The notes beneath the pieces are model-generated. The model made no database searches and was not told the origin of the DNA. It worked only from the letters and a program-made list of their open reading frames with translations. The translations under genes were made by a program, and so were the position numbers. Positions 1-64,000 of a DNA stretch of 64,000 bases are shown one piece after another. The stretch is from IMG/VR virus record IMGVR_UViG_3300028888_000132. The stretch is one strand, 5' to 3'. The DNA is from an uncultured virus (IMG/VR IMGVR_UViG_3300028888_000132). Taxonomy: Duplodnaviria > Heunggongvirae > Uroviricota > Caudoviricetes. How positions within the stretch are numbered: the stretch's first letter is position 1; every line of letters begins with the position of its first letter.

Positions 1-849
1 ATTTACAAATCCCCCCCCCCCTTTACGGATTTCTTTAATAGCCTCTATCCACTTTCGTTTCACATGAGGGAAATCATGCATTTCTTTTATTTTCTGCTTA
101 TACTGCGACATAGGACATAATATGCATCCTATTCGTTTATATCCTTGGTCGTACAATTCGCAATGAGGCACTTTAACTACTTCATTCAAGAAATACCAAA
201 CATCTTTTTCAGTCCACTCGAAGATAGGGGAAATCAATATAGAATCCTTGCCGTTGATGCAGCGTACCTCGTTTTCCTTGTCGGCAGAAAAATAGTCCTC
301 GTTTACTTTCTTCCCTTCACGTTTCATCTTACGGAGCAGCTTTTCCTCTTTCTTCTTTATCTGCTCTTCCTGCCATACGGCAAACTCGTCAAGGTTGCCA
401 CTGAACTGCCTATTGCTCACTTCTACTTCATGTCTTTTGGAACGTCTTACACTTTCCTCTTTCCGTATGCCAATAAGCGTGACCTTTCCTGCCCCAGCTT
501 GCTCCTTGAAATCGGCGCAGCACCATCGTATTCGCATACTCGGCAAAATACCCCTTTGAACAGCTCTTGTATATATGCTCCATTTCGGTGCGTGTCTTAT
601 CACATCAGGATAATGCGTTTTTACAAACCTTACTACTTGTGGAGGGTCAACACTCGTGAAATTCATGTGCGTCTGATGCTTGACTCCTGCCATCTCTACC
701 ACATGATACATGGCTTGTGAGTCCTTTCCACCAGAGAAAGTATTGAAAAAACCATTTTCAGGGTCATATCTCAATGCCAGTTTCTCTGCTTTCCGTAGCA
801 GTTCTATGGAGTGTTTCAGCTTATCGTCAAAGCCTACTGGTTTATTCAT
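1..849 (-). CDS. PAPS (phosphoadenosine phosphosulfate) reductase family protein, 3' end outside the window
   Basis: Not in the ORF track because it has no stop in the window. Manual translation from ATG 849: MNKPVGFDDKLKHSIELLRKAE..FSGGKDSQ..RWCCADFKE..IGIRKEESVRR..SPIFEWTEKDVW..LYDQGYKRIGCILCP; ATGA overlap with the upstream gene. Confidence 0.88.
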   Translation of the reverse strand, partial: MNKPVGFDDKLKHSIELLRKAEKLALRYDPENGFFNTFSGGKDSQAMYHVVEMAGVKHQTHMNFTSVDPPQVVRFVKTHYPDVIRHAPKWSIYTRAVQRGILPSMRIRWCCADFKEQAGAGKVTLIGIRKEESVRRSKRHEVEVSNRQFSGNLDEFAVWQEEQIKKKEEKLLRKMKREGKKVNEDYFSADKENEVRCINGKDSILISPIFEWTEKDVWYFLNEVVKVPHCELYDQGYKRIGCILCPMSQYKQKIKEMHDFPHVKRKWIEAIKEIRKGGGGFVN

Positions 850-1412
850 ACTGCTTTCCTTTCGTTATGTTCATATACTTTCCTTAAAAGAGATTTCACC
901 TTGTTTACTATCATCTTGCGAAGATTATCTACCTCGTATGAGAATGTACTTTGGTAATATTCATCGGTATTCTTCCACATGAATCTTATCTGTTCATAGC
1001 AAGATTTGGCAAGTTTCTCCATGTCGTCAAACATTTCTATCCTGTATTCTGGCTGATACTTCTTCACAATCTCATTGATTTCAATGCAACACATTTCAAG
1101 AATATCGGCGAGCATGATAATCATATTCGCATTGACAGACATTCTGTCTTGGTCATCTTCCGACATTTCGCTTTTGAATGTCTCCAGTCTTTTGACCACT
1201 ACAGAATTTTTCTTCAGGTATTCTGTTTCAACCAATTTCTGTATCTCAGATATTTTCCCCCTTGCCTGCGCCATTCCAACATAGTCTCCTTTCTTGAGAC
1301 ATTGCTCTATCTGTTTGCGTAAATTGATTACTGTTGGATGCTTCTCTATCGTTGCATTGAGCTTTTCCCTCAATGCTTGAGGTAGTTGTTCAATCGTCAG
1401 TTGTTCTTCCAT
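846..1412 (-). CDS. Hypothetical phage protein (helical)
   Basis: 188-aa ORF in a co-oriented operon, coupled to the downstream gene. Confidence 0.75.
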   Translation of the reverse strand: MEEQLTIEQLPQALREKLNATIEKHPTVINLRKQIEQCLKKGDYVGMAQARGKISEIQKLVETEYLKKNSVVVKRLETFKSEMSEDDQDRMSVNANMIIMLADILEMCCIEINEIVKKYQPEYRIEMFDDMEKLAKSCYEQIRFMWKNTDEYYQSTFSYEVDNLRKMIVNKVKSLLRKVYEHNERKAV

Positions 1413-1564
1413 CTTCTTCCTCCTTATCTGCTTGGTATCTTTGTTCTAACATTCTTAGTTCCCTTCGCCATTTCTCTGCCACTCTTGGGCAGTGAATACG
1501 CTCGTTGTAGGTAATGAGGTATTCAAGTTCTTTCTTCTTCTCGTAGTAATCTTTGATGTTCATG

Positions 1565-1864
1565 TTACTCTCCTTTCATGTGTTTAATCGCAAAATCTAT
1601 TGCTTTGGATATGTCCTCACTATTAGGCATCCTGTAAATCTCACAAGGACAATTAGTCTCATACACCTGCCTATGATGCCTCATATATTGTATCAACACC
1701 GCCGTATGATGCCTCCTAATTGTTTCCTCATCTTCAAAGTCGTTGCAATCAGTCCCGAATCCGCAGTAGGTCTTGGTGTCGCCTACTTCGCACCATCCGC
1801 TTCCGTCAGTTGTCTCGTACTTGAAGTGAGTGCAACCGCCACAGCATTTGTCACTTCGTTTCAT
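1565..1864 (-). CDS. Hypothetical Cys-rich protein
   Basis: CCGGCTHF..WC..C..C pattern; operon context. Confidence 0.65.
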   Translation of the reverse strand: MKRSDKCCGGCTHFKYETTDGSGWCEVGDTKTYCGFGTDCNDFEDEETIRRHHTAVLIQYMRHHRQVYETNCPCEIYRMPNSEDISKAIDFAIKHMKGE

Positions 1865-2016
1865 ATCGTCACCTTTAATTCAGTCCTCACAATCTTGTCC
1901 GAAACATAGACCTTATCTACTTTCAGTATTTCCACCTCCTTCTCGAACTCGTCTATGAGTTGCTGAATATCCAACTCCAGCTTCTTCTTTCTCGTCTTAA
2001 TTTCCTTAGTTTCCAT
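1861..2016 (-). CDS. Small hypothetical protein
   Basis: METKEIKTRKKKLELDIQQLIDEFEKE.. (51 aa), ATGA overlap with the next gene. Confidence 0.55.
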   Translation of the reverse strand: METKEIKTRKKKLELDIQQLIDEFEKEVEILKVDKVYVSDKIVRTELKVTI

Positions 2017-2233
2017 GTTGGTTTTCAATTAGTTATACTTGTTTGTCAAAATAAGCAGTTTTGAACCGTCTTATTTTTACCTTTTTCCTCCTTTTGCTTT
2101 AACAATAATCCTATCCTTCAATAAGTCGCAACCCTCACAGTCGGCTTGGATGAGTATTCTTCCCTCGCTTGCCGCCCAACACTCCTTAGTATATGGATAT
2201 TTCCCTCTGCACCACGGCAGATGTCTCACGCCC

Positions 2234-2452
2234 TCAATCTTTGTCATACTCTTCTATCAGCTTTAATATGGCAGTCAGTCGTTCCTTGTTATTGGGTAGG
2301 TCTGTTATACACTGATTAACCTCACTCAGAGCCGCTATAAAGCCCTCTCTATATCCGTTGGTATAAATACTAATCCCAGTAGCTTTCCGTGCCTCAGAAG
2401 CGAAATATGCCGCACTTGCTTTTGTTTCAATCTTTGTCGCCATAGTCTCCAT
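2234..2452 (-). CDS. Hypothetical protein
   Basis: METMATKIETKA..GYREGF; operon context. Confidence 0.55.
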   Translation of the reverse strand: METMATKIETKASAAYFASEARKATGISIYTNGYREGFIAALSEVNQCITDLPNNKERLTAILKLIEEYDKD

Positions 2453-2565
2453 ATTTATCGTCAATTCGTTTTTCCATGTAGGCAATGGAACAAGCCATGC
2501 CCACTATCATTACAAGGCAGACAACTACTGCCATTACTAACTCTGCGTCTTCCATGTCATTCATA

Positions 2566-2847
2566 TTATTCCTCCTTAATTTCAAATTCATTTATTCGCC
2601 ATTGGTATGCTGTACGTTCACTTGGATAGTCAAAACCTTCAAGAGCTATATAGTCAGCGCCATACTGATAAGAGCTTTCGAACTCCTGCAAATCAAGTAT
2701 TCGATTCTCCCCTCTAAGATATTCAATTTCTTCTTTGACATATCTCATGGCATCTTCCATGTTCGTTGAAACCCTTGTTTCCTTGACAGAACCAGTTGCC
2801 CCTCTGCTGTCGTAGGTGACACAACATACAGTTACATAGATTTTCAT
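2566..2847 (-). CDS. Hypothetical protein
   Basis: 93-aa ORF in operon. Confidence 0.65.
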   Translation of the reverse strand: MKIYVTVCCVTYDSRGATGSVKETRVSTNMEDAMRYVKEEIEYLRGENRILDLQEFESSYQYGADYIALEGFDYPSERTAYQWRINEFEIKEE

Positions 2848-2863
2848 AACTTATTCCTCATTA

Positions 2864-3127
2864 TCAGTTACACCGTACATCACTTGTAGATTTCTGTGCC
2901 TTTAATAGTTCAAGTTCCATTTGGAGTGCTGCGATATAAGTTTTCTGTTCAGCTATTGTTGCTTCATATTTCTTCTTCTCAGTTACGAAGTTCTCTGTGG
3001 CATTGTTCATTGTTTTTCTTAATTCTTCAATTTTTTTGCCAAAATGATATTCCCTTAAATTAACATAAGCGTATATGCAACTCTGTACTATTAGTACGAC
3101 AATCAAAATAATAACTAATGTTTTCAT
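2864..3127 (-). CDS. Membrane-anchored coiled-coil protein
   Basis: Start at MKTLVIILIVVLIVQSCIYAYV (TM segment) followed by heptad repeats; GGAGG upstream. Confidence 0.6.
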   Translation of the reverse strand: MKTLVIILIVVLIVQSCIYAYVNLREYHFGKKIEELRKTMNNATENFVTEKKKYEATIAEQKTYIAALQMELELLKAQKSTSDVRCN

Positions 3128-3129
3128 AT

Positions 3130-3357
3130 TTATTCCTCCTTCTTTAAATATTGTAAAACTTTCATACATCGCCCCTTTCCCCAATGGAGAACAACGCAGT
3201 AGCATTTCTTTCCGTTCAGTTCCATTTCTCGGTGTTTGCATTTTAAGCACACATTTTTGTACCAATCCGTCTGCACTACTTCTTGCATACGCCTTTCATG
3301 TTCCTTCTTTGCTACTCTTTCCAAGAAATCTCTGTGCTTTTCATAGATGTTATCCAT
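3130..3357 (-). CDS. Hypothetical Cys-containing protein
   Basis: CLKCKHR..CYC..C; operon context. Confidence 0.55.
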   Translation of the reverse strand: MDNIYEKHRDFLERVAKKEHERRMQEVVQTDWYKNVCLKCKHREMELNGKKCYCVVLHWGKGRCMKVLQYLKKEE

Positions 3358-3359
3358 GA

Positions 3360-4160
3360 CTATTCTCCTATTCCGTCTTTGAGTGATTTGAGCCATTTAT
3401 CTATTTTGTCTAATTTCTCTGGTACTATATTTAACAAAGAAGCAGCCTTGATTACCTGTTCAATACTTAGCACTACCAATTCATCTTCTTCACTCCATTC
3501 TTTAACCTGAGGCTGAACTCTATTCTTTAATGATTTTAGCCAATCTGCTATCTCTTTAGATGTGTGAACAAGATTATATACTTTTACTTGTGATTGGAAA
3601 CCTTCAATTAAATCATTAGCCATCTTCTCATCCTCATCACTCCAAGCAGCAGATTTCTGTTCAAAGGGAGCATCTTGTATTGAGTTGAACTTCTTAATGG
3701 CAATTTTTAGGAGTACATCTGCACTATCTTTAATGTATTGTTTCCAACCAAGCTCTTCACCTATCCAACCAATACAAATATCAGCAAGGGTTCTTTCAAA
3801 ATCAGTAAGTCCTTCATACTTGTCAAAGGGTTCAACCTTATCAACAGGTTTCTGCTCACCTTGTTTTTCAAGTTCATGTTTAGCATCACATATTCCTTTT
3901 AGATAAGCATCATCAACATCTTTCTTGGTATAAGATTCTCCTTGCTTCTCAAGCCAAGCAAGAATAGCGGTTACAGCTATGCCCCAACAATGGCTTTTAT
4001 TTTCATGCCAATCTTCAAAGAAGTCAATAAGACATTTCCTTATCCTCTCATCATTACTGTCAGCGAGTTCTGGAATAAGGGTTTCAAGTGCAATCCTATT
4101 AGAAAATAGGGAGTTGTCATGCAACTCTTTCAATATCTTCATTGCAGTTTCTTTTGTCAT
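3360..4160 (-). CDS. Hypothetical protein with internal WS(D/E)EDE...WLKSLK repeats
   Basis: 266-aa ORF with two copies of the motif. Confidence 0.75.
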   Translation of the reverse strand: MTKETAMKILKELHDNSLFSNRIALETLIPELADSNDERIRKCLIDFFEDWHENKSHCWGIAVTAILAWLEKQGESYTKKDVDDAYLKGICDAKHELEKQGEQKPVDKVEPFDKYEGLTDFERTLADICIGWIGEELGWKQYIKDSADVLLKIAIKKFNSIQDAPFEQKSAAWSDEDEKMANDLIEGFQSQVKVYNLVHTSKEIADWLKSLKNRVQPQVKEWSEEDELVVLSIEQVIKAASLLNIVPEKLDKIDKWLKSLKDGIGE

Positions 4161-4257
4161 AACTATTTATTTTTAAGCGTATCATTTATACAAATTAGAG
4201 CAGTAGCTATAGCAGCAAGCTCTATCATTATAGCTGTATCAAATAAATCTTCCATAA

Positions 4258-4707
4258 CTATTCCTCCTTCAATTCATAAATAGTAAAATATCTATACTGT
4301 TTCATTGCCTCATGCAACTTAGAGGCATCAGTTGTAAGATATTGGGCAGCATAATACATATTATCTGCCAGCTTCTTTAGCTTGATTAGCTTCTCTCTCA
4401 TAGATTCTCTTCCATACTCAATAGCATCAATGAATGTTGGTGTTCTATTGCATTTCTTTAAATGCTGAACAACAAAGTCACTTTCTACCTGTGCCTGCTC
4501 TGCGGTTAGTTCATCACAATGTTTGAGCCGTTCTTTTTCAAACTGCTCATATTGCCATTTAGCACCTTCCCTAAATGCTTCCTCTAAATCTTTATCGTTA
4601 AACACACATTCAGGGAATACAAGACAACCAGACTTTCTTGCATCGTTCCAAAACTTTAACCGTTTTTTGTCAACATATACGCTTGTAGCTTTCTCTAATT
4701 CTGTCAT
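4258..4707 (-). CDS. Hypothetical protein (AFREGAKWQ motif)
   Basis: 149-aa ORF in operon. Confidence 0.7.
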   Translation of the reverse strand: MTELEKATSVYVDKKRLKFWNDARKSGCLVFPECVFNDKDLEEAFREGAKWQYEQFEKERLKHCDELTAEQAQVESDFVVQHLKKCNRTPTFIDAIEYGRESMREKLIKLKKLADNMYYAAQYLTTDASKLHEAMKQYRYFTIYELKEE

Positions 4708-4719
4708 TGTCTGTCCTCC

Positions 4720-4959
4720 TTATATTTTCAAATATTCAGCCCTGCGCTTTTCCTCAACTTGTCTAAGACAATAATCGTGTCGCATCCTAAACACTTCCTT
4801 CTTGGCTTCGTCAAGTGAGAAAAATGCCTTGTCATTGTCAGTGTTCAAGCCCTTATAGCCGACAATAAACACATCGCCTTGTGTTGTCTTGAAACTGTCC
4901 TTAATGCCAAAATCCTTGTAGGCTTGCTTTCGTAATTCTTTCAATAGTTTCGTTTTCAT
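4720..4959 (-). CDS. Hypothetical protein
   Basis: 79-aa ORF in operon. Confidence 0.65.
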   Translation of the reverse strand: MKTKLLKELRKQAYKDFGIKDSFKTTQGDVFIVGYKGLNTDNDKAFFSLDEAKKEVFRMRHDYCLRQVEEKRRAEYLKI

Positions 4960-4964
4960 ATCTG

Positions 4965-5180
4965 TTATTTTTTAGTCCAATAATCCTTATAAGTAGTTTC
5001 ACGCTCTTCCTTTGGTGGCTCTATTATCTCATAAGAGCGACCACATTTCTGACACGTGTAATAACTCGCAATAGCTGAATCGTCTTCCGTATAGTTGCAA
5101 CTCACTTCGTATGCGTTGAAATCAGAACCCCATATCAAATCCCCATCGCAAAATATACATTTAAAGTTTCCGCCTTCCAT
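4965..5180 (-). CDS. Zinc-ribbon protein
   Basis: CIFC...CQKC. Confidence 0.65.
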   Translation of the reverse strand: MEGGNFKCIFCDGDLIWGSDFNAYEVSCNYTEDDSAIASYYTCQKCGRSYEIIEPPKEERETTYKDYWTKK

Positions 5181-5181
5181 A

Positions 5182-5400
5182 TCAATCGTAGTTTAGTACA
5201 AAATTCTCATTACAAGGTAATATATTATAATCAATGAATTTCAGAGTCGGTCTTTTCTCTTCAATGGTTTTCCGTAGAGCATTGACGCTGACTACGGGCT
5301 TGTTGCCGTAGTAGTCTGAGATAAGATTAAGTTCTGGCTCTATCCTCATTGTGCCGAGGTAGATATTGTCTCGATTCATTAAGTCAACTGTTATTTTCAT
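5182..5400 (-). CDS. Hypothetical protein
   Basis: 72-aa coupled ORF. Confidence 0.6.
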   Translation of the reverse strand: MKITVDLMNRDNIYLGTMRIEPELNLISDYYGNKPVVSVNALRKTIEEKRPTLKFIDYNILPCNENFVLNYD

Positions 5401-5585
5401 TTCCTTCTAATTTGTATAAACCCCCTTTTTTCTGTCTCTTTCAGAAGCTCTAAGTCTTCTTCCTTAATTTCACATTCAAGTTCGCCATTCACCGTCATTC
5501 CACTCATCGGCATACCAAATCTCTTTCTTATCTTGTCATTCATTTCTTTATCTGAATGGCAGAAGTAGATTGTCTTCTTTCCCAT
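5397..5585 (-). CDS. Hypothetical protein
   Basis: 62-aa coupled ORF. Confidence 0.6.
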   Translation of the reverse strand: MGKKTIYFCHSDKEMNDKIRKRFGMPMSGMTVNGELECEIKEEDLELLKETEKRGFIQIRRK

Positions 5586-6382
5586 TATATATCAAACAGC
5601 GTTTTTGTCTGCTCCATACGCTTTCTGATGATTTCGCAATAATCAGCGGAAATCTCAAAACCTATGTAATGGCGATTCAATGCTCTTGCTACCTTTGCGG
5701 TAGTACCGCTCCCCATAAATGGGTCGAGTATGACTTCACCCTCATTCGACCAAGATTTGATATGGTCTGCTGCGAGAGCTTCTGGAAATATGGCTGGATG
5801 CTCCCACGCAATATCGTCTTTTGTAGAATAGTTTCTTCCGTTGGAATATCTCCAAATATTTCCTCTAACTCCATATTCGTTTATCTTTGCGACACCTTTA
5901 GGTGTAAGGCTTCCGTCTGCTTCTCTTTTCGTCCTACACCCAAAAGTGTTAGTTCCTCCCCATCTATTCTTTTTGTCTGCAATAATGTTTGTTGTTTTTA
6001 TCTTACCTTTACTAAATACAAACATATACTCGAACACATTGAAATATCTGTTTTGGTGCGGGGCATCTGAACCAGCCTTTTCGTATATCATCGTATCAAA
6101 TAAATTAAAACCTATGTCCTTAAAGAATAGTGCTTGCTTAAATGATGTGCCTGTCTCATTTCCCTCTATGGTTGCATCATTGACCACCCACACAACCACA
6201 CCCCCGTGCTTCGTCACTCGGTATAGTTCTTTTGCTGTGTTTTCAAAATCGAAGCTGTAGCCTTTGTATTCACGCAGATTATCGTAAGGCGGAGAAGTCA
6301 CAGTTAAGTCTATGCTATCAGACTCCATTCGCCTCATTCCTTCTACGCAGTCCATGTTGTAAACTCTGTCTATCTCTATCAT
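5585..6382 (-). CDS. Site-specific DNA methyltransferase (N4-C/N6-A, beta class)
   Basis: TSPPY catalytic motif, HPAIFP, DPFMGSGTT SAM-binding motif. Confidence 0.93.
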   Translation of the reverse strand: MIEIDRVYNMDCVEGMRRMESDSIDLTVTSPPYDNLREYKGYSFDFENTAKELYRVTKHGGVVVWVVNDATIEGNETGTSFKQALFFKDIGFNLFDTMIYEKAGSDAPHQNRYFNVFEYMFVFSKGKIKTTNIIADKKNRWGGTNTFGCRTKREADGSLTPKGVAKINEYGVRGNIWRYSNGRNYSTKDDIAWEHPAIFPEALAADHIKSWSNEGEVILDPFMGSGTTAKVARALNRHYIGFEISADYCEIIRKRMEQTKTLFDI

Positions 6383-6383
6383 T

Positions 6384-7133
6384 TCAGAACAAACTTAGTT
6401 GTGACTGCTCTTGCTTTATTCTCTTGTTAGCCATTTCAACATAATTCGAGGATATTTCGCTGCCTATATAATTGCGCTTTAATCTTGAAGCCATCAGAGC
6501 GGTTGTGCCGCTCCCCATGAAAGGGTCATAGACTATATCCCCTTCTTTTGTGCAAGTAACGATGCAATTCCCTACAAGAATTTCGGGGAATGGTGCGGGG
6601 TGTGGATTCTTGGCGGGGTTCATTCTCCATATATTTGTCTTGAACGCTGATTTCTGCTTGTCGAAGAATGTTTTCTTTTGGTCTTTTACTATCCAATAAA
6701 TCCATTCATGTACTGGCATGAAATATCTCGGGTCTATCATAGGAGAAGAGCCTCTATCCCAAATTATCTGCTGCTTGATATTGTAATCATATACCCATTT
6801 TGGCACGACTATCGCTCCGTTGTAAATAATGTCCTTATGATTATAGAACATACTACCGCTTGGTTTCAAAACACGAATGCAATTAGATATTACCTCCCTC
6901 TGCCATTTCTCATATTCTAATGGTGGCATATCGTCATTGAAAACATCATAGGCGATTTTTCTTCCGTTCAGATTTGACCAAACGTCGCTCTGCTTGGCAT
7001 TTTTCTGAGCATAATGACCTTTGTTGTATGGCGGGCTCGTTACTATAAGGTCTATGCTATTGTCCTCCAATTTCTTCAATGTCTCGAGGCAATCTTCTTC
7101 GTATATTTTGTTAAGTTCAATCCCTTTTGTCAT
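6384..7133 (-). CDS. Site-specific DNA methyltransferase (N4-C/N6-A, beta class), second copy
   Basis: TSPPY, HPAPFP, DPFMGSGTT; start taken at MTKGIEL (ATGA overlap). Confidence 0.93.
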   Translation of the reverse strand: MTKGIELNKIYEEDCLETLKKLEDNSIDLIVTSPPYNKGHYAQKNAKQSDVWSNLNGRKIAYDVFNDDMPPLEYEKWQREVISNCIRVLKPSGSMFYNHKDIIYNGAIVVPKWVYDYNIKQQIIWDRGSSPMIDPRYFMPVHEWIYWIVKDQKKTFFDKQKSAFKTNIWRMNPAKNPHPAPFPEILVGNCIVTCTKEGDIVYDPFMGSGTTALMASRLKRNYIGSEISSNYVEMANKRIKQEQSQLSLF

Positions 7134-7426
7134 AACATTCCCTCCTTTATGTGTTTCTTGCAAGTCTCGTACATAATTCTGAATCTCGGCTCATAGTCAT
7201 ATCTTGGTCGGAAAGAACCTATGTAATAGTGAACGCTTGCTCTGTTCTTATTGAGAAGTTCAGCTATATCATGCTCACCCAAACAAGTAAGTTCCTTTAT
7301 GAGCCTAACTGCAATAATTCTTGCAGCAACTACGTTCTGTTTCCTTGTATGCGATAGAAACGTGTCGATTTCTATTCCCATAACCTCTGAAACAGATTCT
7401 ATGATTTTACCTCCAACTCCTTTCAT
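7130..7426 (-). CDS. DnaA C-terminal-like HTH protein
   Basis: IIESVSEVMGI..TRKQNVVAARIIA..IAELLNKNRASVHY resembles Bac_DnaA_C. Confidence 0.7.
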   Translation of the reverse strand: MKGVGGKIIESVSEVMGIEIDTFLSHTRKQNVVAARIIAVRLIKELTCLGEHDIAELLNKNRASVHYYIGSFRPRYDYEPRFRIMYETCKKHIKEGML

Positions 7427-8013
7427 CTTCTCAAACTCTCGCCTTGAAATAAAACAGTCTTTGTTATCGCCCTCAATCGGTCTATTGTTCTAAGTCCGTA
7501 TTTCTCTGCCATTTGTTCAATAGACAGATTTGTCGTAAGTATCAGCAGCTTCCCCGATTTCTCTGCCTCATCAACCAATTCAACGAAGCACTGCCTTCTC
7601 TCACCGAATTTCACAGATTCGTTCTCTACGCCAATATCATCTAAGTAAATCAGCTTTTTCGTCATAATATCGTTTATGTCTCTATTGATTCTTTTCGCAT
7701 CATAGCAACTGACTACTTTTTTATATAGATGATTCACTACCAATGGGATTATCTTACCGCAGAGAAGTGTTTTGCCACGTCCGCAGTCTCCATAACAAAG
7801 AAGCCCTCTGCCTTCGTTGTTGTCTAACCAATCAGCCACTTCGTAGTACTCAGGTTGCCATACGCCACCATCGCCGCAGAAATATTTGATGCCCCTCATT
7901 AAGAAATCCTTCCCATTCTTATTTTGGTTGTTCCATGTTACTAAGTCGGGGTTCGGCAGATAGCCGAATTCCCTCATGCTCTCAATCGCTTTCACAAAAT
8001 CCATTTCTACCAT
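7423..8013 (-). CDS. DnaC/IstB-like AAA+ ATPase (helicase loader)
   Basis: Walker A GDCGRGKT, Walker B IYLDD, TTNL, YGLRTIDRL. Confidence 0.85.
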   Translation of the reverse strand: MVEMDFVKAIESMREFGYLPNPDLVTWNNQNKNGKDFLMRGIKYFCGDGGVWQPEYYEVADWLDNNEGRGLLCYGDCGRGKTLLCGKIIPLVVNHLYKKVVSCYDAKRINRDINDIMTKKLIYLDDIGVENESVKFGERRQCFVELVDEAEKSGKLLILTTNLSIEQMAEKYGLRTIDRLRAITKTVLFQGESLRR

Positions 8014-8480
8014 CCTTTCGTATATTTTGGTTTTTCTTTTAGGATTACACCTATTTCCATTCCGTTAGCATTGCCGTTCTGCTTTCTGTTCCTTTCCCAT
8101 GTTCTGATGCAGGCTTTCCAATCCTTGATTTTCGTCTTCCCATAGCACCATCCTCTTGCTTCGTAGAAGTCGAAGAAATTCTGTGCGTCAATGCCGTTAT
8201 TCCTTTCCTTGCAATAATCCATAATTTCTTGTATAGAAGGTTTTGAACTATATGGAGAATCTGTCTTATTAGCTTCTTTAGACTTTTGGGTGCTTTCGTC
8301 AATATCTTTTTTGATGATATTGAAAATGTAATCTCCCATTGTGCTAAGATTGACTACATTGCCATGTTCAGAGTATTCAACGATAGCGTTATAGACCTCC
8401 AACTTCGTGTTGTCGGGTAGGTTGTCGATAAGTTCACGCCATACGTAGCGGAACTTGAAAAATCCTTTTCTGCTTTTCAT
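8007..8480 (-). CDS. Phage replication initiator-like protein (DUF6291-like N-terminus)
   Basis: FFDFYEARGW..KIKDWKACIRTWE C-terminal domain; directly upstream of the loader. Confidence 0.7.
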   Translation of the reverse strand: MKSRKGFFKFRYVWRELIDNLPDNTKLEVYNAIVEYSEHGNVVNLSTMGDYIFNIIKKDIDESTQKSKEANKTDSPYSSKPSIQEIMDYCKERNNGIDAQNFFDFYEARGWCYGKTKIKDWKACIRTWERNRKQNGNANGMEIGVILKEKPKYTKGW

Positions 8481-8505
8481 ATATTCATTTTTTTTGCATT
8501 AAAAA

Positions 8506-8533
8506 ACCTCTCTATCTTCACAGACTGAGAGGC
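8506..8533 (-). terminator. Intrinsic terminator-like hairpin
   Basis: Minus strand GCCTCTCAGTCT-GTGA-AGATAGAGAGGT followed by a T run. Confidence 0.6.
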
Positions 8534-8580
8534 TTGATAAAACCCTAATAAAAAACATAATGAAATGGAACAAATTTTCG

Positions 8581-9021
8581 CTATTTCCTTGTTTGCCCAT
8601 AATAAGCCAAAAGAAGTGCGTCTGCTGTTTTAAGCGTTATTTTCTGTGTAGGGAAAAGCTGTTGAGCCATTCCTTTCAATCTATTCTTATGGTTTGTCTT
8701 CGGCTCATCTTTAATAGCCTTTAATCCAAGTGCTGATTGCCATTTGTTCGGTGTCACATCAATCCAACGTATCTTATGAGCAGTAAGCATACCTCTCAAA
8801 AATCCGTAGCCCATGCCAAACTTGAAGGTGGACGCAACACCTTGTCCGCTCATAGAATGTACTTGCTCCAAATATGCACAGTCTGCATCTTCGTTTCTTA
8901 TAAAGAACTCGTTAATGTCGTGGTCTGTATAGGGCATAGGAATACATTCTACAACTTTACCTTCGTCGTTCAACACGGCAAAACCTCCATTAACGCCTGG
9001 GTCTATCCCTATGATTTTCAT
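8581..9021 (-). CDS. RuvC-like Holliday junction resolvase
   Basis: IIGIDPG, YLEQV, FKFGMGYG, ADALLLA. Confidence 0.85.
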   Translation of the reverse strand: MKIIGIDPGVNGGFAVLNDEGKVVECIPMPYTDHDINEFFIRNEDADCAYLEQVHSMSGQGVASTFKFGMGYGFLRGMLTAHKIRWIDVTPNKWQSALGLKAIKDEPKTNHKNRLKGMAQQLFPTQKITLKTADALLLAYYGQTRK

Positions 9022-9188
9022 GTTTTTCTCTCCTTTCTTTTTTGCCTTTTCATTAAGTAAATGATGTCAAGATATGCGTTAAGGTATGGAAGCCGTTCTT
9101 TATATGGAGTTCTTTCGTCATAAGCGCATTTTTTCAAAGCCTCCATCGTCGCTTTATAATTGACATTGTTCAGTTTGAGAGTAACCAT
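9018..9188 (-). CDS. Small hypothetical protein
   Basis: MVTLKLNNVNYKATMEALKK.., ATGA overlap. Confidence 0.5.
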   Translation of the reverse strand: MVTLKLNNVNYKATMEALKKCAYDERTPYKERLPYLNAYLDIIYLMKRQKRKERKT

Positions 9189-9270
9189 AAGCTATCAGAA
9201 AACCGTTTGGGGAGGGAGAACCGAATCTCCCTGCCCCTTACGGAACACATAAATCAACAAACAAAAGAGC

Positions 9271-9624
9271 CTAAAATGGCAAATTATCTATACTTCCGTT
9301 ACTGTTCACCTTCACTTCTTCGGGTGGCGTCTGATTCCCAAATTGAGGCGTGTTGTTGTTTATAACGCCTTTCTTCTCGAAGTTATTCGGATAAACGTCT
9401 GCGAGGTAGTAATTCATTCCCTCAAAAGGAGTTAATTTCCAAAGATTTACCTTGATATAGTGAGTTGCGCCCTTATCGCTTACCTCCCTACGTTGGTTAA
9501 TATCGACACTGACAAATTTGTGAGTTGTGCCGTCTTTCATTTCCTTTTCTTTTATTAATTGTGGGTGCGCACGAATGATGTCACCCAACTTAGTCACGTC
9601 AATTAATGCTTTATAACTGCTCAT
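9271..9624 (-). CDS. Putative single-stranded DNA-binding protein
   Basis: Follows RecT/YqaJ; C-terminal DNLPF tail typical of SSBs. Confidence 0.55.
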   Translation of the reverse strand: MSSYKALIDVTKLGDIIRAHPQLIKEKEMKDGTTHKFVSVDINQRREVSDKGATHYIKVNLWKLTPFEGMNYYLADVYPNNFEKKGVINNNTPQFGNQTPPEEVKVNSNGSIDNLPF

Positions 9625-10399
9625 AATTCAATATTTTAGTATTAACACTGTCTATTTTATCAAATTGCTCACGATAATACTCGACTGCCAATGAAATCCT
9701 TTCGTCGAGAAGTTTAATTTCGTCTTCGTTTCTTGGTATTCTCAGTATCTTCAAACTTTTCGATTTTACGACATACGGATTATAACTGACGAAATCCCAA
9801 TATTTCCTGTCTGTAAATAACATACATGACATACATTGCCAATAATACTGCTCGTCATTTTCCTTCAAGTCTTGCGGAGTAGTGTACATCATGTGCTGCA
9901 AGTGCTTCTCTATCGTAAAAGGACATTTCACTTCGACGCCTCCAATGCCGTCGTCAATAAGCCCATCGGGTGAGCCTCCGACGAACTGAGGATATTTCTC
10001 GTAATTGATAAAACCTACATCAGTAACCTTGCATCCCATTAGCTGCATATATGCCTCTTTTGCCTCTGATTCATAGGCAGTACCAAAGTCCATTGCCTTT
10101 GTTGTGAAGCTATGGTCTCTGATATAGTTATCGACAGCAAAAACAGCCTCTATTTTCTTACTGTTGATAGGCAGATAGTGTTCCATTACCTTTTTGTTTA
10201 GGTAAGTGAACGTTGCATCGCTGAACGGAACTGTCTTGGTAGTAACTCTTGACTTTGGGTTAGCCTCTTTCCAAATTGCCAATTCCTCTTCGGTCATAGG
10301 CTCTTTTCTGTCTTTCATCAGAACGAAAATCTCTGACGCCGTTATTTTTCCGAGTCTTTCACGAAACCATTGTTCTGTTCTTTGTTCCATATTTTCCAT
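9611..10399 (-). CDS. YqaJ/lambda-exonuclease family recombinase exonuclease
   Basis: QRTEQWFRERLGKITAS, GSPDG, EVKCP, YYWQC. Confidence 0.92.
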   Translation of the reverse strand: MENMEQRTEQWFRERLGKITASEIFVLMKDRKEPMTEEELAIWKEANPKSRVTTKTVPFSDATFTYLNKKVMEHYLPINSKKIEAVFAVDNYIRDHSFTTKAMDFGTAYESEAKEAYMQLMGCKVTDVGFINYEKYPQFVGGSPDGLIDDGIGGVEVKCPFTIEKHLQHMMYTTPQDLKENDEQYYWQCMSCMLFTDRKYWDFVSYNPYVVKSKSLKILRIPRNEDEIKLLDERISLAVEYYREQFDKIDSVNTKILNYEQL

Positions 10400-10401
10400 A
10401 T

Positions 10402-11202
10402 CTATTGTTTCTTTTCTTCACCAAACAAATCTTCTTTTGGGTTTACTTCTTCGTCGGTAGGCGTTACTGTCGCAGTTGTGGCGTTGTCAACATATTCTAC
10501 TTCTGCTGCATCTATTTCGTCGAAACTCTCAATCATCGTGAAATCGTTCTTGATAACCCCTTGGTCAAGTCTGATTGCTCGTTGCATTTCGATTGACAAT
10601 ATTCCAAATTTCGACAATAGAAGTTTTGTAACTGTTTTCAGACACATTGCGTTAGGGTCTGTGTTCCAAACTCCCGAAGAGAATGACTTGCTGTATTTTC
10701 TTCCATGTGCAAGTGCTTCATCTTTTGTCATGTAAAAATACTTTTCGAAGCCGCCGATTGTGCGGAAGTAAGCCATATAGCCTATCACCTCATCGCTCTC
10801 ACGCTTGCTTGCATCGAACTCATACTCGTCACGGAATGGGTCATACTTTACAAGTTCTCCCTTATGCACAATGGCGTTTGTGATTCTTTCATACTGACCG
10901 CTTCGGATAGCTAACTGAATCAGTCCCCGTGTCATAATTTGAAACTGAGCGGAACGCCCATAAGGTACAATCGCCGCAAAACCCAAATTAGGATTTATCG
11001 GTAAATCGAGTGAGGCAGCTACCATAGCACTTGAATAGACTGTTGAAGGTTCTGCCTTTTGCAGTAGGCTGTTGTTGTTTACAACAGAAAGCACACTTGT
11101 AATGAATCCTTGCGCCTTTTGTCCGAGCATTGCCTTTAAGTTCTTAACGCAAGTCTCGTTGTTGAAATACCCTTGAAGGGTTGCGATGTTAGAATTTGCC
11201 AT
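10402..11202 (-). CDS. recT: RecT family single-strand annealing protein
   Basis: AASLDLPINPNLGFAAIVPY..QFQIMTRGLIQLAIRSG..MCLKTV. Confidence 0.92.
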   Translation of the reverse strand: MANSNIATLQGYFNNETCVKNLKAMLGQKAQGFITSVLSVVNNNSLLQKAEPSTVYSSAMVAASLDLPINPNLGFAAIVPYGRSAQFQIMTRGLIQLAIRSGQYERITNAIVHKGELVKYDPFRDEYEFDASKRESDEVIGYMAYFRTIGGFEKYFYMTKDEALAHGRKYSKSFSSGVWNTDPNAMCLKTVTKLLLSKFGILSIEMQRAIRLDQGVIKNDFTMIESFDEIDAAEVEYVDNATTATVTPTDEEVNPKEDLFGEEKKQ

Positions 11203-11206
11203 ATCT

Positions 11207-11461
11207 TCAAATATTATTTAATAACTCACTTGGTTCATGTTTCTTCTTGCAGAAACCGTCTTCAATTAGTCCTTCAACTGCCCTTTTCATAATAGGTATT
11301 AGTTTATCTATCGGAAGTTTCATAAGACACTCATGTTCCTCTCTTAGCCTACAAACAGCCAAATATGCTTTTGGACTTTCTAATTTCAAGTCGTACAATG
11401 CCGACATTTGGTCAATCTGCTTATATCGCAAATTTTCATGTGTTATATCTGCCATATTCAT
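11207..11461 (-). CDS. Hypothetical protein
   Basis: 84-aa ORF in operon. Confidence 0.55.
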   Translation of the reverse strand: MNMADITHENLRYKQIDQMSALYDLKLESPKAYLAVCRLREEHECLMKLPIDKLIPIMKRAVEGLIEDGFCKKKHEPSELLNNI

Positions 11462-11814
11462 TCAAATTTATCATCATCAATAATATCGTTCAGTTCACTG
11501 TCGTAGAACTTCTCATATTTCTTCATGTGAGAAGAAAGAAGACCTAAACCGATAATACATAATATGCTAATCAAGTAATCGCCTATTGCGAAAGTCACAA
11601 TAGAAGCGATAAACAACAGTGCGAATAGCACTCCAACAAGTTTAATGTTAAGTATCATATCTTTATGTTTTTGTTTTTCCTTTGTGTTTCTCTGCATTTT
11701 ACAAAGCGGCTTGAAACGCTCTATGGCTGCATTAACACTGCGAATGTAGGAACTTGCTGCATTGTTACCCACCTTACTCACTATTGTAGGTTTGTGGATG
11801 CAGTAGTTTTCCAT
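11458..11814 (-). CDS. Hypothetical membrane protein
   Basis: Two hydrophobic segments; true start may be downstream. Confidence 0.55.
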   Translation of the reverse strand: MENYCIHKPTIVSKVGNNAASSYIRSVNAAIERFKPLCKMQRNTKEKQKHKDMILNIKLVGVLFALLFIASIVTFAIGDYLISILCIIGLGLLSSHMKKYEKFYDSELNDIIDDDKFE

Positions 11815-11982
11815 ACGTAGCCTTTTCTACGCTCATCCATTGTCCTCAAAAAGTCAAAGACCATATAGGATAAACAGTTCGCCACGCTGTCACGTTTACA
11901 TCTTACGGCTCGAAACCCTTCTGTGTGTCCGTATGTCTAACAAAATGGCATACGGACGAAAAAGAACTATAACACAATCAAC

Positions 11983-12210
11983 CTATAATTCTGATGTCAA
12001 ATAAGCTATGATATCCTCTCTGTTTTCAAAGCACTTATCCTCTTCAATAGGAGGGTCGAAAAGACCGCTATCAACGTAATCATAAGTAACCTTTACCCCT
12101 TCATCGTTCACAAATGCGACAATTTTCTTTACTTCCATTTGCTTGATTTTTCCTTCCTTGTTGAGAGCGAAGAACTTGTCTCCCAAATTGTACTTAGTCT
12201 TGATTTCCAT
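11983..12210 (-). CDS. Hypothetical protein
   Basis: MEIKTKYNLGD.. 75 aa. Confidence 0.65.
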   Translation of the reverse strand: MEIKTKYNLGDKFFALNKEGKIKQMEVKKIVAFVNDEGVKVTYDYVDSGLFDPPIEEDKCFENREDIIAYLTSEL

Positions 12211-12222
12211 AATATCTGATTT

Positions 12223-12423
12223 TTAAATAACCTTGTTTTTCTCGATAAGACTATCCAAGTCTTTTTTCTTGATAAACACTGTACCGCTCACTTTGTAATA
12301 GGATAGTTTTGCACTTTCTCTTAGGTCGTCAAGGAAGTCTCTGCTTACACCGAGATAATCCATAGCCGCCCTTGTAGTGAGCCATTGCTTCTCTATTTCA
12401 AGAATTTTAGTGCTCTGTTTCAT
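12223..12423 (-). CDS. xis: Excisionase-like HTH_17 DNA-binding protein
   Basis: WLTTRAAMDYLGVSRDFL..YYKVSG; ATGA-coupled start. Confidence 0.75.
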   Translation of the reverse strand: MKQSTKILEIEKQWLTTRAAMDYLGVSRDFLDDLRESAKLSYYKVSGTVFIKKKDLDSLIEKNKVI

Positions 12424-13217
12424 TGCTCTATCATTGGCAAAATGCCTTGATTCTTCAAACATTCATATAGAAATAGTCGCCCCTTCTGAGTCCATTCTGT
12501 GTTCATAACAACGTCTGCGTTTCCGTTTGAGCGAGTAATGTCGAACGGTTTGGAATGAACATAGCCTTTTCCGATATAGGGGGCGTAGAGAATCCATTGT
12601 CCGTTTACTTTACGCTGCACACGCAGTTCTTCAAGAATCTTGTTGAACTTTATTGCGGACATACCGTAATCTTGCGCTATCTGCGTAGTAGTGACAGTAT
12701 TCTTAGAAGCCAAAATGGTATCGTAGTAGCTTACCTTCGGTGCTAACTCTTCCAATTCGTTTGTAAGCATAAGAACTTGCGCTTCTGCCTCGTCTGCTCG
12801 TTTAGCCTCTATCTGCTTCAACTCGTATTGTTCAGCCCAAGCCCTTGCTGCTTCTGCAGGATTGGTAAAGTCTGGCAGAGAAGCCATTGCAGTTGAATAA
12901 GAGCCTTGTTTGCGAATAGTAGGCAGTACTTCTGACGTCACCCATTTGCGAAAAGCCTTTGCTTCTGCCTTACGGCTGTCAAGTATAACATCGTAAAGAC
13001 CGTCTTCGTTTACAAAGTTGATTTCCTTAATTCCATAGCCCGTGTCAGCAGGGTGTTTTGTAAACACCGTGCTATCCAACCTCCTTGCAACTTGGCTTGG
13101 GTCAAGGTCAAGAACCTTACATACATCTACTAAGCAGAAGATTGGATTTTCTGCCGTGCCTGCCGTCCTGATTTCTCCGAACTGAGGATTATTGAAGATT
13201 TGGATGTCGCTACTCAT
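12420..13217 (-). CDS. Phage antirepressor (BRO-N plus KilAC/ANT domains)
   Basis: FNNPQFGEIRT, FRKWVTSEVLPTIRK, TTTQIAQDYG, WTQKGRLF. Confidence 0.92.
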   Translation of the reverse strand: MSSDIQIFNNPQFGEIRTAGTAENPIFCLVDVCKVLDLDPSQVARRLDSTVFTKHPADTGYGIKEINFVNEDGLYDVILDSRKAEAKAFRKWVTSEVLPTIRKQGSYSTAMASLPDFTNPAEAARAWAEQYELKQIEAKRADEAEAQVLMLTNELEELAPKVSYYDTILASKNTVTTTQIAQDYGMSAIKFNKILEELRVQRKVNGQWILYAPYIGKGYVHSKPFDITRSNGNADVVMNTEWTQKGRLFLYECLKNQGILPMIEQ

Positions 13218-13235
13218 ATTATACCTTATTTATTA

Positions 13236-13463
13236 TTATCTGTTAAGTACTTTCTCATCGCCTTCTTTCATGGCGTGGATAAGGATAATGTTCTTAGAGA
13301 AGAATCGCTGTGTCTCATAGTCAACGACCCCTTCGGGCATACCTACGTTTTTCAATCTTGCTATTAACGAAGTCACAGAGTACATAGAAGGCGTGTCGTC
13401 ACAAAGGAACGGTTCTATTGTACCCGCCTTGATTGCTCTGATGTCGTCAGTCGATACTTTCAT
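13236..13463 (-). CDS. First gene of the leftward lytic operon (cro position), function unknown
   Basis: 75-aa ORF divergent from the repressor. Confidence 0.6.
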   Translation of the reverse strand: MKVSTDDIRAIKAGTIEPFLCDDTPSMYSVTSLIARLKNVGMPEGVVDYETQRFFSKNIILIHAMKEGDEKVLNR

Positions 13464-13501
13464 GTTAATTTAAGTTTTATGTTATAAATCATAATACAAA
13501 G

Positions 13502-13661
13502 TTTGGCGAGCAAGATATAAAACGCTATCTTTGTGGTTGATAAATGTTGCGGATAAGGTTTTTATCTTGTCCCACCAACACTTTGTTTGTTTGTTTACAG
13601 AAGCAAAGATAGAGTATCTTCTGTATATCTGCAAATATTTTACCGATTATTTTCGGTAAAA
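13502..13661. promoter_or_regulatory. Immunity switch with two convergent Bacteroidota promoters and a palindromic operator candidate
   Basis: Plus: TTTG 13502 and TATCTTTG 13526-13533. Minus: TTTG 13635-13632 and TATCTTTG 13611-13604. Palindrome TTTTACCGA-N6-TCGGTAAAA 13638-13661. Confidence 0.7.
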
Positions 13662-13695
13662 ATTATTGTTTATAATGATTCTAAACAATAAAATT

Positions 13696-14334
13696 ATGGA
13701 AGTAACTATAAAAGAGAGACTTGACTACTTTCTTGCAAAAATGAAAATTAGTCAAAGAAAGTTTGAGAACGCTTGTGGGTTATCAAACGGCTACATGAAT
13801 AATCTGAAAAAGTCGCCAAGCGGTGCTGTAATGCAGAAGATACTCAGCGCATATCCATACCTAAATCAAGATTGGCTGCTGAAAGGCGAAGGAAATATGT
13901 TTATTTCGAGGGATGAAATAAAAGAAGATGTGAAGGCGGAAGAAGGAATACCACTTATTCCGACAAATGCCATAGGAGGATATATTAGCGGAGTTAGTGA
14001 CCCAATAAAGGATTATGACTGCGAGAAGTACATTATACCTTTGTTTAGAGGGGCTGACTTTCTGATAAGGGTTGACGGTGATTCTATGCAGCCAAAGTAT
14101 ATGTCGGGTGATATTGTAGCGTGCAAGAGGATTGAAAACCCTACATTCTTTCAATGGGGCAGAATTTATGTCATAGATTCCAAGCAAGGTGCGCTGATAA
14201 AAAGAATAGAGCCTTCCGACGAAGAGGGTTATATATGCCTCTTTTCTGAAAACGAAAAATACAAGCCGTTTAAGTTACACGCAGACGACATAAATGGGAT
14301 TGCGATAGTAAAGGGAGTAATAAGGGTTGAATGA
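13696..14334 (+). CDS. cI: CI-like repressor (HTH plus S24 peptidase)
   Basis: N-terminal HTH, VDGDSMQP and LIKR catalytic Ser/Lys motifs. Confidence 0.9.
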   Translation: MEVTIKERLDYFLAKMKISQRKFENACGLSNGYMNNLKKSPSGAVMQKILSAYPYLNQDWLLKGEGNMFISRDEIKEDVKAEEGIPLIPTNAIGGYISGVSDPIKDYDCEKYIIPLFRGADFLIRVDGDSMQPKYMSGDIVACKRIENPTFFQWGRIYVIDSKQGALIKRIEPSDEEGYICLFSENEKYKPFKLHADDINGIAIVKGVIRVE

Positions 14335-14702
14335 TTATGGAAAACGAACGTTCAATAGATAGGCTTATTGCATTTGTAGAGTGGTGCAAACAGCAGAATT
14401 TAGTCAAGAACGACTATGAGTTTGAGAATGTATGCGGATTGGGTAGAAGTTATCTGTACAACATGAGCAAGAGAACAAAAGGAAGCATGGGTAGCGACGT
14501 AGTAGCTGCCGTCAAGAAGACTTTTCCCATGATTAATTTGGATTGGCTGATTATAGGTGAGGGCGATATGCTGACTGTAAATCCTATCGGCGGATTCAAG
14601 ACGGCATTTTACAAACAGAAGGATATTATAGAAGAAGCATTGAAGGACATAGAAACTGCTGTTAGAAAACTCGAAACCATTAGTTCAGTAAAAAGTCAGT
14701 AA
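14331..14702 (+). CDS. Repressor-like HTH protein with C-terminal coiled coil
   Basis: FENVCGLGRSY..INLDWLIIGEGDM parallels the CI N-domain. Confidence 0.7.
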   Translation: MIMENERSIDRLIAFVEWCKQQNLVKNDYEFENVCGLGRSYLYNMSKRTKGSMGSDVVAAVKKTFPMINLDWLIIGEGDMLTVNPIGGFKTAFYKQKDIIEEALKDIETAVRKLETISSVKSQ

Positions 14703-14761
14703 CATAATTATAAAAAGCATAAATAACTAAAATACAAATAGTTGCATAATTAGCATAAAAT

Positions 14762-14805
14762 CCTTCTAAGCTGTGGGTCATGCGTTCGAATCGCATCGGA
14801 ATCAC
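14762..14805 (+). other. attP core equal to the 3' half of tRNA-Arg(UCU)
   Basis: CCTTCTAAGCTGTGGGTCATGCGTTCGAATCGCATCGGAATCAC: anticodon loop CTTCTAA, T-arm ATGCG-TTCGAAT-CGCAT, acceptor 3' strand; no 5' half upstream. Confidence 0.85.
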
Positions 14806-14814
14806 CGAATTGAG

Positions 14815-14850
14815 AATCAGACACTTAGAAGAAAATGAGTGTCTGATTTT
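14815..14850 (+). terminator. Hairpin after the att core (tRNA terminator after integration)
   Basis: AATCAGACACT...AGTGTCTGATT followed by TT. Confidence 0.65.
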
Positions 14851-14947
14851 CCTTGTTTTAGAGCCGTAAAATGAGGCAAAAACGCAAAAACAGAAGGTTA
14901 TTTTGGGCTATTTTGTATTAAAAAAGTCAGTAAATAGTCAGTAAGAT

Positions 14948-16132
14948 ATGAGAAAGTTAAGACTTCAAATCGACAAGAACCAAAAAAATGCAAACGGCGA
15001 ATATACGATATACATAGTCGTTACAAATGGGTTTTCAAAGCGTTTTCTGCTGAAAACAGGTCTAACGACGCCCATTCCGTTCAAAGGTAGGGAATTTCCA
15101 AAGGCGGTAAAGAACGCATCTGTGAAGACAAGCAAACTTAACAGAATCTTCTCGGAAGTGGAAGAATATATCTATATGCACGAAGACGAGCCTATGGCGA
15201 ATTTAAAAGAGAGCCTTTCTTTCATCATACTTGGCAAAAAGAAGAGACAGAAGGCGTTCGTAGAGTATATGGAAGACTATATGAAGACAATCAAGGCAGA
15301 AGGGACACGTAAACTTTATGCTACTACTTGCAATAAGATAAGTGCTTTTGACGATAAGGCAGACTTTGACACGATAAACGCAGAGTGGCTGAGAAGGTTC
15401 GAGACGTTCTGTTCAAAGACGATGAGTGTAAACGGAATGTCGATTAATTTCAGAAACATAAGAGCCGTGTTCAATTATGCAAGAAGGAACGAATTTACTG
15501 ACAAGTACCCTTTTATCAATTACAAGATTAAACACGAAGAAACGAAAAAGAGAAGCATTAGCGTCGATATTATAAGGGCTATTCGTGACTACAAATGCAG
15601 AAACGCACAGATAGAAGAATATAGGGACATATTCTTACTCATGTTCTACCTAATCGGTATCAACGCCAAAGATTTACTTCTTGCAAAGAAAGACTGCATT
15701 GTAAACGGAAGATTTGAATACAGAAGAGCCAAAACGGGCAAACTTTATTCGATAAAGATAGAGAAAGAGGCAAAGGCGATAATAGAAAAATACTGTGGCA
15801 AAGAACGTCTTTTAAGCGTCGCAGAATCGTACAAAGACTATCTCGATTATGTTCGCCACATGAATGATTCGCTCAAAAATCTCGGACGAGTATATCATCA
15901 ATACGGCGGATATGAGAAAGACAGCAAACCGTTGGTTGAAGGTCTAAGTACATACTATGCGAGACATTCTTGGGCTACGATAGCCGCAGAATTAGACGTA
16001 ACATTTGAAACGATTTCGGCTGCTTTGGGTCACTCGATTGCAAATCCGACAACAGCGATTTACATCAATTACAATATGAAAAAAGTCGATGAGGCAAACA
16101 GAAAAGTAATTGACTTTGTAAATGGTGACTGA
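14948..16132 (+). CDS. int: Tyrosine integrase (Bacteroidota type)
   Basis: N-terminal arm-binding and SAM-like domains, RAKT, YYARHSWATIA, LGHS, TAIY; adjacent to attP. Confidence 0.93.
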   Translation: MRKLRLQIDKNQKNANGEYTIYIVVTNGFSKRFLLKTGLTTPIPFKGREFPKAVKNASVKTSKLNRIFSEVEEYIYMHEDEPMANLKESLSFIILGKKKRQKAFVEYMEDYMKTIKAEGTRKLYATTCNKISAFDDKADFDTINAEWLRRFETFCSKTMSVNGMSINFRNIRAVFNYARRNEFTDKYPFINYKIKHEETKKRSISVDIIRAIRDYKCRNAQIEEYRDIFLLMFYLIGINAKDLLLAKKDCIVNGRFEYRRAKTGKLYSIKIEKEAKAIIEKYCGKERLLSVAESYKDYLDYVRHMNDSLKNLGRVYHQYGGYEKDSKPLVEGLSTYYARHSWATIAAELDVTFETISAALGHSIANPTTAIYINYNMKKVDEANRKVIDFVNGD

Positions 16133-16484
16133 TTTTGCATAGTTTCCCCTTTATATCCATCAAATCCTATTATAATAGGAAGATGCGATATTTCATGGAA
16201 ATTCAGATTTGACTGCCTATCAACTCAAATTTGAGTATCTTCGTTTCCAAAAAGCACCAACAACCACGAGTACCCATCAACCTCGTTGACTTTTATTGTC
16301 TTCTTCGCTATATGGAGGCTTTTCCCATAAGGGGACTTGATGTCGGAAGTCGAGAGGGTGGCTCGTTGCTCCCACTTATCCACACGGCGATATTGGTTGC
16401 GATACCGAACACTTTTATATATGGGCTGATAAGTCCCAAAAGGAGTGTACTGATTCAACCTTTTTCAATATGTCAAATGGGGTA

Positions 16485-16638
16485 AAAAAGAAAACCCCTG
16501 CTTTATTGACACCACGAGCAGAGGCTTTCAGTATAGATTCTGTTAAACAACAGAAGGGAATTACGGTAAAAAAGTCGTGCAACAGTGGTGTCTATATCGC
16601 ATGGGGCAAATGTACGCACTTGTTTTGATGTGTGCAAA
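16485..16638 (-). promoter_or_regulatory. Promoter with structured leader/attenuator
   Basis: TTTG 16638 and TACATTTG 16614-16607; GACACCAC/GTGGTGTC pairing; terminator AAAGCCTCTGCT..AGCAGGGGTTTT followed by T run. Confidence 0.55.
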
Positions 16639-16690
16639 TATTTTCAGATTATTTTTTCAAAATATTGCGTTTTTTTTCATAAACTGCAAA

Positions 16691-16891
16691 TTATAAGCCT
16701 AATCTAATCTTAAATTTTTCCTCATCTGTTTTATTGGCTTCTCGCCAATCAAATGCCAAGATTTGATGATTTAATAAGAGTGGGTCGCCTCCATTCATAT
16801 AATCAACCGCCATTATATTCATTCTCACGAAGCCGTTTTTCGGTTCACCTACCATGAGACCCAAAGTGTTTTCTTTATTCACAATATACAT
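16691..16891 (-). CDS. Small hypothetical protein
   Basis: 66 aa; own promoter TACTTTTG 16951-16944. Confidence 0.6.
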   Translation of the reverse strand: MYIVNKENTLGLMVGEPKNGFVRMNIMAVDYMNGGDPLLLNHQILAFDWREANKTDEEKFKIRLGL

Positions 16892-17077
16892 AGTTTTTGT
16901 GGCGATATTATTACCGTCGCCTACGGCTCAAATGTTTACGAAGCAAAAGTAAAAAGTAAGTATGCAAGTTTTATTCGTAGTTCATTTTTTTCATATTCGA
17001 CAAAATCTATGGTAGTTTTCAGAGCAGTACGATGATAGAGAGCGTTTAATATTGAAAAAATAGTAAAATTAATGCGA

Positions 17078-17299
17078 TTATTCCCAAATAATTCGATTAA
17101 TACTACTTATGTCAATCCATTGTACCCCACACGCCATATCCAATTTAAGCACGTCGCCTTCTTCGATAGACCACTCATTATCTCCGCATATAGAGAAATG
17201 CTGCTTGAAGTTGTTCCCTTCAATATCCAACTCGATAGAATCGGTAATATCTACTTTATCCAAATCTTCGAAAATTCGTTTTACAACACTTGTTTTCAT
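17078..17299 (-). CDS. Small acidic hypothetical protein
   Basis: 73 aa, A-rich leader. Confidence 0.6.
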   Translation of the reverse strand: MKTSVVKRIFEDLDKVDITDSIELDIEGNNFKQHFSICGDNEWSIEEGDVLKLDMACGVQWIDISSINRIIWE

Positions 17300-17543
17300 G
17301 TTTTTTAATAATTATGAATTGTCAAACAATGTAAAATATTTTGTTTATCAACGCTTTTTTCGACAATCCGTTCAAAATTCCTCATTTTTGCCATAGCTTC
17401 TAATGACGATGCCTTTGCGATTTTCCCATTTCAGATATATTCTTCTTGCAGTATGGAAATGCTTATACCCACAAATGTCTGTATAGTCATATTTTGCCAC
17501 CTTCTGTAATTTCTTAATTGTTCTCATTGTTATTGGTTTTTAG

Positions 17544-18410
17544 TTATTTAAATTGTGAAAAATATCCCATTGTCTCTTTCGATAGTTCACGAATTGGCGT
17601 CATAATATATCTTCGTGCGGTCATTTCAACGCTGTTGTGTGCAAGTATGCGTGAAATTGTATAAATGTCGCATCCGTGAAGATATAGAAGCGTGGCGCAC
17701 GTCCTACGCCCTAAATGGCTGCTTGCAAAAGACCACTTAGGCAAAGTAGATGTCTTCCCTCTACGATAAAGCGTTATCTCTTCGTCGATGTCGCAAAGGT
17801 TGCAAATTCTGCGAAGGGTGTCGTTAAATGTAGGGTCGCTCACGCTCTCTTTGTAGGCGAATTTCTCATATCCTACCGTATTGTGGTGAAAATTGCCTTT
17901 TAAAATCCTTTTCGCCACATTCGATATGGGGACTTGTGCTTTTATGTGCGTTTTCTCCGATACATAGCAGATGTACTCATCCCTAATATTGGCTTCCGTC
18001 AATTTCACGATGTCTCCATGTCTTGCACCTACCAAAGCCGATAAGACGAACTGTTGCTGAACAATGGCTTCTATTTTAGTGTCGGGGCGGTATTCGATTA
18101 CCCTTTTCAGCTCTTCGTCTGTTAAGTAAATCTGTTCGCTTGTGTCGCCTCTTATTAATAAAACCTTATCCCAACCTTTCGGCAGACTTAGTTCTTCGCT
18201 ATATAGATTTAGTATTGATTTCAGTTGTGCGCAGTATGTCTTAGCAGACGACCTTGCACCGTTATTGCACAGCCATTCGCCGAACGCAGCCATATTGGGC
18301 TTTGTCATACTTTCCCAAACAAACGGTGAGCCTGTTGCGATAGTCCACTTTTCAATTACCTTCCCATTTTGGGGGTATTTATCCAAAAATGCGTTTTCAA
18401 GAGTTTTCAT
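17544..18410 (-). CDS. Second tyrosine recombinase (no arm-binding domain)
   Basis: GARHGD (R), SEKT (K), SHLGRRT (HxxR), LAH, RRY (Y); 288 aa. Confidence 0.88.
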   Translation of the reverse strand: MKTLENAFLDKYPQNGKVIEKWTIATGSPFVWESMTKPNMAAFGEWLCNNGARSSAKTYCAQLKSILNLYSEELSLPKGWDKVLLIRGDTSEQIYLTDEELKRVIEYRPDTKIEAIVQQQFVLSALVGARHGDIVKLTEANIRDEYICYVSEKTHIKAQVPISNVAKRILKGNFHHNTVGYEKFAYKESVSDPTFNDTLRRICNLCDIDEEITLYRRGKTSTLPKWSFASSHLGRRTCATLLYLHGCDIYTISRILAHNSVEMTARRYIMTPIRELSKETMGYFSQFK

Positions 18411-18597
18411 TGTTTTTCCGATGTTCTTTAATTGTTAGTCTGATAAAATCAAGCATTGAAAGTTCGCCTTTCTCCGTCTGTACATAGTCGTAGAGTTCTT
18501 TCGACAATCTGATTGTAAAAGTCACATACTCTTTCCTTTTTACGCCCGCATCACATCTTTTTTTTCTCGGCGTACCGTCTTTGTTAATTGTCACCAT
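18397..18597 (-). CDS. Small DNA-binding protein (ribbon-helix-helix-like)
   Basis: RKKRCDAGVKR, then FTIRLSKELYDYV..MLDFIR; overlaps the recombinase start. Confidence 0.55.
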   Translation of the reverse strand: MVTINKDGTPRKKRCDAGVKRKEYVTFTIRLSKELYDYVQTEKGELSMLDFIRLTIKEHRKNNENS

Positions 18598-18621
18598 ATC
18601 TTTCTTGCCCTCCTATATTTT

Positions 18622-18909
18622 TTACCAATGAGTTGAATAAAAAGCCCAATTTCTTCTATTTTCCTTGTTAAACGGCTTCCCATCAAAATAATGTGTAATC
18701 CTCAACGACTTTATAAATCTGTTGTTTTCGCAACTCGACAAAGGTATTACAACACCACCGATTATTTCATTTTTCCACCTTTCTCTATTTTCTTTCGTAT
18801 CTTTCTCGCTATATACTCTGTATTCTCTTGGAAAGGTATTGTTTGCAGCAGTTAAAGCGACTATCATTCCGTTTTGCGCCTTAATACTTTTTAATAAACA
18901 TCTTGCCAT
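18622..18909 (-). CDS. Hypothetical protein
   Basis: 95 aa in array. Confidence 0.6.
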   Translation of the reverse strand: MARCLLKSIKAQNGMIVALTAANNTFPREYRVYSEKDTKENRERWKNEIIGGVVIPLSSCENNRFIKSLRITHYFDGKPFNKENRRNWAFYSTHW

Positions 18910-18920
18910 AATAAATCCTC

Positions 18921-19454
18921 CTATTTATTTGCGACCATATCAACAGCACCGAAGTACGATATAGTTTTGTTGTACAATTCTTTAAAATCTTCGTCAACAT
19001 ATTCCCCACCACATTTTTCAAACCATTGCTTAGAGGTACAGAACTTCTTATATTTGCCGCCTTCTTCGCTACCCAACATATAAGCGTATTCTATACAGCT
19101 AACTTTTCCGTATTTGTCTGTTGTAATGCGTACGAATATACCGCCGTTATTATTGTCTGCTTTTTTTATCATGTCACCAACTAATTGTGGTTTCGTGAAA
19201 TCCAAAGAATTTAAAGCGTCTATTTCATATTCGCTTGTAATGTCTAAACAGCCTTGCGGCTTTAAGTTTTCCGCAAACTTACCGTCATAACCGCTCGTAG
19301 ACAAAGTGCCGTTTAATATAGACACTAATTGTGAAGGCAAAATACGCCCAACTCCCCATTGATGATAAAACACCCTTGTGTTTATTTTTTCGTTGCTTGC
19401 AGCCCATTTACAGTTGTTTACGTGCTGCAAAATAATTGCTGTTCTCTGTCCCAT
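18921..19454 (-). CDS. Hypothetical protein (MGQR..FYHQWG)
   Basis: 177 aa; AGTACTAAC in leader. Confidence 0.7.
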   Translation of the reverse strand: MGQRTAIILQHVNNCKWAASNEKINTRVFYHQWGVGRILPSQLVSILNGTLSTSGYDGKFAENLKPQGCLDITSEYEIDALNSLDFTKPQLVGDMIKKADNNNGGIFVRITTDKYGKVSCIEYAYMLGSEEGGKYKKFCTSKQWFEKCGGEYVDEDFKELYNKTISYFGAVDMVANK

Positions 19455-19627
19455 GATAAAATCTCCTATTTTTTAAAGTTAGTACTGTTTCGTTTTTCTT
19501 TATTTATAAGAATCTCTTTTGCTTGTAATGTATATGTAAGAAATTAAAACTATAAATAGAAAATACCAAAATGGCAAATTCAAAAAACCATAAAGTGCAA
19601 AGAATAAAAACCATAAAAATACACCAA

Positions 19628-19858
19628 TCATTTTATGCCTCCTTTCTCAAAATTTGAACGTACATAATAAGAACACTTGATGTAAGAAATATTTTTGTTG
19701 AAAATATCAACGCCATTTTTCTGAAAATGTGACGTTATGTTATTACAGTAAGATGTAGCTATTTTATACGCTTTTCTAATATGGCGGCTTTTGCCATAAA
19801 GCATTTGGCATTTTGTTAATTGTGTCATAACGTCGTTAAATGATTTGTCTTTTTCCAT
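19628..19858 (-). CDS. Hypothetical protein
   Basis: 76 aa in array. Confidence 0.55.
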   Translation of the reverse strand: MEKDKSFNDVMTQLTKCQMLYGKSRHIRKAYKIATSYCNNITSHFQKNGVDIFNKNISYIKCSYYVRSNFEKGGIK

Positions 19859-19882
19859 AATCGAAATTATTAAAATTGTTAT

Positions 19883-20191
19883 TTACTCATTTATTTCGTA
19901 TTCGTAATCTTCCGCAATGTTACCCGCAGCCAACCATACAAAAAATACTTCTTTTTCGTGACGATTTTTTTCGTCAAATTCGCATCCATATTCCAAAAGA
20001 GCGTCTTCCAACATATTGTCTGTTAGTTTTGACAACTGATTTTTGATATAGTCAGTTTCCATAATATTTTCTACATCGTAGAGGCAATCTCCCTGATGAT
20101 AGCAATATTTTGCATCTTCCAAAGTCATTTCAAAGTCGAAATTCTTTTTGTAATTGTCATAATCAAAAGTTGTTGTTATCATTGTTTCCAT
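19883..20191 (-). CDS. Acidic hypothetical protein
   Basis: 102 aa, D/E-rich. Confidence 0.7.
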   Translation of the reverse strand: METMITTTFDYDNYKKNFDFEMTLEDAKYCYHQGDCLYDVENIMETDYIKNQLSKLTDNMLEDALLEYGCEFDEKNRHEKEVFFVWLAAGNIAEDYEYEINE

Positions 20192-20206
20192 AATCGTAAA
20201 GTTTAT

Positions 20207-20389
20207 TTATTCATCATATTCGTTAATATCTGTTATTTCATAACCAACATAAGAACCTTTGGTGTAATAGTAATGCGGATAGTCTTGCACCTTATCTTCT
20301 GCAACCTTTTTAGCCTCTTCAATGTTTTTTGCTTCTACCCAAATTGTCTTTGACATGGTAAAGTCAATTTCTACTGCAAATGTTTTCAT
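20207..20389 (-). CDS. Small hypothetical protein
   Basis: VEAKNIEEAKKVAE motif. Confidence 0.65.
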   Translation of the reverse strand: MKTFAVEIDFTMSKTIWVEAKNIEEAKKVAEDKVQDYPHYYYTKGSYVGYEITDINEYDE

Positions 20390-20408
20390 AATCGTAATTT
20401 TTAATTTG

Positions 20409-20591
20409 TTAAATAATGCTGTTTTCTTTAAATTCCCTTATAAGACCGTAACGCCTTGCCAATTTTTCAAAATGGTTTCCCCAAAATGCTATTTCGCTCC
20501 ATGAGTAATTCTGAGAAACAGAATTATACTGCCATTCGATAGCCTCGTCTCTCGCTTCGGCTTTCTTCTGTTGATAAGTCTTTTTTGCCAT
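20409..20591 (-). CDS. Small hypothetical protein
   Basis: KAEARDEAIEWQ..YGLIREFKEN. Confidence 0.7.
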   Translation of the reverse strand: MAKKTYQQKKAEARDEAIEWQYNSVSQNYSWSEIAFWGNHFEKLARRYGLIREFKENSII

Positions 20592-20612
20592 AGTTGTAAA
20601 TTTAAATAGTTA

Positions 20613-20855
20613 TTAATGTTCGCTTACTTTCAGCCAATTTAAAACAGTGTCGCTCGTGTCGCCAAAACGAACGCCGTCAGCGTGAAAGGTGACTTCTTGC
20701 ACTTCATTTGGGTTAATAGTGAAATTGCGACAGCTCATGCAATTTAACGTGTCTTTTTCTGCAAATTCCTTTGCTTCGTCGTAACTCATCCGAGCAAGTG
20801 TTGAAACGTCGTATTTGTTCGGATTAAGGCTAATTGATAAGATTCTTACTTTCAT
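20613..20855 (-). CDS. Hypothetical protein
   Basis: 80 aa in array. Confidence 0.6.
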   Translation of the reverse strand: MKVRILSISLNPNKYDVSTLARMSYDEAKEFAEKDTLNCMSCRNFTINPNEVQEVTFHADGVRFGDTSDTVLNWLKVSEH

Positions 20856-20964
20856 AATATACGTTTTTAGTTGTTCATTACTTAAATTATACCCTTATGG
20901 CTTCTTGTAGTCCGTTCTAAGGGCTTAAATTGCAAAAGATGATAAATTACACATGGCAGAAATT

Positions 20965-21162
20965 TTAATAGAAATAAAGCCAAGAATTTGTAAAATTGTC
21001 TTCCCCATTATTTACCATATTCGAAAAATTTTCTACGTCCATAACCATTGCCGTTTCGTCAAGCATTTCTGATTGTACAGCAAGTTCTAAACGTTCTTCT
21101 GCGCTCATTGCGTCTAATTCGACCCTTTCGAAGTTGTCAACATCAAATAAAATTGCTTTCAT
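20965..21162 (-). CDS. Small acidic hypothetical protein
   Basis: 65 aa in array. Confidence 0.6.
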   Translation of the reverse strand: MKAILFDVDNFERVELDAMSAEERLELAVQSEMLDETAMVMDVENFSNMVNNGEDNFTNSWLYFY

Positions 21163-21219
21163 GTTACAAAAAATTTAGTTATTGTTATTAGTTTCCTATC
21201 CTATTAATTGCAAATCAAC

Positions 21220-21468
21220 TTAGATTTCAAATACTCTGATTTCGTTCGTTGTGTGTTCGTTTATAAATTCGCCTTTTAAATATGCGCAAAAATTGTCCTT
21301 TTTGTTTGTTTCAACAAAATAATGCCTTTCTTTTGAAATCTCCTTTTCTTCCTTCACAATATCGTTAAAAAATTTCTGCGCTTCTTTTTCGTTCGTAAAA
21401 CATTCTATTCTTACGCCGAAATCTTCTGAATTGCTTACAATGTGCTGAACAAATGAATAAACCTTCAT
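21220..21468 (-). CDS. Hypothetical protein
   Basis: 82 aa in array. Confidence 0.6.
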   Translation of the reverse strand: MKVYSFVQHIVSNSEDFGVRIECFTNEKEAQKFFNDIVKEEKEISKERHYFVETNKKDNFCAYLKGEFINEHTTNEIRVFEI

Positions 21469-21531
21469 TTTTAAACCTCCTATCTTTAATTACAAAAAAC
21501 TTTCTTTAATATCATCAAATTACAAAGATGT

Positions 21532-21879
21532 TTAAATTTCAAATATCCCTATCGCTTTGGCAATTTCTAAAACCTTGTTTTTTGATGATAACGCCGAAGG
21601 GATAAAAGTGCCGTTAGCAGACCTATAAAAACATTTTTTTGTTTCTACCCAATTATATGCGCCTTCACTTTTTGCAAAACCTATTGCGCCGTATTTCACA
21701 CGCCAATATTTTATTTTACTGCTTATATTACCGTCCATATAAAACGCCCTTAAATAACGCGTGCCGCTTTTGTCGATAAGCAATAAATGAGAGCGACTAA
21801 TGAGACTTTTTTTATAAAGTTCTTTCTTTTCTGATAATAAACGGTTTTGCGTCTCTTGTGGTAATTCTTCGAATTTCAT
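21532..21879 (-). CDS. Hypothetical protein
   Basis: MKFEELPQETQ.. 115 aa. Confidence 0.65.
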   Translation of the reverse strand: MKFEELPQETQNRLLSEKKELYKKSLISRSHLLLIDKSGTRYLRAFYMDGNISSKIKYWRVKYGAIGFAKSEGAYNWVETKKCFYRSANGTFIPSALSSKNKVLEIAKAIGIFEI

Positions 21880-21984
21880 AATATCAATTTTTTAGTTGTT
21901 AATAATGTTTCTTAATTTGTGGGTGCTGCTGGCATTTCTCGAAAACAGCATAACCGATTTTAACGGATGCACCCTAATAAAGTA

Positions 21985-22215
21985 CTAACTTAAAACAGCA
22001 AATAATTTGCCTCTTCCCATATCAATAATAACTTGGTCTTTTATAATTCCGTTGGCGTTGATAACATCGTAACATTTGCCAAGTTTAGAAAAATAGATTT
22101 CGCTTTCCCTAAGTTCGCAAATTTTCATATATTTACTTAAAAGGTGTTTTCTTAGCTCTTCTATATTTGGCGCACTTATCAATAAGCGCAAATCTTTCTT
22201 TGTAATTGTTCTCAT
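21985..22215 (-). CDS. Hypothetical protein
   Basis: 76 aa in array. Confidence 0.55.
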   Translation of the reverse strand: MRTITKKDLRLLISAPNIEELRKHLLSKYMKICELRESEIYFSKLGKCYDVINANGIIKDQVIIDMGRGKLFAVLS

Positions 22216-22457
22216 AGTCCTATTAAATCATTTAAAGTTATGTTATTAAATTCCTTCATTATTTCACACATTGCCAAATATCCGAAGCCCTCGCAGTATT
22301 TGAAAATTTTGCCCCTTCCGCTTTCATTCGGCATTATGTGCAAATACGGTTTTTCGTTCTTATATACCCATAAATGAGAAGTAAAAAAGCCCTTTTCTTT
22401 CGTCATTCTATAATTTATATTTTCGCCGCTCTTCGTGCGCTTCGTTATCGTTTCCAT
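22212..22457 (-). CDS. Hypothetical protein
   Basis: 81 aa in array. Confidence 0.55.
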   Translation of the reverse strand: METITKRTKSGENINYRMTKEKGFFTSHLWVYKNEKPYLHIMPNESGRGKIFKYCEGFGYLAMCEIMKEFNNITLNDLIGL

Positions 22458-22474
22458 AGTACACAGTTTTTTAT

Positions 22475-22720
22475 TTAATCATCTTCAAAGAATGAGGCAA
22501 AAAGCGATAATGTATATTTGTGTGCGTCTGTAATCAGTACGGCATAACGTATTTGTGCGCCTTTTTCAATGTTGAAATAGTCCTTATTCGTTAGCTCTCT
22601 GCCGCCTAAACTCAAAACGTCTTTTATGCCGTCTTGCAGTGCGTTTTCTGCTGATTTCCACGTCTTAAAATATCTATTGTATTTTTTGCCGTCAACGTCT
22701 TTGCAGTAAGTTATAAACAT
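22475..22720 (-). CDS. Hypothetical protein
   Basis: ATG start MFITYCK; AGTACTAAC in leader. Confidence 0.6.
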   Translation of the reverse strand: MFITYCKDVDGKKYNRYFKTWKSAENALQDGIKDVLSLGGRELTNKDYFNIEKGAQIRYAVLITDAHKYTLSLFASFFEDD

Positions 22721-22794
22721 AATCAATTATATTTTTGTTGGTTAGTACTGTTTAATAATGCCCGTTTTGCCGATAGCGCAGCAATCAATTTTAT

Positions 22795-23634
22795 TTACTC
22801 ATCACGCCAATACGTCCAAACGTTTAATTTTGAAAGCCCATACCTTTTCAAATAGGCTTGCAAACGCTTTTCGAATTTGTTGCGTTCATGCTTTAAACCT
22901 TCTAAAATTGTCGTTCTGTCTTCGTCGCTCATCTTCTCAACTTCTCCGTATCTCTGCGGATTGTCTTGTAATTCGCCCCAATGTACTGCGACAAACTCAA
23001 ATAAATTTAACGGCTCTTTTTGGCTTAAATAATGCAACCTTTTCAGATACCACGAACACCCAATAAATTTATAATTACTGCCTTCTCCGCAATTAGTTTG
23101 CAATGCTTCTATTTTTTCGTCGTAGCCTTCCAAATTGGCGTTTAAAAAATGTTGTTCGTTAGTTCTCGCAAAATGTGCCATTCTTTCGGCGTTGTCGTTG
23201 CTTTCGTTGTCAAATGGGCTACATGAATAACCGAAACAAAAGCGCGTTTCTATTCTTGGCTTTTCGAAGACTACCAAACCGCCATTTGAAAGACGAACAG
23301 CAGAAGAAAAAATACTTTTTTCATATTCTATCATTTTATCATCGCCTCCCCACGCCTTCCGCATTTCGTCCAAATACTCGTTTAAATATTCCTTATCGTT
23401 TCTTTTTGTCTCTGCCTTTGCGATAGTGGGAACGGATGCGGCAACAGTCCCGCCGCCATTTATGAACGTTTCGACGGCTTGACGTGCCTTTATTGGGAAA
23501 ACCCAACCAACGCCGCACGAAAGATATTTATTAAACTTTCCGCCCATGTTCTTTAATTCGTCCTTTACTTGCTTAGTGTCGCCGATAACGGCGAAAGCCT
23601 TTGCCGAATAGTCAATAATTTGTAAAGTTGCCAT
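22795..23634 (-). CDS. Hypothetical protein with an N-terminal DYSxKAxA..GGKFN..GWVF domain
   Basis: 279 aa; domain recalled from Bacteroidota mobile-element proteins; AGTACTAAC in leader. Confidence 0.7.
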   Translation of the reverse strand: MATLQIIDYSAKAFAVIGDTKQVKDELKNMGGKFNKYLSCGVGWVFPIKARQAVETFINGGGTVAASVPTIAKAETKRNDKEYLNEYLDEMRKAWGGDDKMIEYEKSIFSSAVRLSNGGLVVFEKPRIETRFCFGYSCSPFDNESNDNAERMAHFARTNEQHFLNANLEGYDEKIEALQTNCGEGSNYKFIGCSWYLKRLHYLSQKEPLNLFEFVAVHWGELQDNPQRYGEVEKMSDEDRTTILEGLKHERNKFEKRLQAYLKRYGLSKLNVWTYWRDE

Positions 23635-23677
23635 AAGTCAAAATATTTTAAGGTTAGTACTTTTCTTTTATCTGTTG

Positions 23678-23926
23678 TTATGCCTCATTTAATTCTATGT
23701 TGAAAAATTCGGCTATTTCTTCCACGCTATCGTTATAAAATTGCTCTTCGATTGCGTCCAAATCTTCGCCGCTCGTCTGCTCGTCAATGGCTTTTAAAGT
23801 CTCATCTTCTCCGATTTCAGAACGTTCTAAAAGTTCGTTTAATGTGCTAAGAGATTGCGCCCTAAAAAAGAACCTACTCAAAGAACTGTTATAATAAATT
23901 TCTTCGATTGTTATATTTGCTTTCAT
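23678..23926 (-). CDS. Highly acidic small protein
   Basis: 82 aa, E/D-rich C-terminal half. Confidence 0.65.
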   Translation of the reverse strand: MKANITIEEIYYNSSLSRFFFRAQSLSTLNELLERSEIGEDETLKAIDEQTSGEDLDAIEEQFYNDSVEEIAEFFNIELNEA

Positions 23927-24047
23927 AATTCTAATTTTTTAAAGTTAAATAAATAAGTCGCTTTTGTCCTCCGTTAGTCTGTTTCTTGTCTCTTTTGGCA
24001 GGGCTGAAATTACAGCCCATACCAAGAATATTATAAAAGTTTCCATA

Positions 24048-24476
24048 TTAAATGTATTTATAAGGGTTTGCGCCTAAAATTTCGGCTAATTGGATAATAC
24101 GAACGCTTAAAACGTGCCAATAATTAGACACTAATTTTTCAGCCCTTTTGTCGTTCTCGCCTTTGAGAAGTCCCCAAGAAATTAATAGTTTTTCGATGTC
24201 ATAATTTGAGTATTTCAACGAAATAACAGAAGGTAAACCACGCAACCAATCCGCCAACCTATCCGCCAAATTTGGGAAAACGTGTTTATTATATGCGCTA
24301 TTTCCGTCGCTGTCGAAACGATTAAAAAAATACTCGATTATTTCCCTATCGTTTGCAAACGTTTTGCCCTCATCCGTTGCGGCAGTACTGTATTTAATGC
24401 CGTCTAAAATATAAATAAATTGGTTGCCGTTGCGTCCGTTCTTACGGCTTTCTGATAAGTTTAAATTTGTTTTCAT
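24048..24476 (-). CDS. Hypothetical protein (DWLRGLPS motif)
   Basis: 142 aa; AGTACTAAC in leader. Confidence 0.7.
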   Translation of the reverse strand: MKTNLNLSESRKNGRNGNQFIYILDGIKYSTAATDEGKTFANDREIIEYFFNRFDSDGNSAYNKHVFPNLADRLADWLRGLPSVISLKYSNYDIEKLLISWGLLKGENDKRAEKLVSNYWHVLSVRIIQLAEILGANPYKYI

Positions 24477-24522
24477 AACTCTAATTTTTTGTTGTTAGTA
24501 CTTTTTTATCTATCTTTGCGCC

Positions 24523-24597
24523 AACCCTATATTTTTGGGGTTAGTACTTTTTTAAAGTGGGGGGCGGTCTGCGAGAGATAACCCCCCACTATTTGTT
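24523..24597 (+). ncRNA. Candidate antisense small RNA (about 70 nt)
   Basis: Promoter TTTG 24488 and TATCTTTG 24511; no ORF; 5' hairpin, GTTAGTACTTTT, terminator stem AGTGGGGGG/CCCCCCACT. Confidence 0.5.
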
Positions 24598-24598
24598 A

Positions 24599-25003
24599 TT
24601 ATCTTTCGAAATCGTGCGAAATTGTAACGGCGAAACCCTTTAAATTATTCGACAACGACACACGCACGTTATAACCTTCGAAATCTTTAAATAGTTGCGG
24701 CGTTAAATCGTCCATTTCTACCAACATAGAGAAAGAGAAAAAGCCCTTTTTCTTATCGTTTGTTGTATATGTCTTCTTAATGTCGGAAACCGCAATTAAT
24801 TCGTCGTTTTCGTATCTCTTGCAATAGTCAAACCAAACACGGCGATAATAAACCTCTTTCGCTTTGTTAGTCGCCTCTTTCAGTTGTTCGGCGTTTAGTT
24901 CGTAGATTTCGCCGTAATCGTTCACGAACATTAAAACATCTAATAACGTGGCGGCGTCTTTAATTCTCTTTAATAGTCTACTTGTAAAATGAATTGGTAA
25001 CAT
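24599..25003 (-). CDS. Hypothetical protein, first gene of the early array
   Basis: 134 aa; promoter TATCTTTG 25060-25053 and TTTG 25084. Confidence 0.65.
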   Translation of the reverse strand: MLPIHFTSRLLKRIKDAATLLDVLMFVNDYGEIYELNAEQLKEATNKAKEVYYRRVWFDYCKRYENDELIAVSDIKKTYTTNDKKKGFFSFSMLVEMDDLTPQLFKDFEGYNVRVSLSNNLKGFAVTISHDFER

Positions 25004-25167
25004 ATCAGTATATTTTTAAAGGTTAGTACTTTTCTTTTTCTTTTATCTATTGCAAAGATAATGCTTATTTGTGAAACCTGCAAATATTTTCAGAAAAAAA
25101 TCACGAAAAAATGCGTTTTTTTTCAAAATTCACTAATTTTGTGGCTTAATCATCTAAATTTTACGCT

Positions 25168-25719
25168 ATGGACTACACAATAAACACTATTAAAGTAGCT
25201 AAACAGTACAACCTAAACGAAAGAGACGTTTTGTTTTGTCAGCTCATCGCCAACGGAGCAAACAAAGGAGAGGCATATTATGTCATTTATGAACACGGCA
25301 CAAAATCAAAGATTAAAACAATCGAGCAAGCAAACACCGCCGCAAATGAATTTCTACGGCTGAACAAGGGTGCAACCGTACTAATCCAACGACTAAAAAA
25401 TAATAAAAAACTACTCACTGACGAAGCAAAAAACCAAGTCAATGCAACAACACAAGAAGAAGAAGAAAACGACGAGAGAATAAAAAAATTTTCAGACAAG
25501 TCGTATATTATTGGGCGGTTGGCTGTTCTTAGCGACCAAGTAGGAGGTAAAGAGAGGGCGCAAATACTTATGCAAATTGCCGACCTTCAAAGAATGAAGC
25601 AAGAAGAGAACCAAGTAGAAGAAGAACGACGCAAATTTTATTTGCCGTACGTGTCCCACTGTCGCACGTGTAAAATATTAGAAGTGTTCAAAGAACTAAC
25701 CGAAGAGAAAGAAAAGTAA
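25168..25719 (+). CDS. Putative terminase small subunit
   Basis: LNERDVLFCQLIANGANKGEAY HTH typical of TerS, followed by helical oligomerisation segments. Confidence 0.55.
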   Translation: MDYTINTIKVAKQYNLNERDVLFCQLIANGANKGEAYYVIYEHGTKSKIKTIEQANTAANEFLRLNKGATVLIQRLKNNKKLLTDEAKNQVNATTQEEEENDERIKKFSDKSYIIGRLAVLSDQVGGKERAQILMQIADLQRMKQEENQVEEERRKFYLPYVSHCRTCKILEVFKELTEEKEK

Positions 25720-25764
25720 TTTAATTTTATACCTATAAAATTAAAAACAATGAGAAAGAGCGAA

Positions 25765-26030
25765 GGAAGAAGGGGCGAGGGGGTAGGGGGTAAAAACCGC
25801 CGCAACCCCTCAGAACATACCCCACCCCCAAGAAAGAAAAACAAAAGGGGGCATTCATTCTCGCTCAAAATTTTTTTCTGATTTTTTTATTTTTCTTTTT
25901 TTCTGAGGGGAGTGTTAATAAAAATTCGTTGTTGTGATTTGTTATTTTGGTTGTTTTTAGTTGTAGAGTTGTGTTGATTTTTGGTTGTAGAGTTATTGTG
26001 AGGTTGTATTTGTGTTGCTTTATTTGTGAA
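25765..26030. other. Candidate packaging and/or replication origin region
   Basis: G runs (GGGGCGAGGGGGTAGGGGG), C runs, A/T tracts, then iterated GTTGT and GTTGTAGAGTT; strand composition flips. Confidence 0.45.
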
Positions 26031-26348
26031 AAACGTCGAAATTCGATGTTTTTTGCAAAGAAAGAAGAAAAGGAGTATAAAAGAAGAAAGAAAGAAATAT
26101 ATAAAGAAAGAAAGTGTATTAAAAAACAAATGATGCAACACAACAACACATATTTTAAACACAATGAATTTTCGCATTGAATTTGCGTAAATGTCTGAAA
26201 ATTATCGTATATTTGCGATGAAAATGTATGAAATTGTGAAAAGTGCTATAATGTGTTCACACTGTGCAATTTTAGTCAAAATTGGTTTAAGTAGTTGATT
26301 TACTGCGCATAGAAAAGCAACACAAAGTTTTTTTATAATAGATTTTAT

Positions 26349-28379
26349 ATGTACAAAGACAGTATTCAAGCGGTAGCTGATGAGTTATGGGATTACATTC
26401 ACACGTCGTGTCAGTCTGCGTTGTTGTCTATATCGAAGGCTAAGTGGGCTTCACGTCGTTATGGTATGATGAAGCGTTTGATGTACAATTCGATTATGAA
26501 TAGTTCTTTGGGTATGCTGAATGGTCAGATACATTATTTTAGGGGTGACATATATGTTCCTTTAGACGAGAATGACTTTTACAGTTCGATATATCAGATT
26601 GCTGCTTTTCGTGCGAATTTGCCTTATGAAGATTCCGTTTACGACGAGAAGTTGAAGAATCACTGTCGTATGGTAGTGATGTCTAAGAAACTTGTAGTTG
26701 ACAATTCCGTGATAGTATTTAGGAACTGTGTATTAGATGTCAAGACTAAGAAGACGTATAAGTTCAACAAGTGTTTCATACAGATAAACAAGTTAGACTA
26801 CGACTATGAGCCGATGATGCGTACATACAAGTGGAATGATTTCTTGAAGTCCGTGTTGCCCGAAGACAGTAAGCGTGAAGTTCTCCAGATGTTTTTAGGG
26901 GCTGTATTTGTCAACCGTTATGAAGTTAAGATAGAGACGATGCTGATATTGTTAGGCAGTGGTGCTAACGGCAAGAGTGTGATACAGGAGACGGTTCGTG
27001 GCGTGTTGGGTGATGATAATGTGAGCAAGTCTGGTTTGAAGGAGTTGTGTCATGGCGGTGCAGTAGGCGACCAAACGGTAGCTTTAATCAACGGCAAGCG
27101 TCTGAATTACTGTTCTGAGATACAAGGGGGTGAGTTTGAGTCCAACACTGACAAGTTGAAGGCGATGATTTCTGGTGAACCCGTCTATGGTCGCAAGCTC
27201 TACCAAGACCGTTGTGAGGCTCGTAACATTCCTCTTATAATGGCTAATGCGAACACTATGCCTTCCATTTCCGATAGGTCTTACGGCATGATGCGTAGGA
27301 TATGTGTAATTCCTTTTGAAGTTACCGTTCCCCTTGAGCGTCGCAATCCTCATTTGGCGGATGAGTTGAGGGATGAATATCCAGGTATTATGAATTGGAT
27401 TCTCCAAGGTCGTGATATGTTGGCTGAACGTGGGTATAAACTTCCTTACTATGCGAGTACGTCCGACATCATCAAGGATGGTGAGATGTCTTATTCTGCC
27501 CCATTAGCCTTCATGCGTCACAATGGGTGGATGGCGGGCGTTAAGAATGTCACGTTGGAGTCGATGCTGTTTATGAAGGCTTCTATCTTGTATGGGAAGT
27601 ACAAGGCTTGGTGTGAGTTGAACACGAAGGAATGTGTTTCTAAGATACGTTTTGCCAAAGACTTGACGGCTGCGGGTTATGAGTCGAGGCGTAGAGGCGG
27701 CTGTAACGGCTACATGATATACAGCAAGGGTTATATAGAGACGTTGAAGAGGAATCGTTACAGCAAAGAGACGTTGGAGAAGAACGCCAAGGTAGCCAAT
27801 CCGAAGGCTGACGTTATGACCGTTGACGGTGAAGTGTGGGCGACGTCCATGAAGGCACTTGCAGCCATTAGCGGTGTAGGTTATTCCGTTATCCAAGGTC
27901 TCAATCTAAGGGGAAAGTTCAAGGACAACGGCTGTGTGATGGCACATAGAGAGAAACGCATCTACAACTTGAAGAAGTGCATTGACGTCATGCGTGAAGA
28001 GAAAGTCGTCGTGACCGACGAAGAGAAGATGAAGATAAGATTCCATCAGAGGGAGTTGAAGTATGAGCGTTACGTATTCAACCAAGCTATGATTTACCAC
28101 AAGCTGCCTTATAGGAAGTATGCCAATGGTGAGCCTCAGATTACGGGTGTGACGGTAGTTGACGAGACAATGACCGAATGGGAGGCGTTCGAGTTGGCTC
28201 ATAAGGAGTTGGGTTTTGACTTGTCTAAAGTTAGGAAGGACTCGCAGAGCGGTGCTGGCGGACGTGGCGGCAAGGGTTTCACGAAGGATTTGCTTGAAAG
28301 TAAAGAAGAACAATCAAAAATAGAAGACAATGGAAGAGAAACAGGCGAAAAAGAGACAAGTGGGGAACTATCTGCTTGA
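26349..28379 (+). CDS. D5/P4-family SF3 helicase (primase C-terminal domain type)
   Basis: FRNCVLD, Walker A GSGANGKS, LNYCSE, MANAN, GMMRRICVIPF; no obvious N-terminal primase domain; promoter TATATTTG 26208. Confidence 0.85.
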   Translation: MYKDSIQAVADELWDYIHTSCQSALLSISKAKWASRRYGMMKRLMYNSIMNSSLGMLNGQIHYFRGDIYVPLDENDFYSSIYQIAAFRANLPYEDSVYDEKLKNHCRMVVMSKKLVVDNSVIVFRNCVLDVKTKKTYKFNKCFIQINKLDYDYEPMMRTYKWNDFLKSVLPEDSKREVLQMFLGAVFVNRYEVKIETMLILLGSGANGKSVIQETVRGVLGDDNVSKSGLKELCHGGAVGDQTVALINGKRLNYCSEIQGGEFESNTDKLKAMISGEPVYGRKLYQDRCEARNIPLIMANANTMPSISDRSYGMMRRICVIPFEVTVPLERRNPHLADELRDEYPGIMNWILQGRDMLAERGYKLPYYASTSDIIKDGEMSYSAPLAFMRHNGWMAGVKNVTLESMLFMKASILYGKYKAWCELNTKECVSKIRFAKDLTAAGYESRRRGGCNGYMIYSKGYIETLKRNRYSKETLEKNAKVANPKADVMTVDGEVWATSMKALAAISGVGYSVIQGLNLRGKFKDNGCVMAHREKRIYNLKKCIDVMREEKVVVTDEEKMKIRFHQRELKYERYVFNQAMIYHKLPYRKYANGEPQITGVTVVDETMTEWEAFELAHKELGFDLSKVRKDSQSGAGGRGGKGFTKDLLESKEEQSKIEDNGRETGEKETSGELSA

Positions 28380-28770
28380 AGTTTTAGAAGACGGCGACTT
28401 CGACTTTATCGAGTGCCGCAGTGTTATAGGCGATTGGTCTGTGAGGTGGCGTGGTGACAATATCATGTTTACTCTGATGTATTCGCTCATGCAGAACAAA
28501 GACGCAGAAGAATACCTACGTGCGCTCTTTACGATGATGTATGTTGCCACGAGTTACACGCATGACTTAGTAGCAATCGTCGAGAAGCAAGATTTGCCGC
28601 TAATCAACGGTTTCTGCGCTCTCGTAAACGAACAGAGCGATTTCGAGGCGTCTGTTGCTAAAAAGGCTACTGTAGAAGAAGACGAAGAGGCGTTGAACAA
28701 TGCCGTTGTCATGGAAGAGTTGAAAGAAGAGATTTTAAGTAAGAGAGAGGGAGGAAGCAAGGATGAGTGA
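28330..28770 (+). CDS. Hypothetical protein
   Basis: 146 aa, operon. Confidence 0.7.
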   Translation: MEEKQAKKRQVGNYLLEVLEDGDFDFIECRSVIGDWSVRWRGDNIMFTLMYSLMQNKDAEEYLRALFTMMYVATSYTHDLVAIVEKQDLPLINGFCALVNEQSDFEASVAKKATVEEDEEALNNAVVMEELKEEILSKREGGSKDE

Positions 28771-29545
28771 ACGTTCTTATACGGAAAGCGAGTACGAAGA
28801 GGCTGTCGAATATATAAGGAAGAGATTGGAGAATGAGACATCGGCGAAAAATGACGTCATTACGCTTCTTCTCGCCTACGCAGAGGCACTTTTACTTCTC
28901 TTCTATAGGGAATCACCATCCGAAGATATTAACGCTCTTGTAGAGGAATTGGCAGACCAACTCATCGACGATGCTTATATACTTGGTGTTGACGAACACG
29001 ACGACAAGCGTGCTGAGATAATGTTGTGGATGAACTCGGAGCGTGGCGGTGACACTATGGAGGGTAGGATTAGAAGCCGTGTAGGTACATTTCTTACAGA
29101 ATTGGGTGCATTGTATTACGCAGCAAACCTTCTTGGTCTTAGTATGAATGTAGTGATTGATTCCATAGGAGACAACTTGAAGAATCCTTGGGACAATCCC
29201 ATAATCAAGGAAGCGAAGGAGAAGATAGATAGCGGTGAATTGGTGGGTGACAAGGAACAGCTTGAAGAGTCTCATTTCGGTAAGGGTGTTGAAATATCGT
29301 CTATGGGTGCTTTGCAGAAGATAATGTCTTACCACGTTGCCGACGCATTTATGTGGTATGGTTATCAAGAGGCAGTTGAAAACGGCGCAATAGGCTATTT
29401 TGTCATAAGGGGCAGCAGTTATCCGTGTGACACGTGTCAGAGCGAGGCTGATGCAGGCTTCCATCCGATAGAGGACAACCATCATATTGCTCCGCTTCAC
29501 ATGAACTGCGTATGCAGCATAGTATATGTCTATGAAAACAGATAG
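28763..29545 (+). CDS. Minor head/morphogenesis protein (MuF/SPP1 gp7-like)
   Basis: C-terminal CDTC...PLHMNCVC. Confidence 0.7.
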   Translation: MSERSYTESEYEEAVEYIRKRLENETSAKNDVITLLLAYAEALLLLFYRESPSEDINALVEELADQLIDDAYILGVDEHDDKRAEIMLWMNSERGGDTMEGRIRSRVGTFLTELGALYYAANLLGLSMNVVIDSIGDNLKNPWDNPIIKEAKEKIDSGELVGDKEQLEESHFGKGVEISSMGALQKIMSYHVADAFMWYGYQEAVENGAIGYFVIRGSSYPCDTCQSEADAGFHPIEDNHHIAPLHMNCVCSIVYVYENR

Positions 29546-29554
29546 GAGGTTTAA

Positions 29555-30025
29555 ATGACACAAGAAGAATTGAGTTTCACTTTGCGTGACATGGGTCGTT
29601 CGATGGGAATGTGCGACAAGTTCTACAACAAATGGGTTGACGGCATCAGTTTGGATGCCATGTTGGATATGTATGCAAAGGGGTTTGACTTCTGTTGTCA
29701 GAAGGACTTTCCGCCTCTCGACTTCATACGCCGTAACTTTGATAGGGAAGACTTACACCGTCACAACATATTTATTGATGAGGAAGTACATTTAAAGGGC
29801 GGCAACGGCTCTTATTTCTTCCTCGGAAAGTGCAGTGGTGACGTAGAGTTCGGAGATTTCTGCATATCAGACGTATATCTTAGGCATACGTCGAGCCTTG
29901 TCGTACACTCTTCGAGTTTTGCAAGGGTATTCATCACATTATATGAGGATTCGGACTGCCGTGCCATAGCGGAAGACAAGTTCAATCTACATATCTATGA
30001 TAGAAGAAAGAAGGAGGGCGTTTGA
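29555..30025 (+). CDS. Hypothetical protein
   Basis: 156 aa, operon. Confidence 0.7.
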   Translation: MTQEELSFTLRDMGRSMGMCDKFYNKWVDGISLDAMLDMYAKGFDFCCQKDFPPLDFIRRNFDREDLHRHNIFIDEEVHLKGGNGSYFFLGKCSGDVEFGDFCISDVYLRHTSSLVVHSSSFARVFITLYEDSDCRAIAEDKFNLHIYDRRKKEGV

Positions 30026-30033
30026 CCCTCCTT
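30011..30033. terminator. Hairpin between convergent genes
   Basis: AGGAGGG-CGTTTGA-CCCTCCT. Confidence 0.55.
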
Positions 30034-30039
30034 TCTCAC

Positions 30040-31566
30040 TTATCTGTTCGTCTGTGGCGTAACAGTCATTCTTGACCTCAACTGATATAGTCTGTCGGCT
30101 TCCTGCTCCCTCTTCGCTTCCCTCGTTATCCTATCAAACTCATTGTTCGACGCGTAGAAGTTATGCTCGGTAGCAGATTCCGTTGACAGTATGCCAGCGT
30201 TCTTCGCCGATACCAAGTCAGCGATGAGTGACGATGTGTTCTCATGCACATAAGGTATAATCCATCCGAAAATCTTGTCCGACAAGTCCAAGTACCCCGT
30301 CAGTTCCCCTTGTTCCATTCCATATCCTTCACAGAACAGTCTCATAAGGTTGTCTATTGAAGGCTTATAGTCCTTTGCATCAAGTATTGCCTTATCAAGA
30401 GAAGGGGCATAGTACAGCTTCATAGTACCCGTAGGCGTGTCACCCGACTTCAACTCTGGCTGCTTGACGATGTACGCACCCGAAAAAATCTCGTTCAACA
30501 GATACTCTATGTACTTCGTGTAGTTCTCAGACAGTCCGTTAGGCTGAATCAGAGACACATCATCATCCTTTCCCATAGTGAAAGCCCTAACCCTTCCCAA
30601 TGGGTCGCCTTGAATCTCCACGTTGTCGCCCTTCATCTTATATGACGGCAATGCTGCTGCGGCGTTGTTCTTAGCGAAGTATGACAAAGCCACTTCGTAG
30701 TCGTCAATTAGGCACTGAACCATATTCCAACAAGGGGCGTTGTCCTTATTTCTGATGTAGTCTATGGGGCATCGGCTGAAACCGTGTTCCTTCTCATAAA
30801 CCTTTTCGTAGCCTTCCAATCCAAGGTAATCCTTGACGTTGCTGACAACGTTTTTCAAGCCTTTCTTTGATTGTCTGTAGCGTCTCATATACTTGTCGTC
30901 CCATACCTCTACCCATGAGATTACCTCTTCGCCGCTTTCGTCGTACGAAGAGAATTTCCTTGCAAACAGATTCATCTCCCCCGTCAGAGGGTCGTAATGA
31001 GGATATAGCGTATCTCCGTTAAGGTATGACAGATGCTTCCATCCGAACTTGCCTTTATCCATGAAGCATACAATCGCACTATCGGCAGTAATTTTCTCGG
31101 ATTTTATATGGTTGTATATTGCACCCTCCATGTTTTTTTGAAGCCACCCCTTCTGATAGCGTCTGAATCGTTCGTCGTCACTGCTGTTTACGTTTGGGTT
31201 CGTCAGTTCCCAATGTACGTCGTTGCCCGTCACGTGTACCAACTGCTGTGCAGTTATTAGGCTCTGTATCGTTGAACCTATACGGAACGTTTCTTCACGG
31301 TAAAATTTCTGCGTCTTCTCGCCCTTTTCGTTCACCTCTTCTGTGTAGTTGTAGAACTCGGGGAAGTAGAAGTCTGACATTACCCTATGGGAGAAAGGAT
31401 AAAATTCCTCCAAGTAGTCTGCTTGTGACATGACTTGTCCTACGAGCTTCCGTTCTGCGTACTTCATTTTGTCAACCTCTGTCGGCTTGTTGTACGTCTG
31501 CGACTCTTTGCCCCCATTAGTTAGTCTGTAGAAAGGGGGCTTAGTTAATAAATCTTTTATTGCCAT
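30040..31566 (-). CDS. Portal protein (SPP1 gp6-like)
   Basis: 508 aa directly after TerL; HGFSRCP, LIDDYE, SGDTPTGTMKLYY, GILSTESA. Confidence 0.8.
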   Translation of the reverse strand: MAIKDLLTKPPFYRLTNGGKESQTYNKPTEVDKMKYAERKLVGQVMSQADYLEEFYPFSHRVMSDFYFPEFYNYTEEVNEKGEKTQKFYREETFRIGSTIQSLITAQQLVHVTGNDVHWELTNPNVNSSDDERFRRYQKGWLQKNMEGAIYNHIKSEKITADSAIVCFMDKGKFGWKHLSYLNGDTLYPHYDPLTGEMNLFARKFSSYDESGEEVISWVEVWDDKYMRRYRQSKKGLKNVVSNVKDYLGLEGYEKVYEKEHGFSRCPIDYIRNKDNAPCWNMVQCLIDDYEVALSYFAKNNAAAALPSYKMKGDNVEIQGDPLGRVRAFTMGKDDDVSLIQPNGLSENYTKYIEYLLNEIFSGAYIVKQPELKSGDTPTGTMKLYYAPSLDKAILDAKDYKPSIDNLMRLFCEGYGMEQGELTGYLDLSDKIFGWIIPYVHENTSSLIADLVSAKNAGILSTESATEHNFYASNNEFDRITREAKREQEADRLYQLRSRMTVTPQTNR

Positions 31567-31609
31567 ATTTTATCTTGGTTTAGGGAGTGACAGAACCAGC
31601 AGGTTTTTC

Positions 31610-33319
31610 CTACCACCTCCTTCCTCCATAGTTATACACATTCGTTGCCTTGTATCGCATCTGCGAAGTCACGCCTGTAAGTAATCCTAAATTCTTCGGC
31701 TTATGATGCACGTGCTTTATGTTGAATATCTCACGCATCTTCATAGTGTCAAGGAAGTCGGGCGAACGACCAATAAGCCGCTTCATTCCTACGGACTTGT
31801 CAATGAGTCTGCTTGGGTCGTCGTCACGGAAACGGATGCAGCGTCTTTCTTGGTACATGATTTCCTTGAATGTTGTGTTCTTGTAGTTCTTTCCCGTATA
31901 TCTTCTCGTCAGAAGCTCGCTGTTTATACTGTATGTTCCGTCTTTTATGTGGTCTGCGAACATATATGCCGCTTGTGCGTTAATGTTGTAGTACATTCCC
32001 TTGTATTTGGGGTCAACAGCCTCCTTTGCATTGAAAGGCATAGCCTTTGGGAAATAGCCTTTGAATATATGACCTATTCCCAATAGGTCGTAAGTGAAGT
32101 CCTCCTGTCTGACGCCCCATCTGTCTAATAGTGCTGTGGCTATCTCGACGGTCTGCTTTGCATCCTTCTTGCAAGTATATATGTCCTCGATGTGGTTTCC
32201 TATCCATAGCATGAACACGCATTGGTCGCCACCTTCAAAAGCTACGTCACAAGTGATGTATCTGTGTTTGTCTTCCGTTTGGATAGGGTTTTCGTAGAAC
32301 TTATCCATATCAGACATCTTTATGATGTCGTCACCTACTGACTTGAACTTCCAATTTCCATCCAAATCCCTTGAACGTTGCTCTTCTGATTGGTTGACAA
32401 GGTTAGCTAAGTAAGAAGGGTCTGACGACATGAGGATAACGTTGTCTTCAAGACGAGCTTCCGTGAAGCATACCGATTTCACCATAAGGTCTATTGGAGA
32501 GCCGTATCGTTCGAACTGAGGCTTCCAATGCTGCATTATTATATGCTTGCACTTCTCGAACACCTCTTCCTTAGTGTCACCCCAAACGACGTCTTCCACA
32601 TAGTCGGATGGCATGAAACAGTAGCGTATTATGCTATCACGCTCACGGATGGGGAATCCATCTTCACCTATCCACCAATCTATGAATTTCGCCACCCATG
32701 AATCGGGGTCAGGGTTACAAGTCCCAAAGACATGGTTTCTGTAGTGGAAGGCGTTACGGTTTGCCGTCACGAGGTACTTGAACTTATTGTATGACATCTG
32801 CGTTATCTCGTCAATGCCGATATAGGAGTACTGCTTTCCTTGGAATCTGTCGTGGAAACTTTGGTAGTCGTCATTGTGGTATGAGAATTTAAGCCACCCT
32901 CCACGAAAGAAGTTCCATGTCATGTCGTTCTTTGAGCGGTTGTATGTTCCGTAATCCTCGAAAAGCTGTGAAGACGTGTCAGCAATGTCAGAAAGGTCGT
33001 CCAACTCCTTTCGTAGTATGATTGCACGGAAATTTGGGTCAGTGATATTGTACAGCGCACTCATCAGAAGCGAGAATGTCTTAGAGCCACCTCTACTACC
33101 ACCTCCGATTGTAATGTCTGCGTCCGACATGAGCATATTGTTCTGACCGCCCGCTTGCGCTATTATCAATTTTGGATTTGGTTTCTTTTCGAGTTCTTCA
33201 CGCATATACTGAACGTCACTCTCGTCAACGAGGGTGAAGCCGTCGTTTCTGAAAGCGTCCAAGACCAAACTCGGATTCTGCCTCAGATAATCGAAGTCTA
33301 TGCTGTTGAAATCAACCAT
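31610..33319 (-). CDS. terL: Terminase large subunit
   Basis: GGSRGGSKT Walker A, YIGIDE Walker B, TCNP, nuclease CDVA and SPD motifs. Confidence 0.9.
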   Translation of the reverse strand: MVDFNSIDFDYLRQNPSLVLDAFRNDGFTLVDESDVQYMREELEKKPNPKLIIAQAGGQNNMLMSDADITIGGGSRGGSKTFSLLMSALYNITDPNFRAIILRKELDDLSDIADTSSQLFEDYGTYNRSKNDMTWNFFRGGWLKFSYHNDDYQSFHDRFQGKQYSYIGIDEITQMSYNKFKYLVTANRNAFHYRNHVFGTCNPDPDSWVAKFIDWWIGEDGFPIRERDSIIRYCFMPSDYVEDVVWGDTKEEVFEKCKHIIMQHWKPQFERYGSPIDLMVKSVCFTEARLEDNVILMSSDPSYLANLVNQSEEQRSRDLDGNWKFKSVGDDIIKMSDMDKFYENPIQTEDKHRYITCDVAFEGGDQCVFMLWIGNHIEDIYTCKKDAKQTVEIATALLDRWGVRQEDFTYDLLGIGHIFKGYFPKAMPFNAKEAVDPKYKGMYYNINAQAAYMFADHIKDGTYSINSELLTRRYTGKNYKNTTFKEIMYQERRCIRFRDDDPSRLIDKSVGMKRLIGRSPDFLDTMKMREIFNIKHVHHKPKNLGLLTGVTSQMRYKATNVYNYGGRRW

Positions 33320-33358
33320 TCCTATGCGTCAATATCTTTAAAATAACCTATTCAAACG

Positions 33359-33449
33359 CAAAATTATGAAAAATCATCTATTTTCACATATTTATGTGAT
33401 ATTTTTTCACATATTTTCTTTGAATTACCAAAAAAGCATATTAATTTTG
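33359..33449. promoter_or_regulatory. Divergent promoters for terL-portal and the head operon, with operator-like repeat
   Basis: Minus TAATTTTG near 33366-33359; plus TTTG 33419 and TAATTTTG 33442; palindrome TCACATA-TT-TATGTGA 33384-33399. Confidence 0.55.
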
Positions 33450-33454
33450 CCGTT

Positions 33455-33637
33455 GTGATGGTTTTAATTGAAACAAAAATAGACGAAGACCAAAATGCGT
33501 CTATGGTAAATCTTACAAGATGCCCAAGATGCAGACAAGTACTTGCAGACATAAGGAAGATTAATGGATATGGCACTGTGAGGGTGAAATGCAGAAGATG
33601 CGGCACATATTCCAACATAGAAATAGTAGGTACTTAG
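33455..33637 (+). CDS. Com-like zinc-ribbon regulator
   Basis: RCPRCRQVL..VKCRRCG matches the Mu Com pattern. Confidence 0.6.
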   Translation: MMVLIETKIDEDQNASMVNLTRCPRCRQVLADIRKINGYGTVRVKCRRCGTYSNIEIVGT

Positions 33638-33651
33638 GATAGTTTATATAT

Positions 33652-33696
33652 AAAGCCAATGAGCTGTTGCGTTGATAAAACGTGGCAGCTCTTTTT
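33652..33696 (+). promoter_or_regulatory. GCC..GAGC attenuator hairpin 1
   Basis: AAAGCCAAT-GAGCTGTTGCGTT..AACGTGGCAGCTC-TTTTT. Confidence 0.6.
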
Positions 33697-33731
33697 GTTT
33701 CGGTTGCAATATGACACAAAAAAGATAAATT

Positions 33732-34403
33732 ATGGAAATCGAAAAAATCGTTTCTACGGTGCAGGAGAAAGTCGGAAACACCGATTTTTCAGCACAGACA
33801 ATCCAAAAGTATGTGGAGTTGAATCCTATTGCCGAAGGTTCAGAGCCTGACGAGGCTTATTTCACCAAGGCTGTCGAATTTTTTAAGGGAATGCAAGGGC
33901 AATTCAACCACGACTTTTCTACAAAGTTCACGGAAGCAAAGAAAAACTTGCTTACCGAGGACACATTCAAGGATATGTCGGCAGAGCAGATTGCCGAAGT
34001 CAAGAGACTCATCGAAGGGTTGAAGACCAAACCTACGCAAGAGAGCGATGAAGTCAAAGAACTCAAAGCAGAGATTGCAAGGCTTACAGAAAGGCTTGAC
34101 AACGGTGACGTAGCAAAACAGAAAGCAGACATCTTGCAAAAGTTGAAGGCTTCAATGAAGGAGCAGAAGGCTTCTGACGAGTATGTTCTTGAAAAGACTC
34201 TTGACGGAGCGGATATTGACGTGAAAAAATCAGTCGAAGAGCTTACTAAGGAGTATTTGGCAAAGTACGATGCTGAGTATTTGAAATGCCGAGGGAACGG
34301 CGCACCACCGAGACTTTCGGGAGGCGGCTTAGGCTCTGGCGAATCCGAACTTGACAAACGATTCCACAAAAAGGCTGTCAAGGAAGGATGGGCAAAGAAA
34401 TGA
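33732..34403 (+). CDS. Capsid scaffolding protein (putative)
   Basis: Charged coiled-coil protein upstream of the capsid genes. Confidence 0.65.
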   Translation: MEIEKIVSTVQEKVGNTDFSAQTIQKYVELNPIAEGSEPDEAYFTKAVEFFKGMQGQFNHDFSTKFTEAKKNLLTEDTFKDMSAEQIAEVKRLIEGLKTKPTQESDEVKELKAEIARLTERLDNGDVAKQKADILQKLKASMKEQKASDEYVLEKTLDGADIDVKKSVEELTKEYLAKYDAEYLKCRGNGAPPRLSGGGLGSGESELDKRFHKKAVKEGWAKK

Positions 34404-34451
34404 TAAGGGCTTTGTGGTTTAACAAGTTGTTTAATGTAAAACAAACGAAAG

Positions 34452-34943
34452 ATGAAGAATCAAGTTTTTCAGACAGGTAACACATTTGACTCTCAGTCAT
34501 TTGCGGCAGGTCATGCTCGCAAGGTATGGCGCAGAATCGAAGAACAGTTGCCTGGAGGTTATCATGTGACAAACATGAGTGATTTCGCTTCTGACGGTCT
34601 CATTCAGGCTGGTATGGCTGTCGTAAAGGACACCACATCTGGTGCTGATGTCCGTGACGTAAAGGTGCTCACTTGGGCGCAGGTCAAGGCTGCTTTGTCA
34701 GGGGAAACGCCTGCTGGTATCGACTCTCTCAACATCGTCGGCTTCACGCAGGAAGATGTTCCAGTAATCGTACATGGTACAGGTGGTTCTGCTACCTATA
34801 ACTATGGCACTTGCAACATCATCGTAAAGGGTGAGATTTACGGCTACATGATGGGTGCAAACGCTGCTGACGCTGCAACTATCTCTGCGGCAGTCGCAGG
34901 TATGACTCAAAAGAATGGCATGGCAATCCGTGTGATTGACTAA
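34452..34943 (+). CDS. Head decoration protein (putative)
   Basis: Position between scaffold and major capsid; small and beta-rich. Confidence 0.55.
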   Translation: MKNQVFQTGNTFDSQSFAAGHARKVWRRIEEQLPGGYHVTNMSDFASDGLIQAGMAVVKDTTSGADVRDVKVLTWAQVKAALSGETPAGIDSLNIVGFTQEDVPVIVHGTGGSATYNYGTCNIIVKGEIYGYMMGANAADAATISAAVAGMTQKNGMAIRVID

Positions 34944-34980
34944 GCATTATTGTGTTTAACGAAAAAGAAAGGAACAGAAT

Positions 34981-36174
34981 ATGAGAACTATTCCAGTTAC
35001 TTTGCGCGACATGATTTCGTTGGGTATGTACGGCGAGAATTGGCAGACCTTCGTTGACAAGTACGAAGAGAAGTTCAATGCAGTTACCATTGATGGTTTC
35101 GAGTTCGACCCAATTACTCTCGGCTATACATGGGCGCAGATGCTTTCAAAGGTTGGCGCAACTGTGCTGCCTACCTATGTTGACCCCGAATCAGAGGGTT
35201 TCGAAATGCCTCTCAATCAGGTGGAAGGCACTACGGGTAACATTCCAACACAGAAGTTGTTCTACTCTGTGAACCGTGTTATCCTCCGTGAGAAGATGCA
35301 GCTTGCTCAGAAGTACGGCAATGCCGTTATGGATGATGAGATGCGTGATGTAATGTTCGGTTTGTTGGACGAAGGTACAGATGGTCTGATTCAGTCATTT
35401 TGGAACGCACTGAACCATCAGCGTCACCAAATCGTTTCTACAGGTCAGTTCGTTATCAACGCAACCAATAACCCACGTGGTTATAAGGGCGTTACCATCG
35501 GCTTCAATATGCCAAATGCAAACAAGGACGTACTGACGGGTGCTGCTCGTTGGTGGACTAACGCAGCGCATACAACCGAAGGTACTAATTCAGACCCATT
35601 GGGTTATTTGGCAAATCGTGTAAAGGCTATCCGCCGCACACTGCATTATGCAGGTCCTCTACAGATGGAGATTTCTCGTGACACTTGGGATGATTTCTTG
35701 GGTCACAGCAAGGTTGTAAGCGTTTTGGCTAATTGGGTATATCGCAACATTTCAAGCGACAGCGCACGTGCAGATGTTGCTCGCTTCATGGACGACGACG
35801 TTATGAAGGATGCTGTTCGCCGCATTATCAAGGTTGACGCTATCGCAATCCGAGATACTTACGCATTCGTAAGCAAACCTGGCGTTGACGCTAATGGCCA
35901 GCCTGATTTGGTTGAAGAGAAGATTGACAATTTCGCACCGCAGAACATCGCATTCGTTCCAACTGGCAAGTTGGGCGGCATCCAAGGTGTTCAGCCTTTG
36001 TCAATGGGCTACGACGCAGATAAGGTGGCTTATGCAATGGGCAACCGTCTGTTGATTGAGCAGGAGGACGTTCCACGTACTCACTCTATCAATGTAAATG
36101 GCGAAATGGCACAGATTTGCGTTCCATCAGCCGTGATGCGTATGTATATATCTACAATCGCTCCCGATGCTTAA
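34981..36174 (+). CDS. Major capsid protein
   Basis: 397 aa, position, gpE-like features (QIVSTG, W..SDP). Confidence 0.8.
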   Translation: MRTIPVTLRDMISLGMYGENWQTFVDKYEEKFNAVTIDGFEFDPITLGYTWAQMLSKVGATVLPTYVDPESEGFEMPLNQVEGTTGNIPTQKLFYSVNRVILREKMQLAQKYGNAVMDDEMRDVMFGLLDEGTDGLIQSFWNALNHQRHQIVSTGQFVINATNNPRGYKGVTIGFNMPNANKDVLTGAARWWTNAAHTTEGTNSDPLGYLANRVKAIRRTLHYAGPLQMEISRDTWDDFLGHSKVVSVLANWVYRNISSDSARADVARFMDDDVMKDAVRRIIKVDAIAIRDTYAFVSKPGVDANGQPDLVEEKIDNFAPQNIAFVPTGKLGGIQGVQPLSMGYDADKVAYAMGNRLLIEQEDVPRTHSINVNGEMAQICVPSAVMRMYISTIAPDA

Positions 36175-36223
36175 TCATCAGCGATTAATGATATAAGAAT
36201 GTCTTGTAACTAATTACTGTATT

Positions 36224-36583
36224 ATGGGCGTTACTACAACATATACGATAAATGATTTCCTAAAGGGTATTTCTCCGTTAGTTACGGAGGAAGCCCTTGG
36301 GTATGTGTGCGCTAAGAGAGGCATTGACCCACAGACAACGTTGGATGAACTCGAACCGAGAGACATCGACTTGGCAGAGGGCATGACCTACTATTGGTTG
36401 AGTAACCTACCCGTCGGTGGTTCTACTGAAAAAGTTGCAGATGGAGGATTCTCCCATAGCGAAGGAGGATGGACGGTATCTAAGGCGAACATTGATGAAT
36501 GGATGCGCAAGTATCGTTCACTTTTCGAGAAATGGGATGAAGACCTACTCGACAACAGCAAGATAAGGATTATTAATTTCTGA
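36224..36583 (+). CDS. Head-tail adaptor (putative)
   Basis: Size and position after capsid. Confidence 0.55.
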   Translation: MGVTTTYTINDFLKGISPLVTEEALGYVCAKRGIDPQTTLDELEPRDIDLAEGMTYYWLSNLPVGGSTEKVADGGFSHSEGGWTVSKANIDEWMRKYRSLFEKWDEDLLDNSKIRIINF

Positions 36584-36587
36584 CGAT

Positions 36588-36995
36588 ATGGGCAGACTTG
36601 GCAACGGCATAATACGTTTCCCACATACTTGTACAATATATACAATGTCGGAAGCATCTTCTTTCTCTGATGGCGAGAAGGTTGTCTTGTGGAGCGGAAG
36701 ATGTAGGAAGGAAAGCAATACTTCCATCCGTACGTTCAAAGGCTCTGAGAGTGTTCTTAAAAGCGACTATCGTGTTCAGTTAGGAGCTTTGGTAGGAGGC
36801 TCTATGGAAGGAGATAATGACGCAGCTTACGACGGTAAGGAAGGTCAAGAGTGTGGCGCAATCGTAAGAGGCATAGTTGCGGGTATGCTTATAGATGTCA
36901 CTGATGCGCAAGGCACTTTCGAAGGCTTGACAATCAGCGATGCTTACGCTGGTCAGTTGGGAACGAGTGTATATTGCGACAATCCTAAGAACTAA
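36588..36995 (+). CDS. Head closure protein (putative)
   Basis: RFPHTCTI; position. Confidence 0.5.
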   Translation: MGRLGNGIIRFPHTCTIYTMSEASSFSDGEKVVLWSGRCRKESNTSIRTFKGSESVLKSDYRVQLGALVGGSMEGDNDAAYDGKEGQECGAIVRGIVAGMLIDVTDAQGTFEGLTISDAYAGQLGTSVYCDNPKN

Positions 36996-37000
36996 AGACT

Positions 37001-37396
37001 ATGGCAAACGGAACGTCACTATATGAGAGGGTAATGAGGGCTTTGTATGACAAGGCTATCACCATAGATAGTAATGTATATTTGTCTTCAAGACCTACTG
37101 CTGTTGACAAGAAGGACAAGTTTCTTGTAGTGCGCCTTTCGCAGGGAATAGACCCATACGCAGACACGCACGATACAGCTTATGTGCAGTTCCATTGCTA
37201 TGTTAGGGATAGGCAAGGAGGCATAGAGAATGTACAGCAAATGGGTATTCTCGTAGATGCAGTTAGAGCCTTGATACCTTTCAGCGACGAGTTGATTGTT
37301 TGTAACCAAGACAAGCCTTTCCAACTCCCAAGCAAGAGCGATGGCATGGGATTCCATTCTACGGTAATTCAGTTCAAGATATTGATAAAGGAATAA
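37001..37396 (+). CDS. Tail terminator protein (putative)
   Basis: Position before the tail tube; DGMGFH. Confidence 0.5.
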   Translation: MANGTSLYERVMRALYDKAITIDSNVYLSSRPTAVDKKDKFLVVRLSQGIDPYADTHDTAYVQFHCYVRDRQGGIENVQQMGILVDAVRALIPFSDELIVCNQDKPFQLPSKSDGMGFHSTVIQFKILIKE

Positions 37397-37418
37397 CAAA
37401 TAATAAAATTACACGATT

Positions 37419-38003
37419 ATGGCAAATATTGTTACTACTTCTAAGGACACCTTGAAGAAGATTTTTGATAAAGTCAACAGAGTGTACTTTTTTGCAGACA
37501 ACAAGACCGCACAGGGTGCAGTGAAGCCACTTGGCGAATTGACAAACGGAATTGAGTTCCCCGTGTTGGAGAACGGTGTTACGTTTGATACAGGCTCACC
37601 CGACAAATCTGAGGTTAAGTTGACAGACGGTACTACTTGGACTTCAAAGGTATCACAGGGCGAAAGTGACATTTCGTTCCAAGTTTCTTCCGTACATGAT
37701 ACTATCAACGATTTGTTGATGGAGAAAAAGACTGCTGCCGTTATTTCAACTGGTGTGCAGATTGGTGAATACGACTACACGGGTCAAGGTTACGCTCTGT
37801 CACCAAAGAAGATTAGCGGTGCGCTCGTTATGATTTCTTCTGACTTTGTATCGGGTGTTTATCTTCCAGATGTTGAAATGTTTGCATCATTCAACGGCGA
37901 GGGTGGCGACGACTCTACTGGTTACTACAATGTATCAGTTACTCCGTTGACCGACGCTAACGGTGCAGGTTTCTACATCTTGTCGGGCGAAGCACATTCT
38001 TAA
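37419..38003 (+). CDS. Major tail (tube) protein
   Basis: 194 aa, beta-rich, followed by a terminator and the frameshift chaperone. Confidence 0.7.
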   Translation: MANIVTTSKDTLKKIFDKVNRVYFFADNKTAQGAVKPLGELTNGIEFPVLENGVTFDTGSPDKSEVKLTDGTTWTSKVSQGESDISFQVSSVHDTINDLLMEKKTAAVISTGVQIGEYDYTGQGYALSPKKISGALVMISSDFVSGVYLPDVEMFASFNGEGGDDSTGYYNVSVTPLTDANGAGFYILSGEAHS

Positions 38004-38028
38004 TAAGAAAGAATACGCAAACTTTTAG

Positions 38029-38061
38029 AAGGGGCGGCGGTTTGACCGCTTCCCCTTTTTT
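38029..38061 (+). terminator. Intrinsic terminator
   Basis: AAGGGG-CGGCGG-TTTGA-CCGC-TTCCCC followed by T6. Confidence 0.7.
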
Positions 38062-38118
38062 ATTTAAAAATGTAGTCATTAAGGCGATTGAAAAAGTTGA
38101 ACACTTAAATATAGTTCT

Positions 38119-38604
38119 ATGGCAAAGAAGAAAGCCATTCAAGAGGCAACGATTGAAGACGAGAAGTTGCAGATGTCGGTAAGGAAAAACTACTCCGACC
38201 CTGTTAAAGTAAGAAGCAAGGTATATCAAGTAAGGTGGATGCACCCAAGCACTACTGATTGGATTACAGAACTTATGCTTAAAGAAGGTAATGATAACAA
38301 GGTACTCTGTCAAAGTGCTGCCTTGATAGTTCTTAACGGCTTTTGGAAATGCCACCTACTGTATTGGTTTGTTTGGCGTTGGTTCTATTATGTGAGGCAG
38401 TATAATGCAGAAGAATTGACACCTTTGTTTGAAATGGCTCAAAAAAAAACTCAACAGCGGGAAGCGGCGGCTTACTTGAACGCTACAATATATCTGACCG
38501 TGTTGAAAGACACGAAGAAGCAAATGACAAAGGCGGAAGCAGAGCGTACCCTTCAAGAACTTCGTACGGTCAACGATGGGAAATCGCAAAAGAACACGGA
38601 ATAA
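38119..38604 (+). CDS. Tail assembly chaperone (gpG-like)
   Basis: Follows the tail tube; slippery A9 at 38441-38449. Confidence 0.65.
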   Translation: MAKKKAIQEATIEDEKLQMSVRKNYSDPVKVRSKVYQVRWMHPSTTDWITELMLKEGNDNKVLCQSAALIVLNGFWKCHLLYWFVWRWFYYVRQYNAEELTPLFEMAQKKTQQREAAAYLNATIYLTVLKDTKKQMTKAEAERTLQELRTVNDGKSQKNTE

Positions 38605-38921
38605 GTACAGACCCTTTGAAGTTGTTCGGTATTCCTATTAGTGGGATGCTGTACTATATGAATTGGGTTCTTACAAACGCACAGATAGAGTTGATAGCTG
38701 CTGATGTCAGCGTTATTGATTACGGAAACGGCATGAAAGATAGGAAGAAACGTTCAAAGGGAGAGTTCGACGATACAAAAGCAGACCCACAAGAAGTAAA
38801 GAAAGCTGCCGAAGAATGGAAGCAGAGATATGGCAATGATAAGGACGCAGGAAAGGGATTGTCTATATCAGACTTATTGGGAGGTGGCATGAAGACAAGC
38901 GTTGGTGTTAAATTAGACTGA
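38119..38921 (+). CDS. Tail assembly chaperone -1 frameshift product (gpGT-like)
   Basis: The -1 frame is open from A AAA AAA (38442-38448) into ORF 38616-38921. Confidence 0.6.
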
Positions 38922-38923
38922 TT

Positions 38924-39442
38924 ATGGAAGATAGGTACACATTATTGTTTCAAAAAGGAAGTGGAAGTGTTGTAAACTCCTTCACACAGTGGGGCATTGT
39001 TTGTGCTAAAGTACCATTTAAGGTGGGAGGCGAGACTAAGGAATTAGCTGCGAACGATTGGTTTGACGAGCAAGGAGAAGACACTTATATTCCGAGCAAA
39101 CTTATGTTTAAGGCTTATGACATAGAGTTTGAGTTGGCATATAAGGGACAAGAATTGGCATCCAATCCTTTTGACCTCGACTTGGCGTTTACTCAAATCA
39201 ATGCTTTCAAGAGGTGGTTAAGTGGGAACGACACTACGAGCGGTAGCGGTGCAGAATTGAAGATATACTCTCCATACACTACTATAGGAAGGCAGAAGTG
39301 TTATCTAAGGGAGATAAGTAGTGAAGACCCTCATGTTCAGACGAAGCAAGAAAGAGGGAATCTGTACCACGAGAACGTCGTCACATTTAAAGTGAAATTC
39401 CGTGTAACAGACCCATTGACTAATATCACTCTTACTACTTAA
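38924..39442 (+). CDS. Distal tail-like protein (putative)
   Basis: NDWFDEQGED..FKVKFRVTDP. Confidence 0.5.
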   Translation: MEDRYTLLFQKGSGSVVNSFTQWGIVCAKVPFKVGGETKELAANDWFDEQGEDTYIPSKLMFKAYDIEFELAYKGQELASNPFDLDLAFTQINAFKRWLSGNDTTSGSGAELKIYSPYTTIGRQKCYLREISSEDPHVQTKQERGNLYHENVVTFKVKFRVTDPLTNITLTT

Positions 39443-39444
39443 CC

Positions 39445-39966
39445 ATGAGTAATAAATACGTTTTAGATAAAGGGTTCGAAGAAGGTCTGAAAATGATTGA
39501 GCAATCCATTGCATCAAGCCTACATTGGGCTGCTGTAGAATTGGTACATCGTGCGCTTATCAATAGAGGATATACGGGCTTTACTGGTAATACGCAGACA
39601 TCATACACTTGCGGCATCTATCTAAACGGAAACTTGATAGAGGTTGTCGATTCTGCGTCTTTGCAAGAACGTCCCGTTAGAAGGAAGATTGGCTTAGGCT
39701 CTAATGTCTATCTTGACAACCCTTACGAGGGGAGTCCGAGACTAAGACACGGCTATGTAAAAGTGAACCAAAGTCTATACGGCTCTGATACTGCTCTAAA
39801 ATTTATCAATAACTATAAAGCTCCAAAGAAGGGACTTGCGCTTGTAATGACTACGGGTACTGAATATTCAGAGTTCCTTGAACAGATGTTCAACCTTGAC
39901 GTACTGACAAGAACATTTAAGGAAGCTGCGAAGGTTTTAGACAGAAATTGGAAAAGCATACCTTAG
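39445..39966 (+). CDS. Tail completion/neck protein (HK97 gp10-like, putative)
   Basis: FTGNTQTS, GTEYSEFLE. Confidence 0.5.
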   Translation: MSNKYVLDKGFEEGLKMIEQSIASSLHWAAVELVHRALINRGYTGFTGNTQTSYTCGIYLNGNLIEVVDSASLQERPVRRKIGLGSNVYLDNPYEGSPRLRHGYVKVNQSLYGSDTALKFINNYKAPKKGLALVMTTGTEYSEFLEQMFNLDVLTRTFKEAAKVLDRNWKSIP

Positions 39967-39993
39967 TGAAAATACCTTATGGGGGAAGGGTAT

Positions 39994-40120
39994 AAAAAAA
40001 TCCCCCGACTTTATTAAGAACATCTGACCTTTCATTAATAAATACGCCTCGTTACGACGGTCGGGGGAAATAAGCCCATCATCGTCGTAATGAGGTTTCT
40101 TCATATATGGTCAGATGTTG
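39994..40120 (-). ncRNA. Candidate structured RNA
   Basis: Promoter TATATTTG 40132-40125; four complementary segment pairs; ends in GTCGGGGGA-T7. Confidence 0.55.
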
Positions 40121-40153
40121 GGTACAAATATAGTCAATAAATTCGTTTGTACC

Positions 40154-40399
40154 ATGAATATTTATGAAATTTTATCACTTAATCGTGAATTATTGGAAAA
40201 ACTGCACGATTTTGGCATTACGACAGAAGATTACAAGTATGTAGAAATTTATAACGAATATGTTAAACTTCGTTCGTGTGGTTGTAAGGTTACATATATC
40301 GTAGCATTGTTGTCTAATAAGTACAACATCTGTGAAAGAAAGGTTTACAAGATAATCTCCAAGATGCAAAAAGACTGCAAAATCTGTGCAGTTGAATAG
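40154..40399 (+). CDS. HTH protein (Mor-like C-terminus)
   Basis: KVTYIVALLSNKYNICERKVYKII. Confidence 0.6.
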   Translation: MNIYEILSLNRELLEKLHDFGITTEDYKYVEIYNEYVKLRSCGCKVTYIVALLSNKYNICERKVYKIISKMQKDCKICAVE

Positions 40400-40409
40400 C
40401 TGCAATTTG

Positions 40410-40441
40410 TTTGAAATCAATGTTTTGTGTGAATAATTTTG
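40410..40441 (+). promoter_or_regulatory. Promoter of the accessory cassette
   Basis: TTTG-N20-TAATTTTG; inverted repeat ACTGCA..TGCAGT 40374-40392 just upstream. Confidence 0.6.
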
Positions 40442-40496
40442 TCGTAGTCGATGCGCACGACACAAAGAGTTTCACATTTAAAGACATGATTTTTCT

Positions 40497-41480
40497 ATGG
40501 CAGAAATTTACCAATTACCTGATTCATCGAATGGTAGTGCTAACACTGGCAGCATACCATTCTCTATTCCATTGCCTTTCGGCGGCTATGGCAACAACGG
40601 CTTCTTCGGAAACGGCAGTGGCTTCAACTCCATCGCAGACCTCTTCGGTCTTGCAATCATCGCTTCAATGTTCGGTTGGGGTAACAACGGCTTCGGCGGC
40701 TTTGGTGGCGGTTGGGGCGGCGGCAACGGTGCTGCTGGTTTCCTCTCCAATCAGTTGAATAATGACAATGGTCGTGAACTGATTATGCAGGCTGTAACCA
40801 ATCAAGGCGAGGCATCACGCACAGCTATCCAGACTTTGAGTACAATGCTCGGTCAGGACTTCAACCTTGTTAATAGTGCCGTTGGCAATGTACAGAATGC
40901 CTTGTCTAACCTTGCTTTGCAGCAAGCAGTAAGTGTTCCGCAGATTATCAATTCTATCCAGAGCGGTGATGCAAACATCATCAGCGCGTTCCAAAAGTGC
41001 TGCTGCGATAATCAGTTAGCCCTTTGTCAGCAGACCAACGCATTACAGAATAGCATTGATGGTGTAAACCAGAACATTTCTGCGACACGTGCAGCACAGC
41101 AGTTGGCTGATTGTCAGCAAACCTATGCTTTGACGGACACTATGAATCGCAACTTCTTGGCACTTGACAACAAGATTGATGCACTGGAAAGCAACAGAAA
41201 AGACCGTGAGATTACTGCTTTGACCGCAGAAGTGGCTACACTGAAATCTCAGAACTTTACCGCTGGTGTAGTTCAGCAGGCAGTCGCTCCTATCAACGCA
41301 CAGTTGGCAGGTTTAGCGAAGGAGGTTGATGACATCAAGTGCAAGCAGCCTTCTACCGTAAGCGTTCAATATCCGAACTTAATCGCCTTGAATGCTACCC
41401 CTTATGTTAGTGGTGGATTCTACGGCAATGGTTACGGCTACAACGGATGGGGCAACTACAATGGCGGTATCGTATTCTGA
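40497..41480 (+). CDS. Gly/Asn-rich, CCC-motif coiled-coil protein of unknown function
   Basis: GFGG-rich N-terminus with a hydrophobic segment, Q/N/A coiled coil, CCCDNQ, GYG-rich tail. Confidence 0.8.
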   Translation: MAEIYQLPDSSNGSANTGSIPFSIPLPFGGYGNNGFFGNGSGFNSIADLFGLAIIASMFGWGNNGFGGFGGGWGGGNGAAGFLSNQLNNDNGRELIMQAVTNQGEASRTAIQTLSTMLGQDFNLVNSAVGNVQNALSNLALQQAVSVPQIINSIQSGDANIISAFQKCCCDNQLALCQQTNALQNSIDGVNQNISATRAAQQLADCQQTYALTDTMNRNFLALDNKIDALESNRKDREITALTAEVATLKSQNFTAGVVQQAVAPINAQLAGLAKEVDDIKCKQPSTVSVQYPNLIALNATPYVSGGFYGNGYGYNGWGNYNGGIVF

Positions 41481-41502
41481 TTAAAGCAAAGGAGGTTGGA
41501 AT

Positions 41503-41847
41503 ATGGCTTGCTTTAATTCTATTACAACGAATGCTGGTGGCGTCCCATACTTGACTACTACCAATATTACCGTAGGTACGGAAAGTGTTGACTTGGCTCT
41601 TGGATGGCAGCGCAGACTTCCCCCTATAGGCTATTTCACATTAAGGTTGGCTAATGAGATACCTACGGGGACAACGGCAACATTGCCTATCACACTTTCA
41701 TTGAATGGTGTAACGAGAAATCTGACACTTTTCGATGGGACACAAGCGACGGTTGCCGATTTGATAGGAGGTACGGGTGTTATACTTGTTTTCAATGACA
41801 GATTCAGTAACATTTTGCAACTTATGTCTGTTGCTGTAAGCGCATAA
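41503..41847 (+). CDS. Small beta-rich hypothetical protein
   Basis: 114 aa, cassette. Confidence 0.7.
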   Translation: MACFNSITTNAGGVPYLTTTNITVGTESVDLALGWQRRLPPIGYFTLRLANEIPTGTTATLPITLSLNGVTRNLTLFDGTQATVADLIGGTGVILVFNDRFSNILQLMSVAVSA

Positions 41848-41872
41848 ATTATAACTATTAAAAGTAATAACT

Positions 41873-42406
41873 ATGGATTTCAATTCTTTATGTTCGGGCA
41901 ATCCGTTCTATGTTCTCCGTAAGGGAGAAAAGCCAATATTAGAGGTTGGTATTGTCAAATCAAAGTCTCAGCCGAGAGCCAAGTTTCCCACTCAGACACC
42001 TAACATTATGACGGGTGTTCAGATGCAGCAAGTAATTGATGTAGTGGCAACGATAAGCGGCAAGGATGAGACATTCAGCGAAGTCCCTATCAATGTGGAA
42101 ATCGCTGCGAGGGGCAATGATACGTTTAGTGGTTCAAGGGAAGCCATGCTGCAAGCGGTGGATGCCATGTTGCAGACATCGAAGAAAGCGATAGAGCAAA
42201 TTCCCTACCATAAGAGCGTAATATCGGAATCGGAGAAGATGCTTGAAGTGCTTAACCCACAGTATGCCGAGAACAAGCATAATGCAAGGGTCATTCAGTC
42301 TTTACAAGAGAAGCAGAATGCACAAGAGCAGCAGCTTTCCGAGCTAAAAGCGCAAAGTAACGAGATGCTTGGAATACTTAGGCAGCTAAGTGGGACTAAG
42401 AATTGA
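41873..42406 (+). CDS. Hypothetical protein with C-terminal coiled coil
   Basis: 177 aa, cassette. Confidence 0.75.
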   Translation: MDFNSLCSGNPFYVLRKGEKPILEVGIVKSKSQPRAKFPTQTPNIMTGVQMQQVIDVVATISGKDETFSEVPINVEIAARGNDTFSGSREAMLQAVDAMLQTSKKAIEQIPYHKSVISESEKMLEVLNPQYAENKHNARVIQSLQEKQNAQEQQLSELKAQSNEMLGILRQLSGTKN

Positions 42407-42426
42407 ATCCGCAAAATTGATATAAG

Positions 42427-42651
42427 ATGGGTTGGATTTTCGTGGATAAAGACAGTGAGGGCGGAAATGTACGCTCTCAGATGCGCTCTCAGATGAGAAG
42501 TGGGGGCAGTTCTTACCGCTATATGGGCGGTAGTGGCAATTATCGTGATGGTTATCGTGACGGCTACAAGCATGGGTGGGAAGATTCGGAAGACGATATG
42601 TCTGATGAAAGCTATCGCCGTGCAAGGGACTCACGAGGTCGCTATATGTAA
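42427..42651 (+). CDS. R/G/Y/D-rich disordered protein
   Basis: RSQMRSQMR, YRDGYRDGY, RRARDSRGRYM. Confidence 0.7.
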   Translation: MGWIFVDKDSEGGNVRSQMRSQMRSGGSSYRYMGGSGNYRDGYRDGYKHGWEDSEDDMSDESYRRARDSRGRYM

Positions 42652-42658
42652 TTTCTTT

Positions 42659-42691
42659 GGGTTAGGGGGTTTACGGGCTTTCTAACCCTTT
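42659..42691 (+). terminator. Hairpin terminator
   Basis: GGGTTAGGGGGTTT-ACG-GGCTTTCTAACCC-TTT. Confidence 0.5.
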
Positions 42692-42694
42692 CCA

Positions 42695-43117
42695 ATGTTT
42701 AAAGAATTAGAAAGAATTATGAAACAGTATATCTCAGAAGATAGGGCAGCTTATGAGGATATGTATCATGGGCTGTTCTCCAAGAAGCTCGCAGAATGGG
42801 CTATCTCTAATATGAAGATGAAAGACCCATCGACTAAGACCATGAAATCCATTGTTGTCAGAAAGTTGGATGATGTGCAGAAAGTATTAGAGGACAATAA
42901 GGTGGAATTGCCGATGGAATTTATCTACACAAGTTGGTACTTGTTCAACATGGCAGTAGCAGATTATCCGAAGTCGCTAAAGACGGACGAGCAGAGAGCA
43001 ATGTTTGTAGAGGAAACCTTGTGCGACCCAGACGGAATGCCAGAGAACGTATTGGATTGCTTTGTAACCAAAATGTGCAACGCCAAGATGCCTATTTATT
43101 GGGAAAAATACCTATGA
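42695..43117 (+). CDS. Hypothetical protein
   Basis: YHGLFSKKLAEWAISNM..DPDG..IYW. Confidence 0.75.
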   Translation: MFKELERIMKQYISEDRAAYEDMYHGLFSKKLAEWAISNMKMKDPSTKTMKSIVVRKLDDVQKVLEDNKVELPMEFIYTSWYLFNMAVADYPKSLKTDEQRAMFVEETLCDPDGMPENVLDCFVTKMCNAKMPIYWEKYL

Positions 43118-43506
43118 AAACTAAATACATTGATGTTGACGGCTATTGGGGCATTGCTCTCTGTTATGACCTCCGTAGGTTGGACGAGTATGAGATGCGT
43201 CGGTACATGATGTCCTTGGGGCTTCGTGGAGAAAGGATTGACGAGGCAGTTGATGTACTTCTAAACGAGAAGAACGTGGGCTATTGCATCACTCGTGATG
43301 ATTTGCGGATGAGCCTTGTTTTCATAGGCAATGCCACTTCGGAAGAACAATGGTGGGACACTCTTGCACACGAACTGCTCGACCATGTGAAGGTTGACAT
43401 AGTTGATTACTACTATGTCCCTTGGCGGAGCGAGGAATCTGCTTGGCTGACGGGTTTTCTTATGCGCCAAGTTGTTATGCTTGTTGGAGAGCCGTGCTTA
43501 CGATAA
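43114..43506 (+). CDS. Putative zincin-like metallopeptidase
   Basis: ATGA-coupled start MKTKYIDV; TLAHELLDH..EESAWLTG. Confidence 0.55.
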   Translation: MKTKYIDVDGYWGIALCYDLRRLDEYEMRRYMMSLGLRGERIDEAVDVLLNEKNVGYCITRDDLRMSLVFIGNATSEEQWWDTLAHELLDHVKVDIVDYYYVPWRSEESAWLTGFLMRQVVMLVGEPCLR

Positions 43507-43554
43507 TAAAAAGCAACTAAAACGCCAAATATTGTGATAATAAAAAAAAAACGT

Positions 43555-43614
43555 TATCTTTGCAGTGAAGATAGCATAGCCGAAGAGCTTTGAAGAAATT
43601 CAAGGCTCTTTTTT
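43555..43614 (+). promoter_or_regulatory. Promoter plus GCC..GAGC attenuator hairpin 2
   Basis: TATCTTTG 43555; GCCG-AAGAGCTTTGAA-GAAA-TTCAAGGCTCTT-TTTT. Confidence 0.65.
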
Positions 43615-43646
43615 ATTTTTGGTTTAACGATAACATAGGCACAATT

Positions 43647-46600
43647 ATGGCAGAACTGGGAACTTTGGAATTTGCGGTAAAACTCAGAGATGAAACGCAG
43701 AGGCAAGCGGAAGAAATAAAAAGCGAGCTTTTGACAAAACTGCAACTTGATTATGACAAGGAATCATATACAAATATGATAAATGGTATAAAATCTGCGC
43801 TTGATAAAGAGACTTTTCAGATAAAGATAGATACCAACCTAAATGCGGCTAAACAAGCCGTTCAGAATACTTTTGACAACATCGTAGGTGGAAATAGAGT
43901 TATGCCGACCATTGATTTGAGCGGTTTGAAGGGTTCTGACGCCTTTACGAGAGATATTATAGAATTGCAGAGGCATATTTATGCGTTAAACCAAGATGTT
44001 GCAGAGTACAAAAAGAGATGGCAACAAGTGTCAGATGTTTATGGTAGAAATTCTGACGAAGCAAAAAGAGCGGCAAATCTGTACTTGCAACAGAAACAAA
44101 TATTGGAAGACCAAAAAAATAAATTGGCTGCTCTCAGATTTGAACAAAGGGAGTATAATCTTGGCGTAAGAGAGACAAATAGGGTTGAAAAAGAAGCAGC
44201 AAAGTCGGCTAAAGAGACAGAAAAAGCGCAAAGAGACGCTACAAGGGCTGAGGAAGAAAGAAGGGAAGGTCATGTAAGACTGAGCGGAGAATTGATGAAA
44301 GGCATTCGTATCAGTACTGACCTACAAGACGCATTTACTTCTCTATATAGCGTCCACATGATGAAAGAGTTCTTAGGGAATGTCATAGAAATCGGCGGTC
44401 AGTTGGAGAAGCAGAGAGTATCAATGAGGGCTATTCTTGGAGATACCGCAAAGGCAGATGTCTTGTTTGAACAGATAAAGGGGCTTGCAGTAAAATCGCC
44501 GTTCGGCGTTGTAGAACTCGACCAATATACGAAACAGCTTGCAGCGTACGGCTTCGAATATAATGAACTGTTCGATATGATTAAGAGGCTTGCAGATATA
44601 TCCGCTGGCGCAGGACAGGACATTTCAAGACTTACACTTGCATTGGGTCATGTAAAGGCACAGACATACCTTACGGGCTATACAATGCGACAATTCTCCA
44701 TGAACAACATTCCTATGTTGAAGATGCTTGCAGAGTACTATGAAGAGATAGAGGGTCATGCGGTCACTGTCGCAGACGTACAAGAACGTATCAGCAAGCA
44801 TCAAGTAAGCTATGAAGATGTAATTGAACAGATTAGGAGGCTTACTGATGTCGGAGGAAGGTTTTACAAGCAGCAAGAAGTACAATCAGAAACCGTCGGA
44901 GCTAAGTGGAAAAACTTAAAAGACGCCCTCGACATCATGTATGGAGATTTGGCGGAGGGTGTTATAGGAGATTCGTTGAAAGCTCTTGCAGATTTGTTGA
45001 CAACTATTGCTCTGAATGGAGAAAAATTAATAACAGTAGTAGGAACGCTGACTGCTACCTATGCAACTTATAAAGCAGTACTTGTAGCAATTTATATGTA
45101 CGAAAAATTAAGGCTTGCTATTAACAATACTGTTATGATTTTGCAGATGGTTAAAGCTATGCAAGGTCTTACTGTTGCGACAAAGGCACAAACGCTTGCA
45201 CAAGGCGCATTGAATGCGGTTATGAGTTGGAATTGGCTTGCTATCGGAGTAGGTGCAATAGCATTGCTTGCAACAAGGTTTTTCTCGCTCGGCGAAGAAA
45301 CGAAGACGTTGGAAGAAGAGATGATTGATTTGAATAAGGCGTTTGAGAAGCAAGAGGCTGACATTAAAAAAGACGAAGCTGCTGCAAGAAACTACGTTAA
45401 GGTTATGACTAACGTAGATAATTCCATGAGCAAGAGAATAGAAGCATATAGGGAGTTGCAGTCGTTATATCCGAAATACTTAGAGAATCTAACACAAGAA
45501 AAAGCGTTGTTGCTCAATACGGCAGATGCTTTATCTATCGTTTCTGGTGCATCAAAGCAAAAGCGTGTCGATATGGCGCAAGAAATATACGACAACTACA
45601 ACATAAATCTATTAGAGGCGAAGAAAGCACTTGCCGAACTTAAAGACAAGGGCGTTGAGATGCAAGATGAAAACTTCAATCCAATATTCATCCCAGCATC
45701 ACAAGAGCAAATTAAAAATGCAGAAAGTGCCGTCGAAAAAGCAAAAGAACTCGCAGACAAAGCATTAGACAACTTAAACGACATAAAAGCAGAGAACGAT
45801 GCCATTTTGGAAAATATGGCAGCACGTTGGCATAAAGAGAGCAAGGAAATGGCTGGCGATTTTAAAGACCTTTTCCCAAAAGATGATGAGTCAAGGTCTG
45901 AATATTTCAATAGAATTTATTCTGAGATAAGTTCCTTAGACAGCCAAATAAAGATATTAGATAAACATTCTGAGAAAGCACAAGAAGTATTGCCTGAGTT
46001 GTCTAATAAATATTCTGCCGCAGTCAACATATTCACCAAAGCACTCGGAGGTGTATTGAATAATACTAAAATCGACAAAGATGCGGAAAAAGCCAAGAGA
46101 GATGCAGAGAAAGTTATGGAAGAAAAGCTCCGTCTTGCCTTAAAGGACATAAGTGAATTTATTAAGGAAGAAGGTAGTAAATACAATCTGTACAAAGAGA
46201 TATTGGAAGCTACTGGCAATAGCGAAGCGGCTGTTATGATGGCTTTCAAAGGGAATAAGGTATTCGAGACATTGGCAGAAGAGCTTCGTGTGAAATTGGG
46301 GGAGGCTCTAAAAGAAGCAGAAATAGATAAATCTATTGGAGAAGTCTTGAATATGAATGAAATAGAATTGAATGATATTGGCATTTCTGACAAGACTGTT
46401 GCACATAAACTCATAGAAAGTATAAAGCAAGAAGAGCAATCTTTAGCTTCTGATAATGTAAAGCTATGGATTGAAGCGTATAAGAACGCACATGAGTATG
46501 ACCTTGAACTCGAAAAAATCAATGTGAAATACGACAATATGAGGAAAGCTACAGAAGCGATGAGGGAAAGCGTCGGTGATGAAAAGACAGACCAAATATT

Positions 46601-48431
46601 AGTAGGCATTGACAAGTCTGAGGCAAAAGAGACTTCCGACTTGTTATGGAAGCAGTTTAAGGAAACAGAGGAATGGGGACGAGTGTTTAGTGACCTTGAC
46701 AATATGAGTAGCACAACTCTCAACAATATGCTGAACAAATTACGAGATTATGCACCTACCGTAGAAGGCAGCGTTGAATCTACAAAGGCGTTGTACGAGG
46801 CTATGCAAAAAATTTCCGATTTGTTACAAGACAGAAACCCATTTGCTTCTTTAGTTGATTCTCTTAGAAGCGCATCAAGGTTAAGAGAGGAAATCAGCAG
46901 GTATCAGTCGTTTGACCCATATCATCAAATTACGTTCTCTGCTGCGAAGGCAGGTCAACTTGGTCTTACAGATGGCACGAAGGAGTGGAAAGGTACTTTA
47001 ACAGAACTGAGAGACAACTTACAGAACGCTGAAAACAAGTTTGTAAAGAGCATTAGTGGAATAGCAAATAAATTCAAGGCAGTTCAAGATGTATTGCAGC
47101 CCGTTATTGACCTCTTCGAACAACTTGGTAACACGACATTGAGCGATTTGTTTAAGATGGGTAGCAACGCCATTGGAAGTGCTGCGAGTGTAGCAAGCGG
47201 AATACAGTCAATACAAGGTCTGTTTAATGAGGATAGTCCTATTTATGACGCAATAGGAAAAGCAGGTCCTTGGGGAGCAGCAGTAGGGGCTGGTCTCAGC
47301 TTAATCAGTTCTATTTCGGCGATGCACGACGCTTCATTGCAGAAAGAGATTGAAGCGAGCGAGGCAAGGCAAAATGAAATGGAAAACCTTTCAAAGAATC
47401 TTGAAACCGTACTTGACAGGGCTATCAATGGCATATTGGGGACAAAGGCAGATGGAAATACATTGTCAAAACTTGCATATTATGCCGAGAAATACGCTGC
47501 TGCTAATAAAGCGAATCCGAAGACGTCAAGTCAATTCATGGATAAGCTGAATTTCAGCTATATCAGTAGAGAAACCAACAACGCCGTAAAACAAGCGTTG
47601 CAGTCAAAGAATTACTACGATTCTGTCTATGCAAGTATGTTGGCTCAGAGAGACGAATTGGCTCATCAGTTGGAACTTGAAAAGGACAAGAAGAAGTCAG
47701 ATAAAAGCAAGATAGCTGACTTTGAGCAAGCAATGACTGAAATAAACGACCAAATCAAGTACTTTGCTACCGACATGATGAAAGACCTCTACGAAATAGA
47801 TTTCAAGTCATGGGCGCAGAGTTTGTCAGAAGTGCTTGTAGATGCTTGGGCAAGCGGAGAAGATGCAGCAGAGTCATATAGGGACAAAGTTAGCGAAATA
47901 CTCCGTGATTTGGGCGTTAAGATGATTGCAGAAAGGTTTGTTGCAGATAAACTGAATCCTATCATGGAGCAATTCATACGTCAGTATGAGCAAGACAAGG
48001 GTGTTCTTACTACAGACGGAATGGCTATCTTAGGAGGTATGTACGACGCAGCTTATGAGTTGCAAGAACAGACTACCAATTTCTTGAACGGTCTGAACGA
48101 AGTGGCTATGCAACACGGAGAAGAGTTGAAGGAAACGAACTCAACATCTTCGGGGCTTTCAAAGAGCATAGAAGGAGTTACTGAGAGTACAGCCGATTTG
48201 CTCGCTTCATATTTGAACGCTACGAGGGCTGATGTGTCTTTGATAGCTATGAATATTCCTATACAAAACGGATTGGCTCAATCACAAGTGCAGCATCTTG
48301 AAAGTATTGCAAGACATACCGAAGCGATAGAGCGACATACCGCAACTATGGAGGTGTATTTGCAGAATCAAGATGGAATCCATCGTTATGTTAAAGGAAT
48401 AGCTGATGGAACTTACAAAATAAGGGTATAA
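43647..48431 (+). CDS. Tape measure protein
   Basis: About 1590 aa, helical; AVKSPFG..LADISAG core; start MAELGTLEF. Confidence 0.9.
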   Translation: MAELGTLEFAVKLRDETQRQAEEIKSELLTKLQLDYDKESYTNMINGIKSALDKETFQIKIDTNLNAAKQAVQNTFDNIVGGNRVMPTIDLSGLKGSDAFTRDIIELQRHIYALNQDVAEYKKRWQQVSDVYGRNSDEAKRAANLYLQQKQILEDQKNKLAALRFEQREYNLGVRETNRVEKEAAKSAKETEKAQRDATRAEEERREGHVRLSGELMKGIRISTDLQDAFTSLYSVHMMKEFLGNVIEIGGQLEKQRVSMRAILGDTAKADVLFEQIKGLAVKSPFGVVELDQYTKQLAAYGFEYNELFDMIKRLADISAGAGQDISRLTLALGHVKAQTYLTGYTMRQFSMNNIPMLKMLAEYYEEIEGHAVTVADVQERISKHQVSYEDVIEQIRRLTDVGGRFYKQQEVQSETVGAKWKNLKDALDIMYGDLAEGVIGDSLKALADLLTTIALNGEKLITVVGTLTATYATYKAVLVAIYMYEKLRLAINNTVMILQMVKAMQGLTVATKAQTLAQGALNAVMSWNWLAIGVGAIALLATRFFSLGEETKTLEEEMIDLNKAFEKQEADIKKDEAAARNYVKVMTNVDNSMSKRIEAYRELQSLYPKYLENLTQEKALLLNTADALSIVSGASKQKRVDMAQEIYDNYNINLLEAKKALAELKDKGVEMQDENFNPIFIPASQEQIKNAESAVEKAKELADKALDNLNDIKAENDAILENMAARWHKESKEMAGDFKDLFPKDDESRSEYFNRIYSEISSLDSQIKILDKHSEKAQEVLPELSNKYSAAVNIFTKALGGVLNNTKIDKDAEKAKRDAEKVMEEKLRLALKDISEFIKEEGSKYNLYKEILEATGNSEAAVMMAFKGNKVFETLAEELRVKLGEALKEAEIDKSIGEVLNMNEIELNDIGISDKTVAHKLIESIKQEEQSLASDNVKLWIEAYKNAHEYDLELEKINVKYDNMRKATEAMRESVGDEKTDQILVGIDKSEAKETSDLLWKQFKETEEWGRVFSDLDNMSSTTLNNMLNKLRDYAPTVEGSVESTKALYEAMQKISDLLQDRNPFASLVDSLRSASRLREEISRYQSFDPYHQITFSAAKAGQLGLTDGTKEWKGTLTELRDNLQNAENKFVKSISGIANKFKAVQDVLQPVIDLFEQLGNTTLSDLFKMGSNAIGSAASVASGIQSIQGLFNEDSPIYDAIGKAGPWGAAVGAGLSLISSISAMHDASLQKEIEASEARQNEMENLSKNLETVLDRAINGILGTKADGNTLSKLAYYAEKYAAANKANPKTSSQFMDKLNFSYISRETNNAVKQALQSKNYYDSVYASMLAQRDELAHQLELEKDKKKSDKSKIADFEQAMTEINDQIKYFATDMMKDLYEIDFKSWAQSLSEVLVDAWASGEDAAESYRDKVSEILRDLGVKMIAERFVADKLNPIMEQFIRQYEQDKGVLTTDGMAILGGMYDAAYELQEQTTNFLNGLNEVAMQHGEELKETNSTSSGLSKSIEGVTESTADLLASYLNATRADVSLIAMNIPIQNGLAQSQVQHLESIARHTEAIERHTATMEVYLQNQDGIHRYVKGIADGTYKIRV

Positions 48432-48444
48432 TATTTGTGTTATT

Positions 48445-48540
48445 TTTGGCGCAAATTGGAATAATTTATCTATATTTGCAACAGATATAGAAAGCCAAGA
48501 GCCGTAATAAGGGCAAAACCTTGTTATGGCTCTTATTTTT
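48445..48540 (+). promoter_or_regulatory. Promoter plus GCC..GAGC attenuator hairpin 3
   Basis: TTTG 48445 and TATATTTG 48471; AAAGCC-AAGAGCCGTAATAAGG..CCTTGTTATGGCTCTT-ATTTTT. Confidence 0.65.
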
Positions 48541-48588
48541 TTATGCCTATTCAGAGCATTACACGACGCAAACACAAAATAAACATAA

Positions 48589-51500
48589 ATGGGAGAATGG
48601 TTAATATACGGAAGTAATGGCGTAGCGAAGGCTACCGTAAAGAAACTCGAATATAATGGTGAATTTATGGGCGAGACTATCGTCACTTGCGATGTATATA
48701 GCCCTTCTCCCATTTCTTTCTCAGTCGGTGATTATCTTTCCTATCGTGGAGAGAACTTTGTTATTGACTACGATGCTACAAGGAAAAAGCAATCAAGAGT
48801 AAATACTTACGGTAATGGCTTTGTTTATGAGGGGATGAAGTTCACCTCATACGTCGGAGAACTAAAGAAGTGCGATTTTCTTGATTTTGTCCTTAATGAC
48901 AATCTTCAACATTATTCTCAACTACCTACATTTGACTTCTACGCTGAGACAGTAGAAGCATTGGCTAACAGAATACAAGCCAATCTGAACCGTATGTACA
49001 CAGGTTCAAATGCGTGGACTGTTTCTGTTGTTAGCGGATTTGAAGGGAAGGAGAATGTCAACGTACAGATTAGCAATATAAAGTGCTTCGATGCACTAAA
49101 GATGGCATACGAGCAGTTCAATGCACAATATGTTATCAGAGGAAGGCATATCTATATCGGTACTGCTGGAGCTTCGTTAGAGACAACTTTCAGATATGGA
49201 ATCGGCAACGGCTTGAAGACTATAGAAAGGAGCGTTGATGAGAATGATTCTTTGGTGACGAGACTTCGTGCCTATGGTAATACGACCAATCTCCCATCAA
49301 ACTATTATGCAAACAAGGGAAGAGGTTGCTATGCTCCTATCTTTGAAGTATATGCTCTTTATGATAGTGGGGCAGACATACATTTCAAGCCTAAGTTTGC
49401 TAATAATTGGTTTACTGAGAAATCGGATGCAAACGGCATTAATTATTGGGTGAGTGTATCTTTAGATAAGAAACTATGGGTAGAAGGAGTAGCTTCCCCA
49501 AATGTAACCGTTTCAAGCGTTGATTTCTCTGTAGTTTCTGTTATGGCTGGTGGCAACAACACCACTGATATGTACAATGCGTTCAAGTCTCAGTTGCAGA
49601 GTGCAACTCAGAATACTAAATTGTACTTCTCAAAAGGCGTAAATTACACAAATTGGAAAAGCGATTGGAAAGAGACAGACGAGTATATGCCTAATATGAT
49701 GAGCATTGACCGTCTTATGATTCCAAGTTTCCCCGAAGAATCCACCGACCCATACATTGATTCTGCCAATATCTCTTCTCTTGGCATTAGGGAGAAGTCC
49801 GTTTATTTCGACGGCTCAGAAGACGAGCTTCCCGACATTCATCCTTCTATGGAAGGAATGACTGCCGCAGAATTGAGAGCGGCAGGGTATACAATCGACC
49901 TTGACCAAGGTGACAACGGCAACTTAGATGAGATTGCAGCAGACGCAACGGAGTTGGACGGTTCTGCAATAACGACAAACGGAGCGTTCGTTGAGGTGAA
50001 CGAAGTACCTGGCTTTAAGGTTACTCTTAAAGACATAGGATTTGACATCAACAGTTATTTGTCAGGTGATACAGCTACTTTGTCAATGAAGAGCGGTATG
50101 TGCGGAGGTCGTGACTTTACCATAGTGAAGGTGACGAAATTGGGGAATAAGTATGTTTTGGAATGTCAAAGAGTAGGGGATGCCAATTACTATTTCCCAT
50201 ACAATCCATACAATATTAAAGCAGGCGACAAATTCGTTCTTACGAATATCGAGATGCCAAATGCCTATATTGACGCTGCTTCTCAGAGACTTCTCGTAGC
50301 CGCACAAGAATATCTTGCAAAACACTCCGTCCCTCAATGGGTTTATTCTATTAAGATGGACGACGTGTGGATGCAGAGGCAGAGGGATGATTCCGAGAGT
50401 GAATCTGAGAGCTACTATTGGAACATCAAGGAAGGTGATATAATGTCAGTGCAAGATTCTGACCTCGATATTAATGTATCTGAGGTAATAGACAAACTGA
50501 CTATTCGTGAAGGTTATAGCCCTATCCCTGAGTTTGAAGTAGTTCTTCGTAAGGAGAAGCCGCAAGGGACAATAGGCGTTTTGCAGAATAGGATTAAATA
50601 CCTTGAAAGGCAGAATCAGCAACAGACAAATACAATAGTAAGACAACAAGATTATATATCTCTGATAATCGGTGATAAGCTGAACACCATTCAAGAGCAG
50701 TTAGACCATGTTCAAGTGACCTACTTCGGCGACTATGTTCCTGCTTTGAACAACGAGCCTGCATCTACATGGGCTTCTTCCGAGTATTCCGAGCATGACG
50801 GTGATATGTTCTACAACCGCACGACGGGTAAGGGTTATGAGTTCACTTATAAGAACGGAACATGGGGATGGATAGAGATACAGGACGAGGACATCAGACA
50901 AGCCCTTGAAGAAGCTGCGGCAGCCCAAGACACGGCAGATGGTAAACGAAGAGTATTCGTCACCCCTGCTGGTACATTGCCTACCCCTCCGTATGACGAG
51001 AATGACTTGTGGGTTAATGCTACCTATCCGAGCGATTCCACTTCTACGGATGAGAGTCAGTACAAGTACTACAATGACATCTTGAAATGCGTCACTCCGA
51101 AGGCAGAAGGTGGAACGGCATCCATCAATGATTGGACTCTTGCAAGTAAATACACCGATGATTCAAGCCTTAACAACTTTATCAACGGAACATACGCTCA
51201 AGACCTTGCTAATGTAAGGACACAGACGGATGCTAAGGCAGAGACATGGTATCAGAGTTCAGACCCATCATCAGCATGGAATACAACGGCATTAAAGGAT
51301 AGTCATTTGGGCGATATATGGCTCAACACCACACCCGATGCGAACGGAAACACTCACACATATATCTATCGTAAGAGTGGCAATACCTATGGCTGGCAAG
51401 AGGTGAACGGAGTGCCTACTGCCGTATTCGACATGGCTGACGGTAAGGCGAGCATATATGTTTCCAAGCCTACGAAGTACAAGAAGAATGATTTGTGGGT

Positions 51501-54500
51501 CATTGAAAGCTCAATATCTTCTTCCGACCTCCCAACGAACTGCGTAAAGGGTGACATAGTAATATCAAGTTCAAACAGCAACTCATATAACAAGGCTCAT
51601 TGGACTAAGAAAGACCGCTATACGGATGATACCTACGCCCACACTTTCGATTATATATCGGCAGCTATCAAGGGAAAGACCGAGGTTGACGGAGGTTTGG
51701 TACTTACCAACACACTTGTTCTGCGTGATGTAGCAAATGACGGAACGCAGGGCAATATTATGTCTGGTATCAACGGCATCATTCCTAAGAGTGGAAGTAC
51801 ATTAGACTACACAGGCATAGCCGCATGGTACGGAGGCGAAATGATTGACAGAGAAAAGTCTGCCGTTGCCAACGCTGCCAAGTCACTCTTTAGGTTTGAT
51901 GGTTCGGGTTATGTAGCAAGTGGTAATCTGAAATGGGATGCCAATGGTAATGTAACCATACAAGGCTACTCTATCAATGCAACCACACTGCAAGTTGGTG
52001 GCTCTAATGTTGCAACGGAATCGAGCATTTCCACTTTCTTTGCCAACTTCTTTGACATCTACAATGGAAGCACGCAGATAACTTATGAACAATATGTAGC
52101 CTTACAAGACAAATCCAATGTAAGTTTGAAAGCCAAGCATGGTCTTTGGACTGAGCAATTCCTGAGTGCTTTAGGAATGAATAGCCAAGGCGAGGGTGGT
52201 GGAGGAACTGGCAGTGTCAATTCCATCAAGGTAGCAACTAATACTTACCTTGACCCAGATGCAGATGGTATCATAGATATGTCATCTTATGTAAGCACTG
52301 CTGCTGATAGGGCTAATTGGAATACGGCATATAGTCAGAGGCATACCCATAGCAACAAATCTGTATTGGATGGAATTACAAGTGCAAAGGTTACTTCGTG
52401 GGATAATGTTGCCAAGATAATGGAGGACGATGCAGATGCCATTATCAACAAGTGGGATGAGATTATTGATTTCTTGGATGGTATTCCCGACCAGTCCTCA
52501 CTTGCCGAGATACTTGCTGCCAAGGCTAACACTTCTACGACAGTAACCAATGTAGCCTATTCAAGTAAGAAGCTACAGAAGACCATCAACGGCACTACAA
52601 CAGATATAGTAACAGCTTCTACGCTATTTAGTGATGGTTTGCCTACCAATACCACCAAGAACTATGTATTTGCTGCTCCTTCCAGTGCTGCTGGTACACC
52701 TACATTCCGTGCATTGGTCTATGCTGACCTGCCAAGTCTTTACATAGGCAAGACACAAGTACAATCCACATCAGCCAATCAAGCAATGACAGGCATTACT
52801 TCCATAGATGCACTGGCATACTTTGATATGACTAACTCAAGGGTGGGCATAGGCACATCTTCTCCAAGCTATAAACTCCATGTAAACGGTTACACATCTA
52901 CCACAAGATTATACTTGTCAAGCAGTGTATATCTTGAATACGATTCCACAAATAGCGGTATTCATGTAGTAGGTGCTGGCTTGTATAGTGATTCTTATAT
53001 ATCAGCATTAGGTAGCAATTCAAGCGGTGGTGGTTCATCTACATTTGATGAGGCACAAATGTGGACAGCTTTGCAATCTACCTCTGGTACTTATGGAAGT
53101 GAGAAGATAGCCACTACGCATATCCCCGACATGGCTTCTACCTATGGCTATTTAAAGGCTTCTTCACTTAATGGCTATGCTACACAGACTTGGGTAAATC
53201 AACAAGGATTCCTCACTACACATCAGACACTCTATACACTGTCTATCTATGGTGGCACAACAAAGGTGTTGGACTTCAAGCCTAATGCCAATGCAAGCAT
53301 ATACATCAAGGCAGGAGGTGACATTTCTCTTACCAATGATACCACAAACAAGTATATTACATTAAGCTATACTCATCCTACCAATGGTGCTAATACAACT
53401 ATTTCGGCAGCAAGTGGAAAGGTACTAAGTGCCATTACAGTCAACAATCTTGGTCATGTAACATCAGTTTCAAGCAAGACTTTGGTATCTGCTGATATTC
53501 CCGATTTAAGCGGTACTTATGCCACTGCTGCAAGGGCTACTACTTTAGAGGGGTATTTCACCAATGGAGTTGCCAATACTGCTGCCAAGCTGAACACAGG
53601 CACTACAACATATACAGCATGGGGGCAGACTTATTGGTCAAGTGGTGTTCCTCAGTCTATCAGTGGCAACATGACATCAGTAGGCTCTATTACCCCATCT
53701 GCCAATGGCAATGCTCTTGGTACTACATCAGCAAGGTTCAACATCTATGGTACTGCTGGTAACTTCAGTGGTAATGTATCAATAGGCGGCACATTGGGAG
53801 TTACTGGTGCCACTACATTGACAGGCTTGCTTACTGCTAATGGCGGTATAGTAGTTCCTTCATCCAAGACAATCAAGATAGGTGATTGCACAATCTCATG
53901 GGATAGCACCAACTCAATGCTTAAATTCGATACTGGCATCTATTCCACAGGTGCTGTTTCTGCTTTAGGCAGTAACTCAAGTGGTGGTGGTAGTGGTACA
54001 TTTGACGAAGAAGCTATGTGGGTAGCTTTGGGTACTACAATAACAGCTAAAGTTATTGCTTCAAGCCATATCCCTAATTTATCATGGGCTAAGATTACAA
54101 GTGGCAAGCCTGCTACCCTCAGTGGCTATGGCATATCAGATGCCTACACCAAGACGCAGGTAGATACTGCTCTTAGTGGGTATCTGCCTTTGAGTGGTGG
54201 AAATATGACAGGCAACATCACTTTCGCAAGTAATACAGGTTTCTATGCAAAAGATACTGGTGGCACATCCCGTCTTGCAATGAAATTGGATGGAACAGAT
54301 AACTTATTGATTGGTTACGGCACATCTATAGGAGGTTCTAATACATACATTGATGGCAACACTGTCTATATCAGATATGGGACTTCACATACAACAGGTA
54401 TTACTCTTGCATCTGGTGGCAATGTTACCATAGCAAATAGATTATTAGTTAATGAAATAACTGCTACAAATAGTGAGGGGTTACTGGTGTATAAACCTTC

Positions 54501-56700
54501 ATCTGGGTGGGGTGGAATATCAAATACGCAATGGGGTGCTGGCTCTGCTGACTCTCAGGGTGTAATAAGAAGTTCAAATGCTGACCTAATTCATTACAAA
54601 GGAGGTGTAAATTATACTATACTTGATTCAAGCAATTATTCAAGTTACGCATTACCTATTAGTGGAGGTACACTATATAAAAACACAACTGACGCTCCTC
54701 TGTTTATAAAAACGCACAATACATCAGGAGCTTATATTGGTTATCAGTTAAATGATGGCACTACTATGGGATTTATAGGTGTTCATGCTACCTATGGTGC
54801 AGCCTATGTTAAAAGTGGAACTATATATCCCATACTGCGTTCAGATAATTTTGGAGATTATGCTTACGCTTTGTATGGAGGTACTGACCTTGCTCCAACA
54901 TCAACAAACACAATTAATCTTAATGAATTAAAAAGTACAGGAAGTTATTATGTCAGCACCAACACTCCAAGTCAGTATGTGACTAACAAGCCAGATGATA
55001 CTCAGAATTATGCTTTCCGTGTATGGGTTTCTGCCCCAGGTGGTACAAGTGGCTATCGCAGACAGAGATTCCAATACCTTACACAAATGACAATTTATGA
55101 GAGGTTCTACAGTACAGATTCAAGCACATGGACTAATTGGTATAAGGTACAGGGCGATTTAGATGGCGAATATCTAAAACTAACTGGTGGAACAATTACT
55201 GGAAATCTAACAGTAAAAAATACATTATATACTGACGCTATTTGTGAGCCTATTGCCTACAATGGCTTGCTTGTCTATCATCCTGCAAGTGGGTGGGGTG
55301 GCATATCATCAACACAATGGGGTGTAGGCTCTACTGATAGTCAAGGTGTGATAAGAAGCTCAGATGCTAACCTTATCCATTACAAAGGTGGAACAAATTA
55401 CACAATATGTGATGGAAGCAACACTTATGTAAGCAGTGGAACTGGATATATCAACGGTACAGCTATTACAAAGATTAGCGGTAATGCTGGTACTGCTACC
55501 ACTTTAGCTACACCTCGCACTTTGTGGGGGCAGTCATTTAATGGCAGTGCAAATGTCAGTGGAGATATGTCGAGTGTAGGCACTATTACATCAGCAAACT
55601 ACACCTTAGCAACAAGTACAACTAATCCGTATTTGAAACTGAGCCATACATATAACAGCACTAATTACGACTATTTTATTCAAGGTTATGAAGGTACTAT
55701 GTGGCTGGGACCGAGTTCATATCCAGTAAAGATAGATAGCAGTGGGAATGTAGGTATAGGTACAATTCCATCCTACAAACTCCATGTGAATGGACAATTA
55801 GGAGTAACCACTGCAAGTCAAGGTACTATGAGGTTTGTTTCATCAGGTTCAAAAAACTTTATACAAAGTGGTAATGCTGCATTTGATGGTAATGCTGATA
55901 TGACTATAGGTGGATATTCTGGTCATTTAGGCACTAATCTTAATCTCGAATTTAATGTAGTAAACGCAACCAGTGTCTTTAAAGTAAAAAGTTACCTGAC
56001 ACTTGGATATGGTGCGGAAGGTATATACTTGACAGGTTCAGGCATTAATTGGCATAACACAAGTGATTCATGGACTAAATCTATAATGAGTTTTGCATCT
56101 AATGGTGTTGTTACACAGTTGGGAGGTCACTTTGTCCTTGCTGGTGCTCAGGCTGCAAGTTCAACGGGTAATACAACGCAGATTATTTTCACCGCTTCTG
56201 GTGCTCAGCAAGTAGCAATCAGTTCTAATTCAAGTGCATTGATTATCAACCCTACATCATCAACCACTACCAAGCAAATTGTATTGGGCGTTGGTTCAGT
56301 TGCTTCTACATTTGGCAACTCAATCACTTGTAGTGGCGAAGTTACTGCATCATCAGATGGCAGAAAGAAGAACATCATTTCCAACACCAAGTTTAATGTA
56401 AAGGACATTGCTTCTGCAAGGTCAGTCTTATTTGAATGGAATGATGGCAGGGATGATGATATGGAGAAGAAGATACACGGTGGTAGTATTGCACAGGATT
56501 GGTTAGGCAAAGCAGATTCATTCCTTATGCAAGATGAGGATGGATTCTACTCAATCAACTACGGTGCATTGGCATTGTGTTCAGCTATAACCATTGCAAG
56601 AGAGGTAGTGAAGCACGAAGATAGAATCACACTATTGGAAAAGGAAAATGCCAAACTGAAAGCAAGGGTGGAAGAACTTGAAGAAAGGAGGATAGCATGA
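48589..56700 (+). CDS. Tail hub/central fibre protein with C-terminal S74 intramolecular chaperone
   Basis: VTRLRAYGNTTNLP tail domain; T/S/G-rich fibre repeats; SSDGRKK..INYGAL plus coiled coil. Confidence 0.85.
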   Translation: MGEWLIYGSNGVAKATVKKLEYNGEFMGETIVTCDVYSPSPISFSVGDYLSYRGENFVIDYDATRKKQSRVNTYGNGFVYEGMKFTSYVGELKKCDFLDFVLNDNLQHYSQLPTFDFYAETVEALANRIQANLNRMYTGSNAWTVSVVSGFEGKENVNVQISNIKCFDALKMAYEQFNAQYVIRGRHIYIGTAGASLETTFRYGIGNGLKTIERSVDENDSLVTRLRAYGNTTNLPSNYYANKGRGCYAPIFEVYALYDSGADIHFKPKFANNWFTEKSDANGINYWVSVSLDKKLWVEGVASPNVTVSSVDFSVVSVMAGGNNTTDMYNAFKSQLQSATQNTKLYFSKGVNYTNWKSDWKETDEYMPNMMSIDRLMIPSFPEESTDPYIDSANISSLGIREKSVYFDGSEDELPDIHPSMEGMTAAELRAAGYTIDLDQGDNGNLDEIAADATELDGSAITTNGAFVEVNEVPGFKVTLKDIGFDINSYLSGDTATLSMKSGMCGGRDFTIVKVTKLGNKYVLECQRVGDANYYFPYNPYNIKAGDKFVLTNIEMPNAYIDAASQRLLVAAQEYLAKHSVPQWVYSIKMDDVWMQRQRDDSESESESYYWNIKEGDIMSVQDSDLDINVSEVIDKLTIREGYSPIPEFEVVLRKEKPQGTIGVLQNRIKYLERQNQQQTNTIVRQQDYISLIIGDKLNTIQEQLDHVQVTYFGDYVPALNNEPASTWASSEYSEHDGDMFYNRTTGKGYEFTYKNGTWGWIEIQDEDIRQALEEAAAAQDTADGKRRVFVTPAGTLPTPPYDENDLWVNATYPSDSTSTDESQYKYYNDILKCVTPKAEGGTASINDWTLASKYTDDSSLNNFINGTYAQDLANVRTQTDAKAETWYQSSDPSSAWNTTALKDSHLGDIWLNTTPDANGNTHTYIYRKSGNTYGWQEVNGVPTAVFDMADGKASIYVSKPTKYKKNDLWVIESSISSSDLPTNCVKGDIVISSSNSNSYNKAHWTKKDRYTDDTYAHTFDYISAAIKGKTEVDGGLVLTNTLVLRDVANDGTQGNIMSGINGIIPKSGSTLDYTGIAAWYGGEMIDREKSAVANAAKSLFRFDGSGYVASGNLKWDANGNVTIQGYSINATTLQVGGSNVATESSISTFFANFFDIYNGSTQITYEQYVALQDKSNVSLKAKHGLWTEQFLSALGMNSQGEGGGGTGSVNSIKVATNTYLDPDADGIIDMSSYVSTAADRANWNTAYSQRHTHSNKSVLDGITSAKVTSWDNVAKIMEDDADAIINKWDEIIDFLDGIPDQSSLAEILAAKANTSTTVTNVAYSSKKLQKTINGTTTDIVTASTLFSDGLPTNTTKNYVFAAPSSAAGTPTFRALVYADLPSLYIGKTQVQSTSANQAMTGITSIDALAYFDMTNSRVGIGTSSPSYKLHVNGYTSTTRLYLSSSVYLEYDSTNSGIHVVGAGLYSDSYISALGSNSSGGGSSTFDEAQMWTALQSTSGTYGSEKIATTHIPDMASTYGYLKASSLNGYATQTWVNQQGFLTTHQTLYTLSIYGGTTKVLDFKPNANASIYIKAGGDISLTNDTTNKYITLSYTHPTNGANTTISAASGKVLSAITVNNLGHVTSVSSKTLVSADIPDLSGTYATAARATTLEGYFTNGVANTAAKLNTGTTTYTAWGQTYWSSGVPQSISGNMTSVGSITPSANGNALGTTSARFNIYGTAGNFSGNVSIGGTLGVTGATTLTGLLTANGGIVVPSSKTIKIGDCTISWDSTNSMLKFDTGIYSTGAVSALGSNSSGGGSGTFDEEAMWVALGTTITAKVIASSHIPNLSWAKITSGKPATLSGYGISDAYTKTQVDTALSGYLPLSGGNMTGNITFASNTGFYAKDTGGTSRLAMKLDGTDNLLIGYGTSIGGSNTYIDGNTVYIRYGTSHTTGITLASGGNVTIANRLLVNEITATNSEGLLVYKPSSGWGGISNTQWGAGSADSQGVIRSSNADLIHYKGGVNYTILDSSNYSSYALPISGGTLYKNTTDAPLFIKTHNTSGAYIGYQLNDGTTMGFIGVHATYGAAYVKSGTIYPILRSDNFGDYAYALYGGTDLAPTSTNTINLNELKSTGSYYVSTNTPSQYVTNKPDDTQNYAFRVWVSAPGGTSGYRRQRFQYLTQMTIYERFYSTDSSTWTNWYKVQGDLDGEYLKLTGGTITGNLTVKNTLYTDAICEPIAYNGLLVYHPASGWGGISSTQWGVGSTDSQGVIRSSDANLIHYKGGTNYTICDGSNTYVSSGTGYINGTAITKISGNAGTATTLATPRTLWGQSFNGSANVSGDMSSVGTITSANYTLATSTTNPYLKLSHTYNSTNYDYFIQGYEGTMWLGPSSYPVKIDSSGNVGIGTIPSYKLHVNGQLGVTTASQGTMRFVSSGSKNFIQSGNAAFDGNADMTIGGYSGHLGTNLNLEFNVVNATSVFKVKSYLTLGYGAEGIYLTGSGINWHNTSDSWTKSIMSFASNGVVTQLGGHFVLAGAQAASSTGNTTQIIFTASGAQQVAISSNSSALIINPTSSTTTKQIVLGVGSVASTFGNSITCSGEVTASSDGRKKNIISNTKFNVKDIASARSVLFEWNDGRDDDMEKKIHGGSIAQDWLGKADSFLMQDEDGFYSINYGALALCSAITIAREVVKHEDRITLLEKENAKLKARVEELEERRIA

Positions 56701-57080
56701 TACTGAAATCTGAAAGTGACAAGAGAATCATAGTACAAGGCAATATCAACGGAAAGAAGGCATATATGTTGGTAGATACAGGGGCTTCGTGTGGCTTATT
56801 GGATAAATCCGCTGTAAAGGAATATAAGTTGGCAGTAAACAAGCACAGAACTATCAATCTTGTTGGTGCAGGAGGTAAGTTCAAAGCAAGTATGTGTGAT
56901 ACCCCATTTGTTATAGCTGGCAAGCAGATGTACCAATTTGCAATAGCCAATATTAGTTCTGTTGTAGAATCTATAAAGAAGCAGACAGATATAGACATAG
57001 CAGGTCTTATCAGCTTACCACAAGCTAAGATGATAGGAATGAGTATAGATACAGACGACAACTATATAGAGATAGGATAA
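56697..57080 (+). CDS. Retropepsin-like aspartyl protease
   Basis: MLVDTGAS catalytic motif, flap LVGAGG, C-terminal AGLIS. Confidence 0.75.
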   Translation: MILKSESDKRIIVQGNINGKKAYMLVDTGASCGLLDKSAVKEYKLAVNKHRTINLVGAGGKFKASMCDTPFVIAGKQMYQFAIANISSVVESIKKQTDIDIAGLISLPQAKMIGMSIDTDDNYIEIG

Positions 57081-57082
57081 GC

Positions 57083-58129
57083 ATGGCAAACTCTAATGGC
57101 ATAATCAGTGGCAGTGTAAGGCAGATAGCTGATGTCAAGACTGTCTTGGGTGAGAGTGTGAATACCCTCAGTGGCTTGTGTAAGTCCACGAAGATAAATA
57201 TGTGGGCAAAATACAAGCCAGTACAGTTTACAGGCACACGCTCTACTACTTGGTGGAAAGGCAGATTGCTTGATTGTGGGATTGAACCTTATAAGCTATC
57301 ATCAAGGACAAGTGTTGCTGATATAGTGAATCATTGTGATGGTACTGCTAATGGGTGGTCATACTACGGAAGACCCAATGGCTCTACATATCCTTATAGG
57401 CTATTAGATTTCCAAGGTTATAATCACAATGCCACGCCACCAGTAAATAGCTTCACTCTTGGAGCAACTACAATAAGCAACAAATCGGGTGACAAGCTGT
57501 CGGCATATATTACTATCAGATACAATGCAAGTGGTGATATGCTTTCTCTGTCTGATATTGATGCCATTTCTCCATGCTATCTTGGTATCTATTGCAGAAG
57601 GAATGGTACTACAACTGGCTATGAAGGTTATTGCACAACAACTATAGGCAATGGCGGTGACTATGTGGAGGTGTCAACTAATGGTTGGACTGCTGGTACA
57701 TATAAGGTATATCCATTCCTTTCTACGGCAAGCAAGTCGGGTGTTGCTGCTGATTTCTACTCTATTCCCATGATGTCACCACCAACGCTCAGTGTTGTGG
57801 CAAGCACTGTTTCTATCGGTATATCTAAAGCTACTCGTAGTGGTTTCAATGTTAGTGTGACTGTCACTATTACCAATAATACATCTGCTTCTGTAACACT
57901 GACCAACAACACATGGAGGACAAGACCTAAGTATGAAGCAGAGAATGACCCTGAGACTGTTGAAGATATGAGTGGAACAATAGCCAATCAGACTGTGGCT
58001 GCTGGTGCATCCAAAACAGTGACATTCACCGCAAAGGTCACAGGAGATGCTGCTGACCCTACTTTTGGTGGAATGATATATGTGTACTTCAAATCTGCAA
58101 CATATAAGGCGGCAAGAGAGATTATTTAA
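57083..58129 (+). CDS. Putative virion/tail protein
   Basis: INMWAKYKPV..YRLLDFQGYNH N-domain plus Ig-like C-domain. Confidence 0.7.
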   Translation: MANSNGIISGSVRQIADVKTVLGESVNTLSGLCKSTKINMWAKYKPVQFTGTRSTTWWKGRLLDCGIEPYKLSSRTSVADIVNHCDGTANGWSYYGRPNGSTYPYRLLDFQGYNHNATPPVNSFTLGATTISNKSGDKLSAYITIRYNASGDMLSLSDIDAISPCYLGIYCRRNGTTTGYEGYCTTTIGNGGDYVEVSTNGWTAGTYKVYPFLSTASKSGVAADFYSIPMMSPPTLSVVASTVSIGISKATRSGFNVSVTVTITNNTSASVTLTNNTWRTRPKYEAENDPETVEDMSGTIANQTVAAGASKTVTFTAKVTGDAADPTFGGMIYVYFKSATYKAAREII

Positions 58130-58151
58130 CGAATTAAAAGAATAGAGAGAT

Positions 58152-59552
58152 ATGAGCAGAAATAGCGATAATACATTAATCTACTACCCAGTGAACACAT
58201 GGGATGTAGCCAAAGTCACAAGGAAAGGCTCTGGCGATGTGGGAACATTGTGTGGGGCAAATCAGATGATAAACAAGTTTGCCAAATACAAGCCTGTCAG
58301 ATTGCAGAATGTAATTGATTCCACCGTGATAAATGGGGTGCAACAGCTTAACACATCTACTAAGCAATGGCTGAGTACTGCTAACTGGTGGCGAGGCGAT
58401 GATGGTAAGTGTGGGCTGAATATAAATGTATATGACACTGAATACAAGCTGACACAGGGTTTTGAAAGTGATTGGGGGTATCTTCCTCCAAGAGGCAATA
58501 GTGTTACTCCTAAAGAGCCTTATAGACTGATAGACTTCAATTACTACAATCATTCAGCGCAAATGCCATTCCGTGCTACAATTATGGGAGATGCTTATGA
58601 CGAAGATGGATATGCAATATTCTATATCACTAATACTGCTGACAGAAAAGCCGTGTTTTGCCAATACACTTTCCCACAAGACGACACAGCTGTAAAGATT
58701 GAGGACTTGAAAACCAAAGATGGTAAAGGTATATTCCATAACTATGATAATTTGTATGTAGGCGTTCTAATGACTTTGGGGAAGGTGACACCTACTGCTA
58801 ATGCTCATGGAGTAATAAAGATTAATCCAAAGCCGATAGGGACTTCTATTAGCAGGGATGAAGAATGGGGCAACGGATATAACAGGACTATATATCTCAC
58901 AGAGGGAGAACTCAATGTCATTTCTGGCGGCACATGGTATGTATATCCATTCATTACTCCTAATGGTGTAAGGGATGAAGGAGGTGTAGATGTACCTATC
59001 AATCCTTGGAATGGAGATATAGGAAAGAATATAACATCTGTTCCTCCAGCTTTTGGATTGACAAGTATCTCATTGCCAACAACTCAGAATGGCGACACCA
59101 ATCCACCTGTTGTTATGAAGTCTTCTGTTGGCGGTGCAAACTGTACTACTTCAATGACAATCAGCAATCTTACTTGGGCTTCTGGTACTGGTACATTCCA
59201 ATTCAAGTTTACCATCGTAGCTTCCAATAGTGGTGTATTGGCATTTACCAGTACATCTAACTATCACATTTATGTGCTTGACCCAGACGATGTGAATTAT
59301 CAAGGAGCAGATGGATATTACCAAACGAAAAAGATTCTTGGTGTCATTACTCCAATGAGCGTGTATATAAATATCCTTGCAGGGTCTTCTGTTACTTATA
59401 CACAGACACATTGGGATAGCACGGCAACTAACGGTATAATGGTTGCATCAGAATACACACCATCCACAAGACCTCAGACAACGAGGTTGCAGATTATGAT
59501 TGTTTCTGATGATGGCAAATTCCTTGCTTGGGAGAATGTAAACTACAGATAA
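58152..59552 (+). CDS. Putative virion/tail protein, paralog of the previous gene
   Basis: INKFAKYKPV..YRLIDFNYYNH. Confidence 0.7.
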   Translation: MSRNSDNTLIYYPVNTWDVAKVTRKGSGDVGTLCGANQMINKFAKYKPVRLQNVIDSTVINGVQQLNTSTKQWLSTANWWRGDDGKCGLNINVYDTEYKLTQGFESDWGYLPPRGNSVTPKEPYRLIDFNYYNHSAQMPFRATIMGDAYDEDGYAIFYITNTADRKAVFCQYTFPQDDTAVKIEDLKTKDGKGIFHNYDNLYVGVLMTLGKVTPTANAHGVIKINPKPIGTSISRDEEWGNGYNRTIYLTEGELNVISGGTWYVYPFITPNGVRDEGGVDVPINPWNGDIGKNITSVPPAFGLTSISLPTTQNGDTNPPVVMKSSVGGANCTTSMTISNLTWASGTGTFQFKFTIVASNSGVLAFTSTSNYHIYVLDPDDVNYQGADGYYQTKKILGVITPMSVYINILAGSSVTYTQTHWDSTATNGIMVASEYTPSTRPQTTRLQIMIVSDDGKFLAWENVNYR

Positions 59553-59579
59553 CATATTAACCTTTAAATATTTAAAAGT

Positions 59580-59876
59580 ATGAGCGAATTTGTTATTAAG
59601 AGTTCTACGCTGAACTCAAATTACGAGTTTAAAGATGTGAATATCATCGTAAGTGGCAACTTCCAAAAGAATGCCAAAGATGGAAAATTGATTAGCATCA
59701 GTGGTGAGTGCTACCGCAATGTTGATGGCAACATGGGTGAGAGTTTCGGCTACTTCAATGGCTATCCAAGCCCCAACAGTGATGAAATGTCCTATGACCT
59801 CTCGCAGATGAAGCGTGCAGACAACAACATTGTTTGGGATGCTATCGAGGCTATTGAGGCAGAGGTGTTAAAGTAA
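59580..59876 (+). CDS. Hypothetical protein
   Basis: 98 aa. Confidence 0.7.
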   Translation: MSEFVIKSSTLNSNYEFKDVNIIVSGNFQKNAKDGKLISISGECYRNVDGNMGESFGYFNGYPSPNSDEMSYDLSQMKRADNNIVWDAIEAIEAEVLK

Positions 59877-59882
59877 GGAATA

Positions 59883-59935
59883 AAGGGGATAGGTCAAGGT
59901 GATAGCTGACTGACAAGCATTAGCTTCCCCTTTTT
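59883..59935 (+). terminator. Terminator-like hairpin
   Basis: AAGGGGA...TCCCCTT-TTT. Confidence 0.45.
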
Positions 59936-60015
59936 CAAGTTAAGAAAATCATTAATCATTAACATAAGCCGATTTTCAAGTTAAAGAAACGGCAAAATAT
60001 TAACATATAAAGAAC

Positions 60016-60477
60016 ATGAAAAAAGGAGATTTAATCAGCATTTGGCAGCTTGTTAAAGACAGCAAGTTTGGCAAGATGAGCAGTGAAGGCAAAACAAAGT
60101 ATGTAAAGATGATTGCTAAGTTAAGCCCTGTGGTAAAGGAGTTTGAAACTTACAGAGAAACTATTGCTGAGAAGTTAATGAGTGAGCATGAGAATTTCAA
60201 GGAGAACTTACAAGATGCACAGGTGTATGAAGCCTATCAGCAGGACAATACTAAGGATAAGCCTAAGATGACTGATAAGCAATACAAGGAGTTCACCAAG
60301 GTAGTAGAGAAGTACAACAAGGATTTCTTTGCTGCTATTAAGGAAGAGATGGATAAGGAGGTAGAAGTGAAGTATGACAAGCTGACCTCTGATGAGTTTG
60401 TGGGCTTCTGCGACAGTAATGACTTCACCACTACGCAGGCTTTGGCTTTGAGTGAGGTGATGAGCAATATTGACTAA
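60016..60477 (+). CDS. Hypothetical helical protein (possible fibre chaperone)
   Basis: 153 aa. Confidence 0.65.
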   Translation: MKKGDLISIWQLVKDSKFGKMSSEGKTKYVKMIAKLSPVVKEFETYRETIAEKLMSEHENFKENLQDAQVYEAYQQDNTKDKPKMTDKQYKEFTKVVEKYNKDFFAAIKEEMDKEVEVKYDKLTSDEFVGFCDSNDFTTTQALALSEVMSNID

Positions 60478-60496
60478 CCATAAAAATAAGATAAAG

Positions 60497-60673
60497 ATGA
60501 AAAAGTATTTTGTAGCATTATTGTGGCTCATCGTTTACTTGGTGGGCTTGGTAGGCGGTGTAGGATATGCTGCCTATAGTGGAGCATGGGTAATTGCAAT
60601 TTGCGTTGCCCTGCTCGGTGTGATGGCTTTTCCTAAAGCGAAGGAAGCCTTCAAGGTGTTAAGTAATGAATAA
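60497..60673 (+). CDS. Small two-TM membrane protein (lysis-associated?)
   Basis: MKKYFVALLWLIVYLVGLVGGVGYAAYSGAWVIAICVALLG. Confidence 0.6.
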   Translation: MKKYFVALLWLIVYLVGLVGGVGYAAYSGAWVIAICVALLGVMAFPKAKEAFKVLSNE

Positions 60674-60690
60674 GTAAGGAGGGGGTAGGA

Positions 60691-61215
60691 ATGTCGGATA
60701 ACAACTTTGGCAACGGACTGATTTGGGTAGCTTTCCTTGACGAGGGGCTGCAATGCGTAAGAGATTTGCGCTGGATGATTGTGCTATCAATCGTCCTTAT
60801 CTTCACGGATTTCTGGTGGGGATGGAGTGAGAGCCGAATGAAGTACAATCGTGCTACCTCGGACAAAGAACGGGATAAATTGCGCTTCCACAAGAGCAAG
60901 GCTATCAGACGGTCTGCCAACAAGTTCGTTGACTACCTGACCTACCTCTTAGTAGGCTGTGTGCTTGGCATGGCTATCCTTGAACCATTGGGGATATGCT
61001 CCCATGTGACAAGCGCAGCCGCAGGTCTTGGTCTTGGCTGCGTGGCTGATGTGATGAGCATTATAGGTCACTACTGCGCAGTCAAGGGCATAGACTTCGA
61101 TGCTTGGAAGTTCTTAAAGAAGCTCGTAGTTGTCTTTGTCAAGAAGAAGGACGAGGATATGGGCGAGGCATTGGAAGAGACAATTAATACTGAAAGCCAT
61201 GAAAATAATAATTGA
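60691..61215 (+). CDS. Holin
   Basis: TDFWWG..SKAIRRSANKFVDYLTY; TM segments; upstream of the endolysin. Confidence 0.75.
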   Translation: MSDNNFGNGLIWVAFLDEGLQCVRDLRWMIVLSIVLIFTDFWWGWSESRMKYNRATSDKERDKLRFHKSKAIRRSANKFVDYLTYLLVGCVLGMAILEPLGICSHVTSAAAGLGLGCVADVMSIIGHYCAVKGIDFDAWKFLKKLVVVFVKKKDEDMGEALEETINTESHENNN

Positions 61216-61657
61216 CAGGGTTTATAAGTACCCGAAGTACACCGTTGGCGAGGTGTATGTCAACGGCAACTTTTATTGCTATTCGATGGAAGACACAGAC
61301 AGAGGTCTTCATGTCGATATGCCTATGAGATATATGAGGGAGAGGAAGATATATGGCGAGACAGCTATCCCTTGTGGAACGTATGAAGTAATAATAGACT
61401 ACTCGCCCAAGTTCAAGAAGTATATGCCCCATGTTCTGTTTAGGAACGATGAGGACAAGCTGGTCGAAGTGCCTTGCTTTAGTGGCATTAGGATTCATCA
61501 AGGAAACACCGACAAGGACACTTTAGGTTGCCTTATGTTCGGGGATTGGCAAGGTGCTGCCACATTGGTAAAATCTAAACCTATAACGAGCAATCTCATT
61601 GATTCGATTCAGAGGGCAAGGAACAAGAAAGAGAAAGTAATCTTAGAAATACACTAA
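61199..61657 (+). CDS. Putative endolysin (DUF5675 family)
   Basis: YTVG..EDTDR..TAIPCGTY..GIRIHQGNT..DTLGC. Confidence 0.75.
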   Translation: MKIIIDRVYKYPKYTVGEVYVNGNFYCYSMEDTDRGLHVDMPMRYMRERKIYGETAIPCGTYEVIIDYSPKFKKYMPHVLFRNDEDKLVEVPCFSGIRIHQGNTDKDTLGCLMFGDWQGAATLVKSKPITSNLIDSIQRARNKKEKVILEIH

Positions 61658-61661
61658 ATAT

Positions 61662-61964
61662 ATGGAAAAGTATTTTGTAGGAACGGAATTGAAAATTGCC
61701 TTCAAGGTGGAATGTGATGGCTTCAATATGGAGACTGACGAATGGACTGCCACCGTCAAGAAAGGCAGCAAGTCTATTGTCTGCGACAAGACTAACAACA
61801 CGGCACACGATGTAGATGGGTGGTATCTGCTTATAGATTCTACTCAGCTTGGCAGTGGCAGATATGACCTCATTGTGGATATTGATGTTCCCGATGTCGA
61901 TTTCCCTGATGGATTAAGGCACGAGACATACAAGCAGGAACTCTTTACCGTCAGTGGAGTATGA
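61662..61964 (+). CDS. Ig-like/BppU-N-like structural protein (putative)
   Basis: VGTELKI..PDVDFPDGLRHE. Confidence 0.55.
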   Translation: MEKYFVGTELKIAFKVECDGFNMETDEWTATVKKGSKSIVCDKTNNTAHDVDGWYLLIDSTQLGSGRYDLIVDIDVPDVDFPDGLRHETYKQELFTVSGV

Positions 61965-62233
61965 GTTGCCTTACACTGAAAATAGGACTGCCACCGATAG
62001 GCATTGTATCTTCGGGTGCCAAGCATACGGGATGGTTTGATGTCGATGTCAAGAACAAGAATCCGAAGCTGACAGCTTCCAAGATAGGGAATATGATTGT
62101 TGATGTTGCCCTTATATGCCGTGCAAGCAATGGGTTCTACCTCCGTGTCAAGCCCTCAGAAGCTATGTGGATAACAGTCGGCAAGGGCATAGACTATCAG
62201 GTTATTTCCAACACCGATTGGATAATTGAGTGA
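61961..62233 (+). CDS. Hypothetical protein with BACON-like C-terminus
   Basis: YLRVKP..VISNTDWII. Confidence 0.55.
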   Translation: MSCLTLKIGLPPIGIVSSGAKHTGWFDVDVKNKNPKLTASKIGNMIVDVALICRASNGFYLRVKPSEAMWITVGKGIDYQVISNTDWIIE

Positions 62234-62251
62234 AATTAAAAACATATAATT

Positions 62252-62857
62252 ATGGCTTACGCAAATTGGTTACAACCGAGTAAAACAAGTGGTAGCGGAA
62301 ACGATACAGTCAACGTGTCTGCGCTATCATCCAACACTGGTAGAAATGCTCGTTCTACCACCGTCACTTTCAAGGCTGCGAACTGCGATGATGTTCTAAG
62401 GACTGTCCTCCAACAGGGAAAGCCCGAAACATCGGCAATACAAAGCACTGCTTCGGCTACACAAGCAGGAGGTACGGTCACTATCACTGGTACTTCTAAC
62501 TCATCCCAACTGACCTTTAGTTTGGGTACTGGTAACTTGACGCTTAACCTGCCTACATCTTATTCCGCAGGCGGTATAAGTACGGCTAATGGAGCAGCTA
62601 TCAGTGGCGACCCTGGAGCAGTGCAAGAGTTTACCTTTTCCATCGCTTTTACCGTCCCTGCCAATACTGATATTGATGCAAAGTCAAGGCAGATTATCGT
62701 CACCGACCACGCAGGAAATGCTCACACTTGTACTTTGACATTGGCTGCTGGCGAGGCTTACTTGACCGTTTCTCCTACATCAGTGGAGATTCCTTGGGAT
62801 GCTTCGGAAAGCAAGTCATTCACGGTTGAAAGCAACACCAACTGGACTATTGCATAA
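62252..62857 (+). CDS. BACON domain-containing protein
   Basis: WLQPSKTSGSGN..NTGRNARS..VESNTNWTI. Confidence 0.7.
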   Translation: MAYANWLQPSKTSGSGNDTVNVSALSSNTGRNARSTTVTFKAANCDDVLRTVLQQGKPETSAIQSTASATQAGGTVTITGTSNSSQLTFSLGTGNLTLNLPTSYSAGGISTANGAAISGDPGAVQEFTFSIAFTVPANTDIDAKSRQIIVTDHAGNAHTCTLTLAAGEAYLTVSPTSVEIPWDASESKSFTVESNTNWTIA

Positions 62858-63126
62858 TGGCTACCAAGAGTATTGCATGGCAGAATGGAAGTGGTAATAT
62901 CACGGTTACTTATTCGGGTAGCCGTGATGATACCGTTTCCGTTTCTTCAAGTGAGAATGACATCTACGAGGATAGGGAACAAGTAATTACTGTCAAGACA
63001 ACCGACAATGCAATATCGAGACAAGTGACAGTAAGACAAGGGATGAGAGAACCTAATCTGATAACTAAAGATGGTCATTGGATAGTTACAAAGAATGACA
63101 AGTATGTTATTGTAAAAGAAAGTTGA
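62857..63126 (+). CDS. BACON-like small protein
   Basis: SENDIYEDREQVITVKT..VTVRQ. Confidence 0.55.
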   Translation: MATKSIAWQNGSGNITVTYSGSRDDTVSVSSSENDIYEDREQVITVKTTDNAISRQVTVRQGMREPNLITKDGHWIVTKNDKYVIVKES

Positions 63127-63127
63127 T

Positions 63128-63352
63128 ATGGCTAATACAGCGCACCAGATAGATTATACAGACACGCAGTTGGATGAAGCGTTAGACAGGGCAATGACCG
63201 TTCCTGCCGTGTCAACCTCTGACAACGGCAAGATAATGGAGGTGGTTAGTGGAGCATGGGCTGCGGTGAAACCCGTAGCCATATATTCAGGTACATCTGC
63301 TCCAAGCAGCAGTCTTGGCAACAATGGTGACATCTATATTCAGACCTCATGA
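63128..63352 (+). CDS. Small structural protein (fibre-like motif)
   Basis: DNGKIMEVVSGAW..GTSAPSSSLGNNGDIYIQ. Confidence 0.55.
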   Translation: MANTAHQIDYTDTQLDEALDRAMTVPAVSTSDNGKIMEVVSGAWAAVKPVAIYSGTSAPSSSLGNNGDIYIQTS

Positions 63353-64000
63353 GCAGAACAATCAATGATACTGGTACAGAAAGCTCCCACCCAGTCAGCT
63401 ATGACAGTGGGTACTCTGCGTATAGTGTAAGTGGCTTGGATAATGCCCTGGCGGATTCCGATAGCACCACCTATGCCACCATTAACTTAACAAGAGGACA
63501 GAATGCTGAGACGATAATCTACTATAATTTCAACATTACTGGCATTCCAAGTGGTGCTACAATTAACTCAGTCAGCTGCTCTGCTAAGTGCTATATCAGC
63601 TCCACAAATTCAAGCCGTATTGCCACAAGGCAGATAAGATTGTATTCAGGCTCTACTGCTATGGGTTCTGCACACACAGTTTCCAACAGCACTACGGCTT
63701 TCAGTATGACTGCTGGAACATGGACTGCTGCACAGTTTGCTAATGCCAAGGTAAGGTTATATGCCAAGCGTGGTACAAGCAATACTACCACCAACTATTA
63801 CTTCAGGTTCTATGGAGCAACATTGACGGTTTCCTATACCTATCAAACAGTAGTCTATGAGGTAACTGCAAGTAGTAATGTCAGCGGAGTTACCATAGAG
63901 CCAGCCTCTCAAGAACAGGCACAAGGTGGTAATGCAACGGTAACACTTAACACAAATTCCAATATTAAATTGTTGGATAACAATACGGATGTTACATCGT
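63349..64000 (+). CDS. S/T-rich beta-sandwich structural protein, truncated by the window end
   Basis: Open from ATG 63349 (MSRTINDTG..IPSGATINSV..) to the end of the window. Confidence 0.7.
   Translation, partial: MSRTINDTGTESSHPVSYDSGYSAYSVSGLDNALADSDSTTYATINLTRGQNAETIIYYNFNITGIPSGATINSVSCSAKCYISSTNSSRIATRQIRLYSGSTAMGSAHTVSNSTTAFSMTAGTWTAAQFANAKVRLYAKRGTSNTTTNYYFRFYGATLTVSYTYQTVVYEVTASSNVSGVTIEPASQEQAQGGNATVTLNTNSNIKLLDNNTDVTS

What the first reader, a model, noticed from the sequence alone, without database searches (positions are those of the whole stretch)
19478..25060. Candidate sRNA regulon: one antisense RNA complementary to an AGTACTAAC box in five early-gene leaders
Seen: AGTACTAAC (usually AAAAGTACTAACC) lies 18-24 nt upstream of the start codons at 19454, 22720, 23634, 24476 and 25003. 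In the 24477-24598 gap a consensus plus-strand promoter (TTTG-N19-TATCTTTG) drives about 70 nt with no ORF: hairpin AACCCTA/TGGGGTT, then GGTTAGTACTTTTTT (the complement of the box), then a 9-bp GC stem. Inference: a trans-acting phage sRNA that co-ordinately silences early genes, for example in lysogeny. Alternative: the AGTACT-centred box is a protein operator, since one copy lies in the sRNA promoter spacer. I do not recognise this as a described system.
Basis: partly seen in the sequence, partly recalled or inferred. Interest (0 to 1): 0.78.

Follow-up and report, generated by a model that had tools for sequence, protein, structure and literature searches.

The report
Phage antisense RNA matching early-gene leaders
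A temperate phage of Bacteroidales gut bacteria carries a predicted 75-base RNA gene that mirrors a private "address" in front of five of its own early genes; related phages, including the common human-gut LoVEphage, keep the same design with different, matching RNA and address sequences, which points to an uncatalogued RNA off-switch, although the RNA itself has not been seen.

Summary
Confirmed and extended. The window is a temperate, LoVEphage-like Bacteroidales phage. AGTACTAAC occurs 7 times (0.44 expected). Five copies end 17-23 nt before early-gene AUGs, and those leaders rank top 5 of 99 for pairing with the 24523-24597 unit (21-27 bp, all covering -12/-13). The same unit (opposite-strand promoter, seed, GNRA-capped terminator) was seen in 27 of 51 related-phage clusters, and in 16 of 19 rows of the window's clade. 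The seed differs between lineages but matches each phage's own early leaders: 4.5 versus 0.2 matches per 10 kb (own versus other seed families), 45 on the mRNA strand and 0 on the other. In the LoVEphage group, RNA and target alleles match in 44 of 49 haplotypes, including a one-base compensatory pair. Best reading (0.8): a trans-acting antisense RNA that damps the early operon; a lysogeny or immunity role is inferred (about 0.5). Against: no stranded transcript seen, gene conversion between direct repeats could mimic co-variation, and two close, truncated relatives have boxes without a cognate RNA. It works like P1/P7 c4 but is not a member; no Rfam match. The scan noted similar designs on other DNA earlier.

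The parts
24488..24518 (+). Predicted Bacteroidetes-type promoter of the RNA (TTTG-N19-TATCTTTG). Its spacer overlaps the leader, with box, of gene 24048-24476 on the other strand.
   Evidence: TTG 18-22 nt before the -7 element in 13 of 15 clade members checked
24523..24597 (+). Predicted antisense RNA of about 75 nt. The start is inferred from the 4-5 nt spacing after the -7 element (PMC6847099, passage).
24523..24542 (+). 5' hairpin (7 bp). Its U-rich loop is complementary to the A-run at about -14 to -9 of the targets; its 3' arm holds the start of the anti-box.
   Evidence: fold and pairing probabilities; duplexes
24528..24555 (+). Seed or antisense stretch; 24543-24555 is predicted unpaired.
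24556..24597 (+). Terminator-type hairpin with a GNRA-type apical motif (GCGA here) and a weak U tail.
   Evidence: (covariation across 19 homologues)
25053..25084 (-). Predicted promoter of the leftward early operon (TTTG-N20-TATCTTTG).
   Evidence: same position in relatives
25022..25030 (-). Box in the 5' UTR of early gene 1 (24599-25003, 134 aa); duplex -32 to -6, 26 bp.
24494..24502 (-). Box in the leader of gene 2 (24048-24476, 142 aa, phrog_11100, unknown function); it lies in the RNA's promoter spacer, outside the RNA.
23653..23661 (-). Box in the leader of 22795-23634 (279 aa, no named family); 21 contiguous bp.
22741..22749 (-). Box in the leader of 22475-22720 (81 aa); the weakest of the five by net binding.
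19478..19486 (-). Box in the leader of 18921-19454 (177 aa, unnamed, mostly viral clusters).
21981..21989 (+). Seventh copy in the opposite orientation: the early mRNA carries the anti-box over the stop codon of 21985-22215, just before a three-way hairpin. Role unexplained; no homologue found in the fetched loci.
25168..25719 (+). 183-aa gene divergent from the early operon, used as the synteny anchor (homologue of gp47 of phage BI-TP1).

Best explanation
The 24523-24597 unit is a small non-coding RNA gene transcribed against the leftward early operon from its own promoter. Its U-rich loop and single-stranded middle pair in trans with the 5' UTR of the first early gene and with four further leaders that carry the same address. 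The duplexes cover the adenine-rich -12/-13 region that Bacteroidetes ribosomes use in place of a Shine-Dalgarno sequence, so translation initiation is blocked; decay or early termination of the untranslated mRNA may follow. Shown: anatomy, specificity of complementarity, conservation of the architecture, co-variation of seed and target. Inferred: transcription, repression, and the biological role. The most likely role is a delayed or prophage-state off-switch: the incoming genome expresses the operon until the RNA accumulates, and a lysogen keeps it quiet and could silence a superinfecting phage with the same address (about 0.5 for this role).
For: The five box leaders rank 1-5 of 99 window leaders by duplex energy (-24 to -28, next -22.5 kcal/mol) and by net binding (-13 to -18, next -10.3). 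All five duplexes cover -13 and -12, positions that promote initiation in F. johnsoniae (PMC6847099, passages). A detector that ignores complementarity returned 31 of 51 clusters, 27 of them with this architecture. Of the 24 non-overlapping cases tested, 20 pair with their own early transcript better than all 200 shuffles, and 21 pair best with their own target or with members of the same seed family. Own-seed matches: 4.5 per 10 kb versus 0.2 for other seed families; 45 on the mRNA strand and 0 on the other, 40 of the 45 within 30 nt of an ORF start (null about 12% under a slightly stricter rule). LoVEphage group: 44 of 49 haplotypes have matching alleles, including a single-base pair of alleles (12 A/A, 12 A2/A2, 1 mixed). 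Terminator: GNRA on the plus strand in 19 of 19, covariation above all 500 shuffles. Out of sample: the model found an element 5.8 kb away in L140, whose best match is its own gene-1 leader.
Against: No stranded RNA data or RNA ends were obtained. Seed and targets are direct repeats in DNA, so recombination or gene conversion could keep them alike; L275 and L278 carry deletions in this region, that of L278 between the two repeats. G:U bias in mismatches is 33 versus 13 overall but comes from one class only (C>T 20 vs 2; A>G 13 vs G>A 11). L003 and L222 are not better than shuffles (47 and 22 of 200). L215 and L216, the nearest anchors, carry similar leader boxes but no cognate RNA in the 1.6-1.9 kb available; L216 has a degenerate, non-matching unit. 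Five of 49 LoVE haplotypes are mismatched. The window's U tail is weak, and the GNRA hairpin is a generic terminator type here (also at 8499-8535). Where one search listed several promoters I chose one, and I assigned seed families by eye.
Confidence: 0.8

Rival explanations
1. Relic or concerted direct repeats. The early region grows by duplicating gene leaders; the 'seed' is a spare leader kept similar to its siblings by phage recombination, and the promoter-like motif and hairpin are by-products (for example, a terminator that guards against convergent transcription).
For: All copies are direct repeats; the -33 TTTG is partly the complement of the leader's CAAA; deletions in this region occur, one between the repeats (L275, L278); in the cis group the two copies flank the -7 element directly; the window encodes a 266-aa protein at 10402-11202 that I recognise from memory as RecT-like (not tested).
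Against: It does not explain a -7 element directly ahead of the seed in all 27 elements (built into the detector, but absent from the other leaders), the seed ending at the stem, the plus-strand GNRA and U tract, or why the LoVEphage seed 1 matches a 5' UTR loop about 50-70 nt from the AUG. L140's element sits 5.8 kb from the gene-1 leader that it matches.
Confidence: 0.1
2. The box is a DNA operator (or a site for an RNA-binding protein) for a phage regulator, and the copy in the unit only regulates or titrates.
For: The AGTACT core is palindromic, and one copy lies in the promoter spacer.
Against: The seeds of relatives that I inspected show no shared palindromic core (read by eye), and they are strictly strand-biased (45 vs 0); sites track AUGs, not promoters; single-base compensation and wholesale seed swaps among near-identical LoVEphages would need matching protein changes (not tested).
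Confidence: 0.06
3. The RNA is real but acts mainly in cis, by transcriptional collision or by pairing with its own intergenic stretch to uncouple downstream genes; trans-pairing is incidental.
For: The promoter is convergent with the operon, and in 5 Muribaculaceae-type clusters the unit lies wholly inside the gene-1 5' UTR.
Against: In the window's clade and in LoVEphage the best targets do not overlap the RNA and lie from a few hundred bases to 5.8 kb away.
Confidence: 0.04

Closest known systems
c4 antisense RNA of phages P1/P7 (PMC12197685, passages)
   Same: A phage-encoded, trans-acting RNA of about 77 nt that pairs near the ribosome-binding site of a phage mRNA through looped sequences; its sequence differences underlie P1/P7 heteroimmunity, as the allelic seed/target pairs might here.
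   Different: c4 targets the ant mRNA; here the targets are several leaders of an early operon of unknown genes, and a link to ant is not conserved. c4 is processed from the same transcript as its targets (recalled), whereas this unit has its own opposite-strand promoter and terminator. No Rfam match.
CI RNA of satellite phage P4 (recalled; no call)
   Same: RNA-based immunity by pairing with the leader of an early operon at two separate seeds; the LoVEphage form also has two seeds, one aimed at a 5' UTR loop.
   Different: CI is cut from the sense transcript and causes premature termination; here the gene is on the opposite strand, and most targets overlap translation-initiation regions.
FopS/GibS trans-acting sRNAs of Bacteroides thetaiotaomicron (PMC11697453, passages)
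   Same: Same phylum and promoter type; a single-stranded 5' seed followed by an intrinsic terminator; binds translation-initiation regions; a FopS-like sequence was reported in one phage.
   Different: FopS has a conserved seed and host targets; here the seed changes between lineages and tracks the phage's own leaders. No Rfam family other than tRNA and Pistol was hit in 14 loci.
P22 sar and lambda OOP RNAs (PMC12197685, passages)
   Same: Short phage RNAs that pair with a phage mRNA and act in the lysis-lysogeny choice; sar blocks translation initiation.
   Different: Each has a single target gene (ant, cII); neither addresses several leaders by a shared motif.
LoVEphage-like temperate Bacteroidales phages (PMC8525569, passages; BI-TP1 annotation)
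   Same: Same gene order: repressor, two integrases, leftward small-gene operon, gp47-like gene, primase, portal, terminase; primase 36-37% identical.
   Different: The window is a distant relative. The LoVEphage paper's main text has 0 occurrences of 'small RNA', 'antisense', 'noncoding' or 'non-coding'.

Membership tests
P1/P7 c4 RNA | Match to the Rfam C4 models | tested here: not met
   No Rfam hit at gathering score in the window and none meaningful by E-value.
P1/P7 c4 RNA | Targets the antirepressor mRNA | tested here: not met
   The window's ant leader is only 6th by net binding (-10.3); ant was found in 2 of 10 relatives, without a seed match.
P1/P7 c4 RNA | Trans pairing through looped or unpaired sequence near a ribosome-loading site | tested here: met
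   Predicted only.
P1/P7 c4 RNA | Processed from the same transcript as its targets (recalled) | tested here: not met
   Own promoter and terminator on the opposite strand.
P1/P7 c4 RNA | Seed/target alleles define immunity groups | tested here: inconclusive
   Matched alleles in 44 of 49 LoVE haplotypes; immunity itself cannot be tested with these tools.
FopS/GibS sRNAs | Conserved R1 seed and Rfam model match | tested here: not met
   No such hit in the window or in 14 loci; seeds differ between lineages.
FopS/GibS sRNAs | Single-stranded seed followed by an intrinsic terminator, from a canonical promoter | tested here: met
FopS/GibS sRNAs | Bound by RbpB | not testable with these tools
   Needs CLIP or EMSA.
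Bacterial trans-acting sRNA (general) | Discrete transcript from the predicted strand | tested here: inconclusive
   Only unstranded contigs from one RNA-seq study cover a LoVEphage copy.
Bacterial trans-acting sRNA (general) | Seed-dependent repression rescued by compensatory changes | not testable with these tools
   Natural compensation seen; function untested.

The most novel reading that the evidence does not exclude
A whole family of temperate gut phages, LoVEphage included, uses a fast-evolving RNA 'address book' as a second, repressor-independent immunity system. The prophage RNA silences the first-expressed operon of any incoming phage whose leaders carry the same 16-25 nt address, and phages escape by changing address and seed together, so immunity groups could be read from sequence alone.
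Probability: 0.3. Interest if true: 0.87.

Novelty: new variant of a known kind. Interest (0 to 1): 0.74.

Why it matters
The 2026 review of gut-commensal sRNAs has 0 occurrences of 'phage' or 'prophage' in its main text (PMC13750123), and a 2025 review of phage sRNAs has 0 of 'Bacteroid' (PMC12197685). So an RNA switch in a prevalent human-gut phage family would be a new layer of control. Because the seed changes from lineage to lineage, sequence and covariance searches would miss it; only the seed-to-leader relation shows it. Cultured LoVEphage-type phages and hosts exist (records) and natural alleles supply ready-made compensatory pairs, so the question of how temperate Bacteroidales phages silence early genes and exclude kin becomes directly testable. 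The design also suggests a compact, retargetable repressor for Bacteroides, which lack Shine-Dalgarno initiation.

Tried and rejected
Four RNA runs of one study cover the unit as contigs; in two of them the only contig over this part is a 597- or 569-nt piece spanning it. Contigs give no strand, ends or level and may include DNA, so this is a weak hint and is not counted as support. Single-protein scans of viral contigs found no relatives, nor did the exact promoter-plus-seed pattern or blastn of the region against GenBank phages. No whole genome is held for the window. AGTACTAAC as a shared family motif: rejected; 62 viral hits to the leader pattern, 4 with a second copy, none resembling a leader cluster, so the address is private to this phage in that collection. 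Conserved targeting of ant: not supported. Terminator hairpin as a family-specific marker: rejected; it also ends an ordinary gene. Detector hits L226 and L014 (different units; kept) and L183 and L184 (weak, dropped) were not counted as members. L001 was dropped because no early promoter was found; it shows no trans match, and L059 shows only a weak one. Target functions: no named family for the five targets except phrog_11100, of unknown function; Atlas rows for the 279-aa protein touch ArdA- and LPD29-containing clusters only under the bar. A mini-ORF reading of the minus-strand sixth copy (TTG start, 4 codons, read) was considered; it was not tested in relatives and is set aside. Literature searches returned no description of this element. 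The library lacks most subscription papers, and no supplements were read, so large published candidate-RNA lists for phages (recalled) may contain it without a function.
Full report
Context. The window encodes a CI-like repressor (13675-14334), an antirepressor, two integrases, a primase, a portal, a terminase and a capsid protein. Its primase is 36-37% identical to those of LoVEphage and BI-TP1, and BI-TP1 has the same gene order. It is therefore a temperate Bacteroidales phage. A leftward operon of small genes runs from a consensus promoter at 25053-25084 to about 17500.

Observation. AGTACTAAC occurs 7 times against 0.44 expected. The plus-strand promoter, 5' hairpin and GC stem are as described. 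Rfam has no match at gathering score in the window, nothing credible by E-value, and only tRNAs and Pistol ribozymes in 14 related loci.

Specificity inside the window. Among 99 ORF leaders, the five box leaders are the top five by duplex energy and by net binding. A scan of both strands in 40-nt windows gave four of them as the best non-self sites; the fifth fell to eleventh. The duplexes are 21-27 bp, extend through G:U pairs and the hairpin loop, and all cover -13 and -12. Adenines there promote initiation in F. johnsoniae, whose phylum lacks Shine-Dalgarno sites (PMC6847099, abstract and passages). Twelve of the 17 early leaders called in that scan have no box, so the regulon is a subset of the operon.

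Comparative test. Using the divergent 183-aa gene as anchor, 197 loci were found, and those with at least 900 bases upstream were reduced to 51 clusters. A detector for a plus-strand TAnnTTTG followed by a GC hairpin and a T-rich tail, which ignores complementarity, returned 31 clusters; I judged 27 of them to share the architecture. Of 24 non-overlapping cases (22 family members plus two other units), 20 pair with the first 80 nt of their own early transcript better than all 200 shuffles; L226 scored 1, L222 22, L003 47 and L014 136 of 200. The own target ranked first in 14, and first or behind same-family members only in 21. Across 22 representatives, seed matches number 45 on the mRNA strand and 0 on the other, and 40 lie within 30 nt of an ORF start. 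Density is 4.5 per 10 kb for own seeds and 0.2 for other seed families. In the starred 19-row clade that holds the window, 16 rows have a cognate unit; the three without (L005, L215, L216) have under 1.9 kb upstream. One of the 16, L140, was found afterwards by a covariance model, 5.8 kb from the anchor; its best match is its own gene-1 leader, at a score (12.5) just under the threshold used. Promoter choice among candidates and the seed-family labels were mine.

LoVEphage group. Here the RNA has two seeds: one matches a stretch about 20-45 nt after the early promoter, in the predicted loop of a long 5' UTR hairpin (clearest for alleles A, A2 and A3), and the other matches the translation-initiation regions of two downstream genes. 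Among 49 distinct haplotypes, 44 carry matching RNA and UTR alleles across six classes. Two classes differ by one base on each side (12 and 12 matched, 1 mixed), while classes B, C and D are largely or wholly different sequences. Five haplotypes are mismatched. The two sites are only about 0.4-1 kb apart, so linkage and gene conversion contribute to this pattern.

Strand. The terminator hairpin has G and A at the ends of a four-base apical motif in 19 of 19 aligned copies, 84% of cells paired and covariation above all 500 shuffles (the structure was mine and the sequences are related, so this is not a probability). One stem position is U-G in 10 of the 19 copies, which pairs only on the plus strand. 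The same hairpin type ends an ordinary gene at 8499-8535 in its direction of transcription. Mismatches between seed and target favour G:U-compatible changes 33 to 13, and 11 phages to 1, but only the C>T class carries the signal. No stranded reads were available; the unstranded contigs are not counted.

Mechanism. Shown: a conserved promoter-seed-terminator unit opposite the early operon, whose seed tracks the phage's own leaders. Inferred: it is transcribed; it pairs first through its loop and unpaired stretch; it blocks ribosome loading at gene 1 and at selected downstream genes; in LoVEphage it may also act on the nascent leader. Inferred more weakly: it sets a time limit on early expression after infection, keeps the operon silent in the prophage, and may exclude phages with the same address. 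The targets have no known function.

Rivals. Concerted direct repeats (0.10) are the main rival, since a deletion between the repeats exists in L278 and another removes the unit in L275, and L215 and L216 have similar boxes without a cognate RNA in the sequence available. An operator (0.06) and cis-only interference (0.04) fit less well, for the reasons given in those fields.

Comparison. It works like c4 of P1/P7, described as a trans-acting 77-nt RNA that blocks ant translation and underlies heteroimmunity (PMC12197685, passages), and like P4 CI RNA (recalled). It fails c4 membership on model match, target and biogenesis. It shares its layout, but not its seed or targets, with FopS (PMC11697453, passages). 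Searches found no description of it; the LoVEphage paper's main text does not mention such an RNA (PMC8525569, term counts and passages). Other listed papers were seen only as search listings, and no supplements were read. Earlier notes of this scan describe similar designs in other phages, none with look-alike sequence to the window or to L248; they were seen after the comparative tests and are not counted as evidence, though they gave the lead to PMC12197685.

Verdict. A real and well-supported candidate regulatory RNA family, a new variant of a known kind, with transcription and function still to be shown. Interest 0.74.

Noticed in passing
window 25090, 16644, 13641 (minus strand): AAAATATTTGCA occurs only three times, each over the -33 element of a leftward promoter (early operon, 16614 and 13611). 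It may be a repressor operator or an extended promoter element.
   Followed up: partly
window 21920-21990 (minus strand): An anti-box over a stop codon is followed by a three-way hairpin; it pairs with the five leaders at -11 to -17 kcal/mol and could be a second, mRNA-derived antisense piece. No homologue in the fetched loci and no Rfam match.
   Followed up: partly
window 22757-22785 (minus strand): A short GC-rich intergenic motif just upstream of the 22720 leader recurs in L075 (twice), L059 and L014/L154; no Rfam match.
   Followed up: partly
window 13218-13262 (minus strand): The antirepressor leader has a partial box and is the sixth-best partner by net binding; not conserved in the two relatives with ant.
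   Followed up: yes
L221 796-871 and L060 1663-1736 (minus strand): Pistol ribozymes lie inside the early operons of two relatives that also carry the antisense unit.
   Followed up: no
L226 6543-6636, L014 3576-3663, L075 about 8785-8880: A different promoter-to-terminator unit lies opposite the gene-1 5' UTR in relatives that lack the main element; possibly a replacement cis-antisense RNA.
   Followed up: partly
L003 7900-7999 and L222 6229-6330: The RNA's 5' hairpin contains a second -7 element on the opposite strand, giving overlapping convergent promoters.
   Followed up: no
L063/L147, L257, L277, L243: LoVEphage haplotypes with mismatched RNA and UTR alleles: natural candidates for RNA-insensitive recombinants, or assembly chimeras.
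   Followed up: no
L033 upstream of 7954: What looks like a mobile insert separates the early promoter from the rest of the operon in this LoVEphage record.
   Followed up: no
window 25720-26340: A long stretch without a clear gene, with G-runs, C-runs and low-complexity tracts, lies between the anchor gene and the primase; BI-TP1 has a similar gap. It may be an origin or packaging site.
   Followed up: no
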